From IMG/VR virus record IMGVR_UViG_3300024038_000016: a DNA stretch of 64,000 nt. One strand, given 5' to 3'. This stretch comes from a virus. Positions 1 through 64,000 of this stretch are shown in pieces. How positions within the stretch are numbered: the first letter of the stretch is position 1; each line of letters begins with the position of its first letter. Made by a program: the position numbers and the translations under genes. Under the pieces are notes generated by a model. It worked only from the letters and a program-made list of their open reading frames with translations, was not told the origin of the DNA and ran no database searches.

Positions 1-132
1 CGTGGCCACGTTGGTGTCACCCATCGGCGCTGTGCCGATCAAGGCGATCACGGCCGATTTGACGGTCGAGACCGGGCGCGGGCCACGCTCGACTTCGCTG
101 GTCTCCACGCCGTGCAGGTAGTTGGCGCTCAT
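1..132 (-). CDS. Contractile tail sheath protein, N-terminus (partial)
   Basis: Manual translation MSANYLHGVETSEVERGPRPVSTVKSAVIALIGTAP; YLHGVE start typical of P2 FI-like sheaths; ATGA overlap with upstream gene. Confidence 0.85.
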   Translation of the reverse strand, partial: MSANYLHGVETSEVERGPRPVSTVKSAVIALIGTAPMGDTNVAT

Positions 133-326
133 TGCTGCGCTCCCTTGCTCTTGGATTTGACGGACTCGGCCAGCGGCGTCAAATGACCGCGGGCGACGAG
201 AGTGCGGGTGTATTCATGCGCTTCGGGCAGCTCAACTTCTCCGCCGTCAAAAAGCATGCATTCGATGAGCGCGTCCCCGTCCTTGAGCGTCACGCCGCTG
301 GTGGGGCCGCTGTAGCGGTACTTCAT
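129..326 (-). CDS. Small Mu-like tail-region protein
   Basis: MKYRYSGPTSGVTL..., 65 aa, between gp37-like and sheath; ATGA overlap with sheath. Confidence 0.75.
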   Translation of the reverse strand: MKYRYSGPTSGVTLKDGDALIECMLFDGGEVELPEAHEYTRTLVARGHLTPLAESVKSKSKGAQQ

Positions 327-790
327 TACGTCTCCTCGTTGGTGACATGGGTCAGGAGGGGCTCGGTGCCGATGTCGGCGTCCTCGACCTGGACGGCCAC
401 GGTCGCCAGGTCGATCGCGTACTGCCAAAGGCCGGACACCTCGCCTAAGTACTTTTCGTCCAAGACGTAGAGCTTTCGCCGACAGTGCGGGGGTTCGAAC
501 CCCACCAGGGCGAGGCGCACGGCGTCGCATGCGTCGATGGCGCCGTTGCGGCCATTGAGTTGCCGCATCACCACGGTGACGGAGAGCTTTACGGTGCGCT
601 CCTGGAGCACGAAGCCCACGTCCTCGGGCGTGCCAAAACGCCCGCCGAGGTAGCTCAGCAGCAGCGCTCCGACAGGGTGGTTGAGCCGGTAGTCGGTCGG
701 TCGCTCGGGGAAAAAATCGACGGCCAGACCGGGCAACAGCGCCGTGAGACGGGCCAGCACGGCGGCGAGGATCTCGCTGGTGAGGCCCAT
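326..790 (-). CDS. Mu gp37-like tail terminator/neck protein
   Basis: 154 aa, position after gp36-like; FPERPTDYRLNHPVGALLLSY. Confidence 0.8.
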   Translation of the reverse strand: MGLTSEILAAVLARLTALLPGLAVDFFPERPTDYRLNHPVGALLLSYLGGRFGTPEDVGFVLQERTVKLSVTVVMRQLNGRNGAIDACDAVRLALVGFEPPHCRRKLYVLDEKYLGEVSGLWQYAIDLATVAVQVEDADIGTEPLLTHVTNEET

Positions 791-1245
791 CAGTAGCGAT
801 CCAGAAGCGAGTTACTGAACCGCCGCGGCCGCGCACGAACCTTCATCTCGCCCGGCTCCGGCGCGTCCTCGCCGGTCGGCGTGCCGACCGTGAGCTTGCC
901 GTCGCGGATCGAAGCGAGCAGATCCAGCGCGCCCTTGTAGGTCCGCGTGACCGCGTCGGGCAGTTCCGCACCCTCGGGTCGGCGTGCGTACAGCCAGTGC
1001 CGGGCAAGATTGACTGTCATGTCCTTGACGACGGACGGGACCGGATTGAGCGGCAGCGTGTAGCGCCCGCGCATGTGGGCGTCCACGAGCTCCTCGGCTT
1101 GGCGCACTGCCTCCTCGACGACGGCCTCATTGATCTCGGTGGGCATCGCCTGACTGAAGCCAGCGTCCGCCGCATCGTTGGACAGATCAATCAGCGTGCG
1201 CTTCGGAATCGCCAACTGCAGATCGGCGAGGGTGCAGTAGCGCAT
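790..1245 (-). CDS. Mu gp36-like (DUF1320) head-tail connector
   Basis: MRYCTLADL...AEELVDAHMRGRYTLPL...Y..ALDLLASIRDGKL signature. Confidence 0.9.
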   Translation of the reverse strand: MRYCTLADLQLAIPKRTLIDLSNDAADAGFSQAMPTEINEAVVEEAVRQAEELVDAHMRGRYTLPLNPVPSVVKDMTVNLARHWLYARRPEGAELPDAVTRTYKGALDLLASIRDGKLTVGTPTGEDAPEPGEMKVRARPRRFSNSLLDRY

Positions 1246-1248
1246 GAC

Positions 1249-1404
1249 TTAGGCGTCCGCCGGCTTCTTGGTCGTCTTCTCGGCGCGCTCGATCGCTCCA
1301 GTGACGACGAGCGGCTCTGCGGCCTTGGCGGTGAGTTCGATCTCGTCGCCTTCCGCCTTGTCTTCGCCGTCGTGGCGAAGCGGTGTCAGAACACGGTATT
1401 TCAT
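1249..1404 (-). CDS. Small capsid-associated protein (51 aa), not in ORF track
   Basis: Manual translation MKYRVLTPLRHDGEDKAEGDEIELTAKAAEPLVVTGAIE; directly after capsid gene. Confidence 0.7.
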   Translation of the reverse strand: MKYRVLTPLRHDGEDKAEGDEIELTAKAAEPLVVTGAIERAEKTTKKPADA

Positions 1405-1462
1405 GGGTGTCTCCGTGGGGGCCGCCTGGGCGGCCCGTTGAGAAAGGAACTGCCGCGGGCGG

Positions 1463-2401
1463 TCAGCCCACGTTCTGGATCAGGAAGCCCGCCGAGGCGC
1501 CGGCCAAGACGGGGGAAAGCTCGTCCGTGACGGGGTAGATCCAGCTCTTCGCACCGCGGTCCATGTAGGGCACCTCGACGGTGGGGTAGCCACGCAGGCG
1601 GTAGGTGTAGCCGTAGGAAGGCAGGCCGCCATCGGTCAGGGTGCCGAGCTCCGTATAGGCGACGACCGCGTTGTTGCCCCACACATCGGCGAGGTTGCCG
1701 GTCGCGTCCTCGTACACGGCATCGCCCACGACGACGCGCTGCACGCCCCACAGCGCGGCAAGCAATTCGGCCGTGGCGATCTCGCGGCTCGTGTATTTGA
1801 TGCGCTCGACGATCTTCGGATGCTGTTTGGCCGCGGCGAACGCCAGCGGTCCCAGCAGGACCGTGTTGGCCCGGCGGCCGATCTTCGAGCGGATGGCCTC
1901 TTTGGCCGCCTCGATGTCTTTGATCGGGTCCGATACGCCGGAGTAATCGGACCACTTCGACGTGCCCGAGAGGGCCAGCTTGTTGTTGGCGCCGTAGTTC
2001 GCGCCATTCGTGGCGAGGTCGGCACCGGCTTTCTCGTTACGCAGCTGGATGATGTTCTGGGTCTTGATGACCGCGGTCTGTGCCAGATTGATGTTCGGCA
2101 CCACGTTGGCTTCCTGCATCAGCTCAAACGGCACCAGGCCTTCGAGCGAGTGCGATTCCAGGGCGTAGGGATTGCCCATGTAGCCGAACTGCACGCGCTT
2201 GGTGTTCGTGCCAGGCGTGCGGGCCGTGGCGTAAAGGCGGAAGTCCTCGCGGCTGAACTGGATGATCTTGCCGCCGCGCTGCTCGACCGGCACTTCCGGA
2301 AACAGCACTTGGCAGACCATCTCCGCGTTGCGGTAGCCCTGGGCAACGCTGCTGAGGATCGGGTCGACGACACGCGCGCCGCCCGGAGTCATTTGAGGCA
2401 T
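1463..2401 (-). CDS. Major capsid protein
   Basis: 312 aa after protease and DUF2190; VDPILSSVAQGY start typical of Mu-like capsids. Confidence 0.9.
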   Translation of the reverse strand: MPQMTPGGARVVDPILSSVAQGYRNAEMVCQVLFPEVPVEQRGGKIIQFSREDFRLYATARTPGTNTKRVQFGYMGNPYALESHSLEGLVPFELMQEANVVPNINLAQTAVIKTQNIIQLRNEKAGADLATNGANYGANNKLALSGTSKWSDYSGVSDPIKDIEAAKEAIRSKIGRRANTVLLGPLAFAAAKQHPKIVERIKYTSREIATAELLAALWGVQRVVVGDAVYEDATGNLADVWGNNAVVAYTELGTLTDGGLPSYGYTYRLRGYPTVEVPYMDRGAKSWIYPVTDELSPVLAGASAGFLIQNVG

Positions 2402-2438
2402 GGGTTACTCCTGTGGAATGGTTGTCCCGGACTGGCGA

Positions 2439-2780
2439 TCAGTTCGGCAGCAGGATGACTTCGACGAACTGCCCGGCTGCCGAGGCGGTCTCGCCCGGCG
2501 CGAGGCGCGCGACCGCAACGCCGGCGGACTTGGTCACCGCCCGGCCCGAGGCGTCCACCTCGATGAGCGCGCCTGCCGCCAGGGCGCCGCCGGTTTCGAC
2601 CACGGTGGTGCCGATGACATCGACCGGGGCGCGCTCGCCGATGGCAGCGGCGGTCCGCGAGACGCCCAGGGCGTTGCCGGCCGCCGCGGCCGTGGCGCCG
2701 CCATGCCCGACGAAGCGGTTAGCGGTAAGGGCCCCCGTCGCGAGCACGGTGAGCGTGAGAAGGGAAATACCGTTCTGCAA
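2439..2780 (-). CDS. Capsid cement/decoration protein (DUF2190-like)
   Basis: 113 aa Ala/Gly-rich, GALIEVDASGRAVT...GQFVEV pattern. Confidence 0.8.
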   Translation of the reverse strand: MQNGISLLTLTVLATGALTANRFVGHGGATAAAAGNALGVSRTAAAIGERAPVDVIGTTVVETGGALAAGALIEVDASGRAVTKSAGVAVARLAPGETASAAGQFVEVILLPN

Positions 2781-2828
2781 AGCAGACCTCCGTTATTGAG
2801 TGACCGCCAGCGCTAGCCGGAGGCGTTG

Positions 2829-3932
2829 TTACTGGACGGCCGCGAGCGCTTGCGCGTAGCTCACGCTGTGCAGCGATTGGTAGGCGACGACACGCCGGTG
2901 CAGGGCAAGGCGCTGCGGATCGACGCCGAAGCCGTCGGGCGCGGCAAACTCGATGTCCTGCTCGCCGTCCTTGGTGGTGGCGCGGCTCTTGATGGCGCGC
3001 TCGCCGAACTCCACGACCGGCGGCAGATCCGCCAGGAAAGCCTTGATCGCTTCGCCCAGCGGCTGCTTCGCGTCGCCCTCGCCGAACTCGATCGGCGTGT
3101 CGCCGTTGGCGAAGTCCATGGCGGCGACGACCGTGTCGCGGTGTTTGGGGGCCAAGAGGCCGTCAGTAATCAGCTGCTCGGCGTAGGCCAGGTGATCGGT
3201 GTGGCGCTTTTGGGCCGCGGCGGTGGCGTTGGCGGCGTTGGCGGCCGCGAGTTGTTGCTTGAGCTGGGCGTTCTCGGCCTCCAGCGCGGCCTTCTGCTCG
3301 GGTGTCAAAGAGTCCTCCGGGTGGGTGGGATCGGAAAAAGCCGGCGACGGTGGCGCGTCCGGCTCGGTGCGCGCGGCGTCCTCCAGGGAGCCGATCGCGT
3401 AATCGGGGATGACCTGGTCGGCCTTTTCCAGGCCGAACTGCGCGATGAGGAAGTCGCGCATGCGGCGCCACATCGAGGCGTTCTGCAGCTCGCCCCAGTC
3501 GGCGAACTCGACGACACCCTCATGGGAGTCGCCGAATTCGACGGCGCGCAAGCCCTTCACGGCCGGGGCGGTCGCGCCCAGGAAGCCGACGTGGCGCAGG
3601 TAATAGACGCCTGGTACGGGGTTGCTTGGGGATTCCGGATGGAAGAAGGCGGCGCTGATCTTCTTGTAGCGACCAGCCTTTACCGCCTCTGCGAACTCGG
3701 CATCGACCTGGTGCGGTTCAGCTTCCAGATCGTCGCCTGCTGCAGCGAGCGACTTCACCCAGCCGAATGCGGGCGCGTTGAGCTTGGGGTGACCGATGAC
3801 GATCGGCGCTTCGTACTTCGCCGGGTCATAGGCGGCAGCCGTGGCGGCCAGGTCGGCGTCGGAGAATTCCAGCGTGACGCCACTCATCGCGGTACGCCGG
3901 CCGGACTTGAAGATGTGTAGTGGCTTGGTCAT
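2829..3932 (-). CDS. Mu gp32/I-like prohead protease and scaffold
   Basis: LHIFKSG, APIVIGHP, PAFGWV, RYKKISAAF, LRHVGFLGA..PAVKGL motifs; start moved to ATG 3932. Confidence 0.9.
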   Translation of the reverse strand: MTKPLHIFKSGRRTAMSGVTLEFSDADLAATAAAYDPAKYEAPIVIGHPKLNAPAFGWVKSLAAAGDDLEAEPHQVDAEFAEAVKAGRYKKISAAFFHPESPSNPVPGVYYLRHVGFLGATAPAVKGLRAVEFGDSHEGVVEFADWGELQNASMWRRMRDFLIAQFGLEKADQVIPDYAIGSLEDAARTEPDAPPSPAFSDPTHPEDSLTPEQKAALEAENAQLKQQLAAANAANATAAAQKRHTDHLAYAEQLITDGLLAPKHRDTVVAAMDFANGDTPIEFGEGDAKQPLGEAIKAFLADLPPVVEFGERAIKSRATTKDGEQDIEFAAPDGFGVDPQRLALHRRVVAYQSLHSVSYAQALAAVQ

Positions 3933-3938
3933 GGCCCC

Positions 3939-3980
3939 ATCTTCGAGAGGCGACAGCGGGCCCACTACTAAACGAGTTTA
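3939..3980 (-). promoter_or_regulatory. Late promoter (PI-like): TAAACTCGTTTA-N24-GAAGAT
   Basis: Same palindrome, spacing and hexamer as the element at 11673-11714. Confidence 0.7.
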
Positions 3981-4161
3981 TGACCGCGCAATCGGCCGGA
4001 TTTCAGGGCTCAGTCGAAAGTGCGCGCGAAAGGTCCTTCAGGACCGCGCGTCAAACCGCGTCAAAACCTCGTGAGCGAGTTTTGTGGATTCGCGGCGGTG
4101 CGTTGGATCGTCCGGCAGGCAGAAAAACGCGCCTGCGGGCTCCTGCGCGTTTTCGGACTCT

Positions 4162-4602
4162 TCAGACGCCGGCCGCTTTGCGCAGGTGCGCCATGGCGAT
4201 ATCGAGGACTGCCTCTTCAGCCTCGGGCTGCAGCTCGCCCTCGGCAGTCACAGGCAGGTACGGGCGCGCCGGCAGCACTGCCCCGCGGCCCGCTTCACCG
4301 CCGAGCTGCTGGATTGCCGCATAGACCTTGTTACTGCCGACCATGGCGAAGTCTGCGCCGTGGTCGCTGGTGATCGAGCTCGCGAGCTGTCCGCTGTCCT
4401 GCAGGATCTTGCCGTCCGCTCGGCGCGCAGGCGGATTGGAGAGCGGCGCCCAACGCGGACGGCCTTCCTCTGCGAAGTTGTCCTCGGTCTCGGCCACCAG
4501 CTCCAGGGCGATCGCTCGCATCACGGGCGCGAGATCCGCGCCTGCGCGCTCCAGGCGGCGCAGTTCCGCTTGCGCGACGCGGTCGTCCAGCTGGATGTTC
4601 AT
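4162..4602 (-). CDS. Mu gpG-like virion morphogenesis protein
   Basis: W.PLS..ILQDSGQLASSIT..VGSNKVYAAIQQLGG..LPARPYL. Confidence 0.9.
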   Translation of the reverse strand: MNIQLDDRVAQAELRRLERAGADLAPVMRAIALELVAETEDNFAEEGRPRWAPLSNPPARRADGKILQDSGQLASSITSDHGADFAMVGSNKVYAAIQQLGGEAGRGAVLPARPYLPVTAEGELQPEAEEAVLDIAMAHLRKAAGV

Positions 4603-5435
4603 TGGCTGCGATCCTTGGCGGCCGCTTCAAAGGCGGCGCGCCGCTCGCTCAGTTGCTTGGCCAGCACATCGCCTACGACAGCGGGCGAAGCGTTGAAGCC
4701 GGGATCGGTGCTCACGACCTGGCGCGGGCCCACCGTGAAGCGGGCAACGGTCGCGGTTCGCGGGAAAAGGCCGCCCGTGATCTCGACCTCGCCGGAAGAC
4801 AGCCGCCCTTGCGAAGAAGAGACAGCCAGGCTCCTGCGTTCGAGGCGCGCTTGCGAGATCGCGATGACCCGGCAGCGGCAGTTGTAGCCCAGCGGCGGAT
4901 AGAAGCTATCCCAGAACGGATCGTCGTGGCGGAACACCAAGCCATTGAGGCGGGCATGCGCGGGCCGCGTGCGGCTGTCCATCACGGCCACGTATTGCCA
5001 GTACGGATGCGAGTCGGCCGCTTCCTTCATCTCGGCCCAGCGACCGGCCATGTGTGCGGCCTGCATATTGGTCTGGTAGATCGTGCGCAGGCGCCACGGC
5101 GCGAGCGTCTTGACCTCGCCCGTCTCCGGATTGAGCAGCGCGTGACGCCCGAGCAGGCCGCGCTTTTCGAGCTCGGGTCCGAGCCGCTTGACCCACTCGC
5201 GATAGGGCAATCCCTGTTCGAGCGCATCGACCAGGCTTTGACGCACCGTCTCCAGCGCGTCGACTTTGAGCAGGCCTGCGACCGTGAAGACCCGCTGGTG
5301 GATGGCGTCGAGCATCTCGTGCCAGTCCCAGCTCACGGCAATGCCCTTCCTCTTGAGGTAGGCCATGGCCTCGCGCGGCGGCCGCTTGAAAAGCGCTGCG
5401 AAGTCCTGGTCGGTCAGCGTGTTGCCGATGTTCAT
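4599..5435 (-). CDS. Mu gpF-like head morphogenesis protein
   Basis: RLRTIYQTN, YWQYVAVMDSRTRPAH, PPLGYNCRCRV. Confidence 0.92.
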   Translation of the reverse strand: MNIGNTLTDQDFAALFKRPPREAMAYLKRKGIAVSWDWHEMLDAIHQRVFTVAGLLKVDALETVRQSLVDALEQGLPYREWVKRLGPELEKRGLLGRHALLNPETGEVKTLAPWRLRTIYQTNMQAAHMAGRWAEMKEAADSHPYWQYVAVMDSRTRPAHARLNGLVFRHDDPFWDSFYPPLGYNCRCRVIAISQARLERRSLAVSSSQGRLSSGEVEITGGLFPRTATVARFTVGPRQVVSTDPGFNASPAVVGDVLAKQLSERRAAFEAAAKDRSQ

Positions 5436-6955
5436 GCTTCGAGCTCGGCCGCGGCCGCCAGACGGCCAGTGACTTCAGCCGCGAACATGAGCTGCGCCAA
5501 ACGCTCCTCCAGGAGGGAAGCCTTCATCTGCGGATAGGCGCGCGCGAGACACGCGAAGGCCTCCTTCTCGTCGCGGGCGGACACCAGGGTATCCAGGAGC
5601 GGGCGCAGCATCTCGCCGGCCTGCGCGTCCAGCGCATCCGCGGCGAGGCCCGTGACCGCATCGTCCAGGGCGACCTGGTCGGGAAAGGTGTCGCCTTCGG
5701 CAAAGTCCGGTTCGTCCTGGAGTGCTGCGAGCGGCGGCTTTGCACCCGATGCGGCCGGCTCCACTTCCACCACGTCACCCTCCTGCAGACTGTAGGCGCG
5801 CCGGAAGTATTGGGGCGTCAGGCGTGCGCTATCGCCCATGGCGGCCGCGAGCTTCTCGTCGCGCTCGGCCAGGACCTTGTCGACCTCTTCCTGCTCCCAG
5901 AGCGAGACCTGGGGATGCGCGCTTGCCGAGAAGTTCAGATCACAGATCCACCGGGCGAGCGTGTTCAGCGTCTCCTCGACGATGGTCTTGTCGCCGTCGC
6001 GGATCTCGCGGGTGACCTCGATCCCCGCCTTGGCCGAGGCGTGCGTGCTGCTGGCCTCGGTCGTTTGGTTCTGTCCCAGGAGCGCGATCGACACTTCGGA
6101 GCGGCAGAACATCAGGAGCTCGCGGTAGATCTCGGCGCTCGACGCCTTGCCGGCCGCCTCCATGATCTCCACGCTCGCATCGTTCGGGATGACCGCCACG
6201 GCGTCCTGGACCATCTCTTCGAGCGCGTCGAGCAGTTGATCGGCCTCGCCGTCGCTCGACGAGCGCGGATGCTTGCCGACCACCCAGGGCGAGCCAAACT
6301 TCTCGGCGAAGGTGACCCAGAACTTCAGGCCGCCTTTCTTGAAGGTGGTCGGCCAGAAGCACATCGAGAGATCGGGAAAGCCGTAGGGGTTCTGGTAGGT
6401 CGGTTCCTGGCGGGCCAGCAGGAACTTGCGCTCGGGCAGCAACTCGCCCTCGGCCGGGTTCTCCCGCGTGCGCATGCGCAGCCGGTTCTCGGCGTCAAAG
6501 CAGAACCACTCGGGCGGCTTGCCCACGATGTCTATCGGCACCAGGTAGCCACCCACCTTGCCCCAGATGACTTCCAGCGGCTGGTAGCCATACAGCACGG
6601 CGTCCAGGATCTCGCCGATAAGCCGATCCAGTGGCAGGTCGTGCAGGATGGTCTCCAGGTTCTTTGACGCCCGGCTGCGTGCCTGGTCGCGATCCACGCC
6701 CCATTCGAGCGCCTTCACAGCTGCCTTGCGTCGGCGGATGCAGCCGCCCACGTGCGCGTCCGAGCGCAGCTCCCGATAGACGCGCACATCCTGCCCGAGC
6801 GCCTTGAGCACCGGGTCGGGGTTGGGCAGGTACATGCCCAGGGCGGTAAAGTCGATCGAGCGCGCGCGCGTGGCGATCTGGCTCGTGAGCGTGTCGCGCG
6901 GCGTGGCGAAGCTTACGAACTCGGTGGGGCTGACCCACAGGCCATTTTTCTTCAT
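5432..6955 (-). CDS. Portal protein (Mu gp29/DUF935)
   Basis: 507 aa after terminase; DAHVGGCIRRRK, FAEKFGSPW, ALLGQNQTT. Confidence 0.92.
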   Translation of the reverse strand: MKKNGLWVSPTEFVSFATPRDTLTSQIATRARSIDFTALGMYLPNPDPVLKALGQDVRVYRELRSDAHVGGCIRRRKAAVKALEWGVDRDQARSRASKNLETILHDLPLDRLIGEILDAVLYGYQPLEVIWGKVGGYLVPIDIVGKPPEWFCFDAENRLRMRTRENPAEGELLPERKFLLARQEPTYQNPYGFPDLSMCFWPTTFKKGGLKFWVTFAEKFGSPWVVGKHPRSSSDGEADQLLDALEEMVQDAVAVIPNDASVEIMEAAGKASSAEIYRELLMFCRSEVSIALLGQNQTTEASSTHASAKAGIEVTREIRDGDKTIVEETLNTLARWICDLNFSASAHPQVSLWEQEEVDKVLAERDEKLAAAMGDSARLTPQYFRRAYSLQEGDVVEVEPAASGAKPPLAALQDEPDFAEGDTFPDQVALDDAVTGLAADALDAQAGEMLRPLLDTLVSARDEKEAFACLARAYPQMKASLLEERLAQLMFAAEVTGRLAAAAELEA

Positions 6956-8559
6956 ACGTATCCAGCAGTGATGTGGCGCGCCTGGCGGCGGCCACGGGAT
7001 TTGACGCGAATGGGACCGTCGTTGAGTTCGCGGCTCGCGTAATAGGCGAGCGCCACGGCCACCGCGGCATCGCCGTGGCGCTTGCCCTTGTCGTCGCCAG
7101 TTGTGCGGCTGTCGGGGATGCGCGGCACGCCCTTGATGATTTGCACCGTACGCAGATCTGCCAGCACATCCGCGTTCTTCGGCAGGCCGTCGAGGGTGCC
7201 GTCCTCCAGCGCGGCCTTGACGGGCGGCATGTGCTCCCGATACCAGGATTCGGTGAGCATGATTTGCTGGATGCGCGAGGCGCCATAGCGCTGCATGGCG
7301 AACTCGGCCAGGGACTGACCGTTGCCGCGTGCGTCAAACGCGCCGCCCATGAAGTTCGGCAGTCGATCGAGCAGGTAGAAGCAGATCTGCTCTTGTTGGC
7401 GGAACGGCACGTTGCGCAGCTCCAGGAGGAACGGCACCCGGCGCACCAGGTCCTGCGTCTGGATCAAGGGCACGTGCACCGTCAAATCGCCCGTGCGGCC
7501 GAAGTCCTCGCCGTTGAAGGAGACGGCGTCGGCCGGAAGCTTTGCCAGCAGCGGGGCCAGATGTTCGTCCAGCCAGTCCTGGCAGTCGGCCTTGCGAATG
7601 TGGTCGGCGAGCAGCTCGTAGCCCTGTGGGCAGGCCCATCGGAGCACCGGGGTGTCCGCCGACATGCGCGACTCGATCAGCGCACGCGATAGCCAGGCAC
7701 CGCCGCTGTTCTTCGGAATGCAGCCGTACTCCTCCTCGGCGCTTTCCTGGTTCGGCGCGTTCTTGTACAGATCATCGCGCCACTTCTTCTCAGCCTCCGG
7801 CGACCAGACCTGACCGGTGACGTAGCAGATGCGCTTGTAGAGCCCGTCCGCGATGGCGTCATCCAGGGTGATGCGGTGAATGCTGTAGTTCTTCTTCCCG
7901 GCGCGCGCCTCCAGGATGTACTCGTTGAAGAGATTCTCGACGCCGTTGTGCGTGCTGATCAGCCGCACCTTGTTGCCCCACATGGTGAGCGCGAGCGCGG
8001 CCTTGAGCAGCTCCTCCAGGCTTTCATGGAAGGCGGCTTCGTCGATCACCACGTCGCCCTGCAGGCCGCGCAGATTGGACGGCCGGCTGGAGAGCGCCTG
8101 AATCTTGAATCCGGACTTGGGGAACCGGATCATGTAGGTGAGGATTTCTTCCTTCTTGCCCTCATCCCAGAACGGCTGCTCATAGACGTCGGCCTGGGCG
8201 AGCTCGTTGAAGGCCTTGGCAAACAGCGCACAGGCGGCGATGTACTCCAGGGCCATCTCCTTCTTGCTGCCGACATAGAAGGTGTTGCAGCCGCGGCGGC
8301 GCCGCGGCCTGGCGGCCTTCACCACGTTGCGGCCGGCCTCGGCCCAGGTCAGACCCGTGCGGCGCGACTTCTCGCCGAACATGATCTGGGATTCGTCCTC
8401 AAACCAGCGCTGCTGATAACCCAGGAAGACGGGCTCATTGGCCGGGATGGCGTCGGCTACCTCCTGTGGCACGACGACGCCCGCCAGCTCCATCTCTTCG
8501 GCCAGGTCGATCTTTCGTGGCTGACCCACCGGCTTGAGGGCGACTTCCTGCTGGGCCAT
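6952..8559 (-). CDS. Terminase large subunit (Mu gp28-like)
   Basis: EKSRRTGLTW Walker A-like, VVIDEAAFH Walker B, GEDFGR and HGDAA nuclease motifs. Confidence 0.93.
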   Translation of the reverse strand: MAQQEVALKPVGQPRKIDLAEEMELAGVVVPQEVADAIPANEPVFLGYQQRWFEDESQIMFGEKSRRTGLTWAEAGRNVVKAARPRRRRGCNTFYVGSKKEMALEYIAACALFAKAFNELAQADVYEQPFWDEGKKEEILTYMIRFPKSGFKIQALSSRPSNLRGLQGDVVIDEAAFHESLEELLKAALALTMWGNKVRLISTHNGVENLFNEYILEARAGKKNYSIHRITLDDAIADGLYKRICYVTGQVWSPEAEKKWRDDLYKNAPNQESAEEEYGCIPKNSGGAWLSRALIESRMSADTPVLRWACPQGYELLADHIRKADCQDWLDEHLAPLLAKLPADAVSFNGEDFGRTGDLTVHVPLIQTQDLVRRVPFLLELRNVPFRQQEQICFYLLDRLPNFMGGAFDARGNGQSLAEFAMQRYGASRIQQIMLTESWYREHMPPVKAALEDGTLDGLPKNADVLADLRTVQIIKGVPRIPDSRTTGDDKGKRHGDAAVAVALAYYASRELNDGPIRVKSRGRRQARHITAGYV

Positions 8560-9128
8560 CAGTCTTTCCCAAGCAGGATGCGGCGGATGCGGGCCTCCAT
8601 CTGCTCGCTCATGCCGTCAGCGCCGCGCAGCTCCTGGAGTTTCTCCTCCTGTTCGGCGATCAGCTTGTCGCGGGCCTCGCGCTCGATGCGTGCCTGCTCC
8701 TCCAGGCGGAACCGCTTCTGGTTCACGCTGGCCCGTGCCAGGGTCGCGATGTTCTTGGCGGCAGACGACAGCAGCCCGATGCGATCGGCTGGATCCAGGT
8801 CTTCGTCTCCGGCTTCTTGCAGATTGATGATCGATTCGAAGAGCTCGGTTTGCACGAGTGCGATCACTGCTTCGGAGCGCGCGTCCTGGTCGTCCGCGGC
8901 GCCTTCGGTGAGCAGGCGCGCGGCTTCGGTGCTGGCCTTGATGGCGGCAAAACGACGCTCCACTTTCTGGCCGTAGCGATGGATTGCTGACTTGGAAATC
9001 GCATAGCCCTTCTCGCGCAGGACTTCCTCCAGGGCTTGATAGCCGGTGAAGTTGCCTTGCACGAGAGAGCTGTCGAGCCAAGCCCGGACTTCCTGAGGCA
9101 GCCCATCGACGCAGGTCTTGCGGCCCAT
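8559..9128 (-). CDS. Mu gp27-like (DUF3486) terminase small subunit
   Basis: MGRKTCVDGLP..ISKSAIHRY; position before TerL. Confidence 0.85.
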   Translation of the reverse strand: MGRKTCVDGLPQEVRAWLDSSLVQGNFTGYQALEEVLREKGYAISKSAIHRYGQKVERRFAAIKASTEAARLLTEGAADDQDARSEAVIALVQTELFESIINLQEAGDEDLDPADRIGLLSSAAKNIATLARASVNQKRFRLEEQARIEREARDKLIAEQEEKLQELRGADGMSEQMEARIRRILLGKD

Positions 9129-9129
9129 G

Positions 9130-9444
9130 TCAGCCGTTCCAGTATTTGGCCGGACGGGCAATGCCCGGCTCGCAGTCGATGGTGTATTCCGCGATGTCCA
9201 CGCCGTACCGGGTCAGGTCACCCCACCAGCGGCCAGACGGTTCCTTGCGCAGTTTCACCAGCACGCGGTCCGCGAGATAGTCGAGCTCGCGGCGGACCTC
9301 GATAGGTGTTACGTCCGGATAGATCGACCGCATCGTCATCTGGATGACGTCTTCGCAAACCTCTTCCGGTCGGGCGTTGTAGAGGGCCAGCAGCAGATAC
9401 CAGCGCAGCGATTCGCGGCGCACCTTGGCCTGGTCGATCGTCAC
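9130..9444 (-). CDS. Mu gp26-like winged-helix protein
   Basis: GTG start in GTGA overlap; ELDYLADRVLV..LTRYGVD. Confidence 0.75.
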   Translation of the reverse strand: MTIDQAKVRRESLRWYLLLALYNARPEEVCEDVIQMTMRSIYPDVTPIEVRRELDYLADRVLVKLRKEPSGRWWGDLTRYGVDIAEYTIDCEPGIARPAKYWNG

Positions 9445-9794
9445 GATTGCAGTCCTTTGAGTTGAAGGTTTTCGATCTTCAGAGCGACCGCATCGAGCTT
9501 GGCCTCGATCACGGTCTGGTTGCGGATGTAGTCCTCGCGGCGCACGTAGTGCAGCGGAAGGTCCGCCTGTAGGCGCAGCAGGTCGCGCTCGACGCGGCGC
9601 CATTGGCCGGCCTCGTCCTTGCCTGCCTGCTCCAGTGCGGCGAACTTGGCGTCCTGCGCTTTGAAGCGCTCGTCAAGGCGCCGCTCGACTTGCGAGAGCA
9701 GCAACTTGCCGCCGGCAAACACGGCCGTGATGAAGGCGAGGAGCAGCCCCACGAGGAAGCTGATCAACGTCCAGAGATCCATCTGAATATTCAT
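9441..9794 (-). CDS. Mu gp25-like membrane protein
   Basis: N-terminal TM, then coiled coil and LPLHYVRREDY. Confidence 0.75.
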   Translation of the reverse strand: MNIQMDLWTLISFLVGLLLAFITAVFAGGKLLLSQVERRLDERFKAQDAKFAALEQAGKDEAGQWRRVERDLLRLQADLPLHYVRREDYIRNQTVIEAKLDAVALKIENLQLKGLQS

Positions 9795-10000
9795 CGGTGA
9801 AGTCTTTCGGCACGCGCCTGGCACGCCAGGCACGTTTGCACGCCCGGCACGGCTGCGCGCCGCGGGCCGGGGATCGGTTCGCCGCACAGTTCGCACTGTT
9901 CGGCCGATTCGTTGCGGGGCGCAGGCAGGATGGCGGCGCGTTGACGCTCCTCCCAATTCCGCAGCTCCAGCGCTTGCGCACGATCGAAGATGTCGGTCAC
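9791..10000 (-). CDS. TraR/DksA-type C4 zinc-finger protein
   Basis: DIFDRAQ..CELCGEPIPGPRRAAVPGVQTCLACQ. Confidence 0.85.
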   Translation of the reverse strand: MTDIFDRAQALELRNWEERQRAAILPAPRNESAEQCELCGEPIPGPRRAAVPGVQTCLACQARAERLHR

Positions 10001-10608
10001 GGCGCCCCCTGGGCGAGTGGCGCGAGCTGCTCTACTTGGGCGGCGGTGCCGCGGCACCATGCGCCGTAGTCGGCGACGTGGGCGAGGATGTCGGCCTGGG
10101 TGACCCCGTCCGCTGGAAGTAGCCAGGCGTCAGCGCTGGCGGCCTCTGAGCTGTCTTGCCCAGTGTCGCTGGCAGTGGCGGGCGTTCCTCCTTCGGACAG
10201 GCCAAGGGCGGCGTTGTAGTCGCGCAGCCAGCCGCGAGTGAACACGCACTCAGGCAAAGGCCGAGCACCAGCACCCGGCGCAGGGATATAGCGGGTCGTA
10301 ACACTGGAGATCCTCGATTGAAGAGTGCGGCGGTCTGCGTCAAAACGGTCGCGCTCGCCGATGAGAGAGAGCTCGGCGACGTGGGCGCGCTGGGCTTCAT
10401 TGCGATAACTGGCAGCGGCTTGCGCCTGGGCTTGGGCGAACTGCCGCGTGGACTCGGTTTGCATGCCTTGCAGCGCGAGATCGGCCGATATTCCGCGGTA
10501 GTGGTAACCAGCTACCGCGCCACCCCCGGCCGAGGCCAGCAGCGCCAGGAGCCCGCCGAAGAGAAGCCAGCCGGTTTGCAGCGAGAGGGGGGCGAAGGCC
10601 TTGAGCAT
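9997..10608 (-). CDS. Inner-membrane spanin (Rz-like)
   Basis: N-terminal TM, helical periplasmic part, follows endolysin, contains nested lipoprotein ORF. Confidence 0.75.
   Translation of the reverse strand: MLKAFAPLSLQTGWLLFGGLLALLASAGGGAVAGYHYRGISADLALQGMQTESTRQFAQAQAQAAASYRNEAQRAHVAELSLIGERDRFDADRRTLQSRISSVTTRYIPAPGAGARPLPECVFTRGWLRDYNAALGLSEGGTPATASDTGQDSSEAASADAWLLPADGVTQADILAHVADYGAWCRGTAAQVEQLAPLAQGAP
10032..10304 (-). CDS. Outer-membrane spanin lipoprotein (Rz1-like), nested
   Basis: GTG start, signal peptide with lipobox LAAGC, Pro-rich mature part, embedded in a second frame. Confidence 0.7.
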   Translation of the reverse strand: MLRPAISLRRVLVLGLCLSACSLAAGCATTTPPLACPKEERPPLPATLGKTAQRPPALTPGYFQRTGSPRPTSSPTSPTTAHGAAAPPPK

Positions 10609-11300
10609 CACGCGCAGACCCCCGGTCCGTAGCCAGCTGCGACGTAAAGCGGCTCCAGGGTCAGGAGGATGCGGCGCGGATAGCCGCGGTTCTCGCGAAA
10701 GGCAGCCGTGCTGCGGCCGGCGTTGAAGCGCTCGACCTGGTTGAACCACACGGCCGGGTTGGCGCCCTGCGCTTGCGCCAGGCGTTCATCACGCCTCACC
10801 CACCCTATGCCACCGTTGTAGCCCGAGAGCACCTTGGCCATGTGCTCACAGGGCGAGGCGCTGGATGTGCGCTCCCACAGGTGCAGGTCGTAGGTGACGA
10901 GCGCCCGCAAGGCCCAGGCGCTGTTGTAGGCACTGCCCACCCCGGCCGGTTGTCTCCCGGCCGGGGGCAGCTCATCGCCTGGGGTGTTCAGATCCGGATA
11001 GGCTGCACTAATCCACTCGGCCGTGCTTGGCATGAATTGCGCGAGCCCCTGGGCGCCGACAGGGCTTGTGGCGTCCGGTCGCCAGCGGCTTTCTTGGTGG
11101 ATCTGCGCGGCGAAGGTTGCCACGGGTGCATCAATGCCCCAGACGAGACGCGCATTGCGGGTCAGCTCCTGGCGGTAGCGCGCGGCCTCCCGTGGGATTT
11201 CCTGCGCCTGACCATGCTTCGACCAGGCGGCGCAGATCGCTACTGCGACGACGATGAGCAGCCGGGCCACGAGTTCGCCGCGACTGATATGGCGGGCCAT
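10608..11300 (-). CDS. SLT lytic transglycosylase endolysin with N-terminal signal
   Basis: QIHQESRW, SPVGAQGLAQFMP, YNGG SLT motifs; hydrophobic N-terminus. Confidence 0.9.
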   Translation of the reverse strand: MARHISRGELVARLLIVVAVAICAAWSKHGQAQEIPREAARYRQELTRNARLVWGIDAPVATFAAQIHQESRWRPDATSPVGAQGLAQFMPSTAEWISAAYPDLNTPGDELPPAGRQPAGVGSAYNSAWALRALVTYDLHLWERTSSASPCEHMAKVLSGYNGGIGWVRRDERLAQAQGANPAVWFNQVERFNAGRSTAAFRENRGYPRRILLTLEPLYVAAGYGPGVCA

Positions 11301-11301
11301 C

Positions 11302-11649
11302 TCAGGCCCCGAGCGCGACGCCGATCATCGCGGCCGCGATGATGACGGCACGACGCAACTGCGCGGCCGCGAAACCGAGGGCCTGCGGCAGTTCCTTGGG
11401 CACGGACTTGACCGTTATGCCCGCGCCCGGCGAGCAGACGACAGCCATGAAGGCGTCGGGCCGCGCGTACGGGAACAGCCCGCGATCGATCCAGTAAGCG
11501 ACCCAGGCCGCACAGGTGATCAGTGACAGCTTGTAGAGAGAGACCGGCAGCAGACGCGGCGCGGTAACTGCGATCGCAACGAGCAACGCCAGGCTGACGA
11601 ACAGCCAGGGCGACATGCGGGCGCAGATGAAGCGGATCAGGTGACGCAT
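11302..11649 (-). CDS. Holin
   Basis: 115 aa, three hydrophobic segments, first gene of lysis cassette. Confidence 0.8.
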   Translation of the reverse strand: MRHLIRFICARMSPWLFVSLALLVAIAVTAPRLLPVSLYKLSLITCAAWVAYWIDRGLFPYARPDAFMAVVCSPGAGITVKSVPKELPQALGFAAAQLRRAVIIAAAMIGVALGA

Positions 11650-11653
11650 AGAG

Positions 11654-11686
11654 CCTCCGATGAAGATGCGTCATCTTCATCGGAGG
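11654..11686 (-). promoter_or_regulatory. Perfect 15-bp hairpin covering the holin Shine-Dalgarno
   Basis: CCTCCGATGAAGATG-ACG-CATCTTCATCGGAGG, then CTCT-ATG. Confidence 0.8.
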
Positions 11687-11714
11687 TCATGCCTGCATCC
11701 GCTAAACGGGTTTA
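11673..11714 (-). promoter_or_regulatory. Late promoter (Plys-like): TAAACCCGTTTA-N24-GAAGAT
   Basis: Matches the element upstream of the protease gene. Confidence 0.7.
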
Positions 11715-11715
11715 A

Positions 11716-11747
11716 GAAGAGAGGCACCCGCAGGGGTGCCTCTCTTC
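11716..11747 (-). terminator. Intrinsic terminator after moron cassette
   Basis: 14-bp perfect stem GAAGAGAGGCACCC/GGGTGCCTCTCTTC directly after stop at 11749. Confidence 0.75.
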
Positions 11748-11748
11748 G

Positions 11749-11925
11749 TTAGGCCTGAGCGGCCGGAACCACCAGACGGAACGCCTTCTTGCCGAACTGG
11801 CGCGCCCACAGCTTGGTGCCGTTCTTCAGGGTGATGTAGGGACGATAGATAACCGTCTCACCCGGACCGGGCTGGCGCGAACCGAAGTCCGAGCCGAAGT
11901 CAAAGCTAGTCTGAGTCTTCTGCAT
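11749..11925 (-). CDS. Small basic protein (58 aa)
   Basis: GGAGGTG RBS; MQKTQTSFDFG..YRPYITLKNGTKLWARQFGKKAFRLVV. Confidence 0.7.
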   Translation of the reverse strand: MQKTQTSFDFGSDFGSRQPGPGETVIYRPYITLKNGTKLWARQFGKKAFRLVVPAAQA

Positions 11926-12116
11926 CCATCTCACACCTCCTTTCCGGACGAAGGATTGCCCTTGAAGGTTGATGAGAGATAGACTCCGTTTCCGTCGTAC
12001 GGGATACGCGAGGTTGCCGCCTCGTGTCTGTCTCAAACCACCTAGCGCGCGCCGCGTCGTCCATCTCGGTGCGCATTGGGATGAGGGGAGCCGCAAGAAT
12101 CATCTTGTGGCTCTTT

Positions 12117-12656
12117 TCATTTCATCATGTCTTCGCGTCTTGCATAGGCTGCCTCCGCGCTCACGCCGAAGTCTCTCGCGATCTCCTCGCACGTGCTGTA
12201 TGCCGCCATCAGGTGTTTCGGCAACAGCAGGAAGGACGCGAACTTATCTGCCTGCCACTCGGAATTGCAGTAGACCTTCGGTGGCGCCGCCGGATCAACG
12301 CGCTTAAGCGTGATCTGGCGATGCATGAGCAGGTGACCGAGCTCATGTCCCAACGTGAAGCGATCTCGGGGCCTACCTTCGCTTGCCCCGTCGTAGACGT
12401 CTTTTCTCAAGCTAATTACGCCCCTATCGGGAAGGGTGCGGCCGTGATCCACACCCATGTCTTCGGGCTCCAAGACCTCGAAGTACGCGCCCGGGACCAG
12501 CGTATCGAGCCACTCGTACAGCGGCACGATGGGGAAGTACTTACGATCAGTCAGGCCGAAGGAGTCTCGAACAACGTTCGCAAGGGCCTCGATAGATGCG
12601 TTCGACCGTGGGGGCACTACCATCCCGTCTCGACGAGCAGAGTATGAGTTTGTCAT
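12117..12656 (-). CDS. ImmA/IrrE-family zinc metallopeptidase
   Basis: RDRFTLGHELGH (HExxH), EWQADKFASFLLLP, FGVS..AA. Confidence 0.92.
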   Translation of the reverse strand: MTNSYSARRDGMVVPPRSNASIEALANVVRDSFGLTDRKYFPIVPLYEWLDTLVPGAYFEVLEPEDMGVDHGRTLPDRGVISLRKDVYDGASEGRPRDRFTLGHELGHLLMHRQITLKRVDPAAPPKVYCNSEWQADKFASFLLLPKHLMAAYSTCEEIARDFGVSAEAAYARREDMMK

Positions 12657-13015
12657 TCGCTCTCCGTGTTCAAAAGACGTTGCAGAGCTTCACGCTGTTC
12701 CGGTGTCATCGAAGAGAATCTACGTGCCAATGCTGTCGCCAACTGGTAATCCTCCGTCGAGGCCTCTCCTAGTCGAAGTACTACCTCTTGCCTGGCTTGA
12801 TTCGCCAAGACTTCGAACACCTCCTTACGTCGCATCACTGACTCGTAGCAACTGGCCAGTTGGCGAACAAAGCCCTCGGGCGCTGGCTTCTTGCCAGTCT
12901 CGATGCTCGACAGGTAGGCGGAGGAGATTCCCAAGGTGGTCGCCATTTCCATCAACGTGATGCCCAAATCAATCCGAAGCTTCCTCAGTTCCTTTCCCAA
13001 ATCCGTCATTGCCAT
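12653..13015 (-). CDS. XRE-family HTH regulator
   Basis: LGKELRKLRIDLGITLMEMATTLGISSAYLSSIETGKK; GGAGG RBS; ATGA overlap with peptidase. Confidence 0.9.
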   Translation of the reverse strand: MAMTDLGKELRKLRIDLGITLMEMATTLGISSAYLSSIETGKKPAPEGFVRQLASCYESVMRRKEVFEVLANQARQEVVLRLGEASTEDYQLATALARRFSSMTPEQREALQRLLNTESE

Positions 13016-13148
13016 AACATCCTCCATCTTCGCGGCGGGGTCGTTTGGCTTCACACCCAAGCAGAGCTAACCCGCAATCTCGGAAAGCGATTTTACTTTC
13101 CGGTAAATTAATCATAGCTTCCCGTGTTGATGAAAGCAACTAGAAAGT

Positions 13149-13175
13149 AAAAAAAGCCCGCCTGGCGGGCCTTTT
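13149..13175 (-). terminator. Intrinsic terminator after mor (possibly bidirectional)
   Basis: GCCCGC-CAG-GCGGGC followed by T7 on the minus strand. Confidence 0.8.
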
Positions 13176-13197
13176 CGTAATCATGGATGAGTGAAAG

Positions 13198-13785
13198 CTA
13201 AAACAGGCGCCCTTGGATCTTGCCTTGCAATCTCGCGCGTTCCTTGGCGATGGTCTTGTAGACCCAGATCACTGACACGTTGAACTCGCGCGCAAGCTGG
13301 ACGTGGTTGTTGCCGCGGAACTTCTCGAACATGCGGCGACCGCGCTCGTCGGATTCGTAGGTCACGCCGCGCGGGATGTAGATGCTCTGGCCGCCCCAAT
13401 GGCGACGGACATACTGCGAGAGGTTCGGACCGTGGGCCCGCGCGGCGACCTCGTCCAGCCCTTCGTGCATGAGATGGCGGATCAGTTCTCGGGCGAGATC
13501 CGCGAGCAACTCGGCATAGAGCCCGCCGGACTCCGAGAAAGTCGGATCGGCTCCTGCCGCCTCTGCCCCGAAGAGATCCGCGTTGGCACGTCCGGCTGAG
13601 GCGTGGCCTTCCTCCGGAACGTAGATAGGAAAGCCACTCCAATGCTCGCGCGCGTGCTCGGCTACCGAAAAGGCGATGGCCCCGGCGCGCTCAGGCGCGA
13701 GCCCCGTCTTCTCGATCTGGCGGCTCAGCTGCGCCACCAGGTCGGCGAGCAGTTCCGGGTAGGCGTCGGGAATGCGATCGGTCAT
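13198..13785 (-). CDS. mor: Mor/C-family late transcription activator with tandem N-terminal domains
   Basis: HWGGQSIYIP and F.GNNHVQLAREFNVSVIWVYKTI motifs. Confidence 0.88.
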   Translation of the reverse strand: MTDRIPDAYPELLADLVAQLSRQIEKTGLAPERAGAIAFSVAEHAREHWSGFPIYVPEEGHASAGRANADLFGAEAAGADPTFSESGGLYAELLADLARELIRHLMHEGLDEVAARAHGPNLSQYVRRHWGGQSIYIPRGVTYESDERGRRMFEKFRGNNHVQLAREFNVSVIWVYKTIAKERARLQGKIQGRLF

Positions 13786-13802
13786 CGAGAACGCTCCTTT
13801 GC

Positions 13803-14396
13803 TCAGATCGGCGCCTGCAGCGGTGCCAGGCGTACCTGCAACGCCTGGAGCGCGCGGATATTTCGCTGCCAGTTGGCTGGCAGTCCCGGCAGCACGCGGT
13901 ACGCGTCATCCAACGTGAGCCCGCGGGCCACGAGAAGCGCTTCCACGTGGGCGAGCAGGGCGCGCTTCTTCTGCTCGTAGGCCAGTGACGCGACGACGTC
14001 TCGCAGCATCGTCGGGGTTGCGAACTCGAATACCTCGACTGACGCGTGCCCGTCTTTCTGAGAGACGCGCTTGAGGATCGCCTTCGCGTAGGCCCACGAG
14101 AGCTTCATGTCGGTCAGTTGCGCCTCGATCTTGCAGACGAGCTCGTCCGCCCCCGGTCGCCCCTTCTGCGGCTTGCCGGGATGCTGGCCGACACTCTTGG
14201 CCTTGGGCGTGCGGGTCGCACCGACCTTGCGCAAATGCTCCAGCACCTGCGCACAGCCCCTCAGATCCAGATCCTTCGTGGAAGTGACGCCGACGACTTT
14301 GCGCAACATCTCGCGGCGCGTGTCGTCGTCAAGGTCGAGCTGGCGACAGGCGGCGAAGATGGCCTTGCGACGGGATGCGAGCTGGGCCGCAGACAT
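13803..14396 (-). CDS. gemA: GemA/gp16-family (DUF1018) protein
   Basis: RQLDLDDDTRREML..STKDLD..QVLEHL; position upstream of mor. Confidence 0.85.
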   Translation of the reverse strand: MSAAQLASRRKAIFAACRQLDLDDDTRREMLRKVVGVTSTKDLDLRGCAQVLEHLRKVGATRTPKAKSVGQHPGKPQKGRPGADELVCKIEAQLTDMKLSWAYAKAILKRVSQKDGHASVEVFEFATPTMLRDVVASLAYEQKKRALLAHVEALLVARGLTLDDAYRVLPGLPANWQRNIRALQALQVRLAPLQAPI

Positions 14397-14398
14397 GA

Positions 14399-14680
14399 TC
14401 AGATGGCCCGCTGCTCTTCGTCGGCGAGCAGCGCTTGTAGTTGCGCGAGCTTCTCGACCTTTTCCAGATCGACGAGCTCTGAGCCGACGATCATGCGCAT
14501 CTGCGCACACATGATTTCTACGTCGGCGATCTCGGTCGCGACATCTGCAGCGGTGCCGCGACCGCTGGCGAAATAGTGGCTCAGCGCGGTGATCAGCTCG
14601 CCGCACTCGGCCATCGTTTGCTGGATCTGCGCAGCGTCGCCAAAGTGCTGCAGGACGCGGCGATAGAGGTGCTGGCTCAC
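14399..14680 (-). CDS. MazG-like NTP pyrophosphohydrolase fold protein
   Basis: QTMAECGELITAL..EIADVEIM. Confidence 0.65.
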   Translation of the reverse strand: MSQHLYRRVLQHFGDAAQIQQTMAECGELITALSHYFASGRGTAADVATEIADVEIMCAQMRMIVGSELVDLEKVEKLAQLQALLADEEQRAI

Positions 14681-15102
14681 GACATTGCCCCCGGAGGCAG
14701 TGTCACATCGGTGCATGTCTTGCGTAGATTGCGGCAGAAGTCCTTCGCGTTCGGCCACCAGGGCTCCCAAAACACGAAATGCTGAGTGGCGTTCTCGGCG
14801 AAGAACGCCTGCAGCTCCTTGCTAAGGGCCCGCGACTTTGCCTTTTTTGCGTACTCAGCGCGGACGGACGCCGAATGGAGAAACACCTTCTTGGGCCGCA
14901 GGAAGAGACACGCTTCCTCTGCCTGGCCCTTGCACCACTCCGTGCGCATGTAGCCATCGACATAGACAGCGATGCCGATGCGACCCTTGCGCCGCTGCAC
15001 ATAGGCCGAAACCTTATGGCCGTCGCACATCAAGATGACGGCGCCGAAGAAGCCGGAAAGGCGATCTTCGATATCGGTCCATTGCTCTTTGGTGAGTGCC
15101 AT
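14677..15102 (-). CDS. Hypothetical protein
   Basis: Coupled ORF in early/middle operon. Confidence 0.7.
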   Translation of the reverse strand: MALTKEQWTDIEDRLSGFFGAVILMCDGHKVSAYVQRRKGRIGIAVYVDGYMRTEWCKGQAEEACLFLRPKKVFLHSASVRAEYAKKAKSRALSKELQAFFAENATQHFVFWEPWWPNAKDFCRNLRKTCTDVTLPPGAMS

Positions 15103-15170
15103 TGCTTCTCGCTCCGTCAAACCAGCTTGTCGGATGGCCCGCTCTGACACGGACCATCGAACCAGCAGGC

Positions 15171-15353
15171 TCAGTGCATTGCCTCGGTTGCACGGTTGTT
15201 GGTTACCTCGCCGTTCGGCCAGGTCGTTTCCACTTCGCTGTCACACAGGCGCGGGCCCTTGCGATAGATGCGCACTTCCATGCCCTCGGGCATGAGGCGG
15301 CTCACGGTGGTGATCGCGGCCGCCAGCTCGACGCGGCGCTCTTCATCTGTCAT
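15171..15353 (-). CDS. Hypothetical protein
   Basis: 60 aa, co-oriented, tight spacing. Confidence 0.6.
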   Translation of the reverse strand: MTDEERRVELAAAITTVSRLMPEGMEVRIYRKGPRLCDSEVETTWPNGEVTNNRATEAMH

Positions 15354-15356
15354 CGC

Positions 15357-15722
15357 TCAGGTCTCCGGGCGGCCGCGGTATGTGGCGACATCGCGCGCCA
15401 CGGCCGTGGGTTGGCCGTTCTCGTCGTAGATTTCGGCAAGCCACTCGGCGTCGCGAACGATCGCAGCGGCCGCCTGCGCTTCGGTGAAGTGGTGTTCGAG
15501 CACGAGCAGGTGCTCGACCTCGGCCAGGAAGGCCTGGAAGCTCTGGCGGCCTGAGCGCGTGGGGAGCGAATACGGCACGAGCGGAGAAACGCGCGTTAGG
15601 CGGCCCGCCGTGTGCGAGACAACCGCGTCAAAAATCTGCTCGGCGGCGAGTCCAGTGGCGCGAATGACCGTCGCGGTTTGCGTGCGGCGCACGACGATGG
15701 TTCCGAGAGTTCCGCGCGTCAT
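15357..15722 (-). CDS. Hypothetical protein
   Basis: Co-oriented, stop/start overlap. Confidence 0.65.
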   Translation of the reverse strand: MTRGTLGTIVVRRTQTATVIRATGLAAEQIFDAVVSHTAGRLTRVSPLVPYSLPTRSGRQSFQAFLAEVEHLLVLEHHFTEAQAAAAIVRDAEWLAEIYDENGQPTAVARDVATYRGRPET

Positions 15723-15952
15723 CAGTGCAGTTCCGTCCGGCGATCGTCGACTACGAACACGTTGCGATCCACGATCGACTGGATGATCTGGGCGGTCTGC
15801 TCGGCCTTGCCCTCCATGTGCGAAACGACGATGCGAGCCAGGTCCCGAGACAGGGCGCGGAGTACCTCGAGCAGTGCCGCGTTCTCCTGTTGCAGAGCTT
15901 CGACCGTGACAGGCACGTCCGCAGGGCCCAGGCCATTGAGGTTCGTGGTCAT
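15722..15952 (-). CDS. Hypothetical coiled-coil protein
   Basis: MTTNLNG..LQQENAALLEVL. Confidence 0.6.
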   Translation of the reverse strand: MTTNLNGLGPADVPVTVEALQQENAALLEVLRALSRDLARIVVSHMEGKAEQTAQIIQSIVDRNVFVVDDRRTELH

Positions 15953-15953
15953 G

Positions 15954-16577
15954 TCAGGCTCCCGCCAGATCCAGGGCGATCGCTTCATAGCGATCGGTCT
16001 CGCCCACGCGTTCATAGACACGCACGTAAGGCTTGCTGCCCGCGACCTGGACGCTGTCGGCGATCGCGGTCATCGCCCGGTTCCACTTCTCGTCCTGGAT
16101 GTTCAGGCGCTTGAGGCCCAGCACGCGGCCGGTATTGATCTTTCCTTCCTTGTTCACCTGGAAGGCGTCATTGATCAGCGCGCGGATCTCGTCGCGGGCG
16201 CCCTCGGTCCAGTCCTGGATGCACTCGTCGATGAGGGCCTTGGCGGCCTGCAGGCGCTCGTCGAAGACCAGGTGTTCGGCGATCTGGCGCACGACCTTGT
16301 AGCGGCCGTCAAAGCTCATGAGGGTGACGTTGCCCTTCTGGCCACCGAGCTTCACGCCGTACTGCTCGACGCTCATGTCGACGAAGGCGGCGATGTCGTT
16401 GAAGGCGCGGGCCTTGTACTTCGAGAGCACCCCGGAGACAGCCTTGGCCTCAGTGACGAGCTCCTCGACGAGCTCGTGGCGAGCCCGATCGACCGGCTTG
16501 ACCATCGACTCAGGGATCAGGCGGCCTTCGGCGTCTCGCCAATAGCCAGGGGGCACTGCGTTAGCGGGTGCGTTCAT
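15954..16577 (-). CDS. DUF3164-family protein (Gam position)
   Basis: GYWRDAEGRLIP, KGNVTLMSFDGRYKV, FDERLQAAKALIDECI. Confidence 0.85.
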   Translation of the reverse strand: MNAPANAVPPGYWRDAEGRLIPESMVKPVDRARHELVEELVTEAKAVSGVLSKYKARAFNDIAAFVDMSVEQYGVKLGGQKGNVTLMSFDGRYKVVRQIAEHLVFDERLQAAKALIDECIQDWTEGARDEIRALINDAFQVNKEGKINTGRVLGLKRLNIQDEKWNRAMTAIADSVQVAGSKPYVRVYERVGETDRYEAIALDLAGA

Positions 16578-16906
16578 TACGCGAGTCCTTGTGATGAGAT
16601 AGGTTCGGCGTCGCTCTCCGGAGCGAAGCGGGCGGAATGGGCGACGGCATCGCGCGCGGCGAGCACGCTGCGGCGGGACGGACAGCGGGCGACGCCCGCG
16701 GGAGTCAGCTCGAAGCGGCCGTCCTGGCGTTCGCGCGCGAAGCCGGCCTTCATGAGGGTCTGCAGGACCGCGAAGTAGCCGCCGCCGCAGCGCTCGGCCA
16801 ATTGGTCAGATCCCATGTGCTGCGCGCGAAGGGCGAGCAGCATGCGACCGCGGGGCGAGTGCAGGCCGTAGAGGTGCTCGGCACCGACTGTGCGAGGGCG
16901 GCCCAT
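16577..16906 (-). CDS. Hypothetical winged-helix-like protein
   Basis: LMKAGFARE..RFELTPAG wHTH-like pattern. Confidence 0.6.
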   Translation of the reverse strand: MGRPRTVGAEHLYGLHSPRGRMLLALRAQHMGSDQLAERCGGGYFAVLQTLMKAGFARERQDGRFELTPAGVARCPSRRSVLAARDAVAHSARFAPESDAEPISSQGLA

Positions 16907-17175
16907 CAGCGCATCTCCTCAATCCAGCGCACGGTACAGCCCGCGAAGCCGACCGAGACTTGCTCGTGTTGCGCGTCAAGCTGTCGGGTGAGAACGCCGT
17001 GCGCGTGGGGGCGAATCGCCTTGAAGCAACCGGGCGCGACGTCGAGCGTCAGGGACGCGTCGAGCGAGACCCGCAGCACCTTGCAGCCCAGGGCGCGCAG
17101 TTCGCAGATCGCACGGTTCTGCAGGCCCAAGCGCTGCGTGGTAACGATGGAAAGGACACGGGGAAGGGTCTGCAC
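16906..17175 (-). CDS. Hypothetical protein
   Basis: Co-oriented; ends in FAGCTVRW. Confidence 0.65.
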   Translation of the reverse strand: MQTLPRVLSIVTTQRLGLQNRAICELRALGCKVLRVSLDASLTLDVAPGCFKAIRPHAHGVLTRQLDAQHEQVSVGFAGCTVRWIEEMR

Positions 17176-17177
17176 GG

Positions 17178-17525
17178 TCAGGCCTCCTTCGGTTTGCCGG
17201 GGCACTGACGGCAGGCCTGCCAGTGCGCGAGCTTGAGCGGGTTGTGGGTGGGTGGTTCGGCGAGCGCAACGGCGCGACAGGCGTCCTGCGTGATGTGCGC
17301 GTTCAGGTACGGACAGGTGAAGCCGTCCAGCGCGGCCAGCACGTCACGCGCCACGCCGCTTTCTCCGGCGGGGTACTTGCGGCGCACGAACATGGAGACT
17401 GCCGAGCGCTTGAGGCCGCAGCGCTCGGCCACGGCGGCAAAGCCGCCTTCGCCGGCATCCTTGGTGGCACGCGCTGCCATGTCGCGCGCCCGCTCGATTT
17501 CGACTTGGGGCAGCGGCTCACGCAT
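17178..17525 (-). CDS. HTH plus Cys-cluster protein
   Basis: AAVAERCGLKRSAVSMF..KYP; CPYL..C..C..CP. Confidence 0.7.
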   Translation of the reverse strand: MREPLPQVEIERARDMAARATKDAGEGGFAAVAERCGLKRSAVSMFVRRKYPAGESGVARDVLAALDGFTCPYLNAHITQDACRAVALAEPPTHNPLKLAHWQACRQCPGKPKEA

Positions 17526-18177
17526 GGTCAAGCTCCCCGTCAAAATCGGCGGGCTCCTGCCAGACGACTTTCCCCAGGTTCGGGTCGTAGACCGTCTTGG
17601 TGCGCTGGACCATGGGCGGGCGCGGCCCCGTGTTCATGTGCGGTAGCAAGCGGTAGCGCGTGAGCGCCCCGCGATAGCGGCCGCGGTTCGGAGGCGTCAC
17701 CGCTTCCAGGTAGCCCGCCTCCGCGAGCATCTGGACGAAGCTCTTCGCCGTTGCTTCGGGCACCGGCATATCGGGCGTGCCGGCGTACGCTGCGACCTCG
17801 CGAGCGTCAAACACGGGCAGGAAGTTGCGGATCGCCATCCACATGTTCTCGCTCGCGCCACCGGCTGTGATTTCGCGGCCGTCTCGGGTGACACGCGGCG
17901 CCTCGACGCCGCGGTCCTGGGCGAGTACGTACCAGCGCGCGCCCTTGCAGCAGCCGCGATGCAGCGCGTGCGTCTTCTCGACGTGCGTCTCGGTCACGAT
18001 GCCGGCTCGACCCAAGCCCTGCAGGTAGGACTCCAGCGAGCACAGTTCCATCTTGGCCAAGCTTGCAATCTCCTGGCGCGTCCAGGCGGCACCCTTGCGC
18101 CCGCGGATCGCTTCCCACGCGCGCTGACGGCCGTTCTTGCCGCCGATCATTTCGAGGTGTGCGGGCTTGCGCGGCAT
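17518..18177 (-). CDS. Double winged-helix protein downstream of MuB
   Basis: Two wHTH-like halves; TGPRPPMVQR..VYDPN C-terminus. Confidence 0.7.
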   Translation of the reverse strand: MPRKPAHLEMIGGKNGRQRAWEAIRGRKGAAWTRQEIASLAKMELCSLESYLQGLGRAGIVTETHVEKTHALHRGCCKGARWYVLAQDRGVEAPRVTRDGREITAGGASENMWMAIRNFLPVFDAREVAAYAGTPDMPVPEATAKSFVQMLAEAGYLEAVTPPNRGRYRGALTRYRLLPHMNTGPRPPMVQRTKTVYDPNLGKVVWQEPADFDGELDHA

Positions 18178-18932
18178 CAGACGCCTCGCACCGGGGCTTC
18201 GCCCGTGTAGAGCTCGCGGCCGTTCCACTTGGCGAGCGTCATCATGTCCTCGCCGACCGTGAGGGACTCATTGCGGATGAGCGAGAGATTCACGCACACG
18301 CGGCGCACTGAGCCTTCGGAGATCTCGACCAGGTGCGCGAGCAAGTCCTCTGCGACAGAGACGCCTGCGCAGTAGAGCGGCGCGAGCTTGGCGGCGTCGC
18401 CCACAGTCACGGGCTGCGCCGGTGCCCAGGCGAGCACGCGGCTGTGGAAGCGCTCCCAGCTTGCGAGCTTCTGCGGCAGCAGCTCTTCGCCCACGAGCAG
18501 GATCGGGCAGCGCGAGCCCTCGTAGATGTCGCGCACGATCTCGATCAGGCCGTCCGAGCGGGTGCAGTAGTCGAACTCGTCCAGGACGAGTGGGCGCATC
18601 GAGCCCGAGAGCTGCGCGCACACGAGATCCAGCAGATGAGGAATTGTGGCCTTGCCCTTGGGGATGGCCACGCCCATCTCGACCAGGATCTTTTCCAGCA
18701 GGCTCTTGCGCGTCCAGGCGCTGCGGATCTGGATGTAGTAGGCGCGATAGAGCATCTGCATCGCGCCGGCAGACATGCTCTTACCCCAGCCTGCCGGACC
18801 GTAGAGCACGCCCAGGCCAGGCAGGCCGGCGTGACGGTCGTTGAGCTTTTCCATGGTCACCGAGACCAGGTCCAGCGCCGCAATCGAGGCGAGGCCCGGC
18901 GGCAGGTTGCGTGGATTGGCGTGGGTCTTCAT
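18177..18932 (-). CDS. MuB-like AAA+ transposition ATPase
   Basis: GPAGWGKS Walker A, LVLDEFD Walker B; adjacent to transposase. Confidence 0.92.
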   Translation of the reverse strand: MKTHANPRNLPPGLASIAALDLVSVTMEKLNDRHAGLPGLGVLYGPAGWGKSMSAGAMQMLYRAYYIQIRSAWTRKSLLEKILVEMGVAIPKGKATIPHLLDLVCAQLSGSMRPLVLDEFDYCTRSDGLIEIVRDIYEGSRCPILLVGEELLPQKLASWERFHSRVLAWAPAQPVTVGDAAKLAPLYCAGVSVAEDLLAHLVEISEGSVRRVCVNLSLIRNESLTVGEDMMTLAKWNGRELYTGEAPVRGV

Positions 18933-18935
18933 ACT

Positions 18936-21233
18936 TCAGGCACCTTTCTGGAGTTGGACGGGCGCAGCGGTGGCAGCCGATGCGCCCGTTTTGTTTTGCG
19001 CCTCGTGGCGGCGCATCTGGGTCTTGAACTCGGGGGCTTGCTGGTACATGCCCCACCACTTCTGCAGCTTCGGTTCGTCGATCACGTCGCCACGCTCAAC
19101 ACGAGCGTTGAGCTCCAGCCACTTGCGAAAGCGCAGCTCGGGCGTCTCCGGGATCTGCACGACCTTGGGTTCTGGATCCGCCGGGATGACGATTGCGTCT
19201 GCCTGGCGGCGCGCCATCGCGGCCTGCAAATCGGCGGGAACCGGCGCGGGTGCCAACTCGCCCGCAAGGCGGCGTCCGGCGATCGCGGCTTGCTCCAGAC
19301 CTTGCGAGCTGTGAGCCTCCGTCCGCGCGGGCAGCGGCGTGAGCTTTCCTGCGGCCTGCGCCTTGTTGCGCAGCAGGCGGCTGAGCTCTGCATCCGGATC
19401 GATTTTTGACGCGGCGCGCATCGTGCGTTTGGCATCTTTGACGCGCTTGGCTTGGGCGCTGCGGCAGTGCGCGGCGAGCTCCTTGCGCGACACGCCCTTG
19501 CGCTCTGGACACACCGCCACGCAGACGAACTGTCCGTCCTGATAGACGATCACTTCGCCGAAGTCCTCGGTCTCGCGCAGGGTCACTTCGGTGCCCACTT
19601 CCACGTGCGCGAAGAGTGCCGGCGCGGCGTACCAGGCGCCGTCCAAGTGGATGCCCTTCTTCTGCAGGGTGCGGGTGCCGCCGCCGGCAGCCGGCAATAG
19701 CAAGATGTCCAGCGCGCGTTCGTTCTGGATGCGGCGGACCTTGCCCCGCCAGGCGGCGGTGCGTGCAAAGGGCGCGGTGTTCGTCTCGCCGTGCGCGCGC
19801 TGCTCGTAGGTGCCGACGAGCCAGTCATTGATCGTGGCCTGCAGCTCGTTCGGGGTCATGTCGAGCTCGACCACCGAGTCCTTCTTGAACAAGCGTTCCG
19901 AGAAGGCGCGGCGGGCTTCGATCGCGCTGCGCTCGGCAACCGAATGGCCTATGAAGTTGGGCAGCAGCTCCAGGATGGAGTGCAGCATCACGCCGATGCC
20001 GCGTTCGACGTGCGGCTTCTGCCAGGGCGAGAACGGGGCCGTAGTGCGGTGCTTGATGTCCAGCGCGTTGAGCACCTGGACGAACTCGCGCGCCACGTAG
20101 TCTTTGCCGTTGTCGGTGACGATCTCTTCGGGCACGCCCCAGGCGAGCAGCGCCAGGCGCAGGCAGAACATGTGCGTCTGCGCCTTAGGCGTGCGGGCGA
20201 GGACCACGATCATCCGGCGCGAATAGACGTCGATCACGACCGAGCACGCGTAGCGCCGACGCTCGCCGCTCTCCGGATCGGTCAGCATCCAGTCGGCCGG
20301 CGTGGCGTCCATCTCCCAGCGCTGGTTCAGACGCTCGACATCCTCCGAGGCATTGCCGACCGCGGACATGGCCTTGTTCTTCCACTCGTCCGGGTTGGTC
20401 AGCGCCAGGAAGAGCTCCGGGTGCTTGGCCTTCCAAGCCTTCACGAAGCGGTCCGCGGCCCAATAGCTGGGCGCCTCAAACAAGACTTCGCCGGTCTCGG
20501 CGTCGATCGACGCACCCTTCAGGAGCTCGACCAGGTCAGTCGTCTTGATGTGCGGTTTGGCCGTGATCACCGCCAGCGCGGCGGAGTAGAGCTCCGGCTG
20601 CTTGGTGAAGACATTCACGTCCTTGAGCAGCCGGCCGTCTTGCTTATCGATCAGGCCCGCGAGCCCATCGCGGGTGTAGTCGGTCACGAAGCGCTCGACG
20701 CTGCGCGCAGAGACGGTCGGGAAGGCTTCACGCACGGCAGCCGTGATCTGGGCCAAGCGCAGCTCGTCCGCGTTATAGGCATCGGCGAAGATTGCGAGAC
20801 CGGCCTTCTTGCCCATCGGTTGCGCCTGGACGAACCAGACTTCCCAGCCCTGGACGATCGCCCACCGCGCGTCAAAGCGCGCTTGCTGGTTGGGCGTGAG
20901 CTTCGCCACCAGATCGGCCAGAGCGGCTTCGCCCTTGGCTTGGCGGGAAGCTTCTGCGGCGGCTTCGTCGCGGTTGAAAGCTTCCATGGCGGCGATCTTC
21001 CGGGCGGCAACATCGCCGCGGGCCCGGATGCCTTCTGCGCGCTCGATGAGCTTGGCCATGGCGGGCGTTGGAAGGTATTCACGTCGGATCCCGCCGCGAC
21101 CGCGGCTGCGGTGCTCCGTGAAGGCGATCTGTTCGCGCTCGACTAGGTCCTGCCAAGCGCGCGCTGACGTCGGATAGTTCGGAAGCTTGAGCGCTGCGAG
21201 TTCTGTGCAGGAGTAATGGGTCTTGAGCGTCAA
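18936..21233 (-). CDS. MuA-like DDE transposase
   Basis: WEMDAT, VTDNGKDY, KPHVER catalytic D-D-E; N-terminal Mu DNA-binding-like domain; start could be 21233, 21236 or 21290. Confidence 0.95.
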   Translation of the reverse strand: MTLKTHYSCTELAALKLPNYPTSARAWQDLVEREQIAFTEHRSRGRGGIRREYLPTPAMAKLIERAEGIRARGDVAARKIAAMEAFNRDEAAAEASRQAKGEAALADLVAKLTPNQQARFDARWAIVQGWEVWFVQAQPMGKKAGLAIFADAYNADELRLAQITAAVREAFPTVSARSVERFVTDYTRDGLAGLIDKQDGRLLKDVNVFTKQPELYSAALAVITAKPHIKTTDLVELLKGASIDAETGEVLFEAPSYWAADRFVKAWKAKHPELFLALTNPDEWKNKAMSAVGNASEDVERLNQRWEMDATPADWMLTDPESGERRRYACSVVIDVYSRRMIVVLARTPKAQTHMFCLRLALLAWGVPEEIVTDNGKDYVAREFVQVLNALDIKHRTTAPFSPWQKPHVERGIGVMLHSILELLPNFIGHSVAERSAIEARRAFSERLFKKDSVVELDMTPNELQATINDWLVGTYEQRAHGETNTAPFARTAAWRGKVRRIQNERALDILLLPAAGGGTRTLQKKGIHLDGAWYAAPALFAHVEVGTEVTLRETEDFGEVIVYQDGQFVCVAVCPERKGVSRKELAAHCRSAQAKRVKDAKRTMRAASKIDPDAELSRLLRNKAQAAGKLTPLPARTEAHSSQGLEQAAIAGRRLAGELAPAPVPADLQAAMARRQADAIVIPADPEPKVVQIPETPELRFRKWLELNARVERGDVIDEPKLQKWWGMYQQAPEFKTQMRRHEAQNKTGASAATAAPVQLQKGA

Positions 21234-21328
21234 CACCCACCTCTCAGAAGGGTGAGAGCGCCCCTCGCCGTAGAATGGCTGTGCAGGCATCCAATCTGCA
21301 CACCATCTACTTTTACGAAGGAGCCCTC

Positions 21329-21526
21329 ATGACTGAACAAGAGATCGAGTCCACCGCCCATAGTCACGCCTACGGACTCCTGCAGGAGATCATCAGGAAT
21401 CAGCCGAACCTCTTCCATCAAAGTGCGATGACGTCTGAGCATGGAAGGCGAGCTGGTGAGCATTTGAATTCGCTGTACGACGAACTGGTGAAAATCAACG
21501 TGAAGAACTTGAAGGCGACTGGCTGA
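21329..21526 (+). CDS. Small counter-oriented protein within early operon
   Basis: GAAGGAG RBS 5 nt before ATG, upstream TAGAAT; 65 aa. Confidence 0.6.
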   Translation: MTEQEIESTAHSHAYGLLQEIIRNQPNLFHQSAMTSEHGRRAGEHLNSLYDELVKINVKNLKATG

Positions 21527-21884
21527 TCGTTGAGAAGCCTTCGAGCATCGCCGTAACGGCGTTCTTGATGTCGTGGCTGGTTTTGCCCTCGCGGGCGAGG
21601 TCAGCCACGACCTGTGCGGCCAGTTCTGCTTGGCGTTCACCGATCGACCCAGAAGGTGTTGCTTCGGGTCGCGCCTTGATCCGGCAGTCGGCTGCGAGAC
21701 GAATCGTGAGATCGCCGTTGTTCCAGCCCACAACGGCCCGGTGCAGCACTTCGACGGCCAGGGGCCGACTCTTCAACCAAGCGAAAAGCTCTTGTTCGTT
21801 GCTCACTGCTTCTTCTCCTTGAATCTGCGTGGTAACCATCTGGGCCGTAAGCCCAGACAAACGCGCGGGGGTTAGCGGGTTCAT
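21495..21884 (-). CDS. Hypothetical protein
   Basis: Overlaps stop of upstream gene at 21884. Confidence 0.55.
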   Translation of the reverse strand: MNPLTPARLSGLTAQMVTTQIQGEEAVSNEQELFAWLKSRPLAVEVLHRAVVGWNNGDLTIRLAADCRIKARPEATPSGSIGERQAELAAQVVADLAREGKTSHDIKNAVTAMLEGFSTISQSPSSSSR

Positions 21885-22363
21885 TACGTGGACGCGAACA
21901 GATCCAGCTCAGGGGCTTGCATCCGCAGCACGCTCTCGCGTTGAAACGCGATCTCGCCCAGCAAGGTCGCGAGCGCGTCCGCGGTCTCGCGCGGGTCGGC
22001 CTTTCGCTCATAGCAGCGCATCAGCAACGCCAGCACTTCGCCCTGGAATACCTGAAGCTCGGCGAGGTTCAGCGGGGACACCCGACCGGTCGGCATCGCG
22101 ACAACTAGGCGGCCGGCTTGTGCGGAGAGGAAGTCCGTCAGGTAATGCGCGCCGCCACAGGCGTGCTCGAAGGGCGCGACCGAACAGATCGGCATGCGGT
22201 CTTCGCCCAGCCACTTGTACAAAGTGTCCTGTTTCGTACCCATCAAACCGGCGACTGCCTTGATGCCGCGGTTGTGATGCCTCAAGGCGTGCGCCAAGTT
22301 CAGCTCTGTCGCGTGCCCGATGGAATGGGCCGGTCGCACCGGTTTCCACTTCTTCGTTCGCAT
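21884..22363 (-). CDS. HTH-containing early regulatory protein
   Basis: IKAVAGLMGTKQDTLYKWL HTH-like; ends ELDLFAST. Confidence 0.7.
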   Translation of the reverse strand: MRTKKWKPVRPAHSIGHATELNLAHALRHHNRGIKAVAGLMGTKQDTLYKWLGEDRMPICSVAPFEHACGGAHYLTDFLSAQAGRLVVAMPTGRVSPLNLAELQVFQGEVLALLMRCYERKADPRETADALATLLGEIAFQRESVLRMQAPELDLFAST

Positions 22364-22407
22364 TGGATCGCTCCTCATTTCCGACCTTCCAAACGCCGTG
22401 CTGGCCT

Positions 22408-22827
22408 TCAGGCCCCGGCCTGTTCCACACTGGATTTCAGAACTTCGGACCCAGAAGGCCGCGATGAACCACCACAGACTTGACTCTTGTTTGGCGAAAC
22501 TTCCGAACTTTGACGCGTCAAAAGTTTCGAACCTGAGCTACCATCGGCCAGCGCTATGCGTGAGTCATTGGGATAGCGAGACGGCCAGATCAACTCCGGA
22601 GAGACGCCAATGGCCTCGGCGATCAAGCGTTGCGCCTTCGGAAATGGACGCGACAAAGCGACCGTCAGCGTTCCGTGGGACGCATAGCCGTGGTGTTTGG
22701 CGAGTTGCCGCACGCTCCAGCCGGCCTTGCGTAGGCCCGCCACGATGTCGGCGCGGTGCCAGTCCGTAAGGGCTGGTTTTTTTGCCGGTTTTCGTTCGCC
22801 CATGGGTGAATTACTCCGTTCGTCCAT
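22408..22827 (-). CDS. ner: Ner/Nlp-like repressor
   Basis: DWHRADIVAGLRKAGWSVRQL..PFPKAQRLIAEAIGVSPELIWPSRY; alternative start 22803. Confidence 0.92.
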   Translation of the reverse strand: MDERSNSPMGERKPAKKPALTDWHRADIVAGLRKAGWSVRQLAKHHGYASHGTLTVALSRPFPKAQRLIAEAIGVSPELIWPSRYPNDSRIALADGSSGSKLLTRQSSEVSPNKSQVCGGSSRPSGSEVLKSSVEQAGA

Positions 22828-22834
22828 GGGCTAA

Positions 22835-22863
22835 ATGATGCTGAAGTGTGATGCGGAAGTCAA
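22835..22863 (-). promoter_or_regulatory. Early promoter (Pe-like) TTGACT-N17-CATCAT
   Basis: Sigma70-like hexamers with 17-bp spacer, overlapped by palindrome CGGAAGT-CAAC-ACTTCCG. Confidence 0.7.
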
Positions 22864-22997
22864 CACTTCCGAATTAGGTGGCGCCCTGATTGATGTGTTT
22901 CTTGGGCTTTTACTTACACATCAATCGTTTGGAAATAACGAAGATAGATGCGGAATTTGGAAGTTGACTTCCCTATTCGCACCGAAGGAAAAATGAA

Positions 22998-23540
22998 GTG
23001 AGTGAGCCGCTAGAAAACCGTGATGCGATGCTGGACCGCTTCAAGGAGGCGACCGGCGGGCGGCCGTACGCTTGGGCGGCCCGCAACCAGATCCCGCGCC
23101 ACGTCGTGGTCTCGTTGTTGAACGGAACGTATGCGCCACAGCGCAAGACGCGGCTGCTCATCGAAGAGCGGACGGGCCTCAGCGCGGAGTGGTTGGTCTA
23201 TGGAAGGGGCCCGAAGTGGCTAGCTGGGCGCGAAGAGGTCGAGGCGTCTGAGTCGCCCGCGGGCGCTGCTGAAGCACGCGCGCCAGAAGCGCGCAGCACA
23301 TCGTCGGAGCCGGACTATTTGACCAACGGGAAAGACCTTGCCCTGATGGCAGTGGCCTCTGCCGCCGTCAACATGTTCCTGGATGATCTGGACCTGGACA
23401 ACATGAGCGCTGAGCAAGAGGGGGCGCTGGTCGGCATGCTTTACGACAAATTCTTCGAGCGCCGAAGGACTGCCACCGCACGCATGATGGCCGACTTCCT
23501 GGTTGCCGCTTGGAGGAGCTCACGCCAATCCGCGGCCTAG
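22998..23540 (+). CDS. Prophage repressor (Mu c position)
   Basis: Divergent from ner; N-terminal HTH ending GLSAEWLVYGRGP; no peptidase domain seen. Confidence 0.8.
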   Translation: MSEPLENRDAMLDRFKEATGGRPYAWAARNQIPRHVVVSLLNGTYAPQRKTRLLIEERTGLSAEWLVYGRGPKWLAGREEVEASESPAGAAEARAPEARSTSSEPDYLTNGKDLALMAVASAAVNMFLDDLDLDNMSAEQEGALVGMLYDKFFERRRTATARMMADFLVAAWRSSRQSAA

Positions 23541-24049
23541 TCAAATCTGACAGTTTTAACAGTTGTGCGGACTTGCGTCGCGCCCCAAACTAGTGCCTTT
23601 TTGTGCCGCATTTGCGGCCTGAAGCGTGCGATGCCTTTTCGAGTCTTCCCTGGTTTGACGGCGCAGGAGCGCCGCAGCGGTACACCTCGTCGCCGGTCGG
23701 ATGGCTTTGTCAGTATTGCCGGCGTGGCCATCGGCGCCGCCCACTCGGTGGTCGCGCTCGGCAGCGTGGCCGCGAACGAACACTGCTATCAGCCGCGTTC
23801 GCGTCAAACAGCGGCCGACGAATCCGGAGGAGGACCGGCGGCGCCCGCCGGAGGGTTCAGTGCCAACTTGCCCGCTAACGCTCCGATTTTCGTTCGAGAC
23901 GCGCGCCACTCGGCCCGCTCTCGCCTGCTGGTCGTAGGCTCGCGCACCTTCAATGCTGGCGCGGGTCTCGCGGTGTCCCGGCTCATCCCGGCTCATCCCG
24001 CTTCGGTCAGGCTCCGTGCCAACTCCCGTGCATCCCCACACGACTGAAT

Positions 24050-24085
24050 GAAAAAGGCCCGGTGCTTTCGCATCGGGCCTTTTTC
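24050..24085. terminator. Intrinsic terminator after tRNA 3' fragment 1
   Basis: 12-bp perfect inverted repeat GAAAAAGGCCCG/CGGGCCTTTTTC. Confidence 0.8.
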
Positions 24086-24090
24086 GCATT

Positions 24091-24114
24091 TGGTTGCGGG
24101 ACTGGGATTTGAAC
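24091..24114 (-). other. tRNA 3'-end fragment 1 (att-like)
   Basis: GTTCAAATCCCAGTCCCGCAACCA resembles T-loop to CCA of tRNA-fMet; no 5' half. Confidence 0.75.
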
Positions 24115-24164
24115 GCCATCTGCCGCGCGCTTGTGTCCGGCGCGTGCCGAAACGCTGACGCACA

Positions 24165-24199
24165 AATGCGAAGCGCCGGACTAGCCGGCGCTTCGCATT
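24165..24199. repeat. 15-bp perfect hairpin after tRNA 3' fragment 2
   Basis: AATGCGAAGCGCCGG-ACTAG-CCGGCGCTTCGCATT. Confidence 0.85.
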
Positions 24200-24205
24200 G
24201 AATCG

Positions 24206-24229
24206 TGGTTGCGGGGACAGGAGTTGAAC
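24206..24229 (-). other. tRNA 3'-end fragment 2, likely att junction of the siphoprophage
   Basis: GTTCAACTCCTGTCCCCGCAACCA; located at the prophage edge. Confidence 0.75.
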
Positions 24230-24266
24230 GCTATTTGCCACGCCTGATCGAGTTTAAGGGGCTGCG

Positions 24267-24413
24267 ATGATCGCTACTACCACCATAGGCCTTTGCGGCC
24301 TAGGCCTGCTCTGCGTTGTCGCATGGGCAGTTCGCCATCTCTCCAGGGCGCTGCCGCCGGCGAATGATTCCGGCCCGAGCGCGGCAGAAAGGATCGCTGA
24401 CCGCCAGTGGTAG
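24267..24413 (+). CDS. Small membrane peptide (48 aa) ending IADRQW, not in ORF track
   Basis: AAGGGG RBS; one TM segment; C-terminus matches the 24547 peptide. Confidence 0.55.
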   Translation: MIATTTIGLCGLGLLCVVAWAVRHLSRALPPANDSGPSAAERIADRQW

Positions 24414-24546
24414 CGCGACTCAATCTTCACTCCTGAGAACCTGTCCGCCGCTCTTGAGCGCGCGCAACGGATGGCGCGTGAACAATTCCCAGAAGTTGTC
24501 TTACCGGACCGGTATCCTGTCGGACAACGCCTACAACAACAGCCGT

Positions 24547-24708
24547 ATGCCAGCGTCCGACACCGAGATTTACATCTGGGGCTTCTGCCTACTTGGTTTC
24601 CTCGTATCAATATGGGTCGCGTGGCGCGCACTGATCGCGCGGCTCAAGCCCGCCGGCAGTACGTCACAGCCGAGTGAGAGAGAGCAAATTGAAGACCGGC
24701 AGTGGTGA
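24547..24708 (+). CDS. Small membrane peptide (53 aa) ending IEDRQW
   Basis: TM IYIWGFCLLGFLVSIWVAW; distal part of track ORF 24316..24708. Confidence 0.5.
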   Translation: MPASDTEIYIWGFCLLGFLVSIWVAWRALIARLKPAGSTSQPSEREQIEDRQW

Positions 24709-25384
24709 GGCGCACGGCCTGCGCAGCGCCATCGCGCTCCTGATCGGCGGCGCAGCCCTGGTCTTTGGCCTCTATTTCCTGCAGTTCCATGGAGCGTTGA
24801 GCGAGAACCGGGACGACTGGGCGGCGTTTGGCAGCTACGCCAGCGGAGCCTTTTCGTTCCTGACGCTCTGCGGTGTCGCCTTCACCATCAAACTACAGGC
24901 CGATCAGCTCCGGCTGATTCAGTCGCAGTCACATCTTGAGGAGCTGCAGCGGATGGCGGCATCGACGTCTACCAGCATCGACGCCCTCCTGAATCTCGAG
25001 CAGCCGACCGTCGAGATGCCCGACGCAATCGGGCGCCCGCCAACGGTCGCGAGCATCCTAGGCGTATACACAGTGTACGAGCGCGTTACCGACAAGGACG
25101 AGCGCGCCTTTCTACAGGGATTCTTCGAGGCGGACGCCCGCGACGCCCTTGATACCCCGAGCTACGTCCTCACCGAAGAGCTCGACCAACTGGGGGAGTG
25201 CCTATCCTGCTTCGAAGATTCAGGCGGCAATCCTCAGATCGCTGCAATTTACCGTCGCAGATACCGCGATGTCGTCGCCGTTCTCCGGGATCACTTCAAG
25301 CTTGAGGCAGAAGGCCCGGCGGCGCGATTCTTCATTCGGAAATCCGACCCAATCCCTGCCGCACCACCCAAGACCGTAAGTTGA
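24674..25384 (+). CDS. Two-TM membrane cargo protein (moron)
   Basis: Two TM segments, DWAAFGSYASG..TIKLQ..L pattern; opposite strand to late genes. Confidence 0.75.
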   Translation: MRESKLKTGSGEAHGLRSAIALLIGGAALVFGLYFLQFHGALSENRDDWAAFGSYASGAFSFLTLCGVAFTIKLQADQLRLIQSQSHLEELQRMAASTSTSIDALLNLEQPTVEMPDAIGRPPTVASILGVYTVYERVTDKDERAFLQGFFEADARDALDTPSYVLTEELDQLGECLSCFEDSGGNPQIAAIYRRRYRDVVAVLRDHFKLEAEGPAARFFIRKSDPIPAAPPKTVS

Positions 25385-25871
25385 GGAGCTGCGCCGTCGT
25401 CACCGCTGCGTCTGACCGGAGCGCGCGGCACTCTTGGCTTTCGGTCGCAGGGCTTCCGGCACCAAGTCGATAGTCGGCGGATCCACCATCAAACTCGCCG
25501 GGGCTTGTGGCAGGGGCGCGCAGTCCCGGGGCGCGATTTGTACCGGCTGCGACGTTGCGCACGCGGCCAGGGCCGTACAGAGCGCGCAGAGCAGTGACGT
25601 TTGCTTGGTGGGCACGATCGACCTCCTGTGAGATTGCCTGCTGGGTTTGGACCTTGATCAGGTTGTCGCGGGCGCGCTCAGCTTCGGCGCGCGATAGCGC
25701 GGCCGTGCGCTTGGCCTCAGCCAGCGCCCACTTGCCGCGCTCGGCCGCGACGCCTTCCTCGCGGCAGCGGTGGCCGTAGGCAAGCACGGCCGCGCCAACG
25801 GCTCCGACGAGCACGAAGGCGCCGAGAAGCTTTGCGACGGCGCCGTAAAAGGCGGGGGGAATCGGAATCAT
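25332..25871 (-). CDS. Inner-membrane spanin (Rz-like)
   Basis: N-terminal TM plus coiled coil, after endolysin. Confidence 0.8.
   Translation of the reverse strand: MIPIPPAFYGAVAKLLGAFVLVGAVGAAVLAYGHRCREEGVAAERGKWALAEAKRTAALSRAEAERARDNLIKVQTQQAISQEVDRAHQANVTALRALYGPGRVRNVAAGTNRAPGLRAPATSPGEFDGGSADYRLGAGSPATESQECRALRSDAAVTTAQLLNLRSWVVRQGLGRISE
25400..25615 (-). CDS. Outer-membrane spanin lipoprotein (Rz1-like), nested
   Basis: Lipobox LAAC, Pro-rich, embedded in Rz. Confidence 0.8.
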   Translation of the reverse strand: MPTKQTSLLCALCTALAACATSQPVQIAPRDCAPLPQAPASLMVDPPTIDLVPEALRPKAKSAARSGQTQR

Positions 25872-26440
25872 GCGGGGCCCACCCTTTCGCACAGGTGCCA
25901 TTCATCCACACGGCGGGCGTACAGGCCCGCCACGAACTTCATTTCGACCTTGCCATCGGGTTGCCGCTTGCCGGTGGGCACGTAGCTCCATACCGGCATG
26001 CCGTCGGGCGCTTGCGCCAGGGCGCGGCATCCTTCGCGAAGCTGGCCGGCGTTGATGAGCGCGAGCGCGCGGCTCGCGCAGGTGCTGCCGGCGCCGAGGT
26101 TGTGGGCGTGCGAGGACAGCGCGTCGAATGTGTTTTGCGATACGCGCGTCTTGATGCAGTCCGCGAGGCGGAGCTGCGTTTTCTCCAGCACCAGGCGCCC
26201 TACTTCCTCGCACTTCGCGGCGGACCACACTTCGCCGACGATCACGGGGTAAGGGCTGGTCTTGTTCGTCAGGCCGAGGCAGGTGGTGGGGAGTCCGTGC
26301 GCGAGCTTGTCGGCATAGACGACGGTGTCAGCGGCCGGCTTGGCCCTACCGTCCTCCCACTTGCCCAGGAACGAGAACAGGCCAGCGCTGGCGAGCACCA
26401 GCGTCCCGCCGTACTTGACGATTGTTTTGCTGGCGCTCAT
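25868..26440 (-). CDS. Lysozyme-family endolysin with SAR-like N-terminus
   Basis: WE..YADKLAHGLPTTCLG catalytic E/D/T; Gly/Ala-rich weak TM before the Glu. Confidence 0.88.
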   Translation of the reverse strand: MSASKTIVKYGGTLVLASAGLFSFLGKWEDGRAKPAADTVVYADKLAHGLPTTCLGLTNKTSPYPVIVGEVWSAAKCEEVGRLVLEKTQLRLADCIKTRVSQNTFDALSSHAHNLGAGSTCASRALALINAGQLREGCRALAQAPDGMPVWSYVPTGKRQPDGKVEMKFVAGLYARRVDEWHLCERVGPA

Positions 26441-26658
26441 GCGCGGTCGCCTCTGCGCCGACGGGGCCGCTTCGAAAGACGATCGCGCAGGAGAAAGAAC
26501 GCCTGAAGGCAGATGTAGAGCAGCGTCGCGAGCGACACCCACTCGTTAAGAGTGAGGTCGAAGATCCCGGCGCTAGCCGTAACGATAGTGGGTGGCGCCA
26601 TTTTGGCGACTGCGACTGCGACCTCGTTCTTTGCGGGCTCAAGCATTGGCTGGTCCAT
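26437..26658 (-). CDS. Holin
   Basis: LTLNEWVSLATLLYICLQ TM, basic C-terminus, ATGA overlap with endolysin. Confidence 0.75.
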   Translation of the reverse strand: MDQPMLEPAKNEVAVAVAKMAPPTIVTASAGIFDLTLNEWVSLATLLYICLQAFFLLRDRLSKRPRRRRGDRA

Positions 26659-26787
26659 GTTGTTTACCGGGCGATGTGCAGAACCGCGACCACGCCCCCG
26701 ATCAGCAAAGCGCCTAGCGCGTGGGTGGGCGGCAAAACGAAAAGGGCTGCGCAGAGGCACCCCAGGGCGTAAAGTGGCAATAGCAAC

Positions 26788-27084
26788 TCACGTGTCCCCA
26801 CGGACTGCCTCCTGGAGGGTGTCGGCCTCGACGCGCGAGACCTCCACGAAACGGCGGACGCGAAAGCGCCCGTGAAACAACAATGCGGTGTCAGCGCCAG
26901 GGCCGGAGCCCTTGCGTTTGCGGGGTATGTATTCAATGAGGGTGAGGTGCCGGCCCTGGTCCTCGATGTAGCCGCAATGCGGAACGAGACCGGCGAGGGA
27001 AACGGAACGGCGAACGCAGAACCAAGCCCGACCTCTCGCGCGGAGCCAGAGCCCCGCAGCAACGATCAGGCAATTGAGCTTCAC
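26788..27084 (-). CDS. Hypothetical protein
   Basis: GTGA-coupled to upstream gene, 98 aa. Confidence 0.6.
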   Translation of the reverse strand: MKLNCLIVAAGLWLRARGRAWFCVRRSVSLAGLVPHCGYIEDQGRHLTLIEYIPRKRKGSGPGADTALLFHGRFRVRRFVEVSRVEADTLQEAVRGDT

Positions 27085-27680
27085 GCCGGCCAGTCGGTGC
27101 CGATGTCGAAGGCAAGCAGCTCCGCCTCGTCTGCGATGGCGGCGATCTGCGCTTTCTTGGTCCAGCGGGCCACGAGCAGCGCTTGCTTGCGATCTTCGAT
27201 CGCGCGGCTCACCGCATTGAGGTTTGCGAGCACCGCGGCCGGCATGGCGTCTGCCCAATGCATGGCGTTGTCCGCATCGCGCCAGCCTACCCAGCCGGCC
27301 GGCAGCGCGTCGCCACGTTCGATGCGGGCAGCGGTGCCGGAAATGTTCTCGCGTGCGGCCGCATCGGCATCGAAGGGAACGCCGGCAACGGTGACGGGCA
27401 GGAGATCGCGGCGCTTGAACTCGCGATCGATCTTCGCGGAGACATCCGCCGCCAGCTCGGTGAGTGGCGCCACCCACTTGCGCGCGGTCCAGTCATAGGC
27501 GTGTCGCAAGGTCGGCGGGTCACCGATCGGCACGAAGTCGTCGCCGTCGAAGTAGCCGGCGGCCGTGGTGCCTAGCGGCTTCCAGCCCTCACCCTCGGCG
27601 CAGGCGGCGTCGTATTCGTGCTCGGGGCAATCGACCAGGCGCAGCACGCGCCCGGTGGCCAGGTCGTAGATTCCGATCAT
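27081..27680 (-). CDS. Tail fibre assembly-like protein (DUF4376-like C-terminus)
   Basis: FDADAAARENI..W.DADN..H..ARW pattern; follows tail tip gene. Confidence 0.7.
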   Translation of the reverse strand: MIGIYDLATGRVLRLVDCPEHEYDAACAEGEGWKPLGTTAAGYFDGDDFVPIGDPPTLRHAYDWTARKWVAPLTELAADVSAKIDREFKRRDLLPVTVAGVPFDADAAARENISGTAARIERGDALPAGWVGWRDADNAMHWADAMPAAVLANLNAVSRAIEDRKQALLVARWTKKAQIAAIADEAELLAFDIGTDWPA

Positions 27681-30600
27681 CGCATCGCCCCCAGGAGCAC
27701 GATGATCCCGTTGCTCACGATGGTGTGAATTGCCGGGTCGCCATTCACGCGCCGGCACTGCAGGTAGTAGGTGATGTAGGCGTTGAGCGGGCCTTCGTCC
27801 GAGACGGACAGGCCTGCGTAGGTAGTGCCGTCCTGCCGCAACACTCGGTACTCGACATCGGACTGCAGGCTTGAAAAGCCACCGTCGCCGCCGCTGTCTG
27901 CATAGCGCGTCACCATCGCGTCACACATCATGGCGATGCGGCCGTTGGCGCCCACATTGATGCCGGCCGCAGCCAGCGTGATCCACGTGCCAAGCGTTGC
28001 GTCCACGGAGCCGGACTGGCGAGCCGAGCGCATGACGGTGACGGCTTCGCCCCGGATGTTGATCGTGCTGATGGCGTTGACCGCGTCGGCTGTCAGCACG
28101 CCGGAGAAGGTGCCCGTCGCAGCATTCAGCGACGTCGCCTGCACGTCGCCCCGGACAAGGACGTTAGTGAAGGATGCTCCGCCGTCAGCGCGGATAAACC
28201 ACTGCCCGTTTGCGGAACCGATCCACTGACCGACGGCCAGGTAGCCGGCGAGAAGCTTGTCGACGCCCAAGGAGCCAATGAGCGCGTTGGAGATGGCAGC
28301 GTTCGCGATGTACGTGGAAATGTTGCTGGCGTTCATCTGGCCGAACAGATTGGCGCCGATGGTGGCACCCACCGTGGCGCCATCCTGCGGTCTGCCGGTT
28401 CCGGTGACGTTCGCCCACACGGCGGACTGCGCCGCCGCGCTGATGCTCGGAACGAGGGCGCTGTTATCGATCAGCGGACTGATCGAAAGCGCGGTGCCGC
28501 TCTTGAGGATCGTGGAGCCGTCGGCCGCCCAGATTTCGAAGGCGCTGCCGTCCCAGCCAGCACCCGGCACACCCGAGCCCTTGGGGCCGCCGAAGCGGGC
28601 TTTGTACTGGCCGGAATCCGCGCCCAGGAAGATGCCCGTTCCGCCGCCTAGAAAGGATGTCGCACCCTCGGTGCGCAACCAGCCGGCGCCACCGATGGTG
28701 ACGTTGCCGAGGTTGCCGGAGATCGCGGACAGGAAGCCGAACGCCGCCCGCGTGGCGGTGATCAGGTTGTAGTAGGCGTTCCCCAGGTCGGAGTTGTCGA
28801 TGTAGTGGCCCGCCGGCTTGTCCCAGCTCCAGAGCGACTCATGAGCGAGCGACCACACCGCCCAGTAGGCGTCGCCCCCAGGCGGATCGCTGCCCGGCGC
28901 GGCCGTGATCGTTGAGGCGTCGGCAACCTTGGGGATACCCGCCGCCACAGCGGAAACGTGCACCGTGATCTTGCCCGACCAGGACAGGCCATCGTCGCCG
29001 AAGGTGTCGTACTGCGCGGCGTAGATGTACCAGTTGCCTGCCGCAAGCTTGCCACTGGCATACAGCACACCAGGCCCATCGGCCACGGGCACCGCCGTCG
29101 CCGGATCGAAGTCCGGGTCTTGCGACATGACAAAGCGCGTGCCCGCGTAGTCGGTGGCGTCGGCGCCAGTGGCGACCACTGTGAGCGCTTCGCCAGCGTC
29201 GTAGCCCACCAAGCTCGGCGGCGGCAGTTGCGGGTTGCTGACGGTGATCGCGGCCGGGTGTTCAGACCAGCCCGAGCCATTCACGCCATAGACGCGGATC
29301 TGCACCTGGCGCCGTGGCCCACCGTCGGCGCGGTTGCGCTCGAGCGAGTACGTCAGGCGCGGTTCGTTGGTGGTGTATTCGCCCTTCAACGCGAGCGGCA
29401 TACCGGCCCACACTTCCCAGCGATAGACCTGCGCACGCGCGATCGGATCGACGACGAAGATGGCGTCGCGGCCGTCCCATTCCAGTGGGTGCGCCGGCAC
29501 GCTGTGCTCGAGCGCGAGGCCGGTGGGGTCCGCGGGAATGGTGGGCATGAGCGAGACATCGCCCGACCAGGTAACGAAGGGGCCGCGCAGCGAGCCGATG
29601 GCCGCCACGCGAAGCCACACCACGCCGGACCACACCGCAACCCGCACGCTGGTCGACGTGACTTCCGCCGCACGCGTCCAGGTCTGGCCGTCGTGCGACA
29701 GATCGACGATGTAGAACTTGGCGGTGGGCGCCGGCTCCCAGGACACTGCAAGAGACGGCGCGGAGAGATCGCCCCAGAACTGCACGGCCACGCCACGCAC
29801 GACGGGTGCGGTGGCCTGCGGCAGGTTGTAGGGCTGGTCTCGATCGGGCGCGACGGCGCCGGTTTCGTCGTAGGCGCGCGGGTCGTCCAGCACGAAATTG
29901 ACCAGGACTTCCTTGCCCTGCGGGCGGATCGGCGGGACCACGATCGCTTTGGCGAAGAAGTCTTCGCCCTCGCCGAAGGCCCAGCGCGTGCGCTCACGGT
30001 TGCCGCCTACGTAAGGCGCATAGGCGTCGTCGTCGATGTCTTCGGCCAGCACCACTTGGCGCGGGTCGGGCGTTACCGAGACGCGCCACGGCCCGGAGAA
30101 TCCGCCCTTGGCGGTGCTGAGTCCAACGTAGTGAAAGCCGACGCCGAACTCGACAGGCTCATCCAGGGTGAGCACGTCGCCGGCATCCTTGCCGGTACCG
30201 GTGAAGGCCAGCAGATCACCCGAGCCGCCACCCCAAGCGGGCATGGGATGGGTGATGGCGATCGGGTCGCCCGGACTCAGGAGGAAGCCTTCCATCTCGG
30301 TGCGGAACGAGCCGGTGATTCTCCGGTACCGGTTCGAGCGCGCGATGAAATGGCCTTCCTCGACGGCATGCTGCCGGCGCTGGACTCCCGCGAGATCCAC
30401 GCCCACAGGGTTTGTGCCGGTGATGCCGGGGGGCGTGCAGCGCACGGTCTCCGGGCGCCACGTGATTTCGTCCCAGTACGTAACGTCGACGCTGTCTGCC
30501 TGCTCGGTGCGCGGCATGAGATACGCCAGACTCAGCGAACCGCGGGAGATGTTCCGCGGCATGAAGAACCGCGTCGGCAGGCTGCGCTGTTCGTCGCGCA

Positions 30601-32224
30601 CGACGCGGATGCGTCCGCCCTGCTGGAAGACAGTGCAGCGGCCGGCGCGGGCGATCAGCGTGGCCGCCTCCCACGCGGTAACCGCGCGGTCGAAGCGGTA
30701 GTCGAAGGCCTGGCCGTCGGGGTTGCCGCTTTGCCAGACAGCCGATTCGAGTGCCAGCACTTCGGCGATCGGCAGCACGTCGTCAGCGAGGCCGCGGCCG
30801 TACTCGCCATCGCTGAGCATGTCGACCAGCGCCCAGGCGATCGAGCGCGAGGGCTGCGGCGTGGTCCAGGCCGAGCCGTCATAGGTCGGGACTTTGCGCG
30901 TCGCGATCAGGTTGATGCGGCGCGAGGCCTGGCTGCTGATCTGGTCCGACGCGCGCAGCTTCATCGCCAGCATGGTGACGTTGCCGTAGTCCTGATCGCC
31001 CGGCACGTAGCCGCGCAGGCCTGCCCACGCGAGTTCGTCCGCGGTGCGGACATCGGTGGTGGGCGGGTAGATCCGGACGATGCGCACTTGCCAGCGGCCC
31101 ACGTCGACCGGGAAGTCGATGCTGCGGCGCTGCGGCGTGGCGTCGGCCGCGGCTACGCTGTAGGTCGTCTTTTCCAGAACCGGATTGGTGCCGGGCACCC
31201 AGGCCGCGCCGGACTGCTCAAGCTTCTGCACCTCGACCCGAACAAGGATGGTGACGGCATCGAGGCCGCCGTCGTCCCGGGCGACGTAGAGTCCCCGCGG
31301 CGCCACCAGGTCGACGGCGATGCGATCGAGGTCCGCGTCGGTGAGCTGAAACCATGCGGACGTGCCTTCCAGCGTTTGCCCGGCGACGGCTTCGGACGTG
31401 AGGACGCGCGTCGGGAACAGTGTGACCTTCTGGCCGGGCGCGACGATCTGATAGACCGTATCGAGGAAGGGCTCGTCGGAGTGATAGAACCCGTCGTCCT
31501 GCACTTCGCCGTTGATCGGCTGATCTTCGATGTACAGCTGCTCGATATCGAAGTCGCCATGCCCCAGGCAAAAGAGCTGGTACAGGTACTGCTCATTCCC
31601 GGCGTACTCGGCGTAGGGCTGCGAGGCGAAGTCCGGGTAGAAGCGGCACCGGCCGTACTGCACGGGGATGGCCTGGCCGAGGCGCGCGTAGTTGCCCTGC
31701 GCCTGCAGGTTGTAGGTGGGGCTGGGTTGTGCAGCGCTGGAGAGCTGGTCCGGCGTGGGCGCCTTGGGCGTGCGCGAGAGGATGCCGCCCACGATCATCG
31801 ACACGCCCTGGAAGATCATCGGCCAGCCGCCATAGATCGACGAGAAGATGCCGACGATCACGAGCACGATGCCGATGATGATCTGCAGTACGCGCGAGCC
31901 GTTGCGCCCACCCTCGGGCAGGCGCTGCAGGACGGCGGCCGTGCCACCCTCGATCATGACGCCCTGCCACTCGGCGCGGGGAATCCAGCGGCCGTTGACG
32001 TTGAGGATCCAGGGGCCGCCGTCGATATCCGCCCCGGCTGCACGCGCGAGATCCACCAGACCGCAAGGCATGTCGGGCGTCACGGTCTGGCGGTCTTCCC
32101 AGGGCGCGACCGGGTTGCGGCTGATCACGAGCACGCCATGCGGCGCGCCGGACTGCTGCACGGCGTTGCTGTGCGCGCGCAGCTCTTCGCGGAGCGCGGC
32201 GGGAAGATCAACGGGCAGGGTCAT
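27677..32224 (-). CDS. Tail tip/host specificity protein (J-like, with fused I-like N-terminus)
   Basis: About 1515 aa; LGQAIPVQYG, YLYQLFCLGHG, FN3-like middle, GATVGATIGAN C-terminal region. Confidence 0.9.
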   Translation of the reverse strand: MTLPVDLPAALREELRAHSNAVQQSGAPHGVLVISRNPVAPWEDRQTVTPDMPCGLVDLARAAGADIDGGPWILNVNGRWIPRAEWQGVMIEGGTAAVLQRLPEGGRNGSRVLQIIIGIVLVIVGIFSSIYGGWPMIFQGVSMIVGGILSRTPKAPTPDQLSSAAQPSPTYNLQAQGNYARLGQAIPVQYGRCRFYPDFASQPYAEYAGNEQYLYQLFCLGHGDFDIEQLYIEDQPINGEVQDDGFYHSDEPFLDTVYQIVAPGQKVTLFPTRVLTSEAVAGQTLEGTSAWFQLTDADLDRIAVDLVAPRGLYVARDDGGLDAVTILVRVEVQKLEQSGAAWVPGTNPVLEKTTYSVAAADATPQRRSIDFPVDVGRWQVRIVRIYPPTTDVRTADELAWAGLRGYVPGDQDYGNVTMLAMKLRASDQISSQASRRINLIATRKVPTYDGSAWTTPQPSRSIAWALVDMLSDGEYGRGLADDVLPIAEVLALESAVWQSGNPDGQAFDYRFDRAVTAWEAATLIARAGRCTVFQQGGRIRVVRDEQRSLPTRFFMPRNISRGSLSLAYLMPRTEQADSVDVTYWDEITWRPETVRCTPPGITGTNPVGVDLAGVQRRQHAVEEGHFIARSNRYRRITGSFRTEMEGFLLSPGDPIAITHPMPAWGGGSGDLLAFTGTGKDAGDVLTLDEPVEFGVGFHYVGLSTAKGGFSGPWRVSVTPDPRQVVLAEDIDDDAYAPYVGGNRERTRWAFGEGEDFFAKAIVVPPIRPQGKEVLVNFVLDDPRAYDETGAVAPDRDQPYNLPQATAPVVRGVAVQFWGDLSAPSLAVSWEPAPTAKFYIVDLSHDGQTWTRAAEVTSTSVRVAVWSGVVWLRVAAIGSLRGPFVTWSGDVSLMPTIPADPTGLALEHSVPAHPLEWDGRDAIFVVDPIARAQVYRWEVWAGMPLALKGEYTTNEPRLTYSLERNRADGGPRRQVQIRVYGVNGSGWSEHPAAITVSNPQLPPPSLVGYDAGEALTVVATGADATDYAGTRFVMSQDPDFDPATAVPVADGPGVLYASGKLAAGNWYIYAAQYDTFGDDGLSWSGKITVHVSAVAAGIPKVADASTITAAPGSDPPGGDAYWAVWSLAHESLWSWDKPAGHYIDNSDLGNAYYNLITATRAAFGFLSAISGNLGNVTIGGAGWLRTEGATSFLGGGTGIFLGADSGQYKARFGGPKGSGVPGAGWDGSAFEIWAADGSTILKSGTALSISPLIDNSALVPSISAAAQSAVWANVTGTGRPQDGATVGATIGANLFGQMNASNISTYIANAAISNALIGSLGVDKLLAGYLAVGQWIGSANGQWFIRADGGASFTNVLVRGDVQATSLNAATGTFSGVLTADAVNAISTINIRGEAVTVMRSARQSGSVDATLGTWITLAAAGINVGANGRIAMMCDAMVTRYADSGGDGGFSSLQSDVEYRVLRQDGTTYAGLSVSDEGPLNAYITYYLQCRRVNGDPAIHTIVSNGIIVLLGAMR

Positions 32225-32627
32225 ACGTCCAGATCCTGTGGCGGGGGTAGCCGTGGAGTTCAAGCAGGGGGGCCGGCGTGAAGAGCACGCCGCCCGTGGT
32301 GGCACTGCAGTGGAGAACGCCGCCGCGATCGGCCGCGCACCAGACGCCTACGTGGTCGTCACCGGCGCCGCTATCGAGCAGCACGATGTCGCCATCGGCC
32401 GCGGCCTCGCCGGCCAGTCGCTTGCGCCAGTCAGCACGGCCTGCGAAGCCGGCCAGGGCGCGCGCGACAAACGCCGGGCCCTCCGCCACCACCAAGCGCG
32501 GCAGATCGCGCCCGAAGGTCTCGCGCTGCACGCGGCGCACGAAGCCCCAGCAGTCGCACGCAAGGGCGTCGTCGCCGCCCGCGGTCCAGGCGATCGGTTC
32601 CAACAGATAGCGCAGCGCCCAACTCAT
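32208..32627 (-). CDS. NlpC/P60 tail tip peptidase (K-like)
   Basis: DCWGFV..HVGVW..VLHC. Confidence 0.85.
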   Translation of the reverse strand: MSWALRYLLEPIAWTAGGDDALACDCWGFVRRVQRETFGRDLPRLVVAEGPAFVARALAGFAGRADWRKRLAGEAAADGDIVLLDSGAGDDHVGVWCAADRGGVLHCSATTGGVLFTPAPLLELHGYPRHRIWTYDPAR

Positions 32628-33166
32628 GCAACGAGCCCCGGAAAGCGCTGCGGCGTGTAGACCTTGCTCGGGAATGAACGATTCGCCAGCTCGGCGAAGC
32701 GACAGACCGCGGACACCGCCCAGCCCGACGCATTGACCTCGGCCAGCTCCAGTCGCAGCGGCGGGTTCATGCTTGGCCGCGACAGGTCTTTCGACACGTA
32801 GGGCCGATAGATCACGAAGGCCACGTCGGTACTCTCGGCCGCAATCCTCACGTACTGCGAGATGCGGCTATCCACGTTGTCGATTTCGAAGCGCAGCTCG
32901 GGGCTGGCCTGCACCTCGACATCCGGCCGCTGCAGCCGGAAGCCACAAGCCAGGAACGTGACCACCTGCCCGCCGTTGAGCGGGGCGTCGTCTTCGAGCG
33001 TGGCGTCGATGTTCTCGGTGTTGTTGACGACGCGGATGGCGGTCGGCAAGCCGTCGTCGTCGCGGAACGCGGGGTGATGGATTTCGAGCGTGTCGAGCGT
33101 GACGACATCCGCGGGCGCAGAGGCGTACGCCTCGGCGAGCGCATCGTCGAGGGTGAAGTCAGGCAT
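32624..33166 (-). CDS. DUF1833-like tail tip protein (L-like)
   Basis: TLEIHHPAF, EIDNVD..I, FPSKVYTPQRFPGL. Confidence 0.82.
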   Translation of the reverse strand: MPDFTLDDALAEAYASAPADVVTLDTLEIHHPAFRDDDGLPTAIRVVNNTENIDATLEDDAPLNGGQVVTFLACGFRLQRPDVEVQASPELRFEIDNVDSRISQYVRIAAESTDVAFVIYRPYVSKDLSRPSMNPPLRLELAEVNASGWAVSAVCRFAELANRSFPSKVYTPQRFPGLVA

Positions 33167-33175
33167 TCGGGGATC

Positions 33176-33577
33176 TCAGGACAGAGCGGCGTCGAGCTCG
33201 GCTTCGGACATGCAGGGCGGGTTGCGCACTTCGAGGCGCCCCTGCAGGCGGTAGAACTTGTCTTGCTTGCTGAGCTGGTAGGGCTCGATGAAGCGCGCCT
33301 CGACGTAGGGAAACCCGGTGCCATAGGGCAGACGAATCTGGAACCAGGCCGCGCCCTCCTGCAGCTTGTGCTTCCAGAATGCGCGGAAGATCTCGACGGA
33401 CCAAAGATCGCGCAGGTGAATCGAGACCGTGTGCTGATCGATCGGCGAGGTGGTGAGACGCCGCGTACGGGCAGCGCCGGTTTCCATGTCGGTGCGTGCG
33501 ATCGCACTTTGCGGCTGCACCTGGTAGCCCTCGCTCAGAGGTGCGGGCAGGATGCCGGGCCAGATGGGGAGCGGCAT
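33176..33577 (-). CDS. Distal tail protein (M-like)
   Basis: WPGILPAP..RTDMETGAARTRR; follows tape measure. Confidence 0.78.
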   Translation of the reverse strand: MPLPIWPGILPAPLSEGYQVQPQSAIARTDMETGAARTRRLTTSPIDQHTVSIHLRDLWSVEIFRAFWKHKLQEGAAWFQIRLPYGTGFPYVEARFIEPYQLSKQDKFYRLQGRLEVRNPPCMSEAELDAALS

Positions 33578-35814
33578 TAGACTCCCCTCCCCTGCCGGCT
33601 GAGTCCGTAGGTGTCTTGGAGCGCTTGCGAGATATCGCCGCCGCGGCTCACGTCGCGGATTACGTCAGCGCGCACGCGCTCGACAAAGACATCGATGATC
33701 TTGCGGTTGCCTTCCTGGCGCTCATCGACCTCGCCGCCACGGCCGGGCGACTCGATAAGGTTGACCTCCACGTTGCTGCCACCCATGCCAGAGGCATCGA
33801 CACCCAGGCGGCCATTGGCGCCGCGAGTCAGTGGCATGACCGCTTCGTCGCCCGCCTCCCCCATGAGCCCCAGCTTGCCGCCCTTGGCGAAGGCAAAGAG
33901 CGTGGGGCTCGATACGATCGAGTTGGTGAAGGCTCCACCGTTTGCGAACGCATGCACGCCCGAGGCGCCAAAGGCGTTGCCGTTGGCCGAGGCCACCGCA
34001 CTGAAGATGGAGCCGATCGCACTGATGATGCCGCCATAGTTGTTCGCGCTGCCGCTCTTGCCGGCGATCAGATCCTTGAGGTACTCGATCGTCGGAGTGA
34101 TGACAGCCGCCTCCAGCGCCATGCGCTGCAGTTGCTCGACGAAGGTATTGCCCAAGTCCTTGATGTCACCGCCGCTGACGATCAGGTCGGACAGCGAGCG
34201 CGTCACCAGCTCGACGCCCTGCTCTGCGAACTGACGGAAAGAGTCCGTCGTCTTGGTGATCGTGTCCGGCAACGTGCCAAGCCGCGCCTGTACGGCTTCG
34301 GTGTACATCTCGACCGAGAGCTGCCCCCGCTGGAATGCATCGGCCAGGAACTGCATGTCCTTGCGGGTCTTCTCAAGCTGCGCGGTCGGCGTGGCGTCGA
34401 CGAAGGCTTGAAGGCGCTCCTGCTGGGCCGCGGCATCCTTTTGCTGGAACGAGATGATCGCCTTCTCCATCTCTTCGGCGCTCTTCTGCATTTCCTTGTC
34501 TTTGGCGAGCTGCCGATCCGCGACGATCAACCCGTCGAGGCGCGTGGTCAGGCGCTGCTTTTCCGCATCGGACAACTTCACCTGGCCGTCGGCGAGCTGC
34601 TGCATGATCTGCAGCGCCAGCTTGTCGGATTCGGTGAGTTGGTCGGTCGCGGAGCTTTCCGCATTCACGACAGCGATGCGCTCGTTGATCTTGCCGATGA
34701 GCCGCTCGTAGTCTGTGAGCTGGTCCTTTGTCGACTTAGGATCCGGCGTAAGGACGGGCGGTTTCTCCTTGGGCTGCGAAGGGTCGCCCTCCAGGCCGTA
34801 GCCCTTCACGGACGCCGGCTCGCTGTCCTTCATCTTGCGATTCACTTCGCGGCTGTAGAAGTCGAGCATTCGCTGCTGGCTTGCGATCTCAGACTGCAGC
34901 TTGTCGCGCAGCCACGTCGCGCGACGGCTATCCCCCTGCGCTTCCGGCGCATTGAGGCGTGCCTGCATCTCGGCGATGCCCTTGGTGATCTTGACGATCT
35001 GATCGGACGAGCTGTTCCAGAACTGCAGGTTGTGAAAACCTGCCGTGATGCGCTCCCCGAAGTCGAGTCCAGCCTGGCCGGCGCTGTTCAGGCGCTCGGC
35101 AATGTCCGTCAGGGTGGGCAGCAGCTTCGTGCCGAGGCTGACCTTGAGTCCGTCGGAAGCCAGCTCGAGGCGCTTGAGGGTGTCATTGAAGTCGCCCGCT
35201 GCCTTGGCGGCTTCGTCGGTCACGGTGACGCCAAACCGCTTTGCTTCCTCACGCAGGTCCTGGACACCCTGGCGACCCTTGTTCAGGAACGGCAGCAAGG
35301 CGTCTCCTTGCTTACCGAAGATGGCCATAGCGTCCGCGGCCTTGATCGGGCCATCCTCAAATTTCGAGAACCGCTCGGCCAAGTCGACGAGTACGTCGTC
35401 GGTTCCGCGGAATTGCCCGTTGGCGTCCTTGAGCTTGACGCCAAGCTTGTCGAACAGCTCAGGCGAATCAGCCATGTTCTTGGCGAGCTTCTTGAGCCCG
35501 TCCTGCAGGGCGTCGAAGGGCGTGCCCGCCACTTCGCTGGCGTACTTGAGCTCTGAGAGCTTGCCCGCTGCGATGCCCGTCTTCTCGGCGATGTCGTCAA
35601 GGGTGTCGAGGAAGTCGATGCCCTGGCGGGTTTGCGAGACGAGGAAGTCGACCGAGGCCACGCCCGCGAAGGCCGCCGCCAGGGCGCCAGCAAGCTTGCC
35701 GGTGATGCGACTCGCGAAGCCTTCTGCATCCTTCTCGGACTTGTCGAGGCCCGCCTTGAATGTGGCGTTGTCGGCCACCATCGTGACCTTCAGCAGACCA
35801 ACGGCGTCAGACAT
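33577..35814 (-). CDS. Tape measure protein
   Basis: 745 aa helical; AFANGG..FAKGG..LMGEAGDEAVMPL C-terminal motif. Confidence 0.92.
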   Translation of the reverse strand: MSDAVGLLKVTMVADNATFKAGLDKSEKDAEGFASRITGKLAGALAAAFAGVASVDFLVSQTRQGIDFLDTLDDIAEKTGIAAGKLSELKYASEVAGTPFDALQDGLKKLAKNMADSPELFDKLGVKLKDANGQFRGTDDVLVDLAERFSKFEDGPIKAADAMAIFGKQGDALLPFLNKGRQGVQDLREEAKRFGVTVTDEAAKAAGDFNDTLKRLELASDGLKVSLGTKLLPTLTDIAERLNSAGQAGLDFGERITAGFHNLQFWNSSSDQIVKITKGIAEMQARLNAPEAQGDSRRATWLRDKLQSEIASQQRMLDFYSREVNRKMKDSEPASVKGYGLEGDPSQPKEKPPVLTPDPKSTKDQLTDYERLIGKINERIAVVNAESSATDQLTESDKLALQIMQQLADGQVKLSDAEKQRLTTRLDGLIVADRQLAKDKEMQKSAEEMEKAIISFQQKDAAAQQERLQAFVDATPTAQLEKTRKDMQFLADAFQRGQLSVEMYTEAVQARLGTLPDTITKTTDSFRQFAEQGVELVTRSLSDLIVSGGDIKDLGNTFVEQLQRMALEAAVITPTIEYLKDLIAGKSGSANNYGGIISAIGSIFSAVASANGNAFGASGVHAFANGGAFTNSIVSSPTLFAFAKGGKLGLMGEAGDEAVMPLTRGANGRLGVDASGMGGSNVEVNLIESPGRGGEVDERQEGNRKIIDVFVERVRADVIRDVSRGGDISQALQDTYGLSRQGRGV

Positions 35815-35817
35815 GAA

Positions 35818-36057
35818 TCAGAGCTCCGATTGAAGAATGGTCAGGGCTTCGACGAGCCACTCAGGGTCGTCCACGCCATGCATGGACGAGAGGATGGGCA
35901 AGGCGGTCCAGTCGATTCGCCCGCCCATCTGGTTCCAACAGCGAATGGCGACGCGCACCTCGGGCATGAGGTCCGGGCCGGGCGCCCCTTCGATGCCCGG
36001 CGCGACCTCGCGCAGAGCGGCTAGCTCTCGCTGCCATCCGAGGTGCGCGGTGAGTTT
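35818..36057 (-). CDS. Tail chaperone T segment reached by -1 frameshift
   Basis: Open -1 frame KLTAHLGWQREL..WNQMGGRIDWTALP..LQSEL* following slippery site. Confidence 0.8.
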   Translation of the reverse strand, partial: KLTAHLGWQRELAALREVAPGIEGAPGPDLMPEVRVAIRCWNQMGGRIDWTALPILSSMHGVDDPEWLVEALTILQSEL

Positions 36058-36380
36058 TTTCTGAGCGCCCCGAGGCGTTCCGCGTGCGTCTCGTGCGCTT
36101 TGACGAAGGCTTCCTCCAAGGGCTTCCAGAGCTCCGGACGGTCGCCCACATAGAGGACCATTGCCGCCCCGGAAAACGGCACCGCGTCAGAGCCTCCGCT
36201 GGGCAGGAAGGCCGCTTCCGTCACGCCCTTCCAGCCGACGGCCGTCTCGATCGCGGCATCGAGGTTCGCGCTGCTGCGGCGCAACCAGTCCAGCGTTGTC
36301 ATACGCCGAAGGGTGAAGGTGACTTCACCGATCTGGACGGGGTATTCCCGGGCGGCCAGTGCTTGTTTGATCAGGTCCAT
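36021..36380 (-). CDS. Tail assembly chaperone G
   Basis: Between tail tube and tape measure; ends near slippery site. Confidence 0.85.
   Translation of the reverse strand: MDLIKQALAAREYPVQIGEVTFTLRRMTTLDWLRRSSANLDAAIETAVGWKGVTEAAFLPSGGSDAVPFSGAAMVLYVGDRPELWKPLEEAFVKAHETHAERLGALRKNSPRTSDGSES
36054..36060 (-). other. Programmed -1 frameshift heptamer A AAA AAC
   Basis: XXXYYYZ slippery sequence in frame with G. Confidence 0.8.
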
Positions 36381-36383
36381 GGT

Positions 36384-37034
36384 TTAGGCCGCGTAGAAGA
36401 CGCCGCGCTTGATCGAGGTAAAGCCGATCTGCTGCGTGGCCGCGGCACCCTGCTGCAGGTCGAAGCCGTCGCCGCCGGACCAGTAGGCGTTCTGGATCCA
36501 CTTGACGCCGTTCTGGAAAGTAACGCGCAGCACGCGGGCCTGGTTCGACTCGGTGGCCTTGCGCAGCTCAGCCGTGGCGGGGCTCAGCGGATTGAAGAAG
36601 GCGGTGATGGAACCTTGCACCGCACCCGGCAACCCGAACTGCTCTTGCTGCTGCACGTCCAGGAGCGTGGTGGTGTTGATGCGGTTCGCCTGGGCGGACG
36701 GTGCGGAGATTTGCGATGCGTCGGAGAGGGTCTGCCAGGTGGTGACCTTTTGGACCGTGGCAGTACCCCCTGCGTGATCGCTGAGGGTCTGCGTATCCAC
36801 GCCTTCGAGGGTGAAGTGGTCGGTATCCACGCCCTTGATCCGGGCGGCTTGGCCGTCCAGCTCCACCATGCCAGAGGGCACGGCCAGCACGACGATATCG
36901 CCGTCAGCGAAGCCGTGGGCAGTGGCGCCGACCACACCTTCCACGGCGTGGCTGATGGTGGCAATGGTCTTGGCCGGCCCGTAGCCGGTGGCGATCTCCG
37001 TACGGGTGTTGATACCCAGAACCTTTTGAGACAT
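36384..37034 (-). CDS. Major tail tube protein
   Basis: 216 aa after tail terminator; TTLLD..QFGLPGA..F..NP pattern. Confidence 0.85.
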   Translation of the reverse strand: MSQKVLGINTRTEIATGYGPAKTIATISHAVEGVVGATAHGFADGDIVVLAVPSGMVELDGQAARIKGVDTDHFTLEGVDTQTLSDHAGGTATVQKVTTWQTLSDASQISAPSAQANRINTTTLLDVQQQEQFGLPGAVQGSITAFFNPLSPATAELRKATESNQARVLRVTFQNGVKWIQNAYWSGGDGFDLQQGAAATQQIGFTSIKRGVFYAA

Positions 37035-37105
37035 TGCGTGCTCCTGAAATGCGAAAGGCCCGCACGGGGCGGGCCTCTCAGGTGTGGTAATGCGGGACGG
37101 TGCGG

Positions 37106-37468
37106 CTAGATTTCGTTCGGGATGAGGAACTGCTGCGTGCAGGCGTGCAGACCGGTCTCGGGGTCAAAGTCCCATGCCAGGCCCTGAAAGGCGTTGATCA
37201 TCTCGCCCGACGCGTTCATTGCCAGCAAGGCTGCACGCACCTGCAAGCCGACGGCGTTGGCCTCCTGGCGCGAGTCGTGCCACACGTCGATGCTGTAGGT
37301 CTCGAGCACGTCGGTCGGGCCGTCGCCGGAGAGCGTGGACAGCGGCTGCAGATCCCCCTGGCGGAAGACGATGTACGGATAGTCCGACTCGGACGGCGCC
37401 TGTTCGGGGTAGGCCCGGTCGGCCACGAGCGCACGCAGCGCCGGAGAAAGCAGCGTTCCGATTTCCAC
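37106..37468 (-). CDS. Tail terminator (DUF3168-like)
   Basis: RAYPEQAP..PYIVF..IDVW. Confidence 0.82.
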   Translation of the reverse strand: MEIGTLLSPALRALVADRAYPEQAPSESDYPYIVFRQGDLQPLSTLSGDGPTDVLETYSIDVWHDSRQEANAVGLQVRAALLAMNASGEMINAFQGLAWDFDPETGLHACTQQFLIPNEI

Positions 37469-38028
37469 TATGCACCCTTCATAACCTTGTCGATACGTGC
37501 AGCGGTGTAGTCACGGAAGGCACGCAGCGCGGCGAACTTGCCATCCTCTGCAGCGCGACCAAGCGTGGGGTAAGCCTGCACACGGCCACGCGCATTCGCG
37601 CGGCGCTTGGTGAGTGAAGTACGGGCCTTGCCTCGGCGCGGCACGAAGCGGTGCCCCATCTCGACCCAGGCCCAATAGTAGGCATCTCGGTTGCGGGTGA
37701 GCTTGCCCCGCTTGTTTGTCCTGCTTTGGTACTTCTTACCCTTGGCGATCCACACCATGGCGGCCGGCGAGTCCGCGCTTCCAAGGCGACGATCGGCCCG
37801 GACGATGACTGACGCGGCCATGGTGCCCGGCGTTTTGCGGTCGGCGGGGCGCTGCGCGATCGGCGTCCTCGTAAGACCGGCCGCGTAGCGACGCGCGGGC
37901 CTGGCGATCTCACGCGCTCCGGCGAGCGTGGCGCCCTTGAGCACCCGGCGCGCTACAGCGGCGGGGATGCGATCGAGCTTCGCCTGCAGTTCCCGCAGCC
38001 CGTCGACGCGTACGAATTCAACGGCCAT
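37468..38028 (-). CDS. HK97 gp10-like neck protein
   Basis: VDGLRELQAKL..TPGTM..AYYWAWVEMGH..AYPTL. Confidence 0.88.
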   Translation of the reverse strand: MAVEFVRVDGLRELQAKLDRIPAAVARRVLKGATLAGAREIARPARRYAAGLTRTPIAQRPADRKTPGTMAASVIVRADRRLGSADSPAAMVWIAKGKKYQSRTNKRGKLTRNRDAYYWAWVEMGHRFVPRRGKARTSLTKRRANARGRVQAYPTLGRAAEDGKFAALRAFRDYTAARIDKVMKGA

Positions 38029-38356
38029 CGCGAATCCCTTTGACGCACAGCAGTTCAAGCCAGACGCGTTGCGCCTTGACGTCGATCGGCTCGCCCACGA
38101 TGTCGAGGGCCTGCCCGCGCCACACCAGGCGATGCTTGGCCGTGACGCCCGCACGAAAGCGGATCGTCACCTTGTGGTCGCAGGTGCTCTGCGCGGCCTG
38201 AGCGGCGAAGAACTCGCGGGCGCGCAGGGGCTCAACGTCGGCCCACACGGTCGGGCCTTCAGTCCAACCGGTGACCTTCTCGCCGCCGAAGCTGTCACGC
38301 GTGACGATGGGCGCGTCGATACGGACGCGCTCACGTAGCTTTCCGGCGCTCGGCAT
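38018..38356 (-). CDS. Head closure protein (HK97 gp9/SPP1 gp16-like)
   Basis: AGKLRERVRI..RDSFGG..W..VWADVEPL..KVTIRFR. Confidence 0.9.
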   Translation of the reverse strand: MPSAGKLRERVRIDAPIVTRDSFGGEKVTGWTEGPTVWADVEPLRAREFFAAQAAQSTCDHKVTIRFRAGVTAKHRLVWRGQALDIVGEPIDVKAQRVWLELLCVKGIRDGR

Positions 38357-38916
38357 TACAGGTTCCTGTAGTCCTTGATCGAGTCGAGCAGGCCGTCGCG
38401 GAAGTCGCGCGGCAGCTCGCCGACCGTCCCTTGTACGGTGGCCTCGCGGTTCGCGTACAGAGTGCCGATCGCCAGTAGCATCCACGAGCGGGCGACAACC
38501 GGCACTTCGTCGTCACCGGTCGCGAACGTGATCCGCACCGCACCCGGCCAGGGGCGCACAGCGGGCCAGGTCTGACCGTAGGCGAGCTGGAAGTCGCCCG
38601 CGCTCGTGACTTCGCAGGTGGCGAGGTCAAGCGCCATCGACGCGCCATCGGTGCCCAAGTACTGCACGGCGGTGATCTCCGCCACCGGGCCGGGCAGCAG
38701 CGCGACGGGCGCAGGCGGGAAGCCGTCGAGGTCGAGCCGCCAGCTTTGGGGCCCGATGGCGATGCCGGTTTGATGCTGGCACTGCGCCTGCGCGGTGAGG
38801 ATGGCCGCTGCGATCCATTCGTCTTCCGACGTGTCGTCCGGATCGAGGCGCAGGTGCGCCTTCACCTCCTCAAGCGACAGCACCGGGTCGGGCGCCTGCG
38901 TGCGGATAGTGGTCAT
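38356..38916 (-). CDS. Head-tail connector (gp6-like)
   Basis: LSLEEVKAHLRLD..LLAIGTLYANRE. Confidence 0.9.
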   Translation of the reverse strand: MTTIRTQAPDPVLSLEEVKAHLRLDPDDTSEDEWIAAAILTAQAQCQHQTGIAIGPQSWRLDLDGFPPAPVALLPGPVAEITAVQYLGTDGASMALDLATCEVTSAGDFQLAYGQTWPAVRPWPGAVRITFATGDDEVPVVARSWMLLAIGTLYANREATVQGTVGELPRDFRDGLLDSIKDYRNL

Positions 38917-39677
38917 GCGTGCGGCTTTCTCAGGCGGCGGAACGCGGGCGCGACGAGCTGGGCCTTGTAGTCGCTGCCGACGTCCCCGTAGTGGAGGTAG
39001 TCGATCGCGCTGGCGTCGCTCTTGGTCCAGAGGCTGAGCTGCGCATTCCAGGCAGCGAACGCCGAGGCGCTGTAGTCGTCGGCGTCCTCGATCCGCGAGA
39101 ACGGGTACATGCGGGCCACGTCGACCACGTAATCAAAGCCCATGGTGCGGAAGTCGCGACGGATGATCTCGTTGCACTGCTTGCGCGCGGCGTTGCGGGC
39201 GATGATCTGCGCGTCGGTTTGCGTGCCTGCCCTGCCGGCTTCGGTCGTCAGGAGCATGAGCTGCACCTGCTTACCCGCGGCAGCGGCCGCGGCGCGCACG
39301 TTGGTGGCGTAGGTCTTCCAACCGTTGATGGTGGTCGTGACGTTGTTCGAGTTCATGACGAGCTCGTTCACCATCTCGTGACACACCACCACGTTGAGCC
39401 GGCCCGCCGCGAGGGCGGGCGCCAGGTTGCCGGAGATGCGGCCGACCATCGTGCTCGGCGCGGTGCCAAGCGTGATGAGCGACTGCCCCGCGACTGCGAT
39501 GTTGGACACGGGCACCGACAGCCCTTGCAGCGGCGCGTAAAGCCCCAGCCTTGCGGAAGGGGCCTTCGTTGCCGGGTTGCTGCTGCCAGTGCCGTAGCCG
39601 ATCGAGTTGCCGTCCCAGATGATTTTGAGATTGGCGCCCGTGATCTTGTAGCGGGGCACTCCGAGGAGGCGACGCAT
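38913..39677 (-). CDS. SGNH/GDSL-family hydrolase
   Basis: WDGNSIGYG block I, NIAVAGQ block II, MVNE block III, DYLH block V. Confidence 0.75.
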   Translation of the reverse strand: MRRLLGVPRYKITGANLKIIWDGNSIGYGTGSSNPATKAPSARLGLYAPLQGLSVPVSNIAVAGQSLITLGTAPSTMVGRISGNLAPALAAGRLNVVVCHEMVNELVMNSNNVTTTINGWKTYATNVRAAAAAAGKQVQLMLLTTEAGRAGTQTDAQIIARNAARKQCNEIIRRDFRTMGFDYVVDVARMYPFSRIEDADDYSASAFAAWNAQLSLWTKSDASAIDYLHYGDVGSDYKAQLVAPAFRRLRKPHA

Positions 39678-39679
39678 GA

Positions 39680-41209
39680 TCAGGCCCAGGCGCTGGAGGC
39701 GACAGGATTGACGAGCTTACGCGCCGAGGAGCTGGCATCGAAGCCGGCGTAGAGGGCTCCCGTACTCCCGGTTGCGAGGGTCGCGATATCGGTGCGCGTG
39801 CCGCCGCGGATGTACTGCGCCTTGACGACCCCGGCGGTTCGATTGATCACCAGGATGTCCCCCACCGCCGGGGAGATGCCGCGGTTCGACACGGTGGCGC
39901 CCGCAGTCGTGCCGTATTCCGGCGTCACAGTGTTGACCAGGATGCCGGCCACGAAGGTATCGAACTTGGCCGCCGTGGCTCCCGACTTGACGCCGAAGGC
40001 CGGCATGCCCGTGGCAATGACGGTCGCATCGACGGTGCATTGAATCTCGCCGTCGGTGTTCGCCGGTAGCGACAGCGAGGACACACCCATGCCGGTGGTG
40101 CCGTAGGTGCTGGGCGGCGTGCCGCCCGTGAAGGTGTAGGTGTATTGGCCCGCGCTCGGCGTGTCGGCGGTCTCGACCAGGGCATTGCCGCCGGTGAAGC
40201 GCAAGGCCTGGAAGCTCGGAGCGGCCGGCGTGGTGACAGACAGCGCCGAGGACGCCGCGGACAGGTTGCCCGCCGCATCGACCGCGCGCACGGTGTAGCT
40301 GTAGGTGGTGCTGGCCGCGACGGTGGTGTCGGTGTAGCTGGTGCCCGAGGGCGTGCCGATCTGCGTGCCGTCGCGAAACACTCGGTAGCCGGTGACAGCC
40401 ACGTTGTCGGTCGACGCCGTCCAGGAGAAGGCGGCACTGTTCGCGGACACGGAGCCTTGCGTCAGGCCGGTGGGCGTGGAAGGCGCCGTCGTGTCGGACG
40501 AGGCTTGCGTCGTGCCGGTGACACCAGCCGTGGCGGCGGAGTAGTTGCCGGCCGCGTCGTACGCCCGCACGGTGTAGGTGTAGGCGGTATTCGCGGTGAG
40601 GCCGGTATCGGTGAAGCTGGTCCCCGCGGTGGTGCCGACGGCGGTGCCGTTGCGCAGGATCTGGTAGCCGGTGACGGCGACGTTGTCCGTGGCGGCGTTC
40701 CAGGTGAGCGAGACGGTCGTCGTGGCCGTGCCGCTGACGGCAAGGCCTGTGGGCGTGCTCGGCGCGGTGGTGTCGCTGGTGGCCGGCGGATTCACCGCGG
40801 GCTGCGTCCATGCGTAGCGCAAGCCGACGCCGTCGTGCCAGACCATCAATTCATTGAGCAGCGAGGCCTGGCTGTTGTCGTAGCCCAGGCTGCTGCTCGA
40901 CTCGGTGGCGCCGATGATGGTGGGCACGTTGACACCGTCCGACACGAACATGCCGCCGGCCGTGTTGCCGTACGAAACGCCGCTTGCGCTGAACTCGATC
41001 GAGCGCGGACCGGCCATATCGATGCGGCCAAAGGTCTGGCTCGGACGCGACATGCCGATCTTGAGGGAGGGCTCGACCCAGGCGTCGCCACCCGTGAGCG
41101 TGGCCGTCGCCTGCTTGGCGGCGACAAGCCCGGCCTCGGTGCCGGCGTCGAGGGTGACGATGGTATTGGCCGGGTACTTATCGAACGGCGCAAGCAGGCG
41201 AACGGTCAT
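39680..41209 (-). CDS. Two-FN3-domain protein, candidate capsid decoration
   Basis: Two DTTAPSTPTGL..LTWNAATDNVAVTGY..YTYTVRA.DAAGN.SA repeats. Confidence 0.88.
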   Translation of the reverse strand: MTVRLLAPFDKYPANTIVTLDAGTEAGLVAAKQATATLTGGDAWVEPSLKIGMSRPSQTFGRIDMAGPRSIEFSASGVSYGNTAGGMFVSDGVNVPTIIGATESSSSLGYDNSQASLLNELMVWHDGVGLRYAWTQPAVNPPATSDTTAPSTPTGLAVSGTATTTVSLTWNAATDNVAVTGYQILRNGTAVGTTAGTSFTDTGLTANTAYTYTVRAYDAAGNYSAATAGVTGTTQASSDTTAPSTPTGLTQGSVSANSAAFSWTASTDNVAVTGYRVFRDGTQIGTPSGTSYTDTTVAASTTYSYTVRAVDAAGNLSAASSALSVTTPAAPSFQALRFTGGNALVETADTPSAGQYTYTFTGGTPPSTYGTTGMGVSSLSLPANTDGEIQCTVDATVIATGMPAFGVKSGATAAKFDTFVAGILVNTVTPEYGTTAGATVSNRGISPAVGDILVINRTAGVVKAQYIRGGTRTDIATLATGSTGALYAGFDASSSARKLVNPVASSAWA

Positions 41210-41212
41210 GGC

Positions 41213-41740
41213 TTAGGCTCCGGTGAGGTCGAGCACGAAGGCGCCGGGCTGCGCGAGCGCAGCGGCGACGGCGGCTTCGGACGGGTCGGCAATGCCGCCC
41301 AGGACGAGGGAATCGATGTCGACAGCGGCGAGCTTCACCACGGAGCCGCAACGCACCGGCCTGGAGGCGATGAAGTGATCGACGAGGATCAGCACCTCGG
41401 CGTGATCGGCGAGCTCCGTGCGCGAAGCGAGGTTCGCGGCATCCGACGTTGCAATCACCAGCTCGCCAACAGCCGCATCGCCTTGGTCTCCCACATCATC
41501 GAGCGCAGTGATCGTCACCGCGGCACCGCTGAGATCGACAGCGTCGACAACCGTGTCGGTCACGGCGGGCTCCTGGTCCGCCGGCGCGGACGAAACCTCC
41601 TGCGCGACAGGGGCCTCGGCGCCCGCGGAGGCGTCAGCCGCGGCCGGAGCACCAGGCTGCGCAGCGTCGGTCGCGGCCGGCGTGACAGCCGCCGGGGCTT
41701 CGGCGGCGGCGGGTGCCGCGGCCGTGGTCTTCTTTGCCAT
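41213..41740 (-). CDS. Ala/Asp-rich capsid-associated protein (FI-like position)
   Basis: Directly after capsid gene; low-complexity N-half, compact C-terminal domain. Confidence 0.65.
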   Translation of the reverse strand: MAKKTTAAAPAAAEAPAAVTPAATDAAQPGAPAAADASAGAEAPVAQEVSSAPADQEPAVTDTVVDAVDLSGAAVTITALDDVGDQGDAAVGELVIATSDAANLASRTELADHAEVLILVDHFIASRPVRCGSVVKLAAVDIDSLVLGGIADPSEAAVAAALAQPGAFVLDLTGA

Positions 41741-41865
41741 GGGAGTTCTCCGGTAGGTGGCCTTCGATCTGCGCGCTCAAGGAGCGCGCACACGGAAGGC
41801 CGGGCGCCAGGACTGGCCGCCCGGAGGTCCGCGCGAGGCGGACCTTGGGGACGCACGAGGAGGTA

Positions 41866-43083
41866 TTAGGTCGAGCTGTTCTTGTAGGCCTTGACGGCGC
41901 CGCCCACGTCCATGTGGTTGCCGCCGGAGCGCATCCACATGTGGAAGCCGCGCTGGCCCTTCTTGGCGTAGGGCGAATCGTCGAAGCGCTGGATGAGCAC
42001 GCTGCCGGAGACGTCGCGAATGACGTAGGTGGTGAAGTCGCCGAAGAGGATCGACTTGGCGTCTGCCGCCATGACCGGCATATGGTTGTTGATGGTGACC
42101 GGGTAGCCGAGGATGGTGTCGGGCATAGCGCCACCGAGACCGTCGTAGCCCGGGGCGAAGATGGGACGGCCGGTGCTGTCCTTCATCTTCTTGGCGGCCT
42201 TGAAGGTGCTGTCGTGCACCATCCAGCGGCACTTGCCGCCTTCGCGGTAGGCGTAGTCGACCGAGTGCTCGAGGTCGATGAGGTCGTCGACCGTGAAGGT
42301 GACGGTCTGGCCGGTGGCACCGATCTTGCCGACGCCCGCCGCAACGGCGATGCCGCGGGGTTGACCGGTGCCAGTTCCGACGGTGAAGTGCTTGTTCGTG
42401 ATGCGAGCCAGGCGGGCATTGAGCCGGCCATCGATCAGCGGCACCAGATCCACCGCGGAATCCTGCAACAGCTCGTACGGAACCGTGATGACCTTCGAGC
42501 TGTACTTGTAGGTGGCGAGGGCGAGCGTGCCGAAGGTGACATCCTGGTCGTTTGCGGAACCGTTCTGCCCGATGATCTCGCCCTCTTCGGCGGTGCCATC
42601 GGAGGTCGGGTAGTTGATGTCGTTGCCGCCGTCGGTCTGGATGACGGTTGCGACGGCGCGCATGCCGCCCAGGCTCTTGATCGCTTCGATCACCGACGTG
42701 GCGATCTCCGTGGGCACGGTGAAGCCGCCCTCGGAGCCGGTGGTCGTGCTCATCGTGTTGCGGATCGCTTCCCAGTCTTGGGCGGTAAGTTGGCGATCGT
42801 CCGAACGCAGGAACTTGTCGAAAATCGCGCGAACAGTGCTGTCGACCTTCTTGGCGTTCCTGCCGATCGCGTTGACCAGGGCGGCGGCGTTGGCGTCGTC
42901 AGCGATCAGCGCCAGCGTCTTTTCCTCGCGCTCGATCTGGCCGACCAGCGCCTCGATCTCGGCCATGTTCTTGTCGAAGGTCGCCTGCGATTCGGCGGTC
43001 CACGCGGCGTTCTTGTCCTCGACCAGCTTGCGGGTTTCCTTGGCGAGGGCGGCGTGACGCTCCCGCAGCTCTTGGATGCTCAT
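41866..43083 (-). CDS. HK97-fold major capsid protein
   Basis: N-terminal coiled-coil delta domain, GGFTVPTE, GTGTGQPRGI, ILFGDF. Confidence 0.95.
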   Translation of the reverse strand: MSIQELRERHAALAKETRKLVEDKNAAWTAESQATFDKNMAEIEALVGQIEREEKTLALIADDANAAALVNAIGRNAKKVDSTVRAIFDKFLRSDDRQLTAQDWEAIRNTMSTTTGSEGGFTVPTEIATSVIEAIKSLGGMRAVATVIQTDGGNDINYPTSDGTAEEGEIIGQNGSANDQDVTFGTLALATYKYSSKVITVPYELLQDSAVDLVPLIDGRLNARLARITNKHFTVGTGTGQPRGIAVAAGVGKIGATGQTVTFTVDDLIDLEHSVDYAYREGGKCRWMVHDSTFKAAKKMKDSTGRPIFAPGYDGLGGAMPDTILGYPVTINNHMPVMAADAKSILFGDFTTYVIRDVSGSVLIQRFDDSPYAKKGQRGFHMWMRSGGNHMDVGGAVKAYKNSST

Positions 43084-43105
43084 GTCGTTTCTCCAAACGG
43101 TAGAA

Positions 43106-43134
43106 ATGAAAAAGCCCGCCGAGTGGCGGGCTTT
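43106..43134 (-). terminator. Hairpin plus T-tract upstream of capsid gene
   Basis: AAAGCCCGCC-ACTC-GGCGGGCTTTTT. Confidence 0.7.
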
Positions 43135-43155
43135 GGTCTCACGCGCGGGAGCGCG

Positions 43156-43887
43156 CTAGATCAGGCTGGCAACCTGAAGGCGCCGCTGCATGGCGGCGAA
43201 GTCGGGTCGCGGTGTGGGGTCGTCTTCGGGCTCGGGCAGCTCGGTGCGCGCGGCAGGCGCGTTGCGGTAGGCCGAGAGATCCCAGGCCTTGGCGCGCGCG
43301 CTGGCCTTGTCGCTGCCCGAAGCGATGGCATCGGCGAAGCCGTACTCGACGGACTGCTCGGCGGTGAACCAAGTCTCCTCGGTCATCCACTTCGCAAGCT
43401 GCTCGGGGTCTTGGCCCGTGGCGTCGGCGTAGCTCTTCACGAGCGCCTCGTCGATCTGGTCGAGCAGCGAGGCGGTCTGCTTCAGGTCGTCCGAATTGCC
43501 CATGGCAAGCGTCCAGGCCTTGTGGATCATGAACATCGCGCCGGGTGCAATGAGCACCTCATCGGCAGCAAGGGCCACATAGCTCGCTGCGCTGGCGGCA
43601 TAACCGTCGACGTGCGTCACGACGCGGCTCTTGTGCTCCCGGATGGCTTGCTCCATAGCCCTGCCGGCGAACACGTCGCCACCCGGCGAGTTGATGCGCA
43701 GATGGATCGTCGCCGCCTTGATGCTGGCCAGTTCCTTGGCGAAGTTGATCGCCGAGACGCCACCGTAGTAGTCGTCGCTGGTGATGTAGTCGTAGAGCCA
43801 AACGGTCGCCTCGTCGCCCGAAGCTTCGGCCTTGAACAGGCCGCGACCGCGATTACTCGCCAGCAGGCGTGCCAGGGTTGGTGTCAT
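43156..43887 (-). CDS. ClpP-type prohead protease
   Basis: LRINSPGGDVF, AASAASYV, MFMIHKAW, ETWFTAEQSVEYGFAD. Confidence 0.93.
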   Translation of the reverse strand: MTPTLARLLASNRGRGLFKAEASGDEATVWLYDYITSDDYYGGVSAINFAKELASIKAATIHLRINSPGGDVFAGRAMEQAIREHKSRVVTHVDGYAASAASYVALAADEVLIAPGAMFMIHKAWTLAMGNSDDLKQTASLLDQIDEALVKSYADATGQDPEQLAKWMTEETWFTAEQSVEYGFADAIASGSDKASARAKAWDLSAYRNAPAARTELPEPEDDPTPRPDFAAMQRRLQVASLI

Positions 43888-45142
43888 TGGTGCTTACTCC
43901 TGCGCGAATGAGTTCGTCGCCGCCAGGAATGGGCGGCAGATTCTTGGTCTTGCGGACTTCGTTGACCGTCATCCAGCCTTGCGCCCCAGGGCCGCCCAAG
44001 GCCTTCGCGAAATACTCGGACTGCGCCGCGCTGTCGCCTTCGAGCAGCGCGTCGACGTTGTGTTCGGCGTACGTGCGCAGACTGCGCGGCCAGCACTTGC
44101 GGGTCGTCTCTTGCTGAATGAGGGTGGTGTGGCCCGACAGCGTGTAGATGACGAAGCCGCGACCCATGTTCTCGATGCCGGAGCCCCAGCTGGTCGAAGC
44201 GTCCGTCTTGCCGATCATGTGCGGCGGCACGCCGTAGAAGCGGGCGATGTCTTCGACCTGGTATTGCCGAGTCGTGAGTAGCTGCATGTCTTCGGCGCTG
44301 ATACCGATCCGCTCGACCGACCAGTTGCCGCCGGTCAGCAGGACCGGGCGCTTGGCGTTGCGGGCGCCGGAATAGCGCTCATCCCAGTCTTTGAGGAAAT
44401 CGTCGCGCTGAGCCGGTTGCATCTTTGCGTCGCTCGACAGGACTAGATCAGACCGCGCCTTGCTCTTGAAGAAGTCCGCGGCGAACTCATCCGCCGCGAG
44501 CGCGATGCCGGCGGTCAGTCGGAGACCATGCGACAGCGGCGAGATCGAGCGCAGACCGTCGAATCCAAGGCTCGGGAAGTGCAGCATGTCGTCCTGATCG
44601 ACGACTTCGACCTCGGCATCGGGCCGCGAGATGACGTACGCGATACGGTTGCCGTTCTTGCGCGGATCGACCCACAGCGTGTGCAGCGGCTCCAGACCGA
44701 CGATCTTGGGCGACAGCGGCGACGCGCGATGAATCCGCATGTAGCCGTCGCCACGCAGGCAGCGGCACGCCATGACGAACTGCCATGCGCTTGCCGCCGT
44801 CCAGCTCGCCCAGGGCGATTCGTTGAAGAGCCACCACAGGTCCGAGGACTCGACGCGCTCACGGCCTTTGTCGGTCCGACGATAGATGTGCAGCGGGAGG
44901 ACTGAGACCGTCTCGGCGAGCAGCTTCACGGCCGCCCACACGGCAGACACGCACATGGCCGTGCGCTCATTGACGGCGACGCCCGCACCGCTGATCCCAT
45001 CGGCAAACCAGCTATAGAGCTCAGACCCGCGCACGCCCTCTGACGAACGATAGGTCTGACCCTCGGCGCGGACCTTGGCATGCGCCTCGCGGTCGTGCGA
45101 GAGCTGCACGGCGAGCCGTTCGCGTGCGGTCAGTGCGGTCAT
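43853..45142 (-). CDS. HK97-family portal
   Basis: SAVWAAVKLLAETVSVLPL, GFDGLRSISP, IARFYGVPPHMIG, WMTVNEVR. Confidence 0.95.
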   Translation of the reverse strand: MTALTARERLAVQLSHDREAHAKVRAEGQTYRSSEGVRGSELYSWFADGISGAGVAVNERTAMCVSAVWAAVKLLAETVSVLPLHIYRRTDKGRERVESSDLWWLFNESPWASWTAASAWQFVMACRCLRGDGYMRIHRASPLSPKIVGLEPLHTLWVDPRKNGNRIAYVISRPDAEVEVVDQDDMLHFPSLGFDGLRSISPLSHGLRLTAGIALAADEFAADFFKSKARSDLVLSSDAKMQPAQRDDFLKDWDERYSGARNAKRPVLLTGGNWSVERIGISAEDMQLLTTRQYQVEDIARFYGVPPHMIGKTDASTSWGSGIENMGRGFVIYTLSGHTTLIQQETTRKCWPRSLRTYAEHNVDALLEGDSAAQSEYFAKALGGPGAQGWMTVNEVRKTKNLPPIPGGDELIRAGVSTNDTNPGTPAGE

Positions 45143-46956
45143 GCGTGAGCCTCTGCGTAGTGTTCTTCGTGGAGCACCGCCCGCGACAGCGCCATTACCA
45201 GCGCGACGATCGGGTCGATGCGGCCTTGCTCGTTGGACTTCTTTTTATCCGGGCGGAAGTTGCCGTTCGTGTCGTAGAGCAACGCGACGTTGCCGGCTGC
45301 CCACCGCAGAATCGGATGGCCGCCATGCACTAGGCGCTTGCCGTAAACCAGCTCTTCTAGCTTCTTGCTGCCGGGGTACATGCCGCCCGTGTTCTGCGGC
45401 ACCTCGACGATGGGCACATCGGCCTCCTGCAACTCGGTCGCGAGCTGCAGGACGTTCCAGCGGTCGAAGCCCAGCTCGACCATTTCGTAATCCGCACACG
45501 CCGCGATGATGTCGGCCTTGACAGGCGCGTAGTCAGCAACGTCGCCTTCGGTAACGGTGAGGAAGCCGGCGCGCTCCCAGGCGGGATAGTCCGCGACTGG
45601 ATCCTGCTGCAGCTCCACTTTCGACCGCGGGCAATACACCTTCACCAGCACCACCCAATCGTCGTCCGGCTCGTCAGGCGGAAACGCCAGCACGAAGGCC
45701 GTCAGGTCGCGGATGCTCGCGAGGTCCAGACCGCCATAGCAGCGCCGGCCCTTGAGGGCGCGCGGGTCAAACTTGCGGGCGCCCTTGTCCCACACCGAGA
45801 TATCGAACCAGCCTTCGGCCGAGTTCACCCACCGGTTGAGATCCTTGGTGAGGAAGTTGGTTAGCGCGCTGGGCAGCGCCTTCGCCTTCCTCGCCTGGTC
45901 CCGCATGTACTGCAACGTCTTCGAACGCCCGAGCCCAGGATTCGCCTTGGACCAGTTGCGTTCGTCGAAGGGGTCGTCCCCTTCGTCCAGCGTGTAGATG
46001 TAGCCGAAGAAGCTGTCGTCCTCCCGGCGCCCCTCGAGGACGCTGATCAGGTAGGACCGGATCTCGACGCAGATGCCGTCGAGGATGAACCCCGCGGTCG
46101 TGATCGCCGACAGCAGGGCCTGCGATCGAGCACCGAAGCCCGACTCCAGCACGTCCCACTGGTCGCGCGACTTCTGCGCATGCAGCTCGTCGAACAGCAC
46201 CGCCGAAGGGTTGAAGCCGTCTTGCGACTCGGCGTTCGATGCCAGCGGTTTGAAGATGCCGCCGCCGGCTTCAAGGCGCTCCTGGTTGAGGCCATCGAAA
46301 ACCCGGATGCCCTTCGCAATCCTCGGTGACTGCCGACGCCAACGCTTCACGTTGTCGAACGCGGGGCGAAACACCGTCATCGCCTGTTCGCGCGTGGTGG
46401 CAACGGCGTACACCTCGGCGCCGTGCTCGCCGTCCATCATCCACAGGTACGCACCCTGCGGACCCTTCCACGTGCTCTTGCCGTTCTTCCGCGCGACCTC
46501 TTCGTAGGCGCGCGTGAAGCGCCGGAGCCCGTCGCTCGAGCGACGCCATCCGAACAGCACGGCGGTCCAGAACTTTTGCCAAGGGTCCAGCAGGATCGGC
46601 GTCTTCGCCAGCGGGCCCTTGATGTGCTCAAAGAACCGTTCGATGAAGTCAATCACGTGCCAGCCGTGATCTGGCGAGAAGTAGTAGCCGCGCGCCTCGG
46701 CGTCCTGCAGGTCGCGGTAGTGCCGAACAACCGCCAACCAGACCAGGCGGCCGACCGTGATCTCATTCCGGAGGACGGGGACGCCGTATTCGCGGTCCCA
46801 TTCCTGCCACTGATCCTCTGGCGGGATTAGGCGGAGCGTGCGCTTGGTCGGCTTCCGACGTGCCCCGCCAGGTCGGCGAACAGGTCGTCCTGATCCCCTT
46901 CGCCGATTTTGCTTTCCTTGAGGCGCGCCTCGATCGTGGACATCACCGTCAAGCAT
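45139..46956 (-). CDS. Terminase large subunit
   Basis: EVARKNGKST Walker A, VLFDELH Walker B, GGLDLAS, RIDPIVAL; start uncertain. Confidence 0.93.
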   Translation of the reverse strand: MLDGDVHDRGAPQGKQNRRRGSGRPVRRPGGARRKPTKRTLRLIPPEDQWQEWDREYGVPVLRNEITVGRLVWLAVVRHYRDLQDAEARGYYFSPDHGWHVIDFIERFFEHIKGPLAKTPILLDPWQKFWTAVLFGWRRSSDGLRRFTRAYEEVARKNGKSTWKGPQGAYLWMMDGEHGAEVYAVATTREQAMTVFRPAFDNVKRWRRQSPRIAKGIRVFDGLNQERLEAGGGIFKPLASNAESQDGFNPSAVLFDELHAQKSRDQWDVLESGFGARSQALLSAITTAGFILDGICVEIRSYLISVLEGRREDDSFFGYIYTLDEGDDPFDERNWSKANPGLGRSKTLQYMRDQARKAKALPSALTNFLTKDLNRWVNSAEGWFDISVWDKGARKFDPRALKGRRCYGGLDLASIRDLTAFVLAFPPDEPDDDWVVLVKVYCPRSKVELQQDPVADYPAWERAGFLTVTEGDVADYAPVKADIIAACADYEMVELGFDRWNVLQLATELQEADVPIVEVPQNTGGMYPGSKKLEELVYGKRLVHGGHPILRWAAGNVALLYDTNGNFRPDKKKSNEQGRIDPIVALVMALSRAVLHEEHYAEAHA

Positions 46957-47312
46957 GCTTCGGGCAAGTCCTTCATGATCTGTTCGCGGGCCTTCCGCTC
47001 GTTGTAGCTGTGGGGCAGCTCAACCTTGTTACCGTTGCTGGTCGTTCCGTACCTCCCCTCAAGGCACAGCTTCATGTCCTCCGACCAAGCGTGCAGCGTG
47101 TGCGTCAGCATCAGTAGATGCACGCCAGCCGTTCCAACCTTGCGGCCGTCACGAGCCAGAACGACGCACAGGTAGTCGTAGATCCGGCGAGCCTGTCGCT
47201 CCAGCCGAGCGCCGGGTGGCGGCTCCGGGATCTCGTAGCCGGCAATTGTCTTGAACCCAAAACCGGAGCCCCCGGTTTCGATATCCACTACGTTGTCGCC
47301 AGAATCGTTCAC
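46827..47312 (-). CDS. Terminase small subunit (P27-like)
   Basis: Between HNH and TerL; LERQARRIYDYL..LPEACLT. Confidence 0.75.
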   Translation of the reverse strand: MNDSGDNVVDIETGGSGFGFKTIAGYEIPEPPPGARLERQARRIYDYLCVVLARDGRKVGTAGVHLLMLTHTLHAWSEDMKLCLEGRYGTTSNGNKVELPHSYNERKAREQIMKDLPEACLTVMSTIEARLKESKIGEGDQDDLFADLAGHVGSRPSARSA

Positions 47313-47458
47313 AGCGCTCTCCTGTCGTTCCGGAGAGCGGAAACGCTATCGAGCTGCTCGATCGCTTGCCTAGGAGGGCTTCCTTGTTACCCCTCCCCCC
47401 TCTCCCAAAAACTCCCCATAAAAATGCGATTACCCGTCCGGTCTTGCAGGGTGTGGCG

Positions 47459-47845
47459 TCAGACTTTTGACCCGCCCCCTGCCCTGCGATCGGCCGACTC
47501 CTGGGCCTGCTTCCACTTGTCGTGACACGGCTTGCACAGCGCCTGCCAGTTGTCCGTATCCCAGAACAGGGCCGAGTCACCACGGTGCGGCACGCGGTGG
47601 TCGACCACCGTCGCAGCAGTGAGCCGGCCAAGCTCCTGGCAATGGACACACAGCGGATTGCGGCGCAGATACGTCTCGCGCGCCTTGCGCCACCGGGCGT
47701 TGTAGCCACGCTCAGCGCTTGAGCCTCGGCGGGAATCGTCGAGGGCGCGACGGGCTGCAAGATGCTCGGGGCAGTAGCCGGACCCATCGCGCACCACGGA
47801 CTTGCACATCGAGTGACGGCAGGGCTTGGGGGCTGAGTACGGCAT
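47459..47845 (-). CDS. HNH endonuclease (cos-cleavage gp74-like)
   Basis: RGY..RWRKAR..PLCVHC..VVDHRVPHRG..NWQALCKPCH. Confidence 0.92.
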   Translation of the reverse strand: MPYSAPKPCRHSMCKSVVRDGSGYCPEHLAARRALDDSRRGSSAERGYNARWRKARETYLRRNPLCVHCQELGRLTAATVVDHRVPHRGDSALFWDTDNWQALCKPCHDKWKQAQESADRRAGGGSKV

Positions 47846-47892
47846 GTGCGGATCACCTCCTTTCGAAGGCGCCCGGAAGGGAACCGGAAAAC

Positions 47893-47919
47893 AAAAAGCC
47901 CGGCTCAGTGGCCGGGCTT
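47893..47919 (-). terminator. tR'-like terminator
   Basis: AAGCCCGGC-CACTGA-GCCGGGCTTTTTGTTTT. Confidence 0.8.
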
Positions 47920-47955
47920 CTCCTGGGAGAGGACGCACCTCTCCCGACGGGGCAG

Positions 47956-47985
47956 ATAATCGGTGGACTCACTACCCGATGTCAA
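47956..47985 (-). promoter_or_regulatory. pR'-like late promoter TTGACA-N18-GATTAT
   Basis: At the end of the Q-like gene, just upstream of a terminator. Confidence 0.7.
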
Positions 47986-48379
47986 CACCCCTGCGCGAAA
48001 AACTTGTCCGTAGATTCGTGTGGGCACGGTCAAGCACGTCCGCATAGTTCTCACGCGGGAAGCGGAACACCGAGGCCAGGCCGTAGCAACGCATGACTGC
48101 AGCACGCTCGATCGGCTCAAGGTCATGCACGCACACATCGACCGTCTGGCACTGCGACGCATCGGCCGCATCGCACATGTCGTCGAAGGACTGGCTCACG
48201 CCACCCGTTGCGCACACCGCTGAGCGCGACGGGTATCCAAGCCCTTGGTGGTATCGCTCACACCAGCGTGCCCACTCATCCAGGCGGGCACGCATGCGAT
48301 CCATTCGCGCACGCTCCACGTCCTCCCTGCTGACCGAGGGAGCGCTCGCCACCCGTACCCGCATCGCCGTCGTCGTCAT
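47972..48379 (-). CDS. Antiterminator Q-like protein
   Basis: RLDEWARW..GLGYPS..VDVCVHDL..AAVMRCY; directly upstream of late promoter. Confidence 0.7.
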   Translation of the reverse strand: MTTTAMRVRVASAPSVSREDVERARMDRMRARLDEWARWCERYHQGLGYPSRSAVCATGGVSQSFDDMCDAADASQCQTVDVCVHDLEPIERAAVMRCYGLASVFRFPRENYADVLDRAHTNLRTSFSRRGVDIG

Positions 48380-48642
48380 GCCTGCTTTCCCCTGATCTTG
48401 GCGGCGGTGTCGGCGTAGAGCTCGCACCAGTACCGCACGGTCTCTTCCCAATCCAAGCCCAGGGCGCGGACCTCTGCGCACTGGTCTCGCACCAACTCCA
48501 CTACGTCTTGCCTGTACTTCTCCGCCTCGGCTTCCGTCACCTCGCCGGACGCGAACCAGTGGCCGAGCACGAAGTCGAGGTCTTCCCGAAGCTGCCGCAC
48601 TGAGGCCGTCATGTGCTTCGGCACAGTCACGCTCACGCCCAT
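48376..48642 (-). CDS. Hypothetical protein
   Basis: ATGA-coupled to Q-like gene. Confidence 0.65.
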   Translation of the reverse strand: MGVSVTVPKHMTASVRQLREDLDFVLGHWFASGEVTEAEAEKYRQDVVELVRDQCAEVRALGLDWEETVRYWCELYADTAAKIRGKQA

Positions 48643-48645
48643 CGG

Positions 48646-49047
48646 TCAGAACTCCACCACGTCAAACCCGCCCGGTTTCGCAGGCGATCGGCCACCGTGC
48701 AGGCGTGTGCTACCGCGCTCCGGCAACTCGCTCAAGCGCAGCACCTGCTTCACCAGCTCCAGCGCCGCACCGGGCACCAGCTCGCCCGCCGTATGCCGAC
48801 GCAACAGGCGGCGCGCCCACTCCTGCGAACCCTCCTTCTGCGCTGCCTGCTCACGGGCGAACGCTGCAAGCCGCGCCACGTGCTCGCCGCGCGACTCACC
48901 CGCACGCCGATGCAGCCCGCGTTCCGCCAACCAGGTGCGCGCATCCGACCGCGCCTCATCGCGCCACGCCTTGCGCTCGCGCTCGACTTCCGCCTCGCCC
49001 TTCGCGGGAATCGGCGGCATCGGCGCCGGGGCAACTACTCGTCGCAT
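48646..49047 (-). CDS. Hypothetical protein
   Basis: Follows replication gene; EWARRLLRRH.AGE motif. Confidence 0.6.
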   Translation of the reverse strand: MRRVVAPAPMPPIPAKGEAEVERERKAWRDEARSDARTWLAERGLHRRAGESRGEHVARLAAFAREQAAQKEGSQEWARRLLRRHTAGELVPGAALELVKQVLRLSELPERGSTRLHGGRSPAKPGGFDVVEF

Positions 49048-50054
49048 GCCGCGTCCTCCTGCTGTCGCTGCTGTTCCACGAACGCATCGATCCGCTTGAG
49101 CAGCGACGCGAACGACTCGCCGACCTTGCCCTCGGGATGGGGCATGCCCAGCGCCCTTGCGTAGCTCGTCGCGGCCGCGCTGTCCTTGCGCCACCCGGGC
49201 GGCGGCGTCACCCTGCCGGCGAGCTGGATGCCCACCAGCGTTGCGCGGACGAAGCGGAGGCCGATCGGCTGCGTCGAGTTCTCTGCCTGGCGCAGCGCCT
49301 TGCACCGCGCCACCGCTGCGCTCAACTCGTCCTCGGTCGGCCCACGCTCCGCGATCTCCCGCACCTCCCGCTGCATCGGGTGGAACTGCTTCCCGAGCAG
49401 TTCGCTGAGCTGCGCTGCGACGACCGAATCCAGCTCCGGGGCCGCACCGGGCGTCACGAAGGCGACCACGTTGCCGACGGCACGTAGCCCCCCTGCAGAC
49501 CGAATTTCCCTCTCGCCCCTCGCGTGCGTAGTCGGAGCTGTAGACGGGACCGAGGGTTGAGAAGTAGACGCTTTACTCGGATCTCCGATGTGGGTGGTCA
49601 TCGACCGATGACCACCGGGAAAAACCCGGTTGGGTTCACCCTCCAAACCCTGATGCGGCGCGGGTTTGGGCCGGTGGGGTTCTGTGGATAAAACCCGGTT
49701 GTCACTCGGTGGTGTATGAAACTCGCGCACCTCTCCTGTGATCGCCAGAGGCATCAAAAAAACAAGCACCTCACCGTCGCCGCGACGCTCTAGCAGACCA
49801 GCACGCACCAGGGCATCCAGCGCCGTGCGCACCTGCGCGAGCGTCGGCTTCTCCACCTGCGCACCCGCGCCGCGGGCCGTGCTGACCTCCAGGTACGTGC
49901 GCAGCATCTCGCGCGAGATCCGGCGCGACTGCCCCACCATGCCGCTGCCAAAGTCCATCCAGCGCCGCATGCGCACGTACATCGTGCAGGCGAGGTGACT
50001 GAGCCCGTCCATGGCATCAAGCTCCATGTCGGAGAGGACAATCGCCGCCTTCAC
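49035..50054 (-). CDS. Putative replication initiator (winged helix, O-like position)
   Basis: wHTH-like N-terminus, low-complexity linker carrying DNA repeats and a DnaA box. Confidence 0.65.
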   Translation of the reverse strand: MKAAIVLSDMELDAMDGLSHLACTMYVRMRRWMDFGSGMVGQSRRISREMLRTYLEVSTARGAGAQVEKPTLAQVRTALDALVRAGLLERRGDGEVLVFLMPLAITGEVREFHTPPSDNRVLSTEPHRPKPAPHQGLEGEPNRVFPGGHRSMTTHIGDPSKASTSQPSVPSTAPTTHARGEREIRSAGGLRAVGNVVAFVTPGAAPELDSVVAAQLSELLGKQFHPMQREVREIAERGPTEDELSAAVARCKALRQAENSTQPIGLRFVRATLVGIQLAGRVTPPPGWRKDSAAATSYARALGMPHPEGKVGESFASLLKRIDAFVEQQRQQEDAACDE

Positions 50055-50136
50055 GGGCGCACCCCACAGCGTGGCACCGATCGCGACCACGCGCAGAGAA
50101 GTGACGATTCGCCCGAATGCCGCCAACGAATCACGC

Positions 50137-51330
50137 TCATACCTCGCGCAGCAGGTCCAACTGGCGCGATGCCTCGGCCGCAAACCGCGCTGCGTGCTCT
50201 ATGCGCGCTCGGGCGATGTCCAGATAGCCCAGCGGCTGCCCGTGCTCGTCTTCGTCGCGCTCGATGCCGACAAAGCGGAAGCCTTCCAGCATGCAGGCCT
50301 TGCCCGTTGAGCCGGATCCCGTGTACGGGTCGAGCACAACGCCCCCGCGCGGCGTCACCAGGCGGACCAGATAGCGCATCAGGTCCGTGGGCTTCACCGT
50401 GGGGTGGTGGTTGCCCTGCGGAGGCGGTGCGTAGCCCTCATCGCGGCGCGTGATATGCCGGCCGGAGGTGTTGGAGACCATGCCGCCAGGCCTATGAGGG
50501 AGCGCTTCGCAGCCCTCGTTCCTGTCGTGTCGCCCGGCCTTGGCGCAGTAGAAGAAACGCGCCGCGCTGCCCGAACCCGAGTCAAAAGGCGTTCGGTCGC
50601 CGCCCAGGTAGTCGGAGCAGCCGGTGCCAATGCCGCCGCCATAACCGGTAACGCGAGTCTGCGGCACCGAGCCGCCGGCACCGTCGCTATCAGGGAAGCG
50701 CGCAAGCACCTCGTCGCTGCCGTCATGAATGAGGTTTGCCGGAAAGCGGCCAGACGGGTTGTAGCTGTTCTCGCGCGTTCCGGACCATTCACCATAGGCA
50801 TTGCTCGTACGGCTCGAAGCGAGCCCCACCACGCTCACGCACTTGGCCTCGTGGTCTGCTCCGGAAGGCACGCGGCAACCACCGATGTTGATGGCACCGG
50901 TCCCGAACTGCTCGACGTTGCTGGCGACTGAGCCAACGAGCGGCTTGCGCGCCATCGTGATCGGTTCAAGCGCCGGCTTTAGCGCCGTACCCCAGCCCTG
51001 CCAATCCCCGTCCAGGTTCTTGCTCTTCGGGAAGCCGGACCCATAGACCCACGCGATCATGTCGCGGATCTCGAAACCCGCGTCCTCGATTCGCACAGCC
51101 ATGCGGTGCTGAGTGCGCGTGCCAGCGAAGGCCAGCAGGTGGCCGCCCGGCTTGAGCACCCGCAGGCACTCGACCCACACCTCGACGCGAGGGACGTCGT
51201 AGTCCCACGCCTTGCCCATGAAGCGCAGCCCGTAAGGCGGGTCGGTGACAATCGCGTCGACCGAGGAATCCGCCATCGCCTTCAACAGGGTCAGACAGTC
51301 GCCGCGCAGCAGCTCATATCGCTCGATCAC
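50137..51330 (-). CDS. DNA methyltransferase, N6-A/N4-C beta class
   Basis: AIVTDPPY, HPTVKP..LM.YLV, VLDPYTGSGSTG. Confidence 0.93.
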   Translation of the reverse strand: MIERYELLRGDCLTLLKAMADSSVDAIVTDPPYGLRFMGKAWDYDVPRVEVWVECLRVLKPGGHLLAFAGTRTQHRMAVRIEDAGFEIRDMIAWVYGSGFPKSKNLDGDWQGWGTALKPALEPITMARKPLVGSVASNVEQFGTGAINIGGCRVPSGADHEAKCVSVVGLASSRTSNAYGEWSGTRENSYNPSGRFPANLIHDGSDEVLARFPDSDGAGGSVPQTRVTGYGGGIGTGCSDYLGGDRTPFDSGSGSAARFFYCAKAGRHDRNEGCEALPHRPGGMVSNTSGRHITRRDEGYAPPPQGNHHPTVKPTDLMRYLVRLVTPRGGVVLDPYTGSGSTGKACMLEGFRFVGIERDEDEHGQPLGYLDIARARIEHAARFAAEASRQLDLLREV

Positions 51331-51659
51331 CAGGGCGCACCCTCGCCAAAAGAAGTCCCGACCGCCCTACCCTCGCGGCGGTCGGGATAACCACCACCAG
51401 AGGCGGCGGGAGGATGTGCACGGGGTGCGCCGGCCTGGCTCAGCGGGCGCCATGTGGAGGAAGGCGGCGCCTCGACGCGCATCGCGCCGGCACGCACGCC
51501 GGCCTCAAACGCGTTCATGGCGGGGCCGTAATGGCGGTGATAGCGGAGCGCCTCCACGGCGAGCTGCCAGCCGGTCACAACCAGCACCACGCCAAAGGCC
51601 AGCAGCCCCAGGAGGACGACGCAGACGACGACGCGCAGCGCGAGTTCGGCGGCGCTCAC
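51327..51659 (-). CDS. Hypothetical membrane protein
   Basis: GTGA-coupled; N-terminal TM. Confidence 0.55.
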   Translation of the reverse strand: MSAAELALRVVVCVVLLGLLAFGVVLVVTGWQLAVEALRYHRHYGPAMNAFEAGVRAGAMRVEAPPSSTWRPLSQAGAPRAHPPAASGGGYPDRREGRAVGTSFGEGAPW

Positions 51660-51922
51660 GGTGCGCACCTCGGGCAGCGGGCGTGACAAGGCGGCGGGTA
51701 TGGCGGCGCGGGTAGCCGCGCGTCGGCGGGCGGCGGGCAGTTCGGCATGCGGCTTGGCGGCAACCACCCCCCATGCGGCGGCATCTCCAAGCCGAAGCGC
51801 TCTGCGGCCGTTCGAATCTCCCGCAGCATGTCCAGCCGGCCGCGGTCGAAGGCGTCGCGCCAGACAAGCCCCAGCACGAAACAGGCGAAGACGAACAACG
51901 CGCACCACTCCAGCAGGCTCAT
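51656..51922 (-). CDS. Hypothetical membrane protein
   Basis: ATGA-coupled; N-terminal TM. Confidence 0.55.
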   Translation of the reverse strand: MSLLEWCALFVFACFVLGLVWRDAFDRGRLDMLREIRTAAERFGLEMPPHGGWLPPSRMPNCPPPADARLPAPPYPPPCHARCPRCAP

Positions 51923-52371
51923 GACGTAACCCTCGCTCCCGTTTTTGCAGCCTTGCCCACAGCGGCATCCAGCACGTCGAGGCCTTTGCGGGCCTCCGAA
52001 ATCTGCTGCTGGATGTCGACCTGCTCGCGGGGGCTGATCTGCCCATCGGATAGGGCCTCCTCCACCGCCCGCGCCACGTCGCCGTGCTCACGCTGCGATG
52101 CCAGAAAGGCCATCACCACCCCGACGTCTCGCGGCATCGCCTCGGCCACCGCGAACCCGCCGCCGCATTCCTTCGCAACCTCCACCGCAATGCGCAGGTC
52201 GCCCGTGATCAGCACCATCGCAATCGCCTCGCGCAGCGTCAGCACGTGCGACTCCGAATGCGGATTCACTTTGTTGCGCAGCACCTGCTCGCCCTTGCCC
52301 ATGCGGCGGGCAAGCTCCGGCAGGCCGAAGTCGTGCGCGGTCTGATGCACAGCCAGGTCAAGTGCGTCCAC
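51919..52371 (-). CDS. CII-like regulatory protein (186/CP76 type)
   Basis: LARRMGKGEQVLRNKVNP..HVLTLREA; downstream of cro. Confidence 0.8.
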   Translation of the reverse strand: MDALDLAVHQTAHDFGLPELARRMGKGEQVLRNKVNPHSESHVLTLREAIAMVLITGDLRIAVEVAKECGGGFAVAEAMPRDVGVVMAFLASQREHGDVARAVEEALSDGQISPREQVDIQQQISEARKGLDVLDAAVGKAAKTGARVTS

Positions 52372-52448
52372 GGTTGACCTCGCCAAAACAAACGTTGTGC
52401 ACCGAGCTGCGCGCGGCCAATCTGGAGGCAACGCAACCCACTGAGGAC

Positions 52449-52853
52449 TTATCCATGAGCCGCCCCCTCGACTTCGTCGCCGCCAGCACCCTTGCCCTGG
52501 AGATGACCGTCTACATGCTGGTGGGCGCACTCGCCCGGCATAGCCCGGCGGTCGCCCACGACCTCATGCGCGAGATCGACGCCATGCTGAGCAGCGGGCA
52601 CCTCCCCATCGCGGGCGCGAGCACGAACCTCGGCGCGATTCGGGACACGATCCACGACGCCCTTTTTCCCGAAGGAACCGGCGGCGGCGTCCAGTGAAGA
52701 GAAGAAGGCGGGACGCACGGCGCGCAGATACCGGCGCTGCGCCTTGGGTATTCCATTTGTCCGCCACTGCGAAACAGCGCCGTCCGTGACCTCGCAAAGC
52801 GCGGCCACAACGCTCGTCCCGCCCAGCCCGTCGATGATCTCGGATGCATTCAT
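52449..52853 (-). CDS. Cro-like protein with long C-terminal extension
   Basis: IIDGLGGTSVVAALCEVTDGAVSQWRTNGIP. Confidence 0.85.
   Translation of the reverse strand: MNASEIIDGLGGTSVVAALCEVTDGAVSQWRTNGIPKAQRRYLRAVRPAFFSSLDAAAGSFGKKGVVDRVPNRAEVRARARDGEVPAAQHGVDLAHEVVGDRRAMPGECAHQHVDGHLQGKGAGGDEVEGAAHG
52455..52697 (+). CDS. Small antisense protein inside cro extension
   Basis: GAGG RBS; 80 aa amphipathic; possible TTGTGC-N17-CAATCT promoter upstream. Confidence 0.6.
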   Translation: MSRPLDFVAASTLALEMTVYMLVGALARHSPAVAHDLMREIDAMLSSGHLPIAGASTNLGAIRDTIHDALFPEGTGGGVQ

Positions 52854-52862
52854 GCCGCCGAG

Positions 52863-52924
52863 TATAGAACTCTAAACCTGACCAAGTAAAGCCATCTAAA
52901 CCGGCCAATGTTTAGCATCCTAAA
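52863..52924. promoter_or_regulatory. OR-like: three operators TTTAG-N4-CTAAA at 24-bp period
   Basis: TATAGAACTCTAAA (52863), TAAAGCCATCTAAA (52887), TTTAGCATCCTAAA (52911). Confidence 0.8.
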
Positions 52925-52925
52925 T

Positions 52926-53429
52926 ATGTATGAGCTGGCATCAGATCGAATCAGGGCGGTAATGGACCACTTGGGCGCCACGCAGGCGCGCATGGTCGAT
53001 CTCACAGGCGCGTCTAAAAGCGTCGTGAACCAGTGGCTGTCCGGCCGCATCGCTTCGATCGACCCGCGCTACGCGTTCCGACTGCAGGCAACGACCGGAA
53101 TCTCGGCGGAATGGACGCTCCTGGGAACTGGCGACCCCAACTTCCCCGCGATAAATCCGGACGGCAAGTACGCAGTCCGCCAGGCGCCGACCCACGCCAT
53201 GGCCGTAGAAGAGAAAGCGGTAACCGACTACCACGCACAGCCCACTGCCGTGAAATTTGCCGCAGCGATCCGCGCGATGCGGGCCGTCTGCGAAGGCATA
53301 GGGGTATCTTTCGACGAAGTTGTCAGTCACCAAGCCAACCTGCCCGAGGGCGAGGTGGTGATCGGAGACGGGCATGTACAAGTTCGAAAGCCGAGCAGCA
53401 GCAAAGACGCGAAAAAAAAGCACGCGTAA
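52926..53429 (+). CDS. CI-like repressor
   Basis: QARMVDLTGASKSVVNQWLSG..ISAEWTLLGTG HTH; divergent from cro. Confidence 0.88.
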   Translation: MYELASDRIRAVMDHLGATQARMVDLTGASKSVVNQWLSGRIASIDPRYAFRLQATTGISAEWTLLGTGDPNFPAINPDGKYAVRQAPTHAMAVEEKAVTDYHAQPTAVKFAAAIRAMRAVCEGIGVSFDEVVSHQANLPEGEVVIGDGHVQVRKPSSSKDAKKKHA

Positions 53430-53524
53430 GCGTGCTTGGGGAGGGCGTCAGGAAGTGGGCGGCCGACTCGGTGCCGCTCTAACTCACCCGGGTGACGCAC
53501 GCCGGCGCGTGCGTCCCTGAACTG

Positions 53525-53761
53525 CTAAACCGTGTTCGCATGGAGCATGTCGAGGAGCGTTTTCGCCCCGAAACATGCGTCCCGCCGCTTGCTGTTCGCG
53601 TAGCCCGCCATGCCAGGAACCACCGACTTATCCTGCGCGAAGGCTGCGTACGCAATCCCGATCAGCTCGCCCCTATCCGCCTGCTCGGCGAGTTCGCGGA
53701 GCGCGTCCGCCGTCTGCCGCGCGTGCACGGCGTGCATCCCAATCGGAAGTGATCGAAGCAA
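53525..53761 (-). CDS. Hypothetical protein
   Basis: ADALRELAEQADRGELIGIAYA; start uncertain (TTG 53761 or ATG 53737). Confidence 0.6.
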   Translation of the reverse strand: MLRSLPIGMHAVHARQTADALRELAEQADRGELIGIAYAAFAQDKSVVPGMAGYANSKRRDACFGAKTLLDMLHANTV

Positions 53762-53869
53762 ATCTGGAACCTCTGGGCGCCGCCACGTGCGGCCGGGCCC
53801 TGATTATCTCAGTCGCCGCGACACTCCTTCGTTAAACGGTGTGGCAGACCCAATCGCCCAGCTCGCGCG

Positions 53870-54571
53870 CTAAACCGCGCTGGGGTCCGGGGGTAAGCAT
53901 GTCGCGCGGTCGGCCGGCGCATTCTCCAGGCACGACCGGAACCGCTCCATGCACGTCGAGAAGTCCTCTCGCACCGCGTTGGCGCTGCACCTTCCCGATG
54001 CGGACCGCTCAAAGTCGCGATCAGCTTCTCGGGTCGCCGCTTCAGTATCCGCCTGCCGTAGGCGCCGGGCGATCTCATCTTCCGTCGCGTTCACCCCAAG
54101 CCAGCGGCCGACCAGCGTCGGAGCGGGGGTTGTCTGAAACACGGGCTCAACCGTCTCGCCAATACTGCTCGTCAGCCTGACGCGTATCTCTTTGGCAGCC
54201 AGAATCTCGGCCACTTCGACCGGGAGGTTTATCGGGGTGCTTGCGACGCGGAACGCCACATATCCGGCGCCCTTATCCGGGCGTAACACCAGATGAGCGC
54301 CCCGCTTGTCCGTCCGGTACTGCAGGAACTTCGTCAAAAGGGCTGCGCGGCGAGCGGCGGCCGGCACGCTGACGAGCGCCCATAGCTCAGAGTCGCCGCG
54401 CTTCAGCAGACAGAAGCCGTACCCCTCGGCGTTGGTGATGCATGGCGACTGGGTGACCGCATCGGTCATCGAGTCTCGCGTCTCCGTCATGGTCCATTCG
54501 GCGCGCACGCCACAGGACAGGACTATCCCTACGACGGCAGCCGAAAGCCATCGCGCCACGGCGGGTTTCAT
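53870..54571 (-). CDS. Secreted/periplasmic protein in immunity region
   Basis: Signal peptide MKPAVARWLSAAVVGIVLSCGVRA; paired Cys. Confidence 0.7.
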   Translation of the reverse strand: MKPAVARWLSAAVVGIVLSCGVRAEWTMTETRDSMTDAVTQSPCITNAEGYGFCLLKRGDSELWALVSVPAAARRAALLTKFLQYRTDKRGAHLVLRPDKGAGYVAFRVASTPINLPVEVAEILAAKEIRVRLTSSIGETVEPVFQTTPAPTLVGRWLGVNATEDEIARRLRQADTEAATREADRDFERSASGRCSANAVREDFSTCMERFRSCLENAPADRATCLPPDPSAV

Positions 54572-54743
54572 GCGGGTCCTTTCCGTCTCCGGGCCATCGT
54601 TTTCACGGCCCACCCTAGCCAGATTGCGGCGCCTCGCTGCCCCGAAAAGTTGCCACGGGGCGGAGTGCCGACAGCCACCGAAGCCTACCCACACCAGCCA
54701 CTTCCGCGCATGACGCCGGTCACGCATCCGTTCAGCACGGAAG

Positions 54744-54783
54744 TTTAGAGCGCTTGACTCTTGAAGGTTTAGTGTTCTAAATT
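54744..54783 (+). promoter_or_regulatory. OL-like operators and PL-like promoter
   Basis: TTTAGAGCGCTTGA (54744) and TTTAGTGTTCTAAA (54768), 24 bp apart; TTGACT-N18-TAAATT. Confidence 0.75.
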
Positions 54784-54900
54784 TGACTCACCCCGCGGAC
54801 CGGCAGGCCAGCAGTCAGGGCAAGACCCAAGCCGGAGACGTACCGCCACGAAGTCGGACGGGGAAGGGATCGCACACCTTCAACGCACCCGGAGGCCGTC

Positions 54901-55095
54901 ATGCTCTCCCCGAAAACGCCCCTCAAGTCGTGGCTCCTGGCCCTGGCCGCATTGGCCGGCCAAGGCATCGCCACCGTCGCCGACCAGCTTGCGCCGCAGC
55001 CGCGGATCTCTAACGGTCGCAGCAAGTACAAGCCCCACCAAGGCAAGCGCGAATGCGCCCGCCGCGTGCGGCAGATGCGCGGAGGTGTGCTTTGA
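54901..55095 (+). CDS. Hypothetical protein
   Basis: GGAGG RBS; first gene after PL-like promoter. Confidence 0.65.
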   Translation: MLSPKTPLKSWLLALAALAGQGIATVADQLAPQPRISNGRSKYKPHQGKRECARRVRQMRGGVL

Positions 55096-55487
55096 GCGCC
55101 GAAGCCATCAAGGCCTTGACCCTTGAAGAGTTCCACCTGGCGTGCCAAGCCCAAGCGCCCAGCAACGACCTGATCGTCTTCAAGTGCCCGACGTGCGGCT
55201 GCCTGCAGTGCGCCCGCGAGCTCATTGCCGCCGGTGCCGGCGCGACCTTCGAGGATGTCTGGAAGTACGCCGGCTTCTCCTGCATCGGGCGATTCCAGGG
55301 CGCCGGATCCCCGCGTGCCGAGCGGGACGGCAAGCCCTGCAACTGGACGCTGGGCGGCCTGTTCCAGGTGCACCGCTTTGAGGTCATTACGCCCGACGGC
55401 GCGCATCACCCACTGTTTGAACTCGCTACGCCGGAAGAAGCGCGGGCACACCTCGCCGCCCTCGTCACTGCGGAGACTGCAGCGTGA
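55092..55487 (+). CDS. VVA0879-like zinc-binding protein
   Basis: FKCPTCGCLQ, FSCIGR, CNWTLGGLF. Confidence 0.7.
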   Translation: MSAEAIKALTLEEFHLACQAQAPSNDLIVFKCPTCGCLQCARELIAAGAGATFEDVWKYAGFSCIGRFQGAGSPRAERDGKPCNWTLGGLFQVHRFEVITPDGAHHPLFELATPEEARAHLAALVTAETAA

Positions 55488-55705
55488 CCACATCCAGCAA
55501 GCCGCGCGTGCGCCGAACGCTGTCGGTCAAGGAAATCATCCGGGTCGCAGAGCTCTCGCGCAGAGGCGATGCCAGCACCGCAGATCCGCGCGACTTCTGC
55601 GCAATGCTCATCGGTTGGATAGAGGGTGGAAACCACCCCGACGGTGCGGCTGAGCTGGCACGCGCTTTTGGCTGGGAGCGCATGGCGCAGTGCATCAAGC
55701 GATGA
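55484..55705 (+). CDS. Hypothetical protein
   Basis: GTGA/ATGA coupling on both sides. Confidence 0.6.
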   Translation: MTTSSKPRVRRTLSVKEIIRVAELSRRGDASTADPRDFCAMLIGWIEGGNHPDGAAELARAFGWERMAQCIKR

Positions 55706-55905
55706 CGACGCCCCTCAACCCCGCCGACGCCCCCGCCGGCTACGAAGCACGGCCCGTCAAGGTCGAGCTCTCCTGCGACGGCTGCGCCTTCTTCGCCGGC
55801 CGCTGCCTGCACGTAGCGGGCCGCTGCTGCGGCGAGAACCGCGCCGACGGCCAGGACGTGGTCTTCGTTCACCGCCCCACGACGCCCCAGGAGTCCAACC
55901 AATGA
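55702..55905 (+). CDS. Cys-rich hypothetical protein
   Basis: CDGCAF..C..RCC..R.DGQDVVF. Confidence 0.6.
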   Translation: MTTPLNPADAPAGYEARPVKVELSCDGCAFFAGRCLHVAGRCCGENRADGQDVVFVHRPTTPQESNQ

Positions 55906-56336
55906 AGCTCCTCGCCGACGCATTACAGGCCGAAATGCAGATGCACGCGCACCGCCTTGAGCAACTGCGCAAGCACGCCGGCCAGCTGCACACCGCCGAA
56001 CAACTGCAGGAAGAACTGCGCCAGCTCGGCCTGCCCATCGAAGAGCTGCGCGCCCATTGGGACCAGTGGCCTGCGCACCCCTTCGAGTGCGCCAACGCCA
56101 GCGCCGGCTACGCCTACCGCGACCCCGGCAGCCTCGTGATCACGGTTGGCGTGTCGTCGCTGTATGCAGCGTCCGTCAAAGATGCGTTGCGCGCCCTCGG
56201 ATGGAACGAAGCCCCGCTCGCGCGGCAGGGCCGCCTGGCGTACTACCACTCGGGAGATCCGGAGACCCGCCTGCACCTCTGCATTCGCTTCCGCGAGGTC
56301 CGCATGCACGCCCTGCAGGTGGGGGAGTCCGCATGA
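55902..56336 (+). CDS. Hypothetical protein
   Basis: GGAG RBS; coupled. Confidence 0.65.
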   Translation: MKLLADALQAEMQMHAHRLEQLRKHAGQLHTAEQLQEELRQLGLPIEELRAHWDQWPAHPFECANASAGYAYRDPGSLVITVGVSSLYAASVKDALRALGWNEAPLARQGRLAYYHSGDPETRLHLCIRFREVRMHALQVGESA

Positions 56337-56542
56337 TCCGCCGCATCTACCACCGCCTGCGCATCGCCCGCGCCAAGGCCGCACTCGTCCGCGCCGAGAG
56401 GGCTATCGACACCACCAAGGCGCAACAGAAAGCGGACCTCAAGCACTACCGCACCGTCGCGCTCAAGGCGCGCGCCCACCTGGTCGAGTGCGAGGCCGAC
56501 GCCGCGATTGCAGGCGCCCTGCACCTGGACGCCTCGCGATGA
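56333..56542 (+). CDS. Hypothetical helical protein
   Basis: ATGA coupling on both sides. Confidence 0.6.
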   Translation: MIRRIYHRLRIARAKAALVRAERAIDTTKAQQKADLKHYRTVALKARAHLVECEADAAIAGALHLDASR

Positions 56543-56646
56543 CGCCGCGCCTCGAAACCCTCTACGGCCTGATCGGCGCCGCGTTCCTCTGCTGGCTCGC
56601 CGTGGAGGCCTTCTACAAGCTCATCACCGAAGGCTTCGTCCTGTGA
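56539..56646 (+). CDS. Small TM peptide (35 aa)
   Basis: MTPRLETLYGLIGAAFLCWLAVEAFYKL; coupled on both sides. Confidence 0.5.
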   Translation: MTPRLETLYGLIGAAFLCWLAVEAFYKLITEGFVL

Positions 56647-57668
56647 CCCCAAAAGAACTGCTCGCGGCCATCAAGCCCGCCGCCAATGCCGCGGCCAAGC
56701 ATTCGCCGCTGCCTGTCCTCACGGACCTCTGCTTCTCCGAAGGCCGCGTCACGGGTGGCGACAACATCATCGAGCTGAGCCTGCCGGTGGAGCTGGACAT
56801 CAGCGGATGCGTGCCGGCGCAGCGCCTCACCAGCGCGCTGGCCGTCATGCCGCCCGACGCGGAGCTGCGCACCGACATCAAGGACGGCCGTTTGTCCCTG
56901 CGTGCGGGCGGCTCTCGCCACATGCTGCCGATTCGCCCGGTCAGCAATTATCCGTTTCAGGCCTTTGAGCCTGCGGGCGTTGCGGTGGACGTGGCCGCCC
57001 ATGCGCTGCGCCGCGTGGCCCCGGCGGTGAGCAAAGACCACTCGCGGCCCTTCATGACCGGCGTGCACGTCTTTGCCCGCGATAACGCGTTGCGCGTGGA
57101 AGCTTCGAATGCGGTGCTGATGCTGCGCTCCGACACGCAAGGCGTGGATGCGGACATCGACCTGATCCTGCCGTCGCACACCGTTGCCGCCCTGGACGAC
57201 GGGCAATGGCAGATCCGGCCAGGCACGCACACCGTTGAGCTCAAGAGCGGGAACGTGCGCATCGTCTCGCGCGTGATCGACGCCACCTATCCGGACACGG
57301 ACCGCATCTTCAACGGGCGCGAGAAACGGCCGATCGCCACCATCCCGCGCGAACCGCTGATCCGCGCCATCCGTGGCGCCGCCGTCGCTACCGCCGGCCA
57401 GAAGCAGCCCACGCTGCTGATCCAGTTTCGCCCGGGGCAAATCGAGTTCTCCAGCGCCGACGAGGCCGCCGAGAGTCGCGACGTACTCGAGTGCGATTGC
57501 ACCGTCACGCTGAACACCGAATTCCGCCCGCCGCAGCTTCTTGTCGTGCTCGACGCCCTGTCGGGTGACGACGTTCTCTGGTCGCAGCCCGAACCGGTCT
57601 GCTTCGCGCGCATTGAATCGGCCCAGCACAGCGACTTCGTTGCGCTGGTCGGCGCGCTCCGTAACTGA
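56643..57668 (+). CDS. dnaN: Divergent DNA polymerase III beta sliding clamp homolog
   Basis: 341 aa; ELLAAIK..PVLT.L, AVSKD.SRPFMTGV, SRVIDATYPDTDRIF, IPREPLIRAI. Confidence 0.85.
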   Translation: MTPKELLAAIKPAANAAAKHSPLPVLTDLCFSEGRVTGGDNIIELSLPVELDISGCVPAQRLTSALAVMPPDAELRTDIKDGRLSLRAGGSRHMLPIRPVSNYPFQAFEPAGVAVDVAAHALRRVAPAVSKDHSRPFMTGVHVFARDNALRVEASNAVLMLRSDTQGVDADIDLILPSHTVAALDDGQWQIRPGTHTVELKSGNVRIVSRVIDATYPDTDRIFNGREKRPIATIPREPLIRAIRGAAVATAGQKQPTLLIQFRPGQIEFSSADEAAESRDVLECDCTVTLNTEFRPPQLLVVLDALSGDDVLWSQPEPVCFARIESAQHSDFVALVGALRN

Positions 57669-57676
57669 GGCCCACC

Positions 57677-58093
57677 ATGACCCCGAATGAAACGCTCGCC
57701 GCCGCCATGGCTGGCAACAAGGCCCCGCTGGTCAAGGCGGAGTTGAAGCACATCAACAGCAACATCAAGCCCGAGACGATGGAGACCATGCCCCATCGCA
57801 CCGCGGAGGCCTACAGGCTTTCGGGTGGCCTGGTGTTCTGGAGCACACAGGGCTCGGCGCAATGCCGGCGCTGCTCCGGCGAGGGCGACGTGGTGCACGA
57901 ACACGACATCGTGACGTGCGGCGCCTGCCAAGGCTCCGGTCGCCACCAGGCGAGCGGACCCGACTTCATCACCGATGTGGACGGCAACCTGCTGGACATG
58001 CCGGCGTTGATGTACGTGGCGGACGCAGGCTACCCGCGCCGAACGCCGGCGGTTGAGACTCTGAAGCGCTGGCTCGGCGAGGTGACGGCATGA
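57677..58093 (+). CDS. Protein with DnaJ-type CxxCxGxG zinc finger
   Basis: CRRCSGEG..CGACQGSG. Confidence 0.65.
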   Translation: MTPNETLAAAMAGNKAPLVKAELKHINSNIKPETMETMPHRTAEAYRLSGGLVFWSTQGSAQCRRCSGEGDVVHEHDIVTCGACQGSGRHQASGPDFITDVDGNLLDMPALMYVADAGYPRRTPAVETLKRWLGEVTA

Positions 58094-58629
58094 GCTGGAT
58101 CCTCACCTACACGGGCAAGCACTTCGATTTCCGCGATATAGACCCGGATGTGGTCTGCATCCAAGACATCGCCCACGCACTCGGCAAGCTGTGCCGCTTC
58201 AACGGGCACTGCGCGCGCTTCCACAGCGTGGCCGAGCACAGCATCGCGGTTTGCGATCTGCTCCCCATTGAGTTCAAGCTCGAAGGCCTGCTGCACGACG
58301 CCGCCGAAGCCTACATCGGCGACTGCGTGCAGCCGTTGAAGATGCTGCTTGGCGACTACCGCGCGATCGAGCAGGGCGTCAATTGGGCGATCCGCACCCG
58401 GTTTGGCTTGCCGTCGAAGATGTCACCCGAGGTGAAGCACGCGGACCTCCGCGTATTGGCGACGGAGCGCATGAAGCTCATTCCGGACGACCCCACACCT
58501 TGGGCCATCCTGGAGGGCATTGCGCCGGCGGAAAGCCTACTCGTTGGCGTCCTCAATCCCGATGAAGCCGCGGCCCGATTCCTTGGTCGCTTCATTCATC
58601 TGACAGCCGACGGAGGGCGCGAGGCATGA
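58090..58629 (+). CDS. HD-domain phosphohydrolase (YfdR/YfbR-like)
   Basis: DIAHAL..RFNGH..SVAEHS..LLHDAAEAYIGD. Confidence 0.88.
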   Translation: MSWILTYTGKHFDFRDIDPDVVCIQDIAHALGKLCRFNGHCARFHSVAEHSIAVCDLLPIEFKLEGLLHDAAEAYIGDCVQPLKMLLGDYRAIEQGVNWAIRTRFGLPSKMSPEVKHADLRVLATERMKLIPDDPTPWAILEGIAPAESLLVGVLNPDEAAARFLGRFIHLTADGGREA

Positions 58630-58946
58630 GCGCCGCCCACTGTAACGACTGGCCCGAGCTGATCGACGACATGCACATGATCGGCCGCCCGCGAGTGCTT
58701 GCCCTGGCCTGCGAGCCGATCGAGGTCACGCCCGGCTACGTGCGCCTCCTGCTGCCGCAAGACCGCCGCGCCTTCCTCGCGTATGAGCACGAGCTGCGCG
58801 CCGTGCTCGAGCGCCACTTCGGTTGCGACGTCACGCTATCGATCGAGACGCCCGACGACGACATCTCAGTGCGCACCCGCACCGGCCGCCTGCTGATCGA
58901 TCGCCGGCCAGGCTGGACGGTTTCCACCCACCGGCTGCGGAGCTGA
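58626..58946 (+). CDS. Stand-alone Pol III tau C-terminal-like domain
   Basis: DWPELI..G..RVLAL..VRLLLP..L..VL.RHFG..V.LSIE pattern like the DnaX C-terminal core, aligned from memory. Confidence 0.6.
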   Translation: MSAAHCNDWPELIDDMHMIGRPRVLALACEPIEVTPGYVRLLLPQDRRAFLAYEHELRAVLERHFGCDVTLSIETPDDDISVRTRTGRLLIDRRPGWTVSTHRLRS

Positions 58947-58948
58947 GG

Positions 58949-59494
58949 ATGAACAAACGAATCCTCAAGAAGCACTGCAAGCGGGCGGTGCCATACCTCA
59001 AGCGGCTGGCCGCGCTCGGCCACATCAGCGAAGACCGACTATTCCTGACGGACCGGCAAGACCCGCCGTCCTGGACTTTCAATCCGCGCCGCTTCGACCA
59101 CAAGCACCGCGACCGCGCGGACGGATTCTGTCGCAGCCGAGAGGCGCGTCGCGAGTGGATGCGCCGCGGCTACATCCAAGTGCTGAAGGGCACGCCCGCC
59201 GTCGGGTTCTGGGGTGGCTATTGGGACAAAGAGTGGGAGGACCACTCCGCTTTCGAGTGGCTGCAGCTCATGGTCGTAGATCACTTCACCGAGTGGCCCG
59301 AGCCGCCGCACGCGGACGACTCCGACAGCCCGCGCTGGCACTACGCCGGCCCTCGCATCCGCTGCACAAGCGATGTCTTCGGCGCCGCCGAGGCAATGCT
59401 GCAGGAGATCGAGCGCGCAGCCGCTGAGCGTGCAGCCCTGCGGGCCAAGGCCTTCCCCCCGGGCTTCGTTCCCGACGATTTCCCCCAGGAATAG
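58949..59494 (+). CDS. Hypothetical protein
   Basis: GAGG RBS; W-rich GFWGGYWDKEWED. Confidence 0.7.
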   Translation: MNKRILKKHCKRAVPYLKRLAALGHISEDRLFLTDRQDPPSWTFNPRRFDHKHRDRADGFCRSREARREWMRRGYIQVLKGTPAVGFWGGYWDKEWEDHSAFEWLQLMVVDHFTEWPEPPHADDSDSPRWHYAGPRIRCTSDVFGAAEAMLQEIERAAAERAALRAKAFPPGFVPDDFPQE

Positions 59495-59504
59495 GCGGCT
59501 GAGC

Positions 59505-61526
59505 ATGATCGGACACGACTACGGCGCCAGGCGGCTCGATTTGTTTCACGAGCTCGTGATCGACAACTTCGCCGGAGGCGGCGGGGCAAGCACCGGACTT
59601 GAAGCCGCACTCGGCCGACCGGTCGATATCGCAATCAATCACGACCCCGAAGCGCTCGCGATGCACGCAATGAACCACCCCCGCACGCAGCACATGCTGC
59701 AAAGCGTGTGGGACGTGGATCCAGTCGCCGTCACGGGCAACTGGCCCGTGGGCCTCGTATGGCTTTCTCCCGACTGCAAGCACTTCAGCAAGGCAAAGGG
59801 CGGGACGCCGGTATCGAAACACATCCGCGGCCTGGCGTGGGTGGGAATGCGCTGGGTCGCACTCACGCGCCCCCGTGTGCTCATGCTGGAAAACGTCGAG
59901 GAGTTCACCACATGGGGGCCGCTCGTGATCGACGAGGACGGGACGGCCAGGCCGGACCCGAAGCGAAAGGGCCGCACCTTCGAGAGCTTCGTGCGGCAGC
60001 TCCGCCAGCATGGCTATGCGGTCGAGTGGAAGGAGCGCCGTGCTTGCAACGCGGGCGCACCGACAATCCGCAAGCGCCTGTTCCTGATCGCTCGCCGCGA
60101 TGGTTTGCCGATCGTCTGGCCGGCGCCGACGCACGGTGCGCCAGACTCCAAGGATGTACGTATCGGACGCGCAAAACCCTGGCGAACCGCCGCCGAGTGC
60201 ATCGACTTCAGTCTGCCGGCGCAAAGCGTGTTCGGACGTCAGAAGCCACTCGCGGACAACACCTTGCGCCGTGTGGCGAAGGGGCTGTGGCGCCACGTCC
60301 TGACCAACCCGGAGCCATTCATCGTCGAGAAGGCGGCGCCGTTCGTTGCCAAGTACCGCGCGGACAGTGCGGGCAGCGCCATCGACGCTCCGATGCCGAC
60401 GGTCACCGCCAATAGCTTCGTCAAGCGCCCGGGCGGCTGCGCACCGCTCGCGGTGGCTGCGGCCAGCCTGGCTCCGTTCCTCACCGAGCACGCCAACGCC
60501 AGCAACCAACGAACGATGTCGGCGGACGAGCCGCTGCGGACGATCTGCGCCCAGGTGAAGGGTGGGCACTTCTCGCTCGTTGCTCCCGCGCTCGCGCCAC
60601 TCCGTGGCACATCAGGCTCGCATCTGGTCGGCCACGCCGTGGACCACCCGCTATCGACAGTCTCCGCGGGCGGCACCCACCACGCGCTCATGGCCGCGCA
60701 CCTCACGCACCTGACTCACCACGGCGAGCGCAGCGGGCATCCGTGCGATCAACCGATTCCGACCATCACGGCCGCCAACCGTGGCGAACAAGCACTGGTC
60801 GCGGCGCACATGGTCACCGTCGGGTACGGAGAGCGGCCGGGTCAGGAGGCGCGCACTCACGGCTGCAACGAACCCATGGGCACTGTCGTTGCGGGTGGCG
60901 TCAAGCGCGCCTTGGTGACCGCGTTCCTTGAGCAGGCGAATGGCGGCTTCTACGACGGCGACGGTCGTTCGGTCGCGGAGCCGGCCTCGACCATCACCGC
61001 AAGCGGCAGCCAGCAGCGTCTCGTCTCGGCCTACCTGGTGAAGTACTACAGCAGCGGCGGCCAGTGGCAAGACGTGGCCGAGCCCATGCACACACTGCCA
61101 ACCAAAGGCCGTATGGGGCTCGTGCAAACGGTCCAGGTCTCGGCCGGTTGCATCGCGCCCGAGCTGCTCGATAAGGCGCGCCAGTGCGCGTCACTCCTAC
61201 ACCGCTTCCTGCCGGAGCACTTCCCCGAGCCCGCGGACCTGGTGCTGGTCGGCGAGTACGTGCTGGTCGACATCACCCTGCGGATGCTCAAGGCGCCCGA
61301 GCTGTATCGCGCCCAGGGCTTCCCGCCCGAATACGTGATCGACGAGATCCCCGACCCCTCGCTGCTGTTCGTCAATGGCGTCCAGGTCGCGGACCCGCTG
61401 TCTGTCCCCCGCATCAAGTTGTCCGCGACCGCGCAAGTGCGCATGTGCGGCAACAGCGTCTCTCCGCCCGAGGCTGAAGCGCTCGCGCGGGCGAACTTTG
61501 CTCACGAAGAAAGGATGGTGGCATGA
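59505..61526 (+). CDS. C5-cytosine DNA methyltransferase with repeat-expanded variable region
   Basis: FAGGGG, SPDC, ENV, RKRLF, MCGNSV motifs. Confidence 0.92.
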   Translation: MIGHDYGARRLDLFHELVIDNFAGGGGASTGLEAALGRPVDIAINHDPEALAMHAMNHPRTQHMLQSVWDVDPVAVTGNWPVGLVWLSPDCKHFSKAKGGTPVSKHIRGLAWVGMRWVALTRPRVLMLENVEEFTTWGPLVIDEDGTARPDPKRKGRTFESFVRQLRQHGYAVEWKERRACNAGAPTIRKRLFLIARRDGLPIVWPAPTHGAPDSKDVRIGRAKPWRTAAECIDFSLPAQSVFGRQKPLADNTLRRVAKGLWRHVLTNPEPFIVEKAAPFVAKYRADSAGSAIDAPMPTVTANSFVKRPGGCAPLAVAAASLAPFLTEHANASNQRTMSADEPLRTICAQVKGGHFSLVAPALAPLRGTSGSHLVGHAVDHPLSTVSAGGTHHALMAAHLTHLTHHGERSGHPCDQPIPTITAANRGEQALVAAHMVTVGYGERPGQEARTHGCNEPMGTVVAGGVKRALVTAFLEQANGGFYDGDGRSVAEPASTITASGSQQRLVSAYLVKYYSSGGQWQDVAEPMHTLPTKGRMGLVQTVQVSAGCIAPELLDKARQCASLLHRFLPEHFPEPADLVLVGEYVLVDITLRMLKAPELYRAQGFPPEYVIDEIPDPSLLFVNGVQVADPLSVPRIKLSATAQVRMCGNSVSPPEAEALARANFAHEERMVA

Positions 61527-62044
61527 GCGCGATCATTAGCGAGTGCGGCCAGTATCGCTACCGACTTGAACGCGACTGCGGCATGCCGTTCAGCGGCAGC
61601 AAAGTCTTCGCGTACTTTGGCATCAATCCGAGCACTGCCGACGCCACGATCGACGACGCAACAGTGCGCAAGTGGAGGGGCTTCACCGTCCGCAACGGCG
61701 GGCACCGATTCATCGTCGGAAACGCATTCGCCTTCAGGGCTACCGACGTCGACGCCCTCCGCCACGCCAAGGATGCAGTCGGGCCCGACAACCTGCGCAA
61801 CCTTCAGCAGATCATCGCCGACGCCGACGTTCTGGTCCCGTGCTGGGGGCAGTCCAACAAGGTGATCAAGCCGATGCGCACGAGACTGAGTGCGCTGCTC
61901 CACCTCCTGCGCAGCAGCGGCAAGCCGGTGATGCACTTTGGCCTAACCGCATCTGGAGACCCCAGGCATCCGCTGATGCTTGGCTATGACACGCCACTCG
62001 CGCTGTGGCCAGCGCTGACGGGCAGAGAGGAGTCGAAGCCGTGA
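61523..62044 (+). CDS. DUF1643-family protein
   Basis: YRYRL..GINPSTAD..DD.T..N.FA.RAT..WG..G.PRHPL. Confidence 0.85.
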   Translation: MSAIISECGQYRYRLERDCGMPFSGSKVFAYFGINPSTADATIDDATVRKWRGFTVRNGGHRFIVGNAFAFRATDVDALRHAKDAVGPDNLRNLQQIIADADVLVPCWGQSNKVIKPMRTRLSALLHLLRSSGKPVMHFGLTASGDPRHPLMLGYDTPLALWPALTGREESKP

Positions 62045-62247
62045 GCAAACACACGCACGGATGCTGCGCAGACGCGGCCTGCAACGACAAAACCTGCATG
62101 GCGCTGCCGGACGGAAAGTCCTGTGGCGACTGCACCCATGTGAGGCACTGCGTCGCCTTTTACGCCCAAGCGCAGACCGACACTTACTGCGACTTTTTCC
62201 CCCGCCGGTTCAGCAAGCGCGCCGCCATCGCCGAGGAGCAGCAATGA
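62041..62247 (+). CDS. Cys-rich hypothetical protein
   Basis: M.LPDGKSCGDC.H..HC..CDFFP.RF. Confidence 0.65.
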   Translation: MSKHTHGCCADAACNDKTCMALPDGKSCGDCTHVRHCVAFYAQAQTDTYCDFFPRRFSKRAAIAEEQQ

Positions 62248-62558
62248 CTACGAACGAACAAGAGCTGCTGCCGTGCGCGTTCTGCGGGAGCGCCGATGTC
62301 GGCGAATCCATCGGTAAGAGCGCGGACGGAAGCAACTGGCGCTATATCGAATGCACGAACTGTTCAGCGTGCGCCGAGCCAGAATACTGGAACCGCCGCG
62401 CCCAGCAGCCGAGCGCGGGGTTCAGGGCTGTCGGATATTTCTGTAATGACGCCGCGACAGGCAGCCGTCCGCACTGGTCGCAGGTCTCTGATGAATGTCG
62501 CAACGATCCGGACGTCGTGGTGCTTTACGCACGCACGAAAGAAGGTGGTGCCGCATGA
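62244..62558 (+). CDS. Lar-like zinc ribbon protein
   Basis: ELLPCAFCGS..IECTNC..WNRRA. Confidence 0.75.
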   Translation: MTTNEQELLPCAFCGSADVGESIGKSADGSNWRYIECTNCSACAEPEYWNRRAQQPSAGFRAVGYFCNDAATGSRPHWSQVSDECRNDPDVVVLYARTKEGGAA

Positions 62559-62941
62559 CCGCGCTCCGAAACACTCCAGCGCCGGCCATTGGCGACAAGT
62601 GGTGGCGCGCCGAGGAGCGCTACATCGACGATGGCAGCGAGACCTATTGCGGCGTCACGATCGGGTTCGTCGAGTACGAGGCGGTCAAGTTAACTCCGTG
62701 CGGCGCATGGCTGCGCTGTATCACTTGGCCGCACCTCACGCGCAAGAAGCTGAAGTTCGCGCTTCAGTCCGGCTCTCGCGCCGTCCGCCGCACAAAGGTC
62801 GAAGCGCTCGAAGGCCTGATCGCTCGCAAGCGCCGTCAGATCCAGATCGTCGCCCATCAAATGGACGTTGCCCGCGACGCACAGATCGAGGCTCAGGCGG
62901 TGCTCAAAGCAATGCTCGCCCAGGAAGGTGGTGGTGCATGA
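62555..62941 (+). CDS. Hypothetical protein
   Basis: KLTPCGAW..A..TK.EAL..IARKRRQI. Confidence 0.65.
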   Translation: MTALRNTPAPAIGDKWWRAEERYIDDGSETYCGVTIGFVEYEAVKLTPCGAWLRCITWPHLTRKKLKFALQSGSRAVRRTKVEALEGLIARKRRQIQIVAHQMDVARDAQIEAQAVLKAMLAQEGGGA

Positions 62942-63081
62942 CCCCCGCCCACAACACCCTCATCCAGCTCCTGGCGCGCCAGGCGGTGCAAGCTCATTTG
63001 CAGCAGCAACGCCAGGCGCAGAGCCAATCCGCGCCTGAGCGTACAAATCCCGTCATTCAACAGGCCGCAACGCCTGCCTAG
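62938..63081 (+). CDS. Small protein preceding integrase (candidate directionality factor)
   Basis: 47 aa, ATGA-coupled, stop 10 nt before integrase. Confidence 0.45.
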   Translation: MTPAHNTLIQLLARQAVQAHLQQQRQAQSQSAPERTNPVIQQAATPA

Positions 63082-63091
63082 AATCCCGCCC

Positions 63092-64000
63092 ATGCGCACC
63101 GCCGCTTACTGCCGCTTCTCTTCGGACAACCAGAAAGAGACCTCGATCCGCGACCAGCTCCGGAACGTCGAGCACTACTGCGACCGCCAAGGCTGGCCCA
63201 CGCCGGCCCTGTACCAGGACCAGGCCATGTCCGGAGCGCGGTCGGACCGGCCGGGATATATCGCCATGCTGGCGGCGGCCGACGTCGGCGCGTTCGACGT
63301 GCTGCTCGTCGATGACCTGTCGCGGCTTTCGCGCGACTCGATCGAATCGGCGCAGGCGATCCGCTCATTGCGGTTCGCAGGCGTGCGGGTGATCGGGGTT
63401 TCGGATGGCGTGGACACAGCGCGCGACGGCTACAAGGTCGAGACCGGGCTGCGCGGCCTGATGAGTGAGCTGTACTTGGACGACCTTGCGAAGAAGACGC
63501 ACCGGGGCCTGAAGGGCCAGGCGCTCGCCGGGTTCTCCGCAGGGGGCCTGCCGTACGGATACCGGTCCGTCGCGACGCCCGACGGCTTCCGGCGCGAAGT
63601 GGTCGAGGAGGAGGCCTGCGTCGTCCGACGGATCTTCAAGCGTTATGCCGCGGGGATCTCGCCGCGGCAGATCGCCGACGAGCTCAACCGCGACCGCGTG
63701 CCAAGCCCGCGCGGCAGCACGTGGGCGCACAGCGCCATCTATCCAGCCGCCCAGGGCACCGGCATGCTGGGTAACGCGATCTACGTGGGGCGCCTTATCT
63801 GGAACAAAACGGCTTGGGTGAAGGACCCGCTGACGGGCCGCCGCTTGCGGACGCTGCGCCCCAAATCTGAATGGGTGATCACCGAAGACCCGGCACTGCG
63901 CATCGTCGATGACGAAACGTGGGAGGCATGCCAGGCGCGCGCCAAGACGGCGAAGGCTGAGACGATCACCAAGCGCGCAAAGGGCCGCCCGTCTGGCGGC
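63092..64000 (+). CDS. Large serine recombinase (integrase), partial; missed by ORF track
   Basis: MRTAAYCRFSSDNQ, D.AMSG...RPG, DDLSRLSRD, GGLPYGY, recombinase domain W....I..N.IY.G. Confidence 0.95.
   Translation, partial: MRTAAYCRFSSDNQKETSIRDQLRNVEHYCDRQGWPTPALYQDQAMSGARSDRPGYIAMLAAADVGAFDVLLVDDLSRLSRDSIESAQAIRSLRFAGVRVIGVSDGVDTARDGYKVETGLRGLMSELYLDDLAKKTHRGLKGQALAGFSAGGLPYGYRSVATPDGFRREVVEEEACVVRRIFKRYAAGISPRQIADELNRDRVPSPRGSTWAHSAIYPAAQGTGMLGNAIYVGRLIWNKTAWVKDPLTGRRLRTLRPKSEWVITEDPALRIVDDETWEACQARAKTAKAETITKRAKGRPSGG

Follow-up and report, generated by a model that had tools for sequence, protein, structure and literature searches.

The locus described here raises the question of what a beta-clamp homologue may do for a temperate phage once the pocket by which clamps hold their partners has been remodelled. 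The gene lies in a stretch of 64,000 nucleotides (the window; IMG/VR record IMGVR_UViG_3300024038_000016) on an 82,746-bp contig, in which a lambdoid prophage and a Mu-like prophage adjoin back to back. The initial annotation, made from the letters alone, had read it as a phage clamp with an altered pocket, and from this had proposed either a changed client specificity or a dominant-negative subunit.

A clamp gene in the early operon of a prophage

The Mu-like prophage occupies positions 1-24000 and the lambdoid prophage, with its serine integrase, positions 25000-64000, each with methylase genes of its own. One flanking host gene, which clusters at 90% with a Niveibacterium protein, gives Rhodocyclaceae as the probable host family. 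The clamp gene is located in the early operon of the lambdoid prophage, away from any dnaA-dnaN-recF-gyrB cluster; this operon runs from a promoter-like site at 54754 to the serine integrase and also holds an HD nucleotidase, a C5 methylase and a DUF1643 gene, and the wider surroundings comprise terminase, HNH, CII-like, repressor, methylase and serine integrase genes. Judging by this arrangement, the clamp would be made early after prophage induction. A single RNA-library run shows even coverage of early, late and intergenic regions, at a depth of about 17-20, and the library may be DNA. The relevant features of the operon are:

54754..54783, + strand: sigma-70-like promoter match at the head of the early operon (consensus match only; 2 sites found, 0.6 expected)
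56643..57668, + strand: full-length beta-clamp (DnaN) homologue, 341 aa, with a GTG start overlapping the upstream stop and a TGA end
57677..58093, + strand: next gene, CxxC protein of 138 aa with two CxxC motifs, no family
58090..58629, + strand: HD-type deoxynucleoside 5'-monophosphatase (phrog_318, E 1.7e-73)
58626..58946, + strand: stand-alone tau (DnaX) domain V core homologue, 106 aa (tau C-terminal profile E 1.6e-6, positions 8-90 only)

The clamp reading frame shows no internal break over its 341 aa. The protein matches PHROG 947 (E 8.6e-41, aa 4-319 on profile positions 10-343 of 368) and lies above the cut-off for Pfam DNA_pol3_beta_2, while its score against the chromosomal DnaN equivalog TIGR00663 (61.7 bits) is below the curated cut-off of 137.65 and compares with 319-333 bits for DnaN of the host family. 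An assembly error is ruled out by identical DNA in six other contigs, with 0 differences across five of them and the same sequence in a 5.3-kb contig from a separate 2022 study. A C-terminal frameshift is also ruled out, as the pocket changes there stand in register (M362>G337, P363>A338, M364>L339, R365 kept). GC3 (0.85) is like that of the neighbouring genes, codon bias is normal, 76 of 104 core positions are still hydrophobic against a background of 0.44, and the pI of 5.7 compares with a range of 5.0-6.0 (mean 5.3) in host-family DnaN. Elsewhere in the window, one run also gave a second contig that leaves out 3 bases at position 56008, and further contigs show differences within the methylase gene (61072-61403). 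The samples, ant metagenomes for the most part, probably contain a related phage as well.

In the lambdoid part, tblastn with tau and a Walker A scan, with part of the ORFs profiled, found no polymerase, clamp loader or Walker A protein, and the only Walker A hit on the contig is the Mu B-like ATPase of the Mu-like prophage. Because neither polymerase nor loader was found, we infer that the phage uses the host replisome. The clamp operon has no recognisable recombinase or SSB gene, and defence-system profiles gave no match. The N6/N4 DNA methylase at 50137-51330 carries the clamp-binding motif QLDLL three residues from its end (50140-50166, - strand), a motif by which it is likely a client of the host clamp. 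In the Mu-like prophage, the Mor/C-like activator ends in QGRLF, a clamp-motif-like tail (13201-13215, - strand) that fits the published use of the host clamp by Mor/C proteins for transcription (PMC12867686).

Two further genes of the operon deserve mention. The CxxC protein begins with MTPNETLAA, which resembles the clamp start MTPKELLAA, and four relatives have a gene for 122-127 aa located 8-12 bp behind the clamp; as a conserved partner, however, the 138-aa protein was rejected, its homology with two readable counterparts being not significant (hhalign probability 1.4%). The tau-V-like protein lacks the C-terminal helices and tail of tau and has a different, basic C-terminus. In three of five host-family genomes, the sequence that it matches best is the PF12170 stretch of dnaX, and no homologue appeared in a search of 5.8 billion sequences. 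A similarity of its start to the Walker B region of tau (pairwise E 0.002) is probably chance, and its single-sequence model (pLDDT 52) gave an uninformative fold search. The presence in one operon of a clamp and a tau-V protein that both lack their usual polymerase contact is suggestive. A conserved clamp and tau-V module was rejected, with no tau-V homologue in the loci of nine relatives, several of which are short.

Fold, predicted ring and partner-binding pocket

The AlphaFold2 model of the clamp has a mean pLDDT of 97.3, from an input alignment composed mostly of normal clamps, and places the C-terminal strand (aa 331-340) in its usual position at pLDDT 97. Model residues 1-341 align to residues 5-366 of solved DnaN chains (Z 34-35.5, rmsd 2.0-2.8 A), and this end-to-end alignment, with the model itself, bears out the full-length, three-domain clamp pattern originally proposed. 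Relative to chromosomal DnaN (E. coli 2POL/1MMI; TIGR00663; PF00712/PF02767/PF02768), the prophage protein is alike in its three-domain fold over the whole length, its predicted head-to-tail dimer, its acidic pI and its kept subsite-1 floor, but it is only 18-27% identical (22-27% to host-family DnaN), 25 aa shorter, changed in subsite 2, divider and DNA-facing residues, and encoded in a prophage operon rather than beside dnaA.

A head-to-tail homodimer is predicted with a score of 0.57, against 0.00 for the best control, a result that may reflect memory of solved clamps; the mark applied is reached by 20 of 30 solved homodimers and by 1 of 23 monomers. The runs agree in at least 90% of contacts, with pLDDT of at least 90. 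The interface is composed of two sides:

56814..56930, + strand: domain I side of the predicted dimer interface, aa 58-96 (F106>H93, R103>G90, R105 kept)
57363..57485, + strand: domain III side of the predicted dimer interface, aa 241-281 (I272>V248, L273>A249, E301 kept)

In the predicted dimer H93 contacts A249; much of the clade has this very pair in place of F106 and L273, and F106>H and L273>A are also found in relatives with a normal pocket. By alignment, the dimer core is thus changed on both sides together across the clade, and in the model the prophage clamp still looks able to close a ring with itself.

Pocket residues were defined after PMC3716654 (18 positions, E. coli numbering). 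All 18 are invariant in 34 chromosomal DnaN proteins of the probable host family, and 4 of the 18 are identical in the prophage clamp. The changes fall in five stretches:

57045..57056, + strand: subsite-1 floor stretch, aa 135-138 (R152 kept as R135, L155>M138)
57096..57122, + strand: domain II pocket strand, aa 152-160 (T172, D173, G174, H175, R176 and L177 replaced by S155, N156, A157, V158, L159 and M160)
57291..57308, + strand: subsite-1 floor stretch, aa 217-222 (P242 and R246 kept, V247>I222)
57522..57536, + strand: subsite-2 stretch, aa 294-298 (N320>R295, Y323>Q298)
57636..57665, + strand: C-terminal strand, aa 332-341 (V360>L335, M362>G337, P363>A338, M364>L339, R365 kept)

The two segments singled out at the outset are where they were said to be, with VEASNAVLM at the usual VATDGHRL site (aa 152-160, 57096-57122) and FVALVGALRN at the C-terminal (V/I)MPMR site (aa 332-341, 57636-57665, in register), and the reading of both as remodelled parts of the peptide pocket is right. 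What that description missed are the kept subsite-1 floor, the changed N320 and Y323, and the changed DNA-facing residues.

By alignment, the remodelling is uneven, with a conservatively kept hydrophobic floor and a divider and subsite 2 that are nearly gone. The floor positions (R152, L155, T172, L177, P242, R246, V247, V360) read R, M, S, M, P, R, I, L, with 3 identical and 8/8 similar residues against 57/106 similar in the protein's own background (p 0.01), although this floor may be kept for structural reasons only. The divider and subsite-2 positions (D173, G174, H175, R176, N320, Y323, M362, P363, M364, R365) read N, A, V, L, R, Q, G, A, L, R, with 1/10 identical and 3/10 similar. Eight clade relatives of similar overall divergence keep 70/80 of these residues against 1/10 here (Fisher p 1e-6, for relatives that are not independent). 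The case for loss of the divider and subsite 2 rests on these relatives, because the loss alone is not significant against the protein's own background (37/106 invariant non-pocket positions kept, p 0.16). The prophage clamp also ranks last among 150 relatives in pocket identity, with 6/23 identical residues.

By analogy with E. coli mutants, a loss of host-like peptide binding is well supported. In E. coli, P363A and likewise M364A impair delta binding, and a clamp without residues 362-366 loses delta binding and loading altogether (PMC2685083); P363S is inviable as sole clamp, and G174A alone is mild (PMC4045847). The prophage clamp carries both P363>A and G174>A, plus M362>G. The peptide Gln, on the other hand, bonds to the main-chain carbonyls of 362/363 (PMC3716654). 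Such carbonyls survive side-chain changes, and since the kept floor holds the Leu-Phe plug of delta, weak binding and loading are possible.

The protein also differs at R24, R73, R80, Q149, Y153, R197, K198, R279 and R282, which we take to be DNA-facing positions of the E. coli clamp; they are nearly invariant in host-family DnaN and all changed here in the alignment, a part of these changes being common to the clade. Among them, the DNA-contact residues Q149 and Y153 become D132 and P136, beside the floor stretch aa 135-138. Other basic residues located on the helices (K11, R123, R124, R241 and R244) could stand in for the lost DNA contacts. A DNA-facing role has been described for the 148-152 loop (PMC4045847).

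Relatives and recurrence of pocket erosion

A search of 1.84 billion representatives returned a nearest relative at 40% identity, and a second sister was found later. The prophage frame is full-length at only 39% identity to these sisters, P0010 and P0174, which are 78% identical to each other. A tree inferred from the columns outside the pocket unites the three (support 0.998) within a clade of short phage clamps, of which most have normal pockets. No relative close enough for dN/dS was found in viral, genome or metagenome scans, and 401 Rhodocyclaceae genomes gave no match outscoring chromosomal DnaN.

Pocket erosion proceeded in two steps, since both sisters keep M362-P363-M364 and have lost D173-R176 (including H175), N320 and Y323. 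Between P0010 and P0174, the most different six-residue window is E. coli 173-178 (6/6), followed by 147-152; the nominal p of 0.002 for 173-178 is overstated, as one small shift could give the whole run. Because a fixed new client predicts shared new residues, which the sisters lack, released or diversifying constraint is favoured, and the alignments suggest a pocket rim that has been released or is changing fast, rather than a single new specificity that has become fixed. The altered client specificity of the initial annotation is possible, though a single new client is the less fitting account.

The prophage clamp is extreme but not unique in this respect. At least 8 of the 10 divider and subsite-2 residues are kept in 77/154 relatives, and at most three of the ten in 9/154 proteins, with eight changes on the tree and with some of the nine being C-terminal misalignments. 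Similar erosion clearly recurs, by alignment about 7-8 times among the 154 relatives. As to gene neighbourhoods (loci L010:134-1692 and L128:3375-4918), normal-pocket relatives have the clamp gene directly 3' of ssb, near RecT, dUTPase and Dam genes; the P0174 clamp gene follows YqaJ, RNase T-like exonuclease and RdgC genes, and the sisters lie near integrases.

Clamp copies of this kind are a known but unstudied phage family, of which the present protein is an extreme case. It belongs with the full-length phage homologues (PHROG 947; dnaN of Ralstonia phage Cimandef), many of which also lack a polymerase and loader of their own and lie in an early or DNA-metabolism operon, and at least 177 viral structural matches were found. 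Most PHROG 947 members keep a near-normal pocket, and the C-terminal motif is retained in Cimandef. A 2011 catalogue of phage beta homologues comprises seven full-length and five short proteins, those without polymerase being assumed dispensable (PMC3201878). The five short, pocket-only mini-clamps of that catalogue are, like the protein described here, prophage early-operon derivatives of DnaN, but they keep the pocket and lose domain I and the ring interfaces, whereas the present protein has all three domains and a changed pocket. T4 gp45 and the RSL1/Ma-LMM01-type replicases share with it a phage-encoded clamp fold, yet those of T4 and RSL1 type are accompanied by a phage polymerase and a loader subunit (PMC3201878), neither of which was found on this contig. 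UL42-like non-ring factors that bind DNA directly have a high pI (the criterion of PMC3201878), and the pI of 5.7 speaks against this type. The nearest experimental counterparts are the E. coli beta-C clamp (362-366 deleted) and P363/G174 mutants, which are cleft-defective yet folded and dimeric and are changed at the same residues (PMC2685083, PMC3022782, PMC4045847); those mutants are engineered, while in the prophage clamp the C-terminal strand stays in register and the dimer core has diverged, so that mixed rings are not assured. In E. coli, mixed rings let even dead clamps rescue dnaN159(Ts) (PMC4045847). We found no study of pocket-altered phage clamps in the literature covered, which included a small part of the subscription journals.

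Possible roles and what they would mean

The reading that we prefer, at about even confidence, is that of a still-selected, prophage-borne beta-clamp homologue which forms a self-pairing ring, has lost its hold on standard clients, is unlikely to be loaded onto DNA and is kept for a non-standard partner. The protein would be made early after induction and pair with itself into a ring. Standard QL[SD]LF clients would no longer dock, as neither the Gln subsite nor the divider persists and what is left is no more than a shallow greasy pit. Loading onto DNA is improbable because the host delta depends on that same cleft, the prophage lacks a loader and the DNA-facing positions have changed; this copy is probably not a working replication clamp. 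Most likely it would act off DNA, as an accessory protein with the shape of a clamp, using the residual pit or other surfaces of the ring to bind a non-standard partner. This partner would be encoded by the phage or be a host factor able to recognise the clamp shape, and the old pocket rim would be released from constraint or changing fast. A more elaborate version is decidedly unlikely in our view: an orthogonal clamp with a self-specific ring and a diversifying pocket rim, having a private phage partner or decoying a host toxin or sensor directed at clamps, and acting in concert with the tail-less tau domain V protein located three genes further on, the two being captured replisome parts without polymerase contacts.

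The main rival, which we regard as doubtful, is a loadable clamp of narrowed or shifted specificity, whose ring the host loader opens via the kept floor and which recruits to phage DNA those clients that plug in by Leu-Phe or Leu-Leu without need of Gln, while excluding some host clients. The similarity of all eight floor positions, with R152, P242, R246 and R365 identical, argues for it, as do the binding of delta mainly by Leu73-Phe74, the predicted ring, and the DNA-metabolism setting of clamp relatives beside SSB, RecT, YqaJ, RdgC and dUTPase genes. It has to contend, however, with the impaired delta binding of E. coli P363A and M364A, the nine changed DNA-facing residues, new residues that are not common to the sisters, and the methylase, the one clamp-motif protein found in the lambdoid prophage, whose standard motif suits the host clamp. 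That the pocket is still host-like, making this an ordinary phage clamp or a client sponge in which the changes are tolerated, is very unlikely: the main-chain hydrogen bonds to the peptide Gln, the C-terminal strand modelled in place and the kept floor would allow it, but H175, N320, Y323, M362 and P363, each invariant in the 34 host-family clamps, have changed together, and pocket identity is the lowest among the relatives.

We consider the dominant-negative subunit of the initial annotation, in which mixed rings with host DnaN would spoil host replication or clamp recycling, just as improbable as a host-like pocket. Interface positions R96, S104, R105, L108 and E301 are kept, and one-cleft heterodimers are impaired in unloading (PMC2685083), which makes a mild effect conceivable; yet in vitro such heterodimers are loaded and support Pol III just as wild type does, and in vivo they sustain viability (PMC2685083, PMC3022782), identity to host-family DnaN is low, the dimer core is changed on both sides, and the prophage itself needs the host replisome. 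Least probable of all is gene decay, a recent loss of function with pocket changes by neutral drift, which the initial annotation had named as an outcome that would undo its reading. A pocket identity of 4/18 is not significantly below the background of 37/106, the lineage is rare, with no close relative in the scans, and the M362-P363 loss seen in this protein only could be recent. Against this stand an intact frame with a coupled start, normal codon bias, a kept hydrophobic core and a confident fold, as well as an erosion that is older than the split from the sisters, which are 61% different and also intact.

The clamp pocket is among the most constrained bacterial surfaces and is an antibiotic target. 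A natural, folded clamp with a predicted ring and without the pocket offers a ready-made test of what a pocket-free clamp is able to do. If the pocket is merely released, the locus would simply illustrate drift among fast-evolving phage proteins of one family and be of modest weight; if there is a private partner, it would provide an orthogonal clamp-peptide pair. The finding also bears on why many temperate phages without a polymerase carry clamp genes, a matter that was put aside in 2011, the genes being regarded as probably dispensable baggage (PMC3201878).
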